DNA from: Patescibacteria group bacterium
GTDB taxonomy: Bacteria; Patescibacteriota; Patescibacteriia; UBA9934; GWF2-40-263
Direction: 5' to 3'
DNA length: 33,596 bases
Assembly: GCA_004297215.1 (NCBI GenBank)
Contig: SCUM01000001.1
Span: forward strand, 808,716 to 842,311
Shown: positions 1-33,596 of the stretch, one piece after another
How the letters are laid out: each line of letters starts with the position of its first letter
How positions within the stretch are numbered: position 1 is the first letter of the stretch
The notes under the pieces: generated by a model
What the model was told of the DNA's origin: nothing
The model's database searches: none
What the model saw: the letters and a program-made list of their open reading frames with translations, nothing else
Made by a program: the position numbers and the translations under genes

Positions 1-2
1 CG

Positions 3-656
3 AAGAAGTGGACGGATCGTCCGTCGGTCCTGATCGGGACGGCGGTGCTCACGCCCGCGCAGGCCAAGCGGCAGTGGGAAGCCCTTGAGAAGGCACGCCT
101 GAAAGCGATGTGGGCCGACGTCCGCAAGCGCAAGAAGGAGGAGAAGGCGCTCACGCGCAAGGCCGCGGCGAAGGCGAAGGAGCAGGCCGAGATCGCGAAG
201 TGGGCCTGCCCCGAACATCTCGTCGGCTCCGTGGCGTTCGTCGGCGGCAAGAAGCGTTGGGCGCCCGCCCAGGACCCGGCCGAGGTGATCCGCCTCGCGG
301 GGCCTGAACAGGAAGGGGAGATGTTCCCCAAGCCCCTGCGCAAGGCACCGCTCCCCATGGTCACGGGGGGCACGAGCCACGCGTCGGCGCCATCGATCCT
401 CCTCAAGGAGATCGACGTCGTCGCCGAGGTGCTCGCGATGGCCGAGGAGAAGGTCATCGACCTGCAGGAGATGCTCGCTACGTCGCAGAAGGCGTACCGC
501 TCACCGATGCTCCTCATGGAGACGAATCCGACCATGCGCCTGAAACAGGTGCGCTGGAGCGAGGACGGCTCCGCCAGCGGGTGGGAGGTCTACAAGGCGT
601 ACTGCGTCGAAGCGGCCGCCGCTGACGAGACCATGCTGTTCAGCATGGTTCCGTAG
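3..656 (+). CDS. hypothetical protein, probably 5'-truncated by the window edge
   Basis: Track ORF 45..656 starts at GTG. The same frame stays open back to nt 3. Codons are GC3-rich like the neighbouring core genes. No family recognised. Confidence 0.5.
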   Translation, partial: KKWTDRPSVLIGTAVLTPAQAKRQWEALEKARLKAMWADVRKRKKEEKALTRKAAAKAKEQAEIAKWACPEHLVGSVAFVGGKKRWAPAQDPAEVIRLAGPEQEGEMFPKPLRKAPLPMVTGGTSHASAPSILLKEIDVVAEVLAMAEEKVIDLQEMLATSQKAYRSPMLLMETNPTMRLKQVRWSEDGSASGWEVYKAYCVEAAAADETMLFSMVP

Positions 657-677
657 GCACAGGCTGAACGGGAGCTC

Positions 678-712
678 GCGGGGCCGGAGAGAGTACGTCT
701 CTCCGGCCCCGC
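678..712 (+). terminator. GC-rich hairpin downstream of the first CDS
   Basis: Perfect 14-bp stem GCGGGGCCGGAGAG / CTCTCCGGCCCCGC with a 7-nt loop, 22 nt after the stop. No clean U-tract. Confidence 0.45.
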
Positions 713-927
713 ACACCCAAACCCCTTGATTCTTTTCAAAAAATCCGATACGGTTTCCCCAGTCGTCTTTCGCAGGCTGCGAAGGGGAGTACGGTTCCGT
801 CGGGTGATTGCCGCAAGCGCTTCGTTCCGTCGCAAGGCGGGGCAAAATCTCTCTCCTCGGCGTTTGGCAGGCACGCGTCCGGCTCTTCGAAAACCGTGGC
901 TTCCACTCGCAGCCTTTGACAGGCGAC

Positions 928-956
928 TTGACCCTTTTCAGGCCCACTGGTATCCT
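928..956 (+). promoter_or_regulatory. sigma70-like promoter of the rpoB leader
   Basis: TTGACC (928-933), 17-nt spacer, TATCCT (951-956). Confidence 0.3.
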
Positions 957-1067
957 CCCGCCAGCGTCTCTCCGTCTCTTGCCGAACGGTCTACCGGGAT
1001 ACGCGGAACGAAGCGAAAAGCTAACCCTTTTCCTGATGTCCGCATCCCTTGTAACCAACCAATGAAC

Positions 1068-1100
1068 CACCGAATTTCCTTCGGTGCGTTTTGTTTTTTT
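1068..1100 (+). terminator. intrinsic terminator/attenuator 12 nt upstream of the rpoB ATG
   Basis: Stem CACCGAA / TTCGGTG with loop TTTCC, followed by CG and TTTTGTTTTTTT. Confidence 0.5.
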
Positions 1101-1111
1101 GACCAAACCGT

Positions 1112-4372
<3,261 letters not shown>

Positions 4373-4411
4373 TTTCCTACCGACTACCACCTACCCCCTA
4401 CCAACTCCAAT

Positions 4412-8341
<3,930 letters not shown>

Positions 8342-8350
8342 TCGCAAGAC

Positions 8351-8377
8351 AAAACCTCCCCGTGATGGGGAGGTTTT
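8351..8377 (+). terminator. rho-independent terminator after rpoC
   Basis: AAAACCTCCCC / GGGGAGGTTTT stem with loop GTGAT, 10 nt after the rpoC stop, ending in a T-run. Confidence 0.7.
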
Positions 8378-8385
8378 GCTATACT
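8377..8385 (+). promoter_or_regulatory. extended -10 promoter (TGCTATACT) for the small-ORF/doc/methyltransferase unit
   Basis: TGnTATACT directly after the rpoC terminator. The identical 9-mer precedes tRNA-Gly and a near-identical one precedes the SIMPL gene. Confidence 0.35.
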
Positions 8386-8430
8386 GTCCATGATTTGACA
8401 GAAGGCCTGTTCTGCCTCAACCTCATCCAT

Positions 8431-8580
8431 ATGGTTCGCAAACTGTTGGAAAAATTCGGGAAGAAGCGACCATCGGCAGGTCGCAAGCGCGACGCTTATG
8501 AGGAGAAGCGGTTGAAGAAAGGGGCTGACGACTTCGTGAAACGTTATGGATCCGTCATCAAACAGCTCGCCGAAGAATAG
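8431..8580 (+). CDS. small basic protein (49 aa), possible antitoxin partner of the downstream Doc-like gene
   Basis: ATG at 8431 inside track ORF 8137..8580 (the upstream part overlaps rpoC). Overlaps the doc-like ORF by 35 nt. The antitoxin assignment rests on position only. Confidence 0.35.
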   Translation: MVRKLLEKFGKKRPSAGRKRDAYEEKRLKKGADDFVKRYGSVIKQLAEE

Positions 8581-8998
8581 CGAGCTGTTTTATCCGTCGT
8601 CTGAAGCGATTTTGGAATGGGGACGGTTGCTGGAGAAAAGCGAAGGAGGGGAACTGCAAGGCCTACTCCCATTCGTTGACGAGGAATGGGCGGCGGAGAT
8701 GCGCGACTGCTTTGAGGTGAATCAGTTGCATCCTGACCACGACATCGTCTCGGCATCCGCGCGACTGTTCCATCGCATTACGAAGAATCATCGTCTGGTC
8801 GATGGTAACAAACGCAGCGCCGTCATTTGCACGTATTTATTTATCTTCGGAAATGGGCACAACCTTAAGATCGCCGCGCGTAATCTTTACGAGCTCACGC
8901 GACATGTAGCGGAGGATGAGGCATCGCCAGAAACAGCCGTGAACGTCCTGAAGCGGCTATTCTCGGAGTTCATCGCGAATGAAACGGACGCTCAATGA
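8546..8998 (+). CDS. doc: Fic/Doc-family toxin (death-on-curing-like kinase domain)
   Basis: 150 aa containing HRLVDGNKRSAV, which matches the Doc-type Fic motif Hx(F/L)xDGNKR. Size and position fit a type II toxin. Confidence 0.8.
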   Translation: MDPSSNSSPKNSELFYPSSEAILEWGRLLEKSEGGELQGLLPFVDEEWAAEMRDCFEVNQLHPDHDIVSASARLFHRITKNHRLVDGNKRSAVICTYLFIFGNGHNLKIAARNLYELTRHVAEDEASPETAVNVLKRLFSEFIANETDAQ

Positions 8999-9785
8999 CG
9001 ATATGAAAGATGCCGATAAGCGGATCGTTGAATACGAGCGCATCCATTCGATTCGTCCGATTCAGTTCTTGAAGTTGAATCAGGCTATCGCACCGAAGAA
9101 TGGCGAGCGCATCCTGGATGCGGCGGCGGGCTACGGTTCAGTGAGTAAATCGCTTCACGCATACGCCCGCTCCAAACATCTAGAAGTCGATCAATATCTA
9201 CTGGAGGAGAGTCGTGTTCAAATGAAACGCGCTCGTCGTTTCCTTCCATGGATGAAGAAGGAACGGATGGTCGTGGGTTCGATGCTCCGTACGCCGTACC
9301 CCGACGGCTTCTTTGATACGATTGTGGTCAAGATGGGTCTTCATGAGGTGGCGCGGAAACAGCAATTACGGCTCTTCCGAGAAATGAGGCGGATCATTCG
9401 TGCTGGCGGAAAGCTAATCATTTGGGATCTCGCGTTCAATCGATCGAACCAGAAAATCCTTTCGGACATCATCCGAAAGAAGGATTTGTTGGCGGGCTAC
9501 AAGCAACTGGCCAAAATGCGCTACTTCCCGACGTCGGATGAGATCCTGACGATGTACCACGATGCTGGATTCGCTAAGGTGAAGGCTCCCCACTCATTTA
9601 CCTATCGATTTGCTTCACGTCTCCGCTTGGAGGAGGAGTTCGGTGGTGACCGCAGCAAGCTGTTGGCGTTGAATGCCTACATCGAGAAGCTCTTGCCCAC
9701 GCCACTGAAAAAACGGTTAAAATTTGTGAAAGCCGGAGATAGCGTTTCTCTGAATTTTTCGAAAAAGATTTTCATCGGAGTGTAG
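8979..9785 (+). CDS. class I SAM-dependent methyltransferase
   Basis: 268 aa with motif I ILDAAAGYGSVS and a later GGKLIIWDL block. Overlaps the doc end by 20 nt and ends 2 nt before yebC. Visibly lower GC than the core genes. Confidence 0.8.
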   Translation: MKRTLNDDMKDADKRIVEYERIHSIRPIQFLKLNQAIAPKNGERILDAAAGYGSVSKSLHAYARSKHLEVDQYLLEESRVQMKRARRFLPWMKKERMVVGSMLRTPYPDGFFDTIVVKMGLHEVARKQQLRLFREMRRIIRAGGKLIIWDLAFNRSNQKILSDIIRKKDLLAGYKQLAKMRYFPTSDEILTMYHDAGFAKVKAPHSFTYRFASRLRLEEEFGGDRSKLLALNAYIEKLLPTPLKKRLKFVKAGDSVSLNFSKKIFIGV

Positions 9786-9787
9786 AT

Positions 9788-10513
9788 ATGGCCCGCCATT
9801 CCCACTGGCACAACATCCAGCTCAAGAAAGGCAAGGCCGACGCCAAGCGCGCGGGCGTTTTTTCGAAGCTGGCGAAGAACATCACGATGGCGGCAAAGGA
9901 GGGCGGGGGAGATGCCTCGTTCAACTTCAAGCTGCGCATGGCCGTGGATGCGGCGAAGGCCGTGAACATGCCGAACGATAACATCCAGCGCGCCATCGAT
10001 CGTGGGACGGGCGGGGGCGAAGGAGCCGTCCTGGAGGAAGTCATCTACGAAGGGTTCGGTCCAGCGGGCGTCGCGCTCATGATCGTGTGCGTCACGGACA
10101 ATCGCAATCGGACGGTCGCTGAGGTGAAGACGCTCGCGAGCAAGAACGGCGGGAACGTCGGGGCGTCTGGATCCGTCGCCTGGATGTTCGACCGGAAGGG
10201 AATGGTCACCGTCGGTGACGCGACGGGCGTGAAGGACCGCGACGTGTTCGAGCTTACGCTTATCGAGGCTGGCGCAAGCGACATCCAATGGGACGCCGAC
10301 GCCTGTCTCGTGTTGAGTGCGCCGAACGACCTCGCGAAGGTCGCTGCTGCCATCGAGGCGCAGGCCCTCAAGGCCGATGATGTGCGTATCGGGTATGTGC
10401 CGAAGACATCGGTGGCGGTCGAAGATGCTGCCGCGAAGGAACAGCTCGATAAGCTCCTAGAGATCCTTGATGACCATGATGATGTGGAGGCGGTGTACAC
10501 GAATGAAGGGTAA
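9788..10513 (+). CDS. yebC: YebC/PmpR-family DNA-binding transcriptional regulator
   Basis: 241 aa with N-terminus MARHSHWHNIQLKKGKADAKRAGVFSKLAKNITMAAKEGGGD, typical of YebC/TACO1. Confidence 0.93.
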   Translation: MARHSHWHNIQLKKGKADAKRAGVFSKLAKNITMAAKEGGGDASFNFKLRMAVDAAKAVNMPNDNIQRAIDRGTGGGEGAVLEEVIYEGFGPAGVALMIVCVTDNRNRTVAEVKTLASKNGGNVGASGSVAWMFDRKGMVTVGDATGVKDRDVFELTLIEAGASDIQWDADACLVLSAPNDLAKVAAAIEAQALKADDVRIGYVPKTSVAVEDAAAKEQLDKLLEILDDHDDVEAVYTNEG

Positions 10514-10520
10514 AATAACT

Positions 10521-10602
10521 GTCTTTGCGAGGAGCGTGCCGTCCAAGCGACGAAGCAACCTCCCGGGAGATTGCTTCGTCGGCTGAGGCCTCCTCGCAAA
10601 AC
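10521..10602. repeat. about 80-nt imperfect-palindromic intergenic repeat, copy 1
   Basis: Outer arms TTTGCGAGGAG / CTCCTCGCAAA. Inner arms CGACGAAGCAA..CTCCCGGGAG..TTGCTTCGTCG. The reverse complement aligns closely with 20531-20605. Confidence 0.65.
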
Positions 10603-10610
10603 AAAATATT

Positions 10611-11354
10611 ATGAGATTGATCACGCTCAATTGTTGGGGAGGGAAGGAGAGGATGCGCGACCTGCTGCTTGATTTCGTCCGTCGTGAAGGCGCTGCAACG
10701 GATTTCCTTTGTCTGCAGGAAGTGGACCATGAGGGCACGGGGAAGTTCCCGTTCGTCGACGAGGACCCGGAACTGTTCGGGAAGTTCGCCGACATCCTCC
10801 CTGACCACACGGGATATTTCCATCCGCATTTCCGCGACTTCTTCGGTCTCGGGGCGTTCGTCCGGACGTCCGTTCCCGTCATGAAGGCCGAGGAACGGTT
10901 CGTACACCTCCACAAAGGTTTCGAACCAGAAGGGGATATCGGGCATCGTGCGCGTCATCTACAGGTCATCACGTGCGAGATGGGCGGGAAGACATTTTCC
11001 GTCATCAACTTCCACGGGCTTTGGAATGGCCAGGGGAAAGGAGATTCGTCGGACCGGCTCGAGCAGTCACGCAAGATCGTCGAAGCCTTGAAATTTTTGA
11101 AGGGAGAAATCGTCCTCTGCGGGGATTTCAACTTGGAACCAGACACGGAGAGCATGGCCATCATCGAAGCGGCCGGGTTGCGGAACCTCGTGAAGGAATA
11201 TGGCGTCACGAGCACGCGTACGAGCCTATACACGAAGCCAGGGAAGTTCGCGGATTACATCCTTGTTTCGAAAGGAATCAAGGTAAAGAATTTCCGCGTG
11301 CTGCCGGACGAGGTGTCCGACCATGCGCCGCTCATGTTGGAGTTCGAGGTTTGA
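10611..11354 (+). CDS. endonuclease/exonuclease/phosphatase (EEP) family protein
   Basis: 247 aa with MRLITLNCWGG, FLCLQEV, CGDFN and C-terminal SDHAPLMLEF, the EEP signature blocks. Confidence 0.85.
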   Translation: MRLITLNCWGGKERMRDLLLDFVRREGAATDFLCLQEVDHEGTGKFPFVDEDPELFGKFADILPDHTGYFHPHFRDFFGLGAFVRTSVPVMKAEERFVHLHKGFEPEGDIGHRARHLQVITCEMGGKTFSVINFHGLWNGQGKGDSSDRLEQSRKIVEALKFLKGEIVLCGDFNLEPDTESMAIIEAAGLRNLVKEYGVTSTRTSLYTKPGKFADYILVSKGIKVKNFRVLPDEVSDHAPLMLEFEV

Positions 11355-11361
11355 CATCGTT

Positions 11362-11390
11362 TTGACAGCCACACGATGAGCCGATAACGT
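11362..11390 (+). promoter_or_regulatory. sigma70-like promoter for hicB-hicA(-ruvC-alr)
   Basis: TTGACA (11362-11367), 17-nt spacer, TAACGT (11385-11390). The -10 ends 8 nt before the hicB ATG, so the mRNA may be leaderless or nearly so. Confidence 0.4.
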
Positions 11391-11398
11391 GTAGATGT

Positions 11399-11614
11399 AT
11401 GCAATGTACCGCCGTATATCAAAAGCATGGGGATTGGTACCTGGGATGGGTCGAGGAAATCCCCGGGGTGAATACCCAAGGGAAGACCATGAAGGAGGCG
11501 AAGGAGAACCTGAAAGACGCCCTCTCGATGGTGGTCGATGCGAATCGGCTCATGCTCGAACGCGACCGCCCGCGCGGCCGCGCCGTCCGCGAATCCATTC
11601 GCGTCGCCGTGTGA
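11399..11614 (+). CDS. hicB: HicB-like antitoxin (UPF0150-type N-domain only)
   Basis: 71 aa. The segment YQKHGDWYLGWVEEIPGVNTQGKTMKEAKENLKDAL matches the HicB/UPF0150 fold pattern. Translationally coupled to hicA. Confidence 0.7.
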   Translation: MQCTAVYQKHGDWYLGWVEEIPGVNTQGKTMKEAKENLKDALSMVVDANRLMLERDRPRGRAVRESIRVAV

Positions 11615-11796
11615 AACTCCGCGACCTGTTGGCTCACCTTCGGAAAAACGGCTGTGTCTTTGTCCGCGAAGGGGGCAGGCATAGCCTTTTTTTGAATCCA
11701 TCGACGAACCGATTTTCGACCGTCCCGCGGCATACCGAGATTGACGACTACCTTGCGAAGAAGATCTGCAAGGATCTCGGAATCGGTTTGCCGTGA
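11611..11796 (+). CDS. hicA: HicA-family mRNA interferase toxin
   Basis: GTG start overlaps the hicB stop (GTGA). 61 aa: VKLRDLLAHLRKNGCVFVREGGRHSLFLNP..VPRHTEIDDYLAKKICKDLGI, typical of HicA/YcfA. Confidence 0.8.
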   Translation: MKLRDLLAHLRKNGCVFVREGGRHSLFLNPSTNRFSTVPRHTEIDDYLAKKICKDLGIGLP

Positions 11797-11798
11797 AT

Positions 11799-12275
11799 AT
11801 GCCCCGCATCATCCTAGGAATAGACCCAGGATACGGCCGTATGGGGTTCGGGTGCCTGCGGGTCGCGAACGGGAAGACGACCGTGCTCGATTACGGCATC
11901 GTGAGCACCTCGGCGGATGACGCGTTCGGGGATCGTCTGGTCCAGCTCGCCGACGACCTCGATGAGCTCATCCGTACGCACAAGCCCGATCGCCTGGCCG
12001 TGGAGAAGCTGTACTTCACCAAGAACGTGAAGACGGCCATGCAGGTGGCCGAGGCGCGCGGGGTCATCATGCTGACGGCGGCCCGGCACAAGTTGCCCGT
12101 GTTCGAGATGACGCCCTCGCAGGCCAAGTCCGCGCTCACGGGCAACGGCCGGGCCGACAAGAAGGCGATGCAATGGATGGTCAAAGAGATCCTGGCGATG
12201 AAGAAAGGTCCCAAGCTCGACGACGCGGCCGATGCGCTAGCGCTCGCGATTACAGCCGCCGCGATGCGCGTATGA
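11799..12275 (+). CDS. ruvC: crossover junction endodeoxyribonuclease RuvC
   Basis: MPRIILGIDPGYGRMGFG N-terminus and KLDDAADALALAI C-terminus. The track start 11793 is a GTG overlapping the hicA stop. The ATG at 11799 is preferred. Confidence 0.93.
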   Translation: MPRIILGIDPGYGRMGFGCLRVANGKTTVLDYGIVSTSADDAFGDRLVQLADDLDELIRTHKPDRLAVEKLYFTKNVKTAMQVAEARGVIMLTAARHKLPVFEMTPSQAKSALTGNGRADKKAMQWMVKEILAMKKGPKLDDAADALALAITAAAMRV

Positions 12276-13393
12276 AAGGAGTATTCCGCACATGGGTTGA
12301 AGTCGACCTGAAAGCCATCGGACGGAATATTGGGGCGTTGAAACGCGTCGCCGCGCCGGCGAAAGCGATGGTTGTCGTGAAGGGAAATGCGTACGGGCAT
12401 GGGATGATTCCGATCGCGCGTGCGGCCGTACGCGCCGGCGCGGACATGCTTGCCGTCTTTACCATCGACGAGGCATTGGCGTTGCGTGCAGCCAGCATCC
12501 GATTGCCGGTCCTGGCTCTTGAACCGTTCGATGCTGCTGAGGCTCAGCGAGCGTCTGCTGCCCGTGTCGACGTCTGCGTGGCAAGCATCTCGACGTTGAA
12601 GGCGCTTGCCCGCTTGCGTCCGAAGCCGCCGTTGTCGGTACATCTGAACGTGGAAACCGGTTTGGGCCGGGACGGAATTCCCCTCGAGGATATGCCGGTG
12701 GCGGTCGGCCTGCTCAACCGATCGAAGGCGGTTATCCCCAAAGGATTGATGACGCATTTCTCCGGGGCCGAAAGCCGGATGTTCGACGGCTACACCAGGC
12801 GCCAGGTCGGCATCTTTCGGACATGGGAGCGTGCGCTCGCGGAAGCCGGCATCCACCCACTCGTTCACGCTGCTGGGACGGCCGGTTCGCTCATGCCGGA
12901 CGGATATCGGTTCGGCTTGTGCCGGTTCGGTCTAGGGACGTACGGCCTTTGGCCTTCTAAGGAGACGGCAGCCCTCGGGAAGAAGTGCGGACTTTCGCTC
13001 ACACCCGCCCTTGTCTGGCGGACGCGCATCGTTGATCTAAAGTCGTTGCCGAAGGGCAACTCCATCTCTTACGATCGTGCCCATCGCCTTAAAAGGAATT
13101 CTCGCATAGCCGTGCTTCCCATCGGGTATTACGATGGGTATCCGCGTTCGCTTTCAGGTCGTGGCGTCGTGCTCGTTCGCGGTAAGCGCGTTCCGGTTCT
13201 CGGACGTGTCATGATGAACACGACCATCATCGACGTAACGGACGTCCCACAAGTCCGTCTCGGCGACACGGTCACGTTGATCGGCAAGGATGGAGCGCAA
13301 AACCTCTCTATCGAGGAAGTCGCGGCTCATGCGGGGACCATCAACTATGAGATGGTGACGAGAATCAACCCCAGCATCCCCCGTCTGCCTTAA
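12272..13393 (+). CDS. alr: alanine racemase
   Basis: 373 aa from the ATG that overlaps the ruvC stop (ATGA). Contains the PLP-site block VVKGNAYGHG and the C-terminal TINYEM motif. Confidence 0.93.
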   Translation: MKGVFRTWVEVDLKAIGRNIGALKRVAAPAKAMVVVKGNAYGHGMIPIARAAVRAGADMLAVFTIDEALALRAASIRLPVLALEPFDAAEAQRASAARVDVCVASISTLKALARLRPKPPLSVHLNVETGLGRDGIPLEDMPVAVGLLNRSKAVIPKGLMTHFSGAESRMFDGYTRRQVGIFRTWERALAEAGIHPLVHAAGTAGSLMPDGYRFGLCRFGLGTYGLWPSKETAALGKKCGLSLTPALVWRTRIVDLKSLPKGNSISYDRAHRLKRNSRIAVLPIGYYDGYPRSLSGRGVVLVRGKRVPVLGRVMMNTTIIDVTDVPQVRLGDTVTLIGKDGAQNLSIEEVAAHAGTINYEMVTRINPSIPRLP

Positions 13394-13422
13394 CAGCCCG
13401 CAACATGACTTCGATCCAACTG

Positions 13423-13476
13423 AAACTCGACGACGCCGCGGATGCCTTGGCTCTCGCGCTCACGGCCGCTTCGATG
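13423..13476 (+). pseudogene. relic of a second, diverged ruvC 3' end
   Basis: Translates to KLDDAADALALALTAASM, against KLDDAADALALAITAAAM at the end of the intact ruvC (16/18 aa). The differences are mostly synonymous. No upstream ruvC body is present. Confidence 0.7.
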
Positions 13477-13508
13477 GGAGGTTCAACCTTGGAGGTTTAA
13501 CCTCCCAT
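13474..13508. repeat. 35-nt palindromic repeat, copy A
   Basis: ATGGGAGGTTCAACCTTGGAGGTTTAACCTCCCAT with 10-bp terminal arms. The reverse complement of 26373-26405 is nearly identical. Confidence 0.6.
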
Positions 13509-13525
13509 CTCGAGGCTGGTAAACG

Positions 13526-13549
13526 AAAACCGCCCGTGAGGGCGGTTTT
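13526..13549. terminator. bidirectional rho-independent terminator
   Basis: AAAACCGCCC-GTGA-GGGCGGTTTT, flanked by an A-run and a T-run, between convergent units (alr side and zinc-ribbon gene). Confidence 0.7.
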
Positions 13550-13561
13550 ACGTCTGCTGCT

Positions 13562-13831
13562 TTACGCCTTTTCGGCGCGGAAGCAGGTGAGGCACTTCAC
13601 CGGGCGGTCGCCACGGGGCTCGAACGGCACTTCGCAGTTCTGGCCGCACACGGCGCACACGGCCGGGTACATCTGGCGGGGCGCATCCATGGTGTTGCGC
13701 TTGGCCTTGGCGCAATCGCGGCAGCGGGTGGGCTGGTTCTGCCACCCCTTCTCCGCGAAGAAGGCCTGGTCGCGGTCGGAGAAGACGAACTCCTTGCCGC
13801 AATCCTTACAAGTAATCGTGATGTCTGCCAT
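13562..13831 (-). CDS. double zinc-ribbon protein (four CxxC pairs)
   Basis: 89 aa with CKDC..CRDC and CAVC..CLTC. The pattern ..VPFEPRGDRPVKCLTCF is typical of small zinc-ribbon proteins. GC3-rich codons. Confidence 0.8.
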   Translation of the reverse strand: MADITITCKDCGKEFVFSDRDQAFFAEKGWQNQPTRCRDCAKAKRNTMDAPRQMYPAVCAVCGQNCEVPFEPRGDRPVKCLTCFRAEKA

Positions 13832-14081
13832 ACGCTGACTTGGAGACTCGAGTCTCCGGTTAAACTCATACGTGCCGGGTTCCGTCAGCGTATGATCTTT
13901 TTAATGCAGGATCCTGACGATCCAGGGATTGCCCAATCGATGTTTGGACACTCCTCGAACCGCCAACCTTCGCTCCTGCGGGAGCTTCGGCTGGCATTGT
14001 TAGTGGCACTGGCCGCGCCAGCCTTCGCGCCGAGGCGCTACGACTGGGGCTCCCAGCCATAGCTCCGACAGGAGCGCCGGC
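13832..14081 (-). other. structured about 250-nt spacer/leader between tRNA-Gly and the zinc-ribbon CDS
   Basis: Dense hairpins: GGAGACTCGAGTCTCC at 13842-13857, GCTCC-N4-GGAGC twice, and CTGGC-GCG-GCCAG. There are alternative pairings around the start codon. No credible ORF and no minus-strand terminator. Confidence 0.4.
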
Positions 14082-14155
14082 TGGAGCGGGCGACGGGAAT
14101 CGAACCCGTGACTACTCCTTGGAAGAGAGTCGTTTGACCACTAAACTACGCCCGC
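14082..14155 (-). tRNA. tRNA-Gly (anticodon UCC), CCA encoded
   Basis: Reverse complement GCGGGCG-TA-GTTT..AAAC-G-ACTCT-CTTCCAA-GGAGT-AGTC-ACGGG-TTCGATT-CCCGT-CGCCCGC-TCCA folds as a cloverleaf. Confidence 0.93.
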
Positions 14156-14178
14156 ATTTTGAAGCTCCAATGGCCATC

Positions 14179-14207
14179 AGTATAGCAGAAACGACCCCGT
14201 TTGTCCA
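14179..14207 (-). promoter_or_regulatory. promoter of tRNA-Gly
   Basis: Minus strand reads TGGACA, 17-nt spacer, TATACT with a TGC extension (TGCTATACT), about 25 nt upstream of the tRNA 5' end. Confidence 0.5.
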
Positions 14208-14222
14208 GGGCCGTTTCGTCGG

Positions 14223-15056
14223 TCATTTGCGTCGTTTCCAGGCCAGATAGGCCGTAGAGAGCAAGAGGGCGGCTCCGAGGATGATATCGGCCGGCTTGGC
14301 GGATTCATACCAGGCTATGAGCGGCCGGTACCAGGGCCGTGCCGTGCCTTTGGCTGGCGGGAACCCGATGCCGGGCGCTACGTCGATCTCGGTGCGGCTC
14401 CCGTCGGAAACGCCCATCACCAGGCGCCAGGCGGGTTCCTTGGCCGGGACTTCCGAGAAGGGGATGGAGAGGGTGATCACGCTGCCCTTGATGCGGAAAC
14501 GCATCGCCGTCTCCTTGTTGATCCCCCAAGTCTGCGCGGTGGGTTCCGGATTGTACCAGCGGAAGTCCGTGTACCAGCCGTTGTCCGGGTTGTGCTCGAG
14601 CGTGAATTCCGCATCCATGCCCCCGCGCACCCCCTCGTTGGGCGCATTGTTGTCGGGAACGCCGTCCGCATCGGCGTACGCGTGGAAGACCGCCCTTCCG
14701 GATGGCTTCACGGGCAGGTCGCCTCCGAGCGTCACCTCGATTTCCCATACCCCGTCCCCCTCTTTGCGCTCGATGGACGCGTGCCCGATGTCGCCCCAGG
14801 GCTGTTGCACGGTGGTAGTGCGTCCGACGCGGTCAAGCACGTCCCCGAGCGGATCGTCGATGAACGCCTCGCCCGTGACGGATTCGAAAGGCTCGCGATC
14901 CTCCGTAGGCATGCCGACCGCGAGCTGTTCGTCCGTGAGTCCGAGCTCCTGGCGAAGGTAGTCATCCGTGCCAGGCCGCAGCGCGTCGTCGTGGGCGGAG
15001 GCGGGAAGGGGAGAAATGGCGGAAAGGGTCGAAAGGATGATGATCAGGAATTTCAT
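14223..15056 (-). CDS. exported hypothetical protein with N-terminal signal peptide and C-terminal membrane anchor
   Basis: Start at MKFLIIILSTLSAISPLPASA (track ORF starts 11 codons earlier). C-terminus ADIILGAALLLSTAYLAWKRRK. No family recognised. Confidence 0.7.
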   Translation of the reverse strand: MKFLIIILSTLSAISPLPASAHDDALRPGTDDYLRQELGLTDEQLAVGMPTEDREPFESVTGEAFIDDPLGDVLDRVGRTTTVQQPWGDIGHASIERKEGDGVWEIEVTLGGDLPVKPSGRAVFHAYADADGVPDNNAPNEGVRGGMDAEFTLEHNPDNGWYTDFRWYNPEPTAQTWGINKETAMRFRIKGSVITLSIPFSEVPAKEPAWRLVMGVSDGSRTEIDVAPGIGFPPAKGTARPWYRPLIAWYESAKPADIILGAALLLSTAYLAWKRRK

Positions 15057-15156
15057 ATGGGTCGAAGACCATGAGCGGTTCAATATCACACAACGCCCGC
15101 CCTTCGACAGGCTCAGGGCATTCGACTACCTCATAAAAAAGACAACGGTAGTCGAA

Positions 15157-15233
15157 TGGTCGGGCTGGCCGGACTTGAACCGGCGGCCTCCTGCTCCCAA
15201 AGCAGGCGTTCTAGCCAACTGAACTACAGCCCG
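15157..15233 (-). tRNA. tRNA-Pro (anticodon UGG), CCA encoded
   Basis: Reverse complement CGGGCTG-TA-GTTCAGTTGGCTAGAAC-G-CCTGC-TTTGGGA-GCAGG-AGGCC-GCCGG-TTCAAGT-CCGGC-CAGCCCG-ACCA. Confidence 0.93.
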
Positions 15234-15243
15234 AAGTGCGCGA

Positions 15244-15272
15244 ACGATAACAAAAATCCCTTGCTTTCGCAA
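15244..15272 (-). promoter_or_regulatory. possible tRNA-Pro promoter embedded in the upstream terminator
   Basis: Minus strand reads TTGCGA, 17-nt spacer, TATCGT, ending about 10 nt before the tRNA 5' end. Confidence 0.35.
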
Positions 15273-15278
15273 GGGATT
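15255..15278 (-). terminator. rho-independent terminator of the 366-aa secreted-protein gene
   Basis: Minus strand reads AATCCCTTGC-GAAA-GCAAGGGATT followed by TTTTGTT, 6 nt after the stop. Confidence 0.6.
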
Positions 15279-15283
15279 CTCGT

Positions 15284-16384
15284 CTAGTACGGGAACCGGA
15301 TGTCTGGTTCGATCCCCAATGCCGTGCCGACGGCATAGGTGCTGGCAAGCCGCGTCGAAATGGTCACCACGAACTCGCCGCGGAACCGCATCTCACTGAA
15401 GGCCGGGATCGCGCGCGTGACGGCGTCGTCCACGTACACCACTTCGCCGGACGGCAGGGAGCCCAACGTTCCGTCCGGATGCGCCTCGTCGGTGAGCTCG
15501 GCGCCGACGACGTAGTTGCGGAAGAACGTGTCCGGGATGTCGATCACGCGTTTGGCCCAGTCAGCGCCATAGAGCTCGCGGGCGACCTCCTCCGAGGCGA
15601 TGGGGCGCAGGATGGATCCCGGTTCCACGGCGTACACTTTTGGATCGGTCATGAGCTTCACGAGATACGTGCCCGCGCGGACGGTGACGTTCTTTCCGAG
15701 CTGGTAGGAGGCGAGATGTTCCGGATCGATGAACGCGACGTCCGAGAAGTCCGCGTACCAGGAGCGATAGACGGTAAGCGACGGGAACGCATGGCGCATG
15801 CCGTCGCCGCCGATCGCGTATACGGCGCTGTCCATGTCCGTCGTCGGATCCCCGTCGTCGGGGAGCTTCACGAGCAGTCCGCGCGTCCCCGCCGTTTCGG
15901 GTTCTTCCGCCGCCGGCAAGTCTTGCGCCGGAGTTCCCGCCGTCCCCGCGGACTCGACCGCGTCCAGCTTCCAGCGCTCCTCGCGGGTGCTGGTGAGCCG
16001 TACGAAACGATAGGGGGTCGCGAGGTCGTAGGGCACGACGAAGCTGGTTTGCGAGAGCGGGACCGCCCCCGCCACCTCTTTGACCTCGTTGCCCTCCGCG
16101 TCAAGGAATTCCGCCCGGTATTGGGCGCCGAACTCCAGGAGCACGTCGTACACCGTGAGCGCGCCGATCCCTTCCTCGCCTTCACCCAGGTCGAGCGTGA
16201 GCGTGGCGTCCTTTTCAAGGAAATCGGCGTACGCTTGGTCCGGCCCGCCCAAGGCATTGCCTGGGGAGAGTACGCCCCTTGATACTTGGGAGAAGGCGTC
16301 GGCGTACCGGTCGCTTTGCGCGGCCGAGGCGGCCAAGGGAAGCAGGAGGGAGGCCGTGACGAGCGCGGGGAAGAGTCGATTCAT
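15284..16384 (-). CDS. secreted hypothetical protein
   Basis: 366 aa with signal peptide MNRLFPALVTASLLLPLAASAAQ. The C-terminal half (LVKLPDDG..VYAIGGDGMRHAFPS..TVYRSWY..) resembles domains I recall from uncharacterised CPR exoproteins. This is memory-based only. Confidence 0.8.
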   Translation of the reverse strand: MNRLFPALVTASLLLPLAASAAQSDRYADAFSQVSRGVLSPGNALGGPDQAYADFLEKDATLTLDLGEGEEGIGALTVYDVLLEFGAQYRAEFLDAEGNEVKEVAGAVPLSQTSFVVPYDLATPYRFVRLTSTREERWKLDAVESAGTAGTPAQDLPAAEEPETAGTRGLLVKLPDDGDPTTDMDSAVYAIGGDGMRHAFPSLTVYRSWYADFSDVAFIDPEHLASYQLGKNVTVRAGTYLVKLMTDPKVYAVEPGSILRPIASEEVARELYGADWAKRVIDIPDTFFRNYVVGAELTDEAHPDGTLGSLPSGEVVYVDDAVTRAIPAFSEMRFRGEFVVTISTRLASTYAVGTALGIEPDIRFPY

Positions 16385-16431
16385 ACGATGGACAGGATAG
16401 CAGACCTCTCATCCAAGCGGTAGCCGCAGGC

Positions 16432-16460
16432 TTGACCGTTTGGCTCGGATTTCCTAAACT
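16432..16460 (+). promoter_or_regulatory. promoter of tRNA-Ile
   Basis: TTGACC, 17-nt spacer, TAAACT, ending 13 nt before the tRNA. Confidence 0.5.
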
Positions 16461-16473
16461 ATCGGCACATTAC

Positions 16474-16550
16474 GGGCGTGTAGCTCAGTTGGTTAGAGCG
16501 CGACACTGATAATGTCGAGGTCCCAAGTTCGACTCTTGGCACGCCCACCA
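16474..16550 (+). tRNA. tRNA-Ile (anticodon GAU), CCA encoded
   Basis: GGGCGTG-TA-GCTCAGTTGGTTAGAGC-G-CGACA-CTGATAA-TGTCG-AGGTC-CCAAG-TTCGACT-CTTGG-CACGCCC-ACCA. Confidence 0.95.
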
Positions 16551-16553
16551 TTC

Positions 16554-16658
16554 GACTCACTGCGTTCGCTCATGGTGTTCCACCATCTGACTCACTGCGT
16601 TCGCTCATGGTGTTCCACCATCTGACTCACTGCGTTCGCTCATGGTGTTCCACCATCG
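16554..16658 (+). repeat. 3 x 35-nt perfect tandem direct repeat abutting the tRNA-Ile 3' end
   Basis: The unit GACTCACTGCGTTCGCTCATGGTGTTCCACCATCT lies at 16554, 16589 and 16624. Only the last base of copy 3 differs. Each unit ends in CCACCAT, like the tRNA 3' end. Confidence 0.95.
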
Positions 16659-16709
16659 TGAGGAGAATGTCCTGAGCTTGTCGAAGGACATGCGGTATAC
16701 TGGGAGGAT

Positions 16710-17156
16710 ATGACCGACATCAGCAGCCTCGATATCCTGATCCGTCTCGTGGTGGCCGCCTCGCTCGGAGCCGTCATCGGCCTCGAACGCGAGTACCGTC
16801 ACAAGCCGGCCGGGGTACGCACCGACATCCTGGTCGCGCTGGGCACGGCCGTGATGACCATCGTCTCCGTCGAGATCGCGAGGTTTTCCGACTCCTCCTC
16901 GGCGGTGGACGTGAGCCGCGTCGTGAGCCAGGTGCTTCCGGGCATCGGCTTCATCGGCGCCGGAACCATCCTGCAGGCCAAGGGCCATGTGGAAGGGCTC
17001 ACGACCGCGGCGAGCATCTGGCTCGTGGCCGGAGTGGGGATGGCGGTCGGTCTCGGGCTGTTCCCGCTCGCGGTGATGGCGACGGCGCTCGGCGTGGGGT
17101 CGCTCATCCTCCTGCACGTGGTGAAGCTCCCCGAGGACGGGGGAAAGGACAATTGA
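16710..17156 (+). CDS. mgtC: MgtC/SapB-family membrane protein
   Basis: 148 aa with LIRLVVAASLGAVIGLEREYRHKPAGVRTDILVALG, the MgtC N-terminal signature. SD GGGAGG lies 4 nt upstream. Confidence 0.85.
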   Translation: MTDISSLDILIRLVVAASLGAVIGLEREYRHKPAGVRTDILVALGTAVMTIVSVEIARFSDSSSAVDVSRVVSQVLPGIGFIGAGTILQAKGHVEGLTTAASIWLVAGVGMAVGLGLFPLAVMATALGVGSLILLHVVKLPEDGGKDN

Positions 17157-17165
17157 GAAGCGTCT

Positions 17166-17240
17166 GCCGAGGTAGCTCAGTGGTAGAGCGCAGGCCTGAA
17201 GAGCCTGGCGTCGTGGGTTCAATTCCCACCCTCGGCACCA
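17166..17240 (+). tRNA. tRNA-Phe (anticodon GAA), CCA encoded
   Basis: GCCGAGG-TA-GCTCAGTGGTAGAGC-G-CAGGC-CTGAAGA-GCCTG-GCGTC-GTGGG-TTCAATT-CCCAC-CCTCGGC-ACCA. Confidence 0.95.
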
Positions 17241-17272
17241 AAAACACCCCGACATCATGTCGGGGTGTTTTC
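17241..17272. terminator. bidirectional terminator shared by tRNA-Phe (+) and the 16S unit (-)
   Basis: AAAA-ACACCCCGACA-TCA-TGTCGGGGTGT-TTT. A- and T-runs on both sides. Confidence 0.7.
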
Positions 17273-17281
17273 GTTTATCAT

Positions 17282-17301
17282 CTGGGTGATTGCAACGTCT
17301 C
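17282..17301 (-). other. 3' half of the 16S precursor processing stem
   Basis: 20 nt perfectly complementary to 18963-18982 on the other side of the 16S gene. Confidence 0.7.
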
Positions 17302-17386
17302 AAGGTTCTACTACTGTCAATCAGTGTTTGAGACTGATCTCGACCTAGGACTGACCCCGACATGACGTCGGGGTGGTTTCCCTGGT

Positions 17387-18880
<1,494 letters not shown>

Positions 18881-18962
18881 ACCCTTCGATCGCCTTGCGG
18901 CGCCTCAGGGCTCTGCGATATCGAAGTGCCGGCACTCCCGTGAGGGAGTCCTGCACATCTAC

Positions 18963-18982
18963 GAGACGTTGCAATCACCCAG
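18963..18982 (-). other. 5' half of the 16S precursor processing stem
   Basis: Perfect 20-nt complement of 17282-17301. Confidence 0.7.
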
Positions 18983-19071
18983 GAGACAAATCCCTTGGAA
19001 TGAAATCTCGTGACCCTTGACTCGTGTATTTATTGGCGTCTTACAACTTGAGTTGTACGACATCTGATTCG

Positions 19072-19101
19072 ATTTTGAAGGCGCGCGCCCTCAAGGGTCA
19101 A
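19072..19101 (-). promoter_or_regulatory. candidate 16S rRNA promoter
   Basis: Minus strand reads TTGACC (19101-19096), 17-nt spacer, TCAAAAT. It is immediately preceded on the same strand by a hairpin plus T-run (19137-19104). Confidence 0.45.
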
Positions 19102-19319
19102 TGGAAAACTCATTCGGGGCAAGCCCTCGAATGAGTCCGTTTCCTTGGATCCGCTTGTGAACTTCGTGGCGGTATCTTAGTGGGGTCGCGAAACCCTGTC
19201 AACCCCGACGTCCCTGGAGGCAGGGAGTCGGGGCTCCGACCCCGGAAAACCGGGCGTCGGAGGAGCTTTTGGGGGAGGGGGTGTGGAAGGGCTGGGGAGG
19301 GCCGAATTCCGGCCTTCCG

Positions 19320-19328
19320 TGCTATCAT
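19320..19328 (+). promoter_or_regulatory. extended -10 (TGCTATCAT) for the SIMPL-domain gene
   Basis: TGnTATCAT lies 29 nt upstream of the SD-preceded ATG at 19357. Confidence 0.35.
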
Positions 19329-19356
19329 TCCCCCAATGTCATTAACCAAGGAGGAT

Positions 19357-20121
19357 ATGATTCCCAAATGGAAAGAGAACAGGCCAGCCAGCCTCGCGCT
19401 CGTCCTGCTGTGCGCGTTCGGCACGATGTTCCTGTGGGCCAAGACCGACCTCGCCATGCGGCAGGCGCGGCAGGTGGGCCGGCCCGAGCCGCTCGAACAT
19501 GTCATTTCCGTGGAGGGGACGGGCAAGGCACTCGGGAAGCCCGACATCGCCACGGTGTACTTCGGCGTGGAGAGCCGCGGCGCCGACGTGGCCTCGGCGC
19601 AGACGAAGAACACCGAGAGCATGAACGCCCTGCTCGGCAAGATGAAGGCGCTCGGGATCAGCGAGGATGACATCCAGACATCCTCCTACAATTCTTACGA
19701 AGACATCGAGTACACCTCATCGGGCCGTCAGCCCAAGGGATGGGTGGTGAGCCAGCAGGTCACGGTGAAGGTGCGCGACGTGGCGAAGATCGCCTCCGTG
19801 CTCCAGACGGCCGGACAGAACGGGGCCACCAATATTTCCGGTCCCTCCTTCACGATCGACGACCCGAGCAACCTGCTTGCCGAGGCGCGCGAAAAGGCGC
19901 TCAAGGACGCCCAGGAGAAGGCCGTGTCGCTGGCCGCCACGCTGGGGGTCCGGCTGGAGCGCGTCGTGGGCTACAGCGAATATTCCGGCGGCGGGCCCGT
20001 CCCGTACTATGACCGCGCCATGTCCGCCGGCTTTGGCGGGGGGATCGAGGCGCCCAACATCCAGCCCGGTCAGAACGAAGTGAGCCTCAACGTGAGCGTG
20101 ACGTACAAGCTGGTGGACTAA
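19357..20121 (+). CDS. SIMPL/DUF541-domain periplasmic protein
   Basis: Start chosen at the ATG 5 nt after AAGGAGG (track ORF starts at 19180). Has an N-terminal TM/signal segment. VSVTYKL at the C-terminus and SGPSFTIDDP..EAREKALKDAQEKA blocks are typical of SIMPL. Confidence 0.85.
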   Translation: MIPKWKENRPASLALVLLCAFGTMFLWAKTDLAMRQARQVGRPEPLEHVISVEGTGKALGKPDIATVYFGVESRGADVASAQTKNTESMNALLGKMKALGISEDDIQTSSYNSYEDIEYTSSGRQPKGWVVSQQVTVKVRDVAKIASVLQTAGQNGATNISGPSFTIDDPSNLLAEAREKALKDAQEKAVSLAATLGVRLERVVGYSEYSGGGPVPYYDRAMSAGFGGGIEAPNIQPGQNEVSLNVSVTYKLVD

Positions 20122-20129
20122 AAGAAGGA

Positions 20130-20157
20130 CCCCTCCCTTCGCGAAGGGAGGGGTTTT
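20130..20157. terminator. bidirectional terminator between convergent genes
   Basis: CCCCTCCCTTCG-CGAAGGGAGGGG palindromic stem followed by TTTT. Confidence 0.7.
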
Positions 20158-20523
20158 CTATTCCTCCGGTTCCTCTCTCCACCCCTTTTTCACCTCGGAC
20201 GCCTCGATGTCCTCGTCCTCCCAACCGAAGTGATGCGCGATCTCATGCCAGAGCGTGCGGCGGATCTCCTCCCGCACCTCCTCATGGGCGTCGCCGCACT
20301 CGTCGAGGATGTCCTCCATGAACAGCACGACCTTGTCGGGGAGGGGAGCGACGTCCATGTCGGAGCGTTCCACTTGCGGGACGCCAATGTATTCGCCCAG
20401 GCGGTCGCCGTCCGGGCTCTCGTCCTCGATGACGATCGCGACGTTGTCGAGCTCGGCGATGACATGCTCGGGGAGCAGGTCGAAAGCTTCTCCGGCAAGG
20501 CGTTCGAATTCTTCGCGGGTCAT
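20158..20523 (-). CDS. zinicin-like (DUF1025-type) metallopeptidase family protein
   Basis: 121 aa from MTREEFERL. Has the HExxH motif in LWHEIAHHFG and an acidic C-terminus. The track ORF extends 28 codons upstream into the repeat element. Confidence 0.8.
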   Translation of the reverse strand: MTREEFERLAGEAFDLLPEHVIAELDNVAIVIEDESPDGDRLGEYIGVPQVERSDMDVAPLPDKVVLFMEDILDECGDAHEEVREEIRRTLWHEIAHHFGWEDEDIEASEVKKGWREEPEE

Positions 20524-20530
20524 AGGATTC

Positions 20531-20605
20531 TGTCTTTGCGAGAAGGCCTCAGCCGACGAAGCAATCTCCCGGAAGGTTGCTTCGCCCTGACGGGCTCGCA
20601 ATGAC
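20531..20605. repeat. about 75-nt imperfect-palindromic intergenic repeat, copy 2 (inverted relative to copy 1)
   Basis: GGCCTCAGCCGACGAAGCAATCTCCCGGAAGGTTGCTTCG.. matches the reverse complement of 10521-10602. Outer arms are TTGCGAG / CTCGCAA. Confidence 0.65.
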
Positions 20606-20617
20606 AAGAAATGGAAA

Positions 20618-20647
20618 TTGACAGTCGGTTTACCTCGGCGATACCAT
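20618..20647 (+). promoter_or_regulatory. candidate khpA promoter
   Basis: TTGACA, 18-nt spacer, TACCAT. Confidence 0.4.
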
Positions 20648-20689
20648 ATTCCCTGCTAACTAAGCAAGGCCGAATCAGATGTCACTGAT

Positions 20690-21022
20690 ATGGAACGCGA
20701 CCAGGAATTCGTCGAGTACGTCATCAAGGCGATCGTGAACAAGCCGGACGAGGTGAAGACCGAACGCACGGTGGACGAGCGCGGGGTACTCATCACGCTC
20801 CACGTGAACCCGGAAGACATGGGGTACGTGATCGGCCGCCAAGGCCAGACCGCCCGTTCGGTGCGCACGCTCCTGAAGATCGTCGGGGCCAAGAACGACG
20901 CGCGCGTGAACTTCAAGATCCACGAGCCGGAGGGTTCCCGCCGCATGCGCATCCCGCGCGAGGACATGGAAGCCGCCAACGCCCCGACGGGCGAAGCGTC
21001 CATCGACGACCTGGGCATCTAG
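20690..21022 (+). CDS. khpA: KH-domain RNA-binding protein KhpA (YlqC/UPF0109) with C-terminal extension
   Basis: The segment VEYVIKAIVNKPDEVKTERTVDERGVLITLHVNPEDMGYVIGRQGQTARSVRTLL contains the KH GxxG loop (GRQG). 110 aa, versus about 80 aa for typical members. Confidence 0.85.
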   Translation: MERDQEFVEYVIKAIVNKPDEVKTERTVDERGVLITLHVNPEDMGYVIGRQGQTARSVRTLLKIVGAKNDARVNFKIHEPEGSRRMRIPREDMEAANAPTGEASIDDLGI

Positions 21023-21035
21023 ACAAGACGTTCGT

Positions 21036-21064
21036 GAAAATCGACTACGGGGTAGTCGATTTTC
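21036..21064 (+). terminator. 13-bp perfect hairpin after khpA
   Basis: GAAAATCGACTAC-GGG-GTAGTCGATTTTC, 14 nt after the stop. The T-run lies within the 3' arm. Confidence 0.45.
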
Positions 21065-21105
21065 GTTGGGACATCTACGATGCGTTGGTGGCTGATGCCG
21101 TTGGT

Positions 21106-21522
21106 ATGCAATTGAATTACGAAAAGCTTGATGTCGTTCGGATGGCGCGTTTGCTGTGCATCGATGTTTACCGTCGGACGAAGTCGTGGCCGGGCGATGA
21201 GCGCATGTTAGGGGGATTGGGTCATCAAGTGCGGCGCGCATCCGTTTCCGTCTGTCTGAATCTTGCGGAAGGGAGCGCGGGTACCTCGGCCGACTTCGCT
21301 CGTTTTGTCCAGATTTCTACAAAATCGCTCGTGGAGGTACGAGAGTCATTGATGTTAGCAGCGGAGCTCGGATTTCAGCCGTACGATGATGCTATTGAAG
21401 AAACGCTTACAACCCTGTATTTTAAGCTGATTAACTTAAGGAGGGTTTTGCAGACCCAGCCAACCCGCGCCCGCCAGACAAAAAGCGAAATCCAACAAAC
21501 ACAAAGTACGAACAGCCCGTAG
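21106..21522 (+). CDS. four-helix-bundle protein (23S rRNA intervening-sequence protein family)
   Basis: Start at MQLNYEKLDV. The pattern ..YRRTKSWPGDERMLGGLGHQVRRASVSVCLNLAEGSAG.S..DFARFVQISTKSLVEVRESL.. matches the family. Lower GC. The track start 21034 lies inside the hairpin. Confidence 0.75.
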   Translation: MQLNYEKLDVVRMARLLCIDVYRRTKSWPGDERMLGGLGHQVRRASVSVCLNLAEGSAGTSADFARFVQISTKSLVEVRESLMLAAELGFQPYDDAIEETLTTLYFKLINLRRVLQTQPTRARQTKSEIQQTQSTNSP

Positions 21523-21551
21523 GGCTACCAACGCCGAAGGCACCAACATCT

Positions 21552-22232
21552 ATGCCCAACCACAAACCTCGCCGCTTCGACATCCTGACGATTTTTCCCG
21601 AAGTGGTCGCCCCGTACGCGGAGGCGTCCATTTTGGGTCGGGCGCAGAAGGGGAAGCTCATCAAGGTCGTCGCGCACAACCTGAGGGACTGGTCGACGGA
21701 CAAGCATCGCAAGGTGGACGACACGCCATATGGCGGAGGCCCCGGGATGGTAATGAAGGTGGAGCCGATTGAGAAAGGGGTGAAGAGCTTGAGGAGCTTG
21801 AAGGGCTTGAGGGGGAAGAAGGTCCGGGTGATCGTGACGAGCGCGTCGGGGAAGCCGTTCACGCAGAAGGACGCGAAGAGGTTGGCGAAGTATGATCAGC
21901 TCATCTTCATCTGCGGCCGCTACGAGGGGATTGATGCGCGCGTCGAGGAACATGTCGCGGATGAGGCGTTCTCGATTGGCAACTACGTCCTGACCGGGGG
22001 AGAGCTTCCGGCCCTGGTCATGATCGACGCGATCGCGCGGAACGTCCCAGGCGTGCTTGGGAAGAGGGAATCGCTCGCCGAGGAATCACACGGGGAGGAA
22101 GGGCTGCTCGAGTATCCGCAATATACAAAGCCGGAGGCGTACAAGAAGTGGAAGGTGCCGTCCGTGCTCCTGTCCGGCAATCACGCCAAGATCGAACAGT
22201 GGCGCAAGGCAAAACAGAAAACCGCCCGGTAA
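21552..22232 (+). CDS. trmD: tRNA (guanine37-N1)-methyltransferase
   Basis: FDILTIFPE, VDDTPYGGGPGMVMKVEP and GRYEGIDARV blocks. Confidence 0.95.
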   Translation: MPNHKPRRFDILTIFPEVVAPYAEASILGRAQKGKLIKVVAHNLRDWSTDKHRKVDDTPYGGGPGMVMKVEPIEKGVKSLRSLKGLRGKKVRVIVTSASGKPFTQKDAKRLAKYDQLIFICGRYEGIDARVEEHVADEAFSIGNYVLTGGELPALVMIDAIARNVPGVLGKRESLAEESHGEEGLLEYPQYTKPEAYKKWKVPSVLLSGNHAKIEQWRKAKQKTAR

Positions 22233-22241
22233 GGGCGGTTT
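22218..22241. terminator. bidirectional terminator overlapping the trmD stop
   Basis: AAAACCGCCC-GGTAA-GGGCGGTTT with the stop TAA in the loop. Same stem sequence as the terminator at 13526. Confidence 0.65.
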
Positions 22242-22283
22242 CGTTTCAGGCGGCGAGGTCCTTCGCTTCGCTCAGGATGGCTT

Positions 22284-22604
22284 CTACGAAGCCACTTTGG
22301 CCTTCTCTTCGGCCATGGCCTTGGCGCGGGTCTTCGAGATATGGGTGACGCTGTGCTTCTTGCCCTCGACCAGCTTCTGGTCGACGAACAGGTTCCACAC
22401 GGTGTCGGAAGGCTGGGCGCCCTTCTCGAGCCAGTGCTTCACCCGATCGGCCTTGAGCACGATCTCCCGCGGATTCGCGTGCGGGTTGAAGTGCCCGAGG
22501 ATCTCGATGGACTTGCCCCACGGATCCTTCAGCTTGTCTTGGACCACCAGGCGGTAGCTGGGGGCGTTTTTTCGTCCCACGCGGGACAGGCGGATAGTGA
22601 CCAT
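22284..22604 (-). CDS. rpsP: 30S ribosomal protein S16
   Basis: MVTIRLSRVGRKNAPSYRLVV.. N-terminus. 106 aa. Confidence 0.95.
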   Translation of the reverse strand: MVTIRLSRVGRKNAPSYRLVVQDKLKDPWGKSIEILGHFNPHANPREIVLKADRVKHWLEKGAQPSDTVWNLFVDQKLVEGKKHSVTHISKTRAKAMAEEKAKVAS

Positions 22605-22650
22605 GTGAGTACGGTTATCAAATCATTGAGCGTGATCTGACAGTGGAGCG

Positions 22651-22679
22651 AGTGTAGGGGAGCGCACCGGGATTGTCAA
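22651..22679 (-). promoter_or_regulatory. rpsP promoter overlapping the smc stop codon
   Basis: Minus strand reads TTGACA (22679-22674, containing the smc TGA), 17-nt spacer, TACACT (22656-22651). Confidence 0.5.
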
Positions 22680-25009
22680 CGCCGTGCCGTGCCGGCGTCC
22701 GTCACCTCCTCGAGCTTCACGGAAATGAGGTTGCTGACCCCGTCGTCGCCCATGGTGACCCCGTAGAGCACGTCGGCGCGCTCCATGGTGGCGCGGTTGT
22801 GGGTGATGACGATGAATTGGGAGAGCTTGGACAGCGTCTCGAGGATGCTCGCGAAGCGGAAGGTGTTGGCCTCGTCGAGCGCGGCATCCACCTCGTCGAG
22901 CAGCACGAACGGGGCGGGGTTCACGCTCATGATGGCGCACACGAGCGCGATGGAGGTAAGCGCGCGCTCGCCGCCGGAGAGCAGGTTGAGCGCCTTGAGC
23001 TTCTTGCCCGGGGGCGTGGCCTGGATGTCCACCCCCACCACGCGGTCCTCGCGCTCCTTGAGCTTCTCCTTGATGTCGGCCTTGGCGTCCTCCTCATGCT
23101 CCACGCGCTCGGCCGCCACCGTGTCCTGGCTCACGCGGTCGGGGGTGACGCCAGACTTGGAATCTGGAATCTGGGAGCTGGAATCTTCTGCTTCCACCTC
23201 TTCGCGCGTGAGTTTCACGAGCCCGCAGGACCCGCCGCCGAACAGCACCTTGAAGTATTTCTGGAACTCCTCGTTGATGGCCCTGAACGCCTTTTCGGAC
23301 TGGCCTTTGATCTGCCGGTCGAGCTCGTCGAGCACCTTCTCGGTGGAATCCACGGCTTCCTTGAGGTCCTTCACCTGGGCGTCGAGGAACTCGAAGCGCG
23401 ACTTGGTGTCCTCGTACTCCTTCACGATCTCGGGGTCGATGCCGCCGATGAGCTCGAGCTTGTAGCGCAGGCGCTGGATCTCGGGGTAGAGCGCTTCGGT
23501 GTCTGCTGTCGCGGCCGGACGCGTGGCGCGAATCGAGCCCCCCGCATCTTTGACGGCCTCGTCCATCTCGCGCGCGAGGTTGGCGCGACGCTCCTCAAGG
23601 CGCGCGAGTTCGATCGAGAGGCCGTTGCGCTGGTTTTCGACGAGATGCACCTGCGTCTGTTTCGTGCGAAGCTCGCGTTGCAGGTCAATGAGCTCGGTAC
23701 GCACGGCGCGTTCCGATTTCGCGCTCGATTCCATCTGCCTTTCGACGTCCGCGAGTTCGCCCTCGACCGTCTTCAGGTCCTCATCGAGCTCGAACAGGCG
23801 CTTCATGTGCGCCGGGTCCGGCTTCACGTCTTCCGGCGCCGGGCGCTGAAGGCGGCCGACGAGCTTGCTCGAGCGGTCGAGCACGCGATCGATTACCACC
23901 CCAAGCTCCTCAAGCTCCTCAAGCTCTCTTATCTCCTTCACCCGCTTCAGCACCGACCGCTGATCGACCACCAATCCGTCCAATTCGGAAATGATCTTCG
24001 AAAGCGGCAGGGGAGCCCAATTGGACTGCGCGCGTACCTTGGCGAGCTCCATCTCCTTTTGCACGCCGAACGACTCGTCGCGCACCTTGCTGCGGCGTTT
24101 TTGCAATTCCTGATATTTCTTTTGGAGCGTCACGAGCCCGTCATCCGGGCCTTCCTTGGCGCGCTCTTCCTTTTCGATCTCAAGCACGCGTGCCTCAAGC
24201 TCCTTCATGCCCGCCGCCGCGGCAGCCACCTGGCCCTGCAGCGCGTCGTGTTTCTCCTTCGTGGCGCGCAGATGATCCTCAGTGTTCCACCACAAGGTGC
24301 CGTAGTAGGCGCGTTCGGCCTCGCGCAGGGCGGCCTCCACCTCGGCGCGGGCCTCGAGGCGCGATACCTGGCGCTTGAGGCTCTTGAGGCGCGGTTCGAT
24401 CTCGCCAAGGAGCATCCCGACTTCCGACAGGTTCTCGTAGGTGCGCTTGAGCTTAAGCATCGCCTCGTGGCGCTTGATCTGGAGCGGGCGCACGCCCGTG
24501 GCGTCGTCGAAGAACGCCTTGCGCTCCTCGGGGGAGGACACGAGGATGTGGTCGATCATCCCCTGACCGATCACCGAGTAGCTGCGCGTGCCCACGCCCG
24601 ACTGCGCGAGTAGGAGCTGGATGTCGGCGAGGCGTGCTGGCGCGTCGTTCAGGAGATATTCGCTCTCGCCGTCACGGTAGAGGCGCCTTGTGATCGCCAC
24701 CTCGGCGTAGTCGATGGGCATGGCGCGGTCGTGGTTGTCGAGCGTGAGGGTGACCTCGGCGAACCCCGAACGCGAACGTCCTTCCGAACCCGAAAAGATC
24801 ACGTCTTCGCCCTTCTTTCCGCGCAGGAGCTTGAGCGACTGCTCGCCCAGCACCCATCGGATGGCGTCGGCCACGTTCGATTTCCCGCTTCCGTTGGGCC
24901 CCACCACAGAGGTCACGGGGAACCTGCCGTCGGACGGAGGGAGGAAACGCAGGGTGGTCTTTACCGCGAAGGTCTTGAATCCTTGGAGGGTCAGTTCTGT
25001 CAGATGCAT
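22676..25009 (-). CDS. smc: SMC-family chromosome segregation ATPase, unusually short (777 aa), no recognisable hinge
   Basis: The N-terminal head matches canonical SMC (GFKTFA..VVGPNGSGKSNVADAIRWVLGEQS..). The C-terminal head does too (LSGGERALTSIALVCAI..LLDEVDAALDE..ITHNRATM). Start is at MHLTEL (ATG 25009). Confidence 0.85.
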   Translation of the reverse strand: MHLTELTLQGFKTFAVKTTLRFLPPSDGRFPVTSVVGPNGSGKSNVADAIRWVLGEQSLKLLRGKKGEDVIFSGSEGRSRSGFAEVTLTLDNHDRAMPIDYAEVAITRRLYRDGESEYLLNDAPARLADIQLLLAQSGVGTRSYSVIGQGMIDHILVSSPEERKAFFDDATGVRPLQIKRHEAMLKLKRTYENLSEVGMLLGEIEPRLKSLKRQVSRLEARAEVEAALREAERAYYGTLWWNTEDHLRATKEKHDALQGQVAAAAAGMKELEARVLEIEKEERAKEGPDDGLVTLQKKYQELQKRRSKVRDESFGVQKEMELAKVRAQSNWAPLPLSKIISELDGLVVDQRSVLKRVKEIRELEELEELGVVIDRVLDRSSKLVGRLQRPAPEDVKPDPAHMKRLFELDEDLKTVEGELADVERQMESSAKSERAVRTELIDLQRELRTKQTQVHLVENQRNGLSIELARLEERRANLAREMDEAVKDAGGSIRATRPAATADTEALYPEIQRLRYKLELIGGIDPEIVKEYEDTKSRFEFLDAQVKDLKEAVDSTEKVLDELDRQIKGQSEKAFRAINEEFQKYFKVLFGGGSCGLVKLTREEVEAEDSSSQIPDSKSGVTPDRVSQDTVAAERVEHEEDAKADIKEKLKEREDRVVGVDIQATPPGKKLKALNLLSGGERALTSIALVCAIMSVNPAPFVLLDEVDAALDEANTFRFASILETLSKLSQFIVITHNRATMERADVLYGVTMGDDGVSNLISVKLEEVTDAGTARR

Positions 25010-25076
25010 AACTGCGGGGAAGTATACCACCATTCGATTTCATGTTCATTTTGACCCAAGATGAGCTAAAAAATTA

Positions 25077-25097
25077 GGTATCACAATTTGTGATACC
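25077..25097. promoter_or_regulatory. 21-bp perfect palindrome (operator-like)
   Basis: GGTATCACAA-T-TTGTGATACC in an AT-rich patch, about 70 nt upstream of the smc start. Confidence 0.5.
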
Positions 25098-25260
25098 CAA
25101 TTCCGAGAAGATGGGCATGAGACGTTCACCCCTCGCCTTGTTCTCCGAACCGGAACCGTCCAAGGACGAGATTGGTTTTCGGGCGTAGGCAAATTCCGAG
25201 GGTTTCGAACCCGACGCATTCGGTCGGGTCGCCGACCTCCGAAATACCGGAGCGTCGGCG

Positions 25261-25289
25261 TTGACAAAAGCCCGTTTTCATGCTATTTT
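25261..25289 (+). promoter_or_regulatory. near-consensus promoter driving a long leader of the 267-aa orphan gene
   Basis: TTGACA, 17-nt spacer, TATTTT. The ATG lies about 170 nt downstream. Confidence 0.45.
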
Positions 25290-25464
25290 CAACCGTCGTT
25301 CCTTAGAATGGATCATCGTCGCCTGCCTGCCGGTAGGCAGGTTGATAGTGGCGTTTTGAGGCTGGATCCGGCCCCAGGACGCCACTCTCAACGGTTATAG
25401 GCATGGTCCGCGGGGCGCATGGGGCGTTCCTGCGGGCTGGTCATGAGGTGGCGCGAGGTACGAG

Positions 25465-26268
25465 ATGACGAACGTGTTTCTCAAACAGGCCGCGGAGTTC
25501 TTCGAGCGGTTCTTCCGCTTCGGGGGAACGGTCCCTATGGTGCTCAAGCTCCTTGGCGACGACGAGTCGATGGAGTGGCTGGTGAAGTCGCTCAAAGAGC
25601 GGCTCGAAGTGAACCCCTTCGAGCAGACCGTCGAGGAGCAGCTCTCGGCCATGCGTAAGCAGAATGCCGAGGGCAACTGGGGCATCTCCGAGGAGACGCT
25701 CGCCAAGCTCGCCGAGTCGGCACCGGCCTGGCCCAAGGGTCGCGATGCCTACCGCTCGTTCCGCATCCGCTTTGGTGAAGGGAATGATGGCGTGGCGCAG
25801 ACCTTCGAGGCGCATGCCGCGGCCATGAAGCGCGTGCACGGCGAGAAGTTGTGGCGGTGGGAACTGCTCCACTCCGGCAAGGTGCCGTACAAGGGCAAGG
25901 ACGTGGAGCGCCTCAAGCTCCACGCCGGCAACCACACCCACCACGCCGTGGTCGAGTGGATCATCGTGAACGACCTGTCGGCCAACCGCAAGCGCAAGGA
26001 CGTCACGTCGGTGCGCGGCCCCAAGTCCCTCGCGGACGAAGGTATCGTGCTCGCGTGGCTGTTCCCCAAACGCGTTCAGGCCATCGACTACGACACGTGG
26101 TGCGCCTGGTTCTGCGGCGGCTACGAGTCGAACGTCCCCGAGGACGGCGACGAGGAGTGGCAGGGCGTGGTGATCGTGTTCCGCGATACCGCTTCGGGCG
26201 GGGTGCTCCTGGGCGCCCGTTGGCGCGGCAACGACGACCCGGACTACTCCGTTCCTCCCCTCGGGTAG
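25465..26268 (+). CDS. hypothetical protein (267 aa), no recognisable family
   Basis: GAGG lies 6 nt upstream of the ATG. GC3-rich codons. The antisense track ORF 25441..26877 is a shadow frame. Confidence 0.7.
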   Translation: MTNVFLKQAAEFFERFFRFGGTVPMVLKLLGDDESMEWLVKSLKERLEVNPFEQTVEEQLSAMRKQNAEGNWGISEETLAKLAESAPAWPKGRDAYRSFRIRFGEGNDGVAQTFEAHAAAMKRVHGEKLWRWELLHSGKVPYKGKDVERLKLHAGNHTHHAVVEWIIVNDLSANRKRKDVTSVRGPKSLADEGIVLAWLFPKRVQAIDYDTWCAWFCGGYESNVPEDGDEEWQGVVIVFRDTASGGVLLGARWRGNDDPDYSVPPLG

Positions 26269-26372
26269 TGCTCGGGACTCGAACGCTTGGCGCTCGATGG
26301 ATCTTGGACCTTTGGTCCTTGGTCCGTCGAGTGCCTTTTCGTTTGGCGGGTGGATTTGGCGGTCGCGTACGT

Positions 26373-26405
26373 TGGGAGGTTGAACTTCCAAGGTTGAACC
26401 TCCCA
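26373..26405. repeat. palindromic repeat, copy B (inverted relative to 13474-13508)
   Basis: TGGGAGGTTGAACTTCCAAGGTTGAACCTCCCA. Its reverse complement matches copy A at nearly every position. Confidence 0.6.
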
Positions 26406-26460
26406 TGGTTAACGGGATGATTGACCGGCTTTCCTTGCCGCGGTAGAGTGTCCGATCCTT

Positions 26461-27426
26461 ATGGAAGCCTTCGTGCACCAGCGCATCCATGACACGCTCA
26501 AGGCAGCGAAGAAGCCGCTGCTCGTTTGCGACGCGCGCATTGACGGGGACAGCTTGGGGAGCGCCTTGGCCGTGGCGGACTGGCTCATGAAGGAAGGGAA
26601 ATCGCCGCGCGTGTTCGTCGTGACTCCTGTCCCGGAGAGTTATCGGTTCTTGCCGCATCTGGAGCGGACGACGAGCGACCAAAGCGTGTTCGCGGACGTG
26701 CAGCTCGACGCGATCGCGTTCTTCGACTGTTCGCGTCAGGAGTTCGCGGCGGAGCTGCTGAAGCCCGTCCCGGGGCGGCCCGCCATCATCAATATCGACC
26801 ATCATTCCACAAACCCGCGGTACGGCGACGTGAACCAGGTACTCACCGACGCGCCGGCCACGGCCGAGGTGGTGCACCGGTTCTTCAAGGAGAACGGCAT
26901 CGTCCCGAGCAAGGAAGCGGCGCTGTGCCTGCTCGCCGGCATCTACTTCGACACCACGGCGTTTTCAAACGGGGCCACGTGCGAGCGCGCGTTCCTGTCG
27001 GCGGCGGAGCTCGTGCGATGCGGAGGGAAGCCCAAGGACGTGATCCGGGCGCTCATGTACAACCGGCCCATGTCGGCGTTGCGCGCGTGGGGGACGGCGC
27101 TTGAGCGCCTCCGCGAGCTCCCGGGCACGGGCTGGGTCGTGACCCACGTCACCCTCGCGGACCTCGCCGCGCACGGCGCCACGGACGACGACCTGCAGGA
27201 GTTCTCCACCTTCCTTGCCATGATGATCGACGCGCCCACCGTGGCCGTGCTGCAGGAGGCGCCGGGCATGGTCAAAGTGAGCATGAGAAGCCACGGCAGC
27301 GACGTGTCGGCCGTTGCCAGGCGCTTTGGCGGGGGAGGGCATGTGAAAGCCGCCGGCTGCCGCATGAGCGGCGTTACCCTTGAGGAGGCGGAGGAGTGTC
27401 TAAAAACGGAAATATGTAGGATGTAG
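26461..27426 (+). CDS. nrnA: DHH/DHHA1-family phosphoesterase (NrnA-like oligoribonuclease/pAp phosphatase)
   Basis: DGDSLGS, NIDHH and C-terminal GGGHVKAAG motifs. Confidence 0.85.
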   Translation: MEAFVHQRIHDTLKAAKKPLLVCDARIDGDSLGSALAVADWLMKEGKSPRVFVVTPVPESYRFLPHLERTTSDQSVFADVQLDAIAFFDCSRQEFAAELLKPVPGRPAIINIDHHSTNPRYGDVNQVLTDAPATAEVVHRFFKENGIVPSKEAALCLLAGIYFDTTAFSNGATCERAFLSAAELVRCGGKPKDVIRALMYNRPMSALRAWGTALERLRELPGTGWVVTHVTLADLAAHGATDDDLQEFSTFLAMMIDAPTVAVLQEAPGMVKVSMRSHGSDVSAVARRFGGGGHVKAAGCRMSGVTLEEAEECLKTEICRM

Positions 27427-27476
27427 GATGTAGAATGAATCATCCTCAGTCCCATCCTTCATTCTACATCCTACAT
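27414..27476. repeat. heptamer direct repeats forming a 19-bp perfect inverted repeat between nrnA and clpP
   Basis: ATGTAGG ATGTAGG ATGTAGA ATGAA (27414-27439). The arm ATGTAGGATGTAGAATGAA (27421-27439) pairs perfectly with TTCATTCTACATCCTACAT (27458-27476). Confidence 0.8.
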
Positions 27477-27491
27477 TCTTCATAAAACCTT

Positions 27492-28091
27492 ATGGATACC
27501 CCTACCGCCAACTATCTCATCCCTACGGTCATCGAAAAGACGCACCAGGGCGAGCGCGCCTACGACATCTATTCGCGCCTCCTCAAGGACCGCATCATCT
27601 TCCTCGGCACCCAGGTGGACGACACGGTGGCGAACCTCATCATCGCCCAGCTGTTGTTTCTCGAGAGCCAGGACAAGACCAAGGACATCAAGCTGTACGT
27701 GAACTCCCCGGGCGGCTCCGTCACGGCCGGGCTCGCCATTTACGACGCCATGCAGTACGTGAAGCCGGACGTGTCCACTATCTGCGTTGGCATGGCGGCC
27801 TCGATGGGCGCGGTGCTCTTGGCCGGCGGCGCAAAGGGGAAGCGCTTCAGCCTGCCCAACTCCGAGATCATGATCCACCAGGTGCTGGGCGGGTTCCAGG
27901 GCCAAGCCACCGACATCCACATCCACGCCACCAGGATCCTCAAGATCAAGGATCGGTTGAACGAGATCCTCGCGACGCACACCGGCCAGAAGAAATCGAA
28001 GGTCCAAGAGGACACGGAGCGCGACAACTTCATGGACCCGATGGACGCGAAGAAGTACGGGCTGATCGACAAGGTGATCACGACGCTTTAG
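27492..28091 (+). CDS. clpP: ATP-dependent Clp protease proteolytic subunit
   Basis: [16 protein letters not shown] and the catalytic-Ser context GMAASMGA, plus IMIHQ. 199 aa. Confidence 0.96.
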
Positions 28092-28127
28092 CCGGTCCTG
28101 ACAGCCAAAATCAATGCTTTTCTAAGA

Positions 28128-28158
28128 AAACACACAGGCCCTGGCCTGTGTGTTTGTT
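28128..28158 (+). terminator. rho-independent terminator after clpP
   Basis: AAACACACAGGCC-CT-GGCCTGTGTGTTT followed by GTT. Confidence 0.65.
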
Positions 28159-28186
28159 CGGGATAACATCGGGATGGTGCAGGACG

Positions 28187-28215
28187 TTGACAAATATCCG
28201 TGTCACCCGTAAAGT
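28187..28215 (+). promoter_or_regulatory. near-consensus orphan promoter
   Basis: TTGACA (28187-28192), 17-nt spacer, TAAAGT (28210-28215). No CDS follows on this strand. Confidence 0.5.
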
Positions 28216-28221
28216 AGCGAG

Positions 28222-28529
28222 TCAATCGTTCCTTCTCTTTGCAACCTTCCCCCGTCAGTGACGATAGGGGATAGAGAACCCGCCTTCGCCAAAGGCTACG
28301 GCGGGCAAACAAAAAGGCCCGTTGCAATCAGTGACCTGCAGGCACGACAAGCATGGGATTTCATTTCGTGGGTGTTCTGGCTAACGCTCGACCACCCCAC
28401 GACTGAAATTTCTTGCCTGCAGTTCACTCGTTACAACGGCCTTTTGCATTCCCGGGGTATCTCGGGAGTTCCTTCGCCGCTGATGCGTCTCAGGATGACC
28501 AGACCCTCTGCGGGTATGGTCATTTTTTG
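28222..28529 (+). ncRNA. candidate novel structured ncRNA (about 300 nt), class unknown
   Basis: Bounded by the promoter above and an intrinsic terminator (ATGACCAGACCC-TCTGC-GGGTATGGTCAT plus T6, 28495-28528). Contains a 138-nt extended imperfect hairpin at 28309-28446. Only one ORF is present, and it is atypical and spans the terminator. Confidence 0.4.
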
Positions 28530-28690
28530 TTTGTGTGCGTTGGATGCCATGTGCAGGAGCGTTGCCGGAGAAGCGACGCCGCTGACAGGTCATCCATGAT
28601 GATACGCCTTCTGTTTCATGCGACAAGCGAGAGATGTGGATAAGCGTGTTTCGGAAGTGCGGAACGTATGGAGACACGGAATAGATGGAA

Positions 28691-30625
28691 TCACGGAGTG
28701 ACGGTCGGCGGAGCGGTGACCGCGCCTCCCGCGTCGATGGCCCCCGTCGGCGCCTCGACGCTCGATGCGCCGGTGCCCACGAGACAGATTTTCGGGAGCG
28801 GACGATAGTGCGAGGCGAACTCGGTCTGTTCTTCCGTCCCGTCGGGACGCGCGATCGTATACAGGAAGGTGGTATCGGCGCCGTTGTGCGGGGACTGGCA
28901 TTGCTGCTCTCCGGCGGGGAGGCTTTCGGTCGGGGTGTCCACCTGGTCGCCGAACGGGATCCATCGGATCACCTTGGGCGGGGTGTAGGACCCTTTCCGG
29001 CCGTCGGAGGTTCCCCAGAAGTGGAAGTCGAGCGTCTGTTTCGTCTCGTCCATGAATGCCTGGAACAGGACGTAATGGCCCGTGTCATTCGTGAACTTCA
29101 GGTCCGGCGCCGGTTCGTAAATGGTGGCGTCCGTCCCAGGATTGCCGTTGCTCGGATCGCCGTAATAGGAGATCACGAGGCTGTGGTTGCGTCGCTCCAC
29201 CACGGGGAGGCCGGAATTCATGATCGTTCGGAACGTGGTGGTGCCGATCTGGCACAGCCCGCCGCCGAGCTCGGGCGTGATCTTGTCCCCCTTGATGACC
29301 AGTTCGGCGAGATAGCCGTTCGCGGCATCGAACGGCTTGAGCGCGTTGATGAGCGAGAAGGTCTCATCGGGCGCGATGAGCAGGCCGTTCAGGAGCTTCA
29401 CCCCGTTCTTGATGTTCTTGATGCGGTTCTTCGGGCTCCCTTTGAAGCTTGATGTCCCCGTGCCGAGTTCCGCGACGATGCCCAGGTCGTCGCCTTGAGA
29501 GGTTTGGACGCTCGGCTCGGTATCGATGAGAACGATCGAGGTCTCTCGTCCCTCCTCGAACACCCCGACGCTGGCATCGTTAAGGTCGCTCTCGAACCGT
29601 TCCTGTGTCAGACGCCTGTCGATGGCGCGTCCGGCTTGGCTCGTCGCGAATTCGGAGACTTTGCCGTCCACGATCTGGAACCGGGCGTTGCGCGCCGGTA
29701 TCTCCACGACCTTCGCGAGCTCATCGAGCTCCTTGCCGAACGCTTCCTCATCCACCCCAAGGAAGACATATCCGTCCTGCAACCTCGGGACGAGCATGCG
29801 GGAGAGCTTCGCGGCGTTCATGCTCCAGATGACGGGATGTTCCTCCGTCCCTTGTTCCGCATCCTCCAGCTTAAAGGGGAAGGGAGCGCGCGCGAGGGCG
29901 TTTTCCGCCTGTTCGAGCCGCATGCGGACCGCTTCGGCTTCGATCGTGGGCCGCATGGCGGTCATGGAAAGGCGGACCGGGGCCGGGGAGAGCGAACGGA
30001 GGGCTTCGGTGAGACGGGGGACGAACGTATCGAAGTCGAACGTGCGGCCGACGGCGCCCTCCACGACGTCCGCCTGCCAGCCGTCGCGCTCTTCCGTGAA
30101 TGAGAACGAAGCTTCCTTGAACGGGATTTCCAGGTCCGGGAAGGCGGCGCGGACGTTCGTCTCCACGTTCTCACGGGTGAGGGCGACCGGAACGTCGATC
30201 CGTCGCATGGGCCCGAACAGTCGCGCGCGCATGAGCAGCAGCACGTCGAGCGCCGGGGACTCGGAGCGGCCGTAGGCGAGCGCCGCCTCGGCGCCCGCGC
30301 TCACGTCAAACGTCACGTCCTCGGTGGTGTCCCCGCTCATGAAGGTGATGAGCGGGATGACGGCATGCCTGCCATCAAGGTCGATGGGAACGCCTTCTGC
30401 CAGGCGTCGGTCGACGGCGCGTTGCACCGCCTCGACCGCTTCTTCGCGCGTGAGACCGCCCACGGGCACGCTGCCGATGCTCACCCGCGGGGCGATGCGG
30501 CCGTCGTACGACTGCGCCCACACGGCCGACGTGACGACGGCGGCGCCGAGGGCGAGCAGGAAGGACACGACGGCCGCCGCGGTCGTCGTCCGCCAAAAGA
30601 ACAGTTTCTTCAGCGCATCCTTCAC
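28691..30625 (-). CDS. VanW-domain protein with N-terminal membrane anchor
   Basis: VanW block LIAPDETFSL..GYL..GGGLCQIGTTTFR..GLPVVERRNHS. The GTG at 30625 overlaps the hsp20 stop (GTGA) and is followed by the TM segment AAAVVSFLLALGAAVV. The track ORF extends further into hsp20. Confidence 0.85.
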   Translation of the reverse strand: MKDALKKLFFWRTTTAAAVVSFLLALGAAVVTSAVWAQSYDGRIAPRVSIGSVPVGGLTREEAVEAVQRAVDRRLAEGVPIDLDGRHAVIPLITFMSGDTTEDVTFDVSAGAEAALAYGRSESPALDVLLLMRARLFGPMRRIDVPVALTRENVETNVRAAFPDLEIPFKEASFSFTEERDGWQADVVEGAVGRTFDFDTFVPRLTEALRSLSPAPVRLSMTAMRPTIEAEAVRMRLEQAENALARAPFPFKLEDAEQGTEEHPVIWSMNAAKLSRMLVPRLQDGYVFLGVDEEAFGKELDELAKVVEIPARNARFQIVDGKVSEFATSQAGRAIDRRLTQERFESDLNDASVGVFEEGRETSIVLIDTEPSVQTSQGDDLGIVAELGTGTSSFKGSPKNRIKNIKNGVKLLNGLLIAPDETFSLINALKPFDAANGYLAELVIKGDKITPELGGGLCQIGTTTFRTIMNSGLPVVERRNHSLVISYYGDPSNGNPGTDATIYEPAPDLKFTNDTGHYVLFQAFMDETKQTLDFHFWGTSDGRKGSYTPPKVIRWIPFGDQVDTPTESLPAGEQQCQSPHNGADTTFLYTIARPDGTEEQTEFASHYRPLPKICLVGTGASSVEAPTGAIDAGGAVTAPPTVTP

Positions 30626-31017
30626 ACGTTCCGGTCCACGACGTTGATATGCGCCCGCGCTTCGGCTTTCGGGAGCGTGATCGTGAGGATGCCGTTGCGC
30701 AGCGAGGCGTCGGCTTCGTCGGGCCGCACGGCGCATGGGAGCATGACGGAGCGCGAGAAGCTCCCCCAGAAGCATTCTTGCACGTGCACGAGCGCCTCCG
30801 GGTGGTCGACGTGCCCGTGGGAGCGGCTGCCGCGGATGGTGACCGAATCCTCCGTGACGTTCACATCGAGCTCGTCGGCGGCGAGCCCGGCGATCGCCGA
30901 GCGGATCACGAGCGTGCGCGGGGTCTCGAGCACGTCCACGGAAAGCTGTCCCTCCTCGGGCTTGAGCACCGCGTCGGCAAGGGCGTCGATATAGGCGTGG
31001 TCTTCCACGTGTTCCAT
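30622..31017 (-). CDS. Hsp20/alpha-crystallin family small heat-shock protein
   Basis: 131 aa from MEHVEDH. Alpha-crystallin pattern GQLSVDVLETPRTLVIRSAIAG..VTIRGSR..GSFSRSVMLP..NGILTITLPK. Confidence 0.9.
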   Translation of the reverse strand: MEHVEDHAYIDALADAVLKPEEGQLSVDVLETPRTLVIRSAIAGLAADELDVNVTEDSVTIRGSRSHGHVDHPEALVHVQECFWGSFSRSVMLPCAVRPDEADASLRNGILTITLPKAEARAHINVVDRNV

Positions 31018-31031
31018 AGGGAGAGAGGGCG

Positions 31032-31745
31032 TTAGGCGAGATGGCGCTGCCGGACGTACTCGTACATCGGGCCGGCGGTGAATCCGACGACGGCCGCCCA
31101 GAGGAGTTCCGAGATCGGGATGCCGGCGAGCAGGATACCGGAGAGGTTTTCGGCGCTCCAGAACGCGGCCGCCGCTTCCGGGAACAGACGGACGAAGAAT
31201 ACCTGCTCCACGGAGAATACCAAGGCGGCGATCACGGTGCCGGTGACAAGGGCGTCGAGCAGGAGGTCTTTGCGGTCGGCGACGGCATGGAGCCCCATCA
31301 TGACGCCGGAAAGGGCGAGCGCCGGCACGGGAGGGATCGCGAGCGTGAGCTGAACCGCCACCGCGACGAACAGCCACGCTCCCGCGACGATGAGCAGGGG
31401 CGCGACGAACGACAGCGTCGCCGATCGGATGCGCAGTCGCGCGCCGCGCCAGGCGGCGATGCGGGCATGCCCGGCAGCTGCCGGGGCATGCAGCGCGAGA
31501 TGGCAGGCGACGGCAGCGATGCCGAACATCGCGGCGGAGAAAACGAATTCGGCGATGCCCGGCGAAACGGACGCCTGCGCGGAGCCTGAACGATGATCCG
31601 CGGCCACGAGCGCGAGGGCGGTGGGGGAGAGGATGAGGCCGAGCGCGGACATCGCGAGCTGCTCGAGGCGGGTGCGCTCGGAAACGACGAACAGGAACGC
31701 CCAGATGACGAGCATGGCGAGGGTGACGTAGGCGAACGGGGGCAT
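31032..31745 (-). CDS. polytopic membrane protein (possibly lycopene-cyclase-domain-like)
   Basis: 237 aa with 6-7 hydrophobic spans. The family call is weak and rests on the GIPISELLW motif. Ends 14 nt before hsp20. Confidence 0.7.
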   Translation of the reverse strand: MPPFAYVTLAMLVIWAFLFVVSERTRLEQLAMSALGLILSPTALALVAADHRSGSAQASVSPGIAEFVFSAAMFGIAAVACHLALHAPAAAGHARIAAWRGARLRIRSATLSFVAPLLIVAGAWLFVAVAVQLTLAIPPVPALALSGVMMGLHAVADRKDLLLDALVTGTVIAALVFSVEQVFFVRLFPEAAAAFWSAENLSGILLAGIPISELLWAAVVGFTAGPMYEYVRQRHLA

Positions 31746-31796
31746 ATCTGCGTGAATCCTACCGCGTTCCGCCTCCGGTTCCTAGACGTCGCTTGC

Positions 31797-33596
31797 ATGT
31801 GGATAAGGTCATTCGTTGTTGGGGATGTTTTTTTGGAGTACCATGTACGCATTGTGGCACCCCATATCCACAGCCCGAATTTTTTCGAGTGGGCCCGACG
31901 AGTGGTAGGCGTGCTGCTGGTGACCGGAATGATTTTCGGTCAGATTGGCGTTGCACATGCGGACGTGCCGCGCATCATCAGCCATCAGGGACGTTTGCTT
32001 GATTCCGCGGGAGATTTGCTTGGCGGATCCGGCGGGACCGATTACTGCTTCCGCTTCTCGATCTTCGACGACGCGACCGTGGGAGCGCCCGACAGCCAGC
32101 TGTGGCCCGCGGGCACGCCTTCCAACATGACCGCGGAGGTCACCCAAGGCGTGTTCAACGTGAACGTGGGCGACACCGGGGCCGGCGGCGACCTCCTGGA
32201 CTTCAACTTCGAGGACGATGACGACGTGTACCTGAACGTGCAGGTCGCCACGCAGGTGGGCGGGAGCTGCGCCGGCGGGGACGAGTCGTTTGAGAACCTT
32301 TCCCCGCGCCAGCGCATCACCTCCGCGCCTTACGCCATCAACGCGCGCACGGTTGGCGGGTTCACGCCGGCCCAGAGCGCGGACGGCGACGAGATCCCGG
32401 TGCTCACCTCGGGCGATCTCGTCTTGGGCGACGCCGCTCCTAACGTCACGGCCACGGGCGCCACCGCGCTCACCATCCAAGGGGCCGGCGCCACGGGCGC
32501 GGTGCAGTTCTTCTCCTCCGCCAACTCGCTCGACTCCTCGGGCAATTTCACGATCGACGGGGCGCTCACGGCCGACGGCCTCACCATGAACGCCGCCGCC
32601 ACGTTCAACGCGGACGTGGATTTCACGTTTGCGGGTACCGAGAACGTCGGCCTTACGTCGGATTTGGGCGGCACAGTGAGCATGCTTTCGCTCACGGGCA
32701 CGCCAAGCGCCACGGCCGGGACCACGCGCGGCATCGCGATCGGCCAGGCGAGCAGCGCGAACACGAACGGCCTGGACGCCGCCCTCCTTATAGACAACGC
32801 GGACGCGGATCTCGCGATCGGGGACGCCATCCTCATCACCAACACGGGCGGGGGAGGATATACGGACCTCCTTGATTCGCCGACGCTCGACATTTCCGGC
32901 GCCGGAGCGATCACGGGCGCGACCGGCATCGCGGGCAGCGGCACCTGGGACACGAGCGGCGCGCTGGAGGGCGGCACGGTCAACGCCGTCACCTCGCTCT
33001 CCACCGCGGGAACCGTGCGCCTGGACTCTTCGGGTAACCTCACGAGCATCGGCAACCTCACCGCGACCGGGGCGATCACGGTCTCTTCGACCGGGGCGAC
33101 GAACGACATCATCCTGGATTCGGCCGACCTTGTGATCGTGCAGGACGACCTCACGGTGAACGCAAACCTCGCCTTTGGCGCGGCGTCCCCCGCGATCGCG
33201 ATCCCGAACACCGACTCGCTCGTCGTGACCGACGGCACTAACACGCTGCTCACCGTTACCGACGGGGGGACCGTGGGGAACGTCTCGGTCACGGGCACGC
33301 TTGGCGCGGGCGCCACCACCGTGTCCTCGCTCACGGTCGGCACCATCCTGCTTTCCGCGGTCGGGACCTCCAACAGCACCTCGGGCGCCAGCCTCGTGGG
33401 CGTGTTCGACGAGTTCACGAACTCCTCCGCCACGACGGTGCAGGACGTGCTCGACGACCTGGACGCCGCGATCGGTGCCGGGGGGTCCAAGTGGACCGAC
33501 GACGGCACCTTCACGTACCTCTCGAGCGCCACCGACGACCTGGTGCTGGGCGGCTCCACCGTGGCCGGCGCCTCCTTCTTCTTCGACGAGAGCGCG
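31797..33596 (+). CDS. large secreted Gly/Thr/Ala/Asp-rich repeat protein (surface or fibre-like), 3'-partial
   Basis: I translated this frame by hand and it stays open to the window end (600 codons), so it is absent from the track. Codons are GC3-rich. Signal peptide ARRVVGVLLVTGMIFGQIGVAHA-DVPR. The start is uncertain (ATG 31797 or GTG 31854). Confidence 0.75.
   Translation, partial: MWIRSFVVGDVFLEYHVRIVAPHIHSPNFFEWARRVVGVLLVTGMIFGQIGVAHADVPRIISHQGRLLDSAGDLLGGSGGTDYCFRFSIFDDATVGAPDSQLWPAGTPSNMTAEVTQGVFNVNVGDTGAGGDLLDFNFEDDDDVYLNVQVATQVGGSCAGGDESFENLSPRQRITSAPYAINARTVGGFTPAQSADGDEIPVLTSGDLVLGDAAPNVTATGATALTIQGAGATGAVQFFSSANSLDSSGNFTIDGALTADGLTMNAAATFNADVDFTFAGTENVGLTSDLGGTVSMLSLTGTPSATAGTTRGIAIGQASSANTNGLDAALLIDNADADLAIGDAILITNTGGGGYTDLLDSPTLDISGAGAITGATGIAGSGTWDTSGALEGGTVNAVTSLSTAGTVRLDSSGNLTSIGNLTATGAITVSSTGATNDIILDSADLVIVQDDLTVNANLAFGAASPAIAIPNTDSLVVTDGTNTLLTVTDGGTVGNVSVTGTLGAGATTVSSLTVGTILLSAVGTSNSTSGASLVGVFDEFTNSSATTVQDVLDDLDAAIGAGGSKWTDDGTFTYLSSATDDLVLGGSTVAGASFFFDESA

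Follow-up and report, generated by a model that had tools for sequence, protein, structure and literature searches.

Our analysis covered a stretch of 33.6 kb of DNA, referred to below as the window, in which a gap of 599 nt (28092-28690) separates clpP from a convergent gene of the VanW type. The first-pass annotation had described a non-coding gap of about 600 nt after clpP, with the next gene on the opposite strand, and had proposed that it holds an independently transcribed RNA. The measured gap agrees with this description, and all of the sequence features listed there were recovered in place. The gap and its neighbours comprise the following:

27492-28091, plus strand: clpP, upstream neighbour of the gap
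28187-28215, plus strand: sense promoter, with TTGACA at 28187-28192, a 17-nt spacer and TAAAGT at 28210-28215
28222-28308, plus strand: 5' leader with two local hairpins (about 28240-28305), lineage-specific and outside the conserved family
28306-28317, minus strand: A run CAAACAAAAAGG before the hairpin, reading as a U5 tract on the minus strand
28309-28446, plus strand: predicted rod-like hairpin RNA, the family core, delimited by fold, covariance model R1 and covariation
28312-28338 with 28420-28445, plus strand: outer stem of the hairpin fold
28339-28344 (CAGGCA) with 28414-28419 (TGCCTG), plus strand: lower helix of the hairpin fold
28345-28354, plus strand: invariant 10-nt bulge CGACAAGCAT, opposite a single unpaired T at 28413
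28355-28363, plus strand: 5' half of the upper helix, GGGATTTCA; its partner strand is 28404-28412
28364-28403, plus strand: variable apical domain, with a semi-conserved GG...CC block and a GGY/RCU helix closing a free loop
28442-28445, plus strand: short U tract (T4) at the hairpin foot, a weak terminator in the window's genome
28495-28529, plus strand: second intrinsic terminator (12-bp stem, one mismatch, T6 tract)
28599-28626, minus strand: antisense promoter-like element TTGTCG-16-TATCAT, pointing into the hairpin
28635-28643, plus strand: perfect DnaA box, TGTGGATAA on this strand and TTATCCACA on the other, located 8 nt upstream of the antisense -35
28691-30775, minus strand: VanW/PG_binding_4 gene, convergent neighbour of the gap

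The extended hairpin of 138 nt, already recognised in the first-pass annotation, folds with an energy of -64.8 kcal/mol (z = -9.07), and none of 200 shuffled sequences folded as well. The whole unit from 28215 to 28530 also folds with a low z-score (-6.8). A search with the 18-base core of the hairpin yielded matches on at least 120 metagenomic contigs; among the matches listed, 117 of 127 carry a matching 3' arm, and 69 representatives are less than 92% identical to each other. Both the promoter and the hairpin are kept in six clpP-VanW spacers of related Uhrbacteria whose ClpP proteins are about 83% identical, and they recur in more than 100 other contigs. The 16S genes adjoining copies of a further subtype, type B, are 78-81% identical to that of the window. 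The loci hold one or two copies in syntenic position, with two tandem copies in three genomes. One copy lies in an array of 21 tRNAs, on the same strand and without a promoter or terminator of its own, and three phage-like contigs carry a copy. Cultured phage records gave no match in blastn searches in distant mode, and model R1 found none in 538 kb of other clpP loci. We lean towards a family that spans the Patescibacteria (candidate phyla radiation) and a few phages.

Comparison of the family members revealed that the bulge is the only strictly conserved part of the hairpin, while the apex and the outer stem are free to vary. The bulge sequence CGACAAGCAU, which includes an invariant AUG, is identical in 71 of 71 aligned members and recurs in divergent and phage copies. 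It is clamped by C-G and A-U pairs below and by G-C, G.U and G.U pairs above; the latter three, the first pairs of the upper helix, are near-invariant (68/71, 68/71 and 71/71, respectively), and the higher pairs covary. In the GGY/RCU helix of the apical domain the first pair is mostly G.U. Apical insertions of 30-90 nt occur in other members, and the median hairpin length across the family is 119 nt.

The pairing itself is well supported by compensatory evolution. For the structure analysis, type A was used alone, followed by a covariance-model alignment of 71 sequences; a single MAFFT alignment of both subtypes let RNAalifold recover 8 pairs only, since a one-base bulge shifts the register of one subtype relative to the other. 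For 23 type-A sequences RNAalifold returned 37 pairs, 20 of them with compensatory changes. In the alignment of 71 sequences, which was fitted to the covariance model and whose pair counts are thus biased toward the model's structure, 94.1% of cells were paired against 69.3% after shuffling, 31 of 37 pairs changed on both sides, and the covariation score reached 0.63 as compared with 0.18 for shuffled and at most 0.16 for slid controls. Compensation extends even to the lower helix of divergent copies (CAGUCA/UGACUG, CGCUCA/UGAGCG and UAUCCA/UGGAUG). Thermodynamics alone is not strand-decisive in the window, the hairpin having z-scores of -9.1 on the plus and -7.8 on the minus strand. The excess of G.U cells (330) over A.C cells (55), however, argues that the plus strand is the one transcribed. 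Model R1 likewise scores the window at 125.6 bits on the plus and 43.4 bits on the minus strand; its sense scores range over 104-139 bits and its antisense scores over 21-57 bits. The promoter statistics also favour the plus strand.

The strong promoter reported by the first-pass annotation, TTGACA-17-TAAAGT, scores 10/12, is retained in the syntenic spacers and would start transcription near position 28222; two promoter-like sites were found in the region where 0.4 were expected. A perfect TTGACA-17-TAnnnT lies upstream of 58 of 65 family copies, a score of at least 10/12 was obtained for 81% of the family members and 3.6% of control windows, and 45 of 53 family promoters carry an extended -10 TG. 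These promoters match in quality the 16S promoters from the same loci. With its hexamers spaced at 17 +/- 1 nt and conserved across orthologous loci, the element is a predicted sigma-70 promoter.

Downstream of the promoter the conservation is uneven. The first-pass annotation had described a highly structured interior with flanking hairpins; the hairpin at 28309-28446 proved to be conserved, but the leader hairpins and the second terminator are lineage-specific. The leader region is gapped in six of six syntenic relatives, and the leaders of other family members measure about 15-30 nt. The strong terminator that had been noted about 300 nt from the promoter was found as a stem (28495-28506 with 28512-28523) that is 92% complementary and folds at -18.3 kcal/mol (z = -3.9); a simple terminator scan did not list it. 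It likely forms the 3' end of the window's transcript, and several close relatives have analogous second terminators. In most relatives, the predicted RNA end is the closing stem of the hairpin with its U tract: at least five T in the 9 nt after the stem are present in 45 of 71 members, at least five A in the 10 nt before it in 26, and both tracts in 22. The stem thus has the make-up of a bidirectional intrinsic terminator, with A5 before and T4 after it in the window. The A run at 28306-28317 suggests that the hairpin would act in this way for the convergent VanW gene or an antisense transcript, and the hairpin with its flanking A and U runs probably ends both convergent transcripts. Termination would be one role of the stem and leaves the promoter and the invariant bulge unaccounted for.

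In 47-50 of about 62 family loci the convergent gene is VanW, which is also the only frequent neighbour; in type-B loci its stop codon lies 6-90 nt from the hairpin. The hairpin RNA is also present without VanW, beside a DAGK-type gene or ClpP, in the tRNA array and in phages. The genes upstream vary, and the neighbours as a whole are a mixed set (ClpP, MBL-fold, RNase J, UvrABC, PHP and SBP), which speaks against a cis-encoded partner protein, and no protein common to the phage and cellular loci of the RNA was found.

The region was compared with known RNA families. Rfam 15 gave no match for the window at the gathering threshold or at E <= 10, and none for 16 other family loci at gathering or permissive thresholds. 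In keeping with the first-pass annotation, which had seen no signatures of RNase P, tmRNA or SRP RNA, ARAGORN found no tmRNA in the window, RNase P RNA had no Rfam match there, and SRP RNA (RF00169) had none in the window or the other family loci examined. The 6S model (RF00013) had no match in the window up to E = 10, nor in five other loci up to E = 1. The Y RNA-like YrlA (RF02553) produced only weak sub-threshold matches, which fall on tRNAs in one locus (L086) and off the element, and no TROVE (rsr) gene is among the annotated neighbour families. Scanning 1.5 Mb of loci with a domain-IV regular expression turned up no convincing candidate for a canonical SRP RNA elsewhere; a plausible SRP-like hairpin in locus L114 did not match the SRP model. 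A full-text literature search returned no description of such an RNA in Patescibacteria. Taken with the conserved promoter and hairpin and the strong covariation, these comparisons argue for the novel, independently transcribed non-coding RNA that the first-pass annotation had put forward. The newness proposed here concerns the RNA family, which has no match in Rfam 15, and not its mechanism.

Several relations to ribosomal RNA were considered and rejected. The window's 16S gene contains, at 17834-17844, a match to the bulge complement with one mismatch, and over the 18-nt core 22% of shuffled cores did equally well. Off-locus 11-mer matches numbered 14 against 16.7 expected. In the 16S, 23S and 5S RNAs of E. 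coli the best matches were 16S 756-777 and a 9-nt complement in 5S, equalled by 3-4 of 300 shuffles and non-significant over 24 comparisons. For a similarity to 23S (ACGUACAAGCAGUGGG) the corresponding figure was 12-14 of 300.

A further feature of the locus is the DnaA box at 28635-28643, assigned by its match to the 9-mer TTATCCACA and thus a candidate binding site. Such perfect boxes are rare in the loci studied: 27 of 34 in 565 kb lie no more than 400 nt from the RNA, all in the RNA's orientation. When one mismatch is allowed, 69 loci together have 47 boxes in the plus orientation no more than 250 nt from the RNA centre, compared with a background density of about 0.25/kb. A perfect box stands beside the RNA gene in about two thirds of the loci and no box in about a third, including the close relatives L009 and L012; the tRNA-array copy has none, and none was found at the 16S promoters of the same loci. 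The antisense promoter-like element at 28599-28626 is one instance of a conserved module, present in about 17 type-A loci, that consists of GATCTTAC/GATGATAC, about 17 nt, GCAAG, 6-9 nt and TGTGGATAA. In some loci, one or two DnaA boxes are found 5 nt before the sense -35 instead. The position of the box relative to the promoters thus differs between subgroups, which makes a single regulatory logic a matter of conjecture. A replication origin or terminus was rejected on the grounds that no GC-skew inflection occurs at 28.6 kb and that only one or two boxes are present per locus.

As an explanation of these observations, we judge it somewhat probable that the region carries the gene for a structured non-coding RNA, stand-alone and highly transcribed, which belongs to an uncatalogued family of Patescibacteria and phages and has a protein-docking bulge and a level set by DnaA. 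Transcription, RNA ends and abundance are here inferred from the DNA sequence. The near-consensus sigma-70 promoter would drive the plus strand, and the mature part would be the hairpin rod of about 120 nt, its stems kept by compensatory changes. The RNA would act in trans as an abundant RNA of the RNP type, in which the bulge and the tandem G.U pairs may be where a conserved protein docks; a conserved nucleic acid in its place is less likely. The long stems, which vary, would serve as scaffold only. DnaA may set the level of the RNA, directly in loci with one or two boxes 5 nt upstream of the sense -35 and, in the Uhrbacteria type to which the window belongs, through the antisense promoter linked to the DnaA box. 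A bolder version, which we offer as tentative and rather doubtful, is that of a new class of housekeeping RNA in Patescibacteria, distributed over the whole radiation and borrowed by its phages, whose bulge with the tandem G.U pairs nucleates a new RNP and whose synthesis is wired to the replication initiator DnaA, through boxes at the sense promoter in some lineages and at an antisense promoter in others. If true, the hairpin RNA would couple replication status to a core cellular process in these bacteria with reduced genomes.

Much of bacterial diversity belongs to the Patescibacteria, which have tiny genomes and of which almost none have been cultured. Where non-coding RNA genes of reduced genomes are universally kept and have promoters of rRNA grade, they usually belong to the core machinery, such as SRP RNA, tmRNA, RNase P and 6S RNA, and another RNA of this type would suggest an undescribed RNP or regulatory circuit. 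The 10-nt motif is constant across organisms with about 80% identical 16S genes, and phages appear to have copied the RNA. The oriented tie to the otherwise rare perfect DnaA boxes provides a testable link between replication control and the RNA. The covariance model also gives annotators a new family and accounts for a recurrent 'empty' spacer beside VanW-type cell-wall genes.

Among the other explanations, an analogue of 6S RNA, in which the central loop would mimic an open promoter and sequester the RNA polymerase holoenzyme, comes closest to the observed architecture of all known classes, with a conserved central loop, variable apex and closing stem, a strong promoter, two paralogous copies in some genomes and a weak helix beside the bulge that is rich in G.U and A-U pairs. 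The '6S-like' label of the first-pass annotation nevertheless did not hold: with 10 nt facing 1 nt the internal loop is not a two-sided bubble, the neighbouring helix covaries and would thus be paired in the functional state, RF00013 does not match even at the most permissive threshold, and the median length falls short of the roughly 160-200 nt of 6S RNA, so that we regard this possibility as unlikely. Similarly improbable in our view is a purely cis-acting element, a bidirectional terminator and sense/antisense transcription module that would determine the 3' end or the amount of the convergent VanW (L,D-transpeptidase-type) mRNA, without any function in trans. The prevalence of convergent VanW genes, whose stop is often close to the hairpin, the flanking U and A tracts and the conserved antisense promoter-like element that faces the hairpin in type-A loci are all consistent with it. 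A terminator, however, needs neither a consensus promoter of its own nor a bulge that is invariant at about 80% 16S identity, and the RNA also occurs at loci that lack VanW. The clustering of perfect DnaA boxes in one fixed orientation could also reflect an entity at the DNA level, a DnaA-associated chromosomal control locus with the inverted repeat extruded or bound as a hairpin. This seems very unlikely, as each locus has only one or two boxes, the GC skew of the window does not inflect there, the tRNA-array copy has no box, and the G.U excess and the conserved promoter favour RNA.

The similar size, the strong promoter and a core of the form CAGG...AGCA, reminiscent of the two strands that make up the symmetric loop of domain IV, might point to a highly divergent small SRP (4.5S) RNA, but RF00169 does not match, the AGG in CAGG forms Watson-Crick pairs with the 3' arm that show compensatory changes, AGCA sits in a one-sided bulge, and the variable apex, which tolerates the long insertions, implies that there is no conserved GNAR loop; we give this reading scarcely any credence. 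Equally hard to credit is a small protein or a MITE-like mobile palindrome. An ORF of 113 codons is present at 28258-28599, the AUG in the bulge could start a peptide as in a type I toxin, and the element is palindromic. The ORF, however, has a GC3 of 0.59 as compared with 0.86 in the neighbouring genes and is enriched 7- to 30-fold in ATA, AGA and AGG, which upholds the earlier view of it as rich in rare codons and not protein-like. Its 5' and 3' parts are missing from relatives, the frame and stop of the bulge AUG are not kept, and the apical indels are not multiples of three. The palindromic insert that the first-pass annotation had named as an alternative is contradicted by the syntenic position and the compensatory substitutions; the element is single-copy within the window, with no dispersed copies there.

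Set beside known systems, the proposed RNA shares with 6S RNA (ssrS, RF00013) a rod-like hairpin with its own strong promoter, conservation at a mid-rod internal loop with variable apex and closing stem, paralogous copies and, here as inferred, abundance. It differs in being shorter (median 119 nt) and in its one-sided invariant bulge with a covarying adjacent helix, where 6S RNA has a two-sided bubble, and the 6S covariance model does not match it. An association with DnaA boxes is not known for 6S RNA. With the small SRP RNA (4.5S) it has in common a single hairpin of about 110-120 nt, a gene of the housekeeping type and a conserved asymmetric loop as presumed protein site; in SRP RNA, however, the conserved site is apical (GNAR tetraloop, symmetric and asymmetric loops), whereas here it is central and the apex varies. 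Like bidirectional intrinsic terminators, the element has an A run on one side and a U run on the other and lies between convergent genes, but its stem is 3-4 times longer than typical, a promoter of its own and an invariant internal loop set it apart, and one copy lies inside a tRNA array, where termination is not needed. DnaA-regulated promoters such as that of dnaA likewise carry perfect TTATCCACA boxes 5-9 nt upstream of the -35, sometimes two about 11 nt apart. In the present family the gene is a non-coding RNA, the box serves the sense promoter in one subgroup and the antisense promoter in another, and its orientation is fixed relative to the RNA and not to the promoter. Lineage-specific orphan structured RNAs from comparative genomics (for example motifs of the 'phylum-1' type, Rfam) are also defined by conservation and covariation within one large lineage; the family described here is set apart from them by the strict invariance of its 10-nt bulge at about 80% 16S identity, its consensus promoter, its phage and tRNA-array copies and its linked DnaA box.

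Comparative evidence shows that the clpP-VanW spacer of the window carries a predicted conserved, structured RNA gene on the plus strand, with a strong promoter of its own, a terminator-forming stem, an invariant bulge and often a linked DnaA box. The first-pass annotation, which had proposed a candidate ncRNA unit here, was right and understated its finding; the hairpin belongs to an RNA family that is widespread in Patescibacteria, occurs in some phages and is so far uncatalogued. We regard it as highly probable that the locus is a genuine, conserved ncRNA gene whose family has no entry in Rfam 15. The 600-nt gap with the clpP terminator, the promoter, the 138-nt hairpin and the second terminator are all present where that annotation had placed them:

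27492-28091, plus strand: clpP
28092-28690: spacer, 599 nt
28128-28155: clpP terminator
28187-28215, plus strand: sense promoter TTGACA-17-TAAAGT, score 10/12
28240-28305: leader hairpins, specific to the window against six relatives
28258-28599: ORF of 113 codons
28309-28446, plus strand: hairpin, 138 nt, −64.8 kcal/mol, z = −9.07
28343-28344, 28345-28354 and 28355-28357: lower pairs, bulge and upper pairs of the invariant core (opposite strand 28410-28415)
28495-28529: second terminator
28626-28599, minus strand: promoter-like site of the downstream module
28635-28643: DnaA box of the module
28691-30775, minus strand: convergent VanW/PG_binding_4 gene, 694 aa

The U tract of the hairpin is only T4 in the window, so the transcript probably extends to 28529, judging from the sequence. 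An A5 run precedes the stem and is predicted to be capable of ending minus-strand transcripts. Ahead of the clpP start, an inverted repeat at 27413-27484 (27 nt, 93% complementary, arms TATGTAGGATGTAGGATGTAGAATGAA and TTCATTCTACATCCTACATTCTTCATA 18 nt apart, tandem GTAGGAT units in the left arm) straddles the DHH/DHHA1 gene end (stop codon at 27426). A role as terminator or operator is possible, and its sequence excludes a CIRCE or CtsR box.

ClpP relatives assign the window to Candidatus Uhrbacteria, within Patescibacteria (candidate phyla radiation, CPR). The gene order clpP-spacer-VanW is retained in six relatives, all with a TTGACA promoter, a hairpin in which CTGCAGGCACGACAAGCATGGG.TTTCA and TGAAA.TTCTTGCCTGCAG are invariant, and TGTGGATAA downstream of it; in most, a T run follows the hairpin immediately. 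Of the structured interior noted earlier, the main hairpin is common to the syntenic relatives, which also keep the promoter, whereas the flanking leader hairpins and the second terminator are not shared. Across the family, 47-50 of about 62 loci have a VanW-family gene as convergent downstream neighbour, with DUF3006 or Hsp20 beyond it, and the upstream neighbour differs (ClpP 20, MBL-fold 8, RNase J 8, others); no partner gene is apparent among the neighbours.

The 18-mer CAGGCACGACAAGCATGG has matches in more than 120 metagenomic contigs, which is a lower bound; among the 127 matches listed, 117 have a matching 3' arm and about four are chance matches, and clustering of these matches at 92% identity gave 69 representatives. 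Gene content and the titled genomes L001-L012 place the metagenomic loci, by inference, in Patescibacteria. Type A (CUGCAGGCA/UGCCUGCAG) occurs in Uhrbacteria and the window, and type B (GGGYCAGGCA/UGCCURCCC) is found chiefly on low-GC contigs. The 16S genes a few kb from type-B copies share 78-81% identity with that of the window, so the family spans deep divergence. The window holds a complete 16S rRNA gene (17387-18879, minus strand) with a promoter, TTGACA-17-TAAGAT, 323 nt upstream and tRNAs nearby (14082-14155, 15157-15233, 16474-16550, 17166-17240); neither 23S nor 5S was found within the 33.6 kb, indicating unlinked rRNA genes, and a lone 16S lies a few kb from the RNA in many type-B loci as well.

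Tandem type-A and type-B-like copies about 220 nt apart (contigs L164 203-558, L168 8521-8880 and L194 24-376) suggest an old duplication with differential loss. On type-B contig L132, at about 2880 and on the strand opposite the main copy, a second degenerate core (CAGACACGACAAGCATGGGGATTTTCTTG) with no recognisable 3' arm may be a decayed duplicate. Contig L086 carries 21 tRNA genes in 3.2 kb (156-3352, minus strand), with the hairpin RNA between tRNA-Ile(TAT) and tRNA-Gly(TCC) on the same strand; lacking its own promoter and terminator and closed by a stem of only 10 bp, this copy marks out a minimal unit and implies release by tRNA-processing enzymes. Viral contigs scanned with a 15-mer and then with the covariance model yielded three distinct phage-like contigs with the RNA: L231 (2488-4638), where it lies directly upstream of a 59-codon ORF, then GroES and GroEL, with no intervening terminator; L229/L244, inside an Erf/ParB/exonuclease module; and L224, of 65% GC. 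PHROGs confirmed phage genes on L229 and L231; cultured phage records gave no match to the RNA, and no proteins are common to the phage and cellular loci. Proteostasis genes are neighbours both in L231 (GroES/GroEL) and in Uhrbacteria (ClpP and Hsp20), a possible link that may be coincidence.

A perfect TTGACA with 17-nt spacer lies upstream of 58 of 65 copies, promoters scoring at least 10/12 accompany 81% of copies against 3.6% of control windows, an extended -10 TG occurs in 45/53, and these promoters match in quality those of the 16S genes at these loci. A U-rich 3' flank occurs in 45 of 71 members and an A-rich 5' flank in 26 of 71; such an A run would turn the stem into a bidirectional terminator.

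From 23 type-A sequences, RNAalifold predicted 37 pairs, 20 with compensatory changes. The covariance model R1 built from these sequences recovers all members (type A at 104-139 bits, type B and divergent copies at 41-87 bits), scores only 21-57 bits in antisense and has no matches in further clpP loci totalling 538 kb. In a 71-sequence alignment, which is fitted to the model and so favours its structure, pairing cells reach 94.1% against 69.3% when shuffled, covariation scores 0.63 against 0.18 (slid controls at most 0.16) and both sides change in 31/37 pairs; the independent MAFFT/RNAalifold result and the divergent copies concur. The lower helix, elsewhere invariant, is swapped in L009 (CAGUCA/UGACUG), L012 (CGCUCA/UGAGCG) and L030 (UAUCCA/UGGAUG). 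G.U cells outnumber A.C cells (330 vs 55), marking the plus strand as the folded one. Strictly conserved are C-G and A-U pairs, a bulge of 10 nt in the 5' strand (CGACAAGCAU) facing a single U, then G-C, G.U and G.U. Above this core lie a GG/CC block and a GGY/RCU helix, its first pair mostly G.U, closing a loop that tolerates insertions of 30-90 nt; hairpins measure 91-196 nt (median 119).

The link between the RNA and DnaA was unexpected, and it is testable. The 565 kb examined contain 34 perfect TGTGGATAA/TTATCCACA boxes; 27 of them are no more than 400 nt from the RNA, and all 27 read TGTGGATAA on its strand. Away from the RNA, perfect boxes are scarce in these loci. With one mismatch allowed, 47 boxes of this orientation fall at most 250 nt from the RNA centre in 69 loci, over a background of about 0.25 per kb. 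The 16S promoters have none, and about one third of the loci, including L009 and L012, have no box. In a type-B subgroup, one or two boxes, spaced by about 11 nt, finish 5 nt before the sense -35; in the type-B loci L132, L186, L103 and L088 there are two box-like 9-mers in direct orientation, their starts about 11 nt apart (e.g., TGTGGATAAGTATGAGGATAAAACTATTGACA). In type-A loci (the window, L001, L005, L007, L089, L095, L097, L116, L131, L134, L139 and others), the box lies downstream in a conserved module of GATCTTAC or GATGATAC, about 17 nt, GCAAG, 6-9 nt and TGTGGATAA. On the minus strand this module reads as box, 6-9 nt, a TTGCGC-like -35, 16-18 nt and a TAAGAT or TATCAT -10 facing the hairpin; in L131 and L007 the -10 directly adjoins the U tract of the sense strand, and the antisense transcript predicted from it would therefore span exactly the hairpin. 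The window has just one further perfect box, at 31798-31806, about 50 nt ahead of a minus-strand ORF that begins at 31745 and encodes a 237-aa membrane protein.

The RNA could be an abundant RNP-type molecule acting in trans, in which the bulge and tandem G.U pairs would serve as recognition site and the stems as scaffold. In some lineages DnaA might tune the amount of this RNA directly at the sense promoter; in the Uhrbacteria type it might do so via an antisense promoter. The full combination of conserved ncRNA gene, trans action with protein binding and DnaA regulation is given slightly better than even chances; taken singly, action in trans with a protein bound at the bulge falls a little short of even, and regulation by DnaA is put forward tentatively.

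A cis-acting terminator or antisense module for VanW, which would explain the synteny as well as the A and U runs beside the stem, is unlikely, as it leaves the consensus promoter, the invariant bulge and the copies without VanW unexplained. A locus acting through DnaA at the DNA level is very unlikely; an origin of replication was rejected because the window has no GC-skew inflection. The 113-codon ORF, earlier judged unlike a protein, has a GC3 of 0.59 against 0.86 in adjacent genes and abundant rare codons, and the element has one copy within the window; a small protein or MITE is highly improbable.

Among known RNAs, neither the gathering threshold nor a cut-off of E ≤ 10 brought up an Rfam 15 match in the window, and ARAGORN found no tmRNA there, in line with the missing signature noted earlier. 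Similarity or complementarity to rRNA was not significant, and our literature search found no description of such an RNA in Patescibacteria. The loci examined yielded no canonical SRP RNA. A divergent SRP RNA is scarcely credible: the CAGG...AGCA resemblance fails because Watson-Crick pairs with compensatory changes take up the AGG and the apex varies freely. Of the earlier choices, a 6S-like RNA, an entirely new RNA and a MITE, the new family is favoured. A 6S-like RNA is unlikely: 6S offers the nearest known architecture, but the loop is one-sided, the helix beside it covaries, and the size and the absence of a model match likewise argue against membership.
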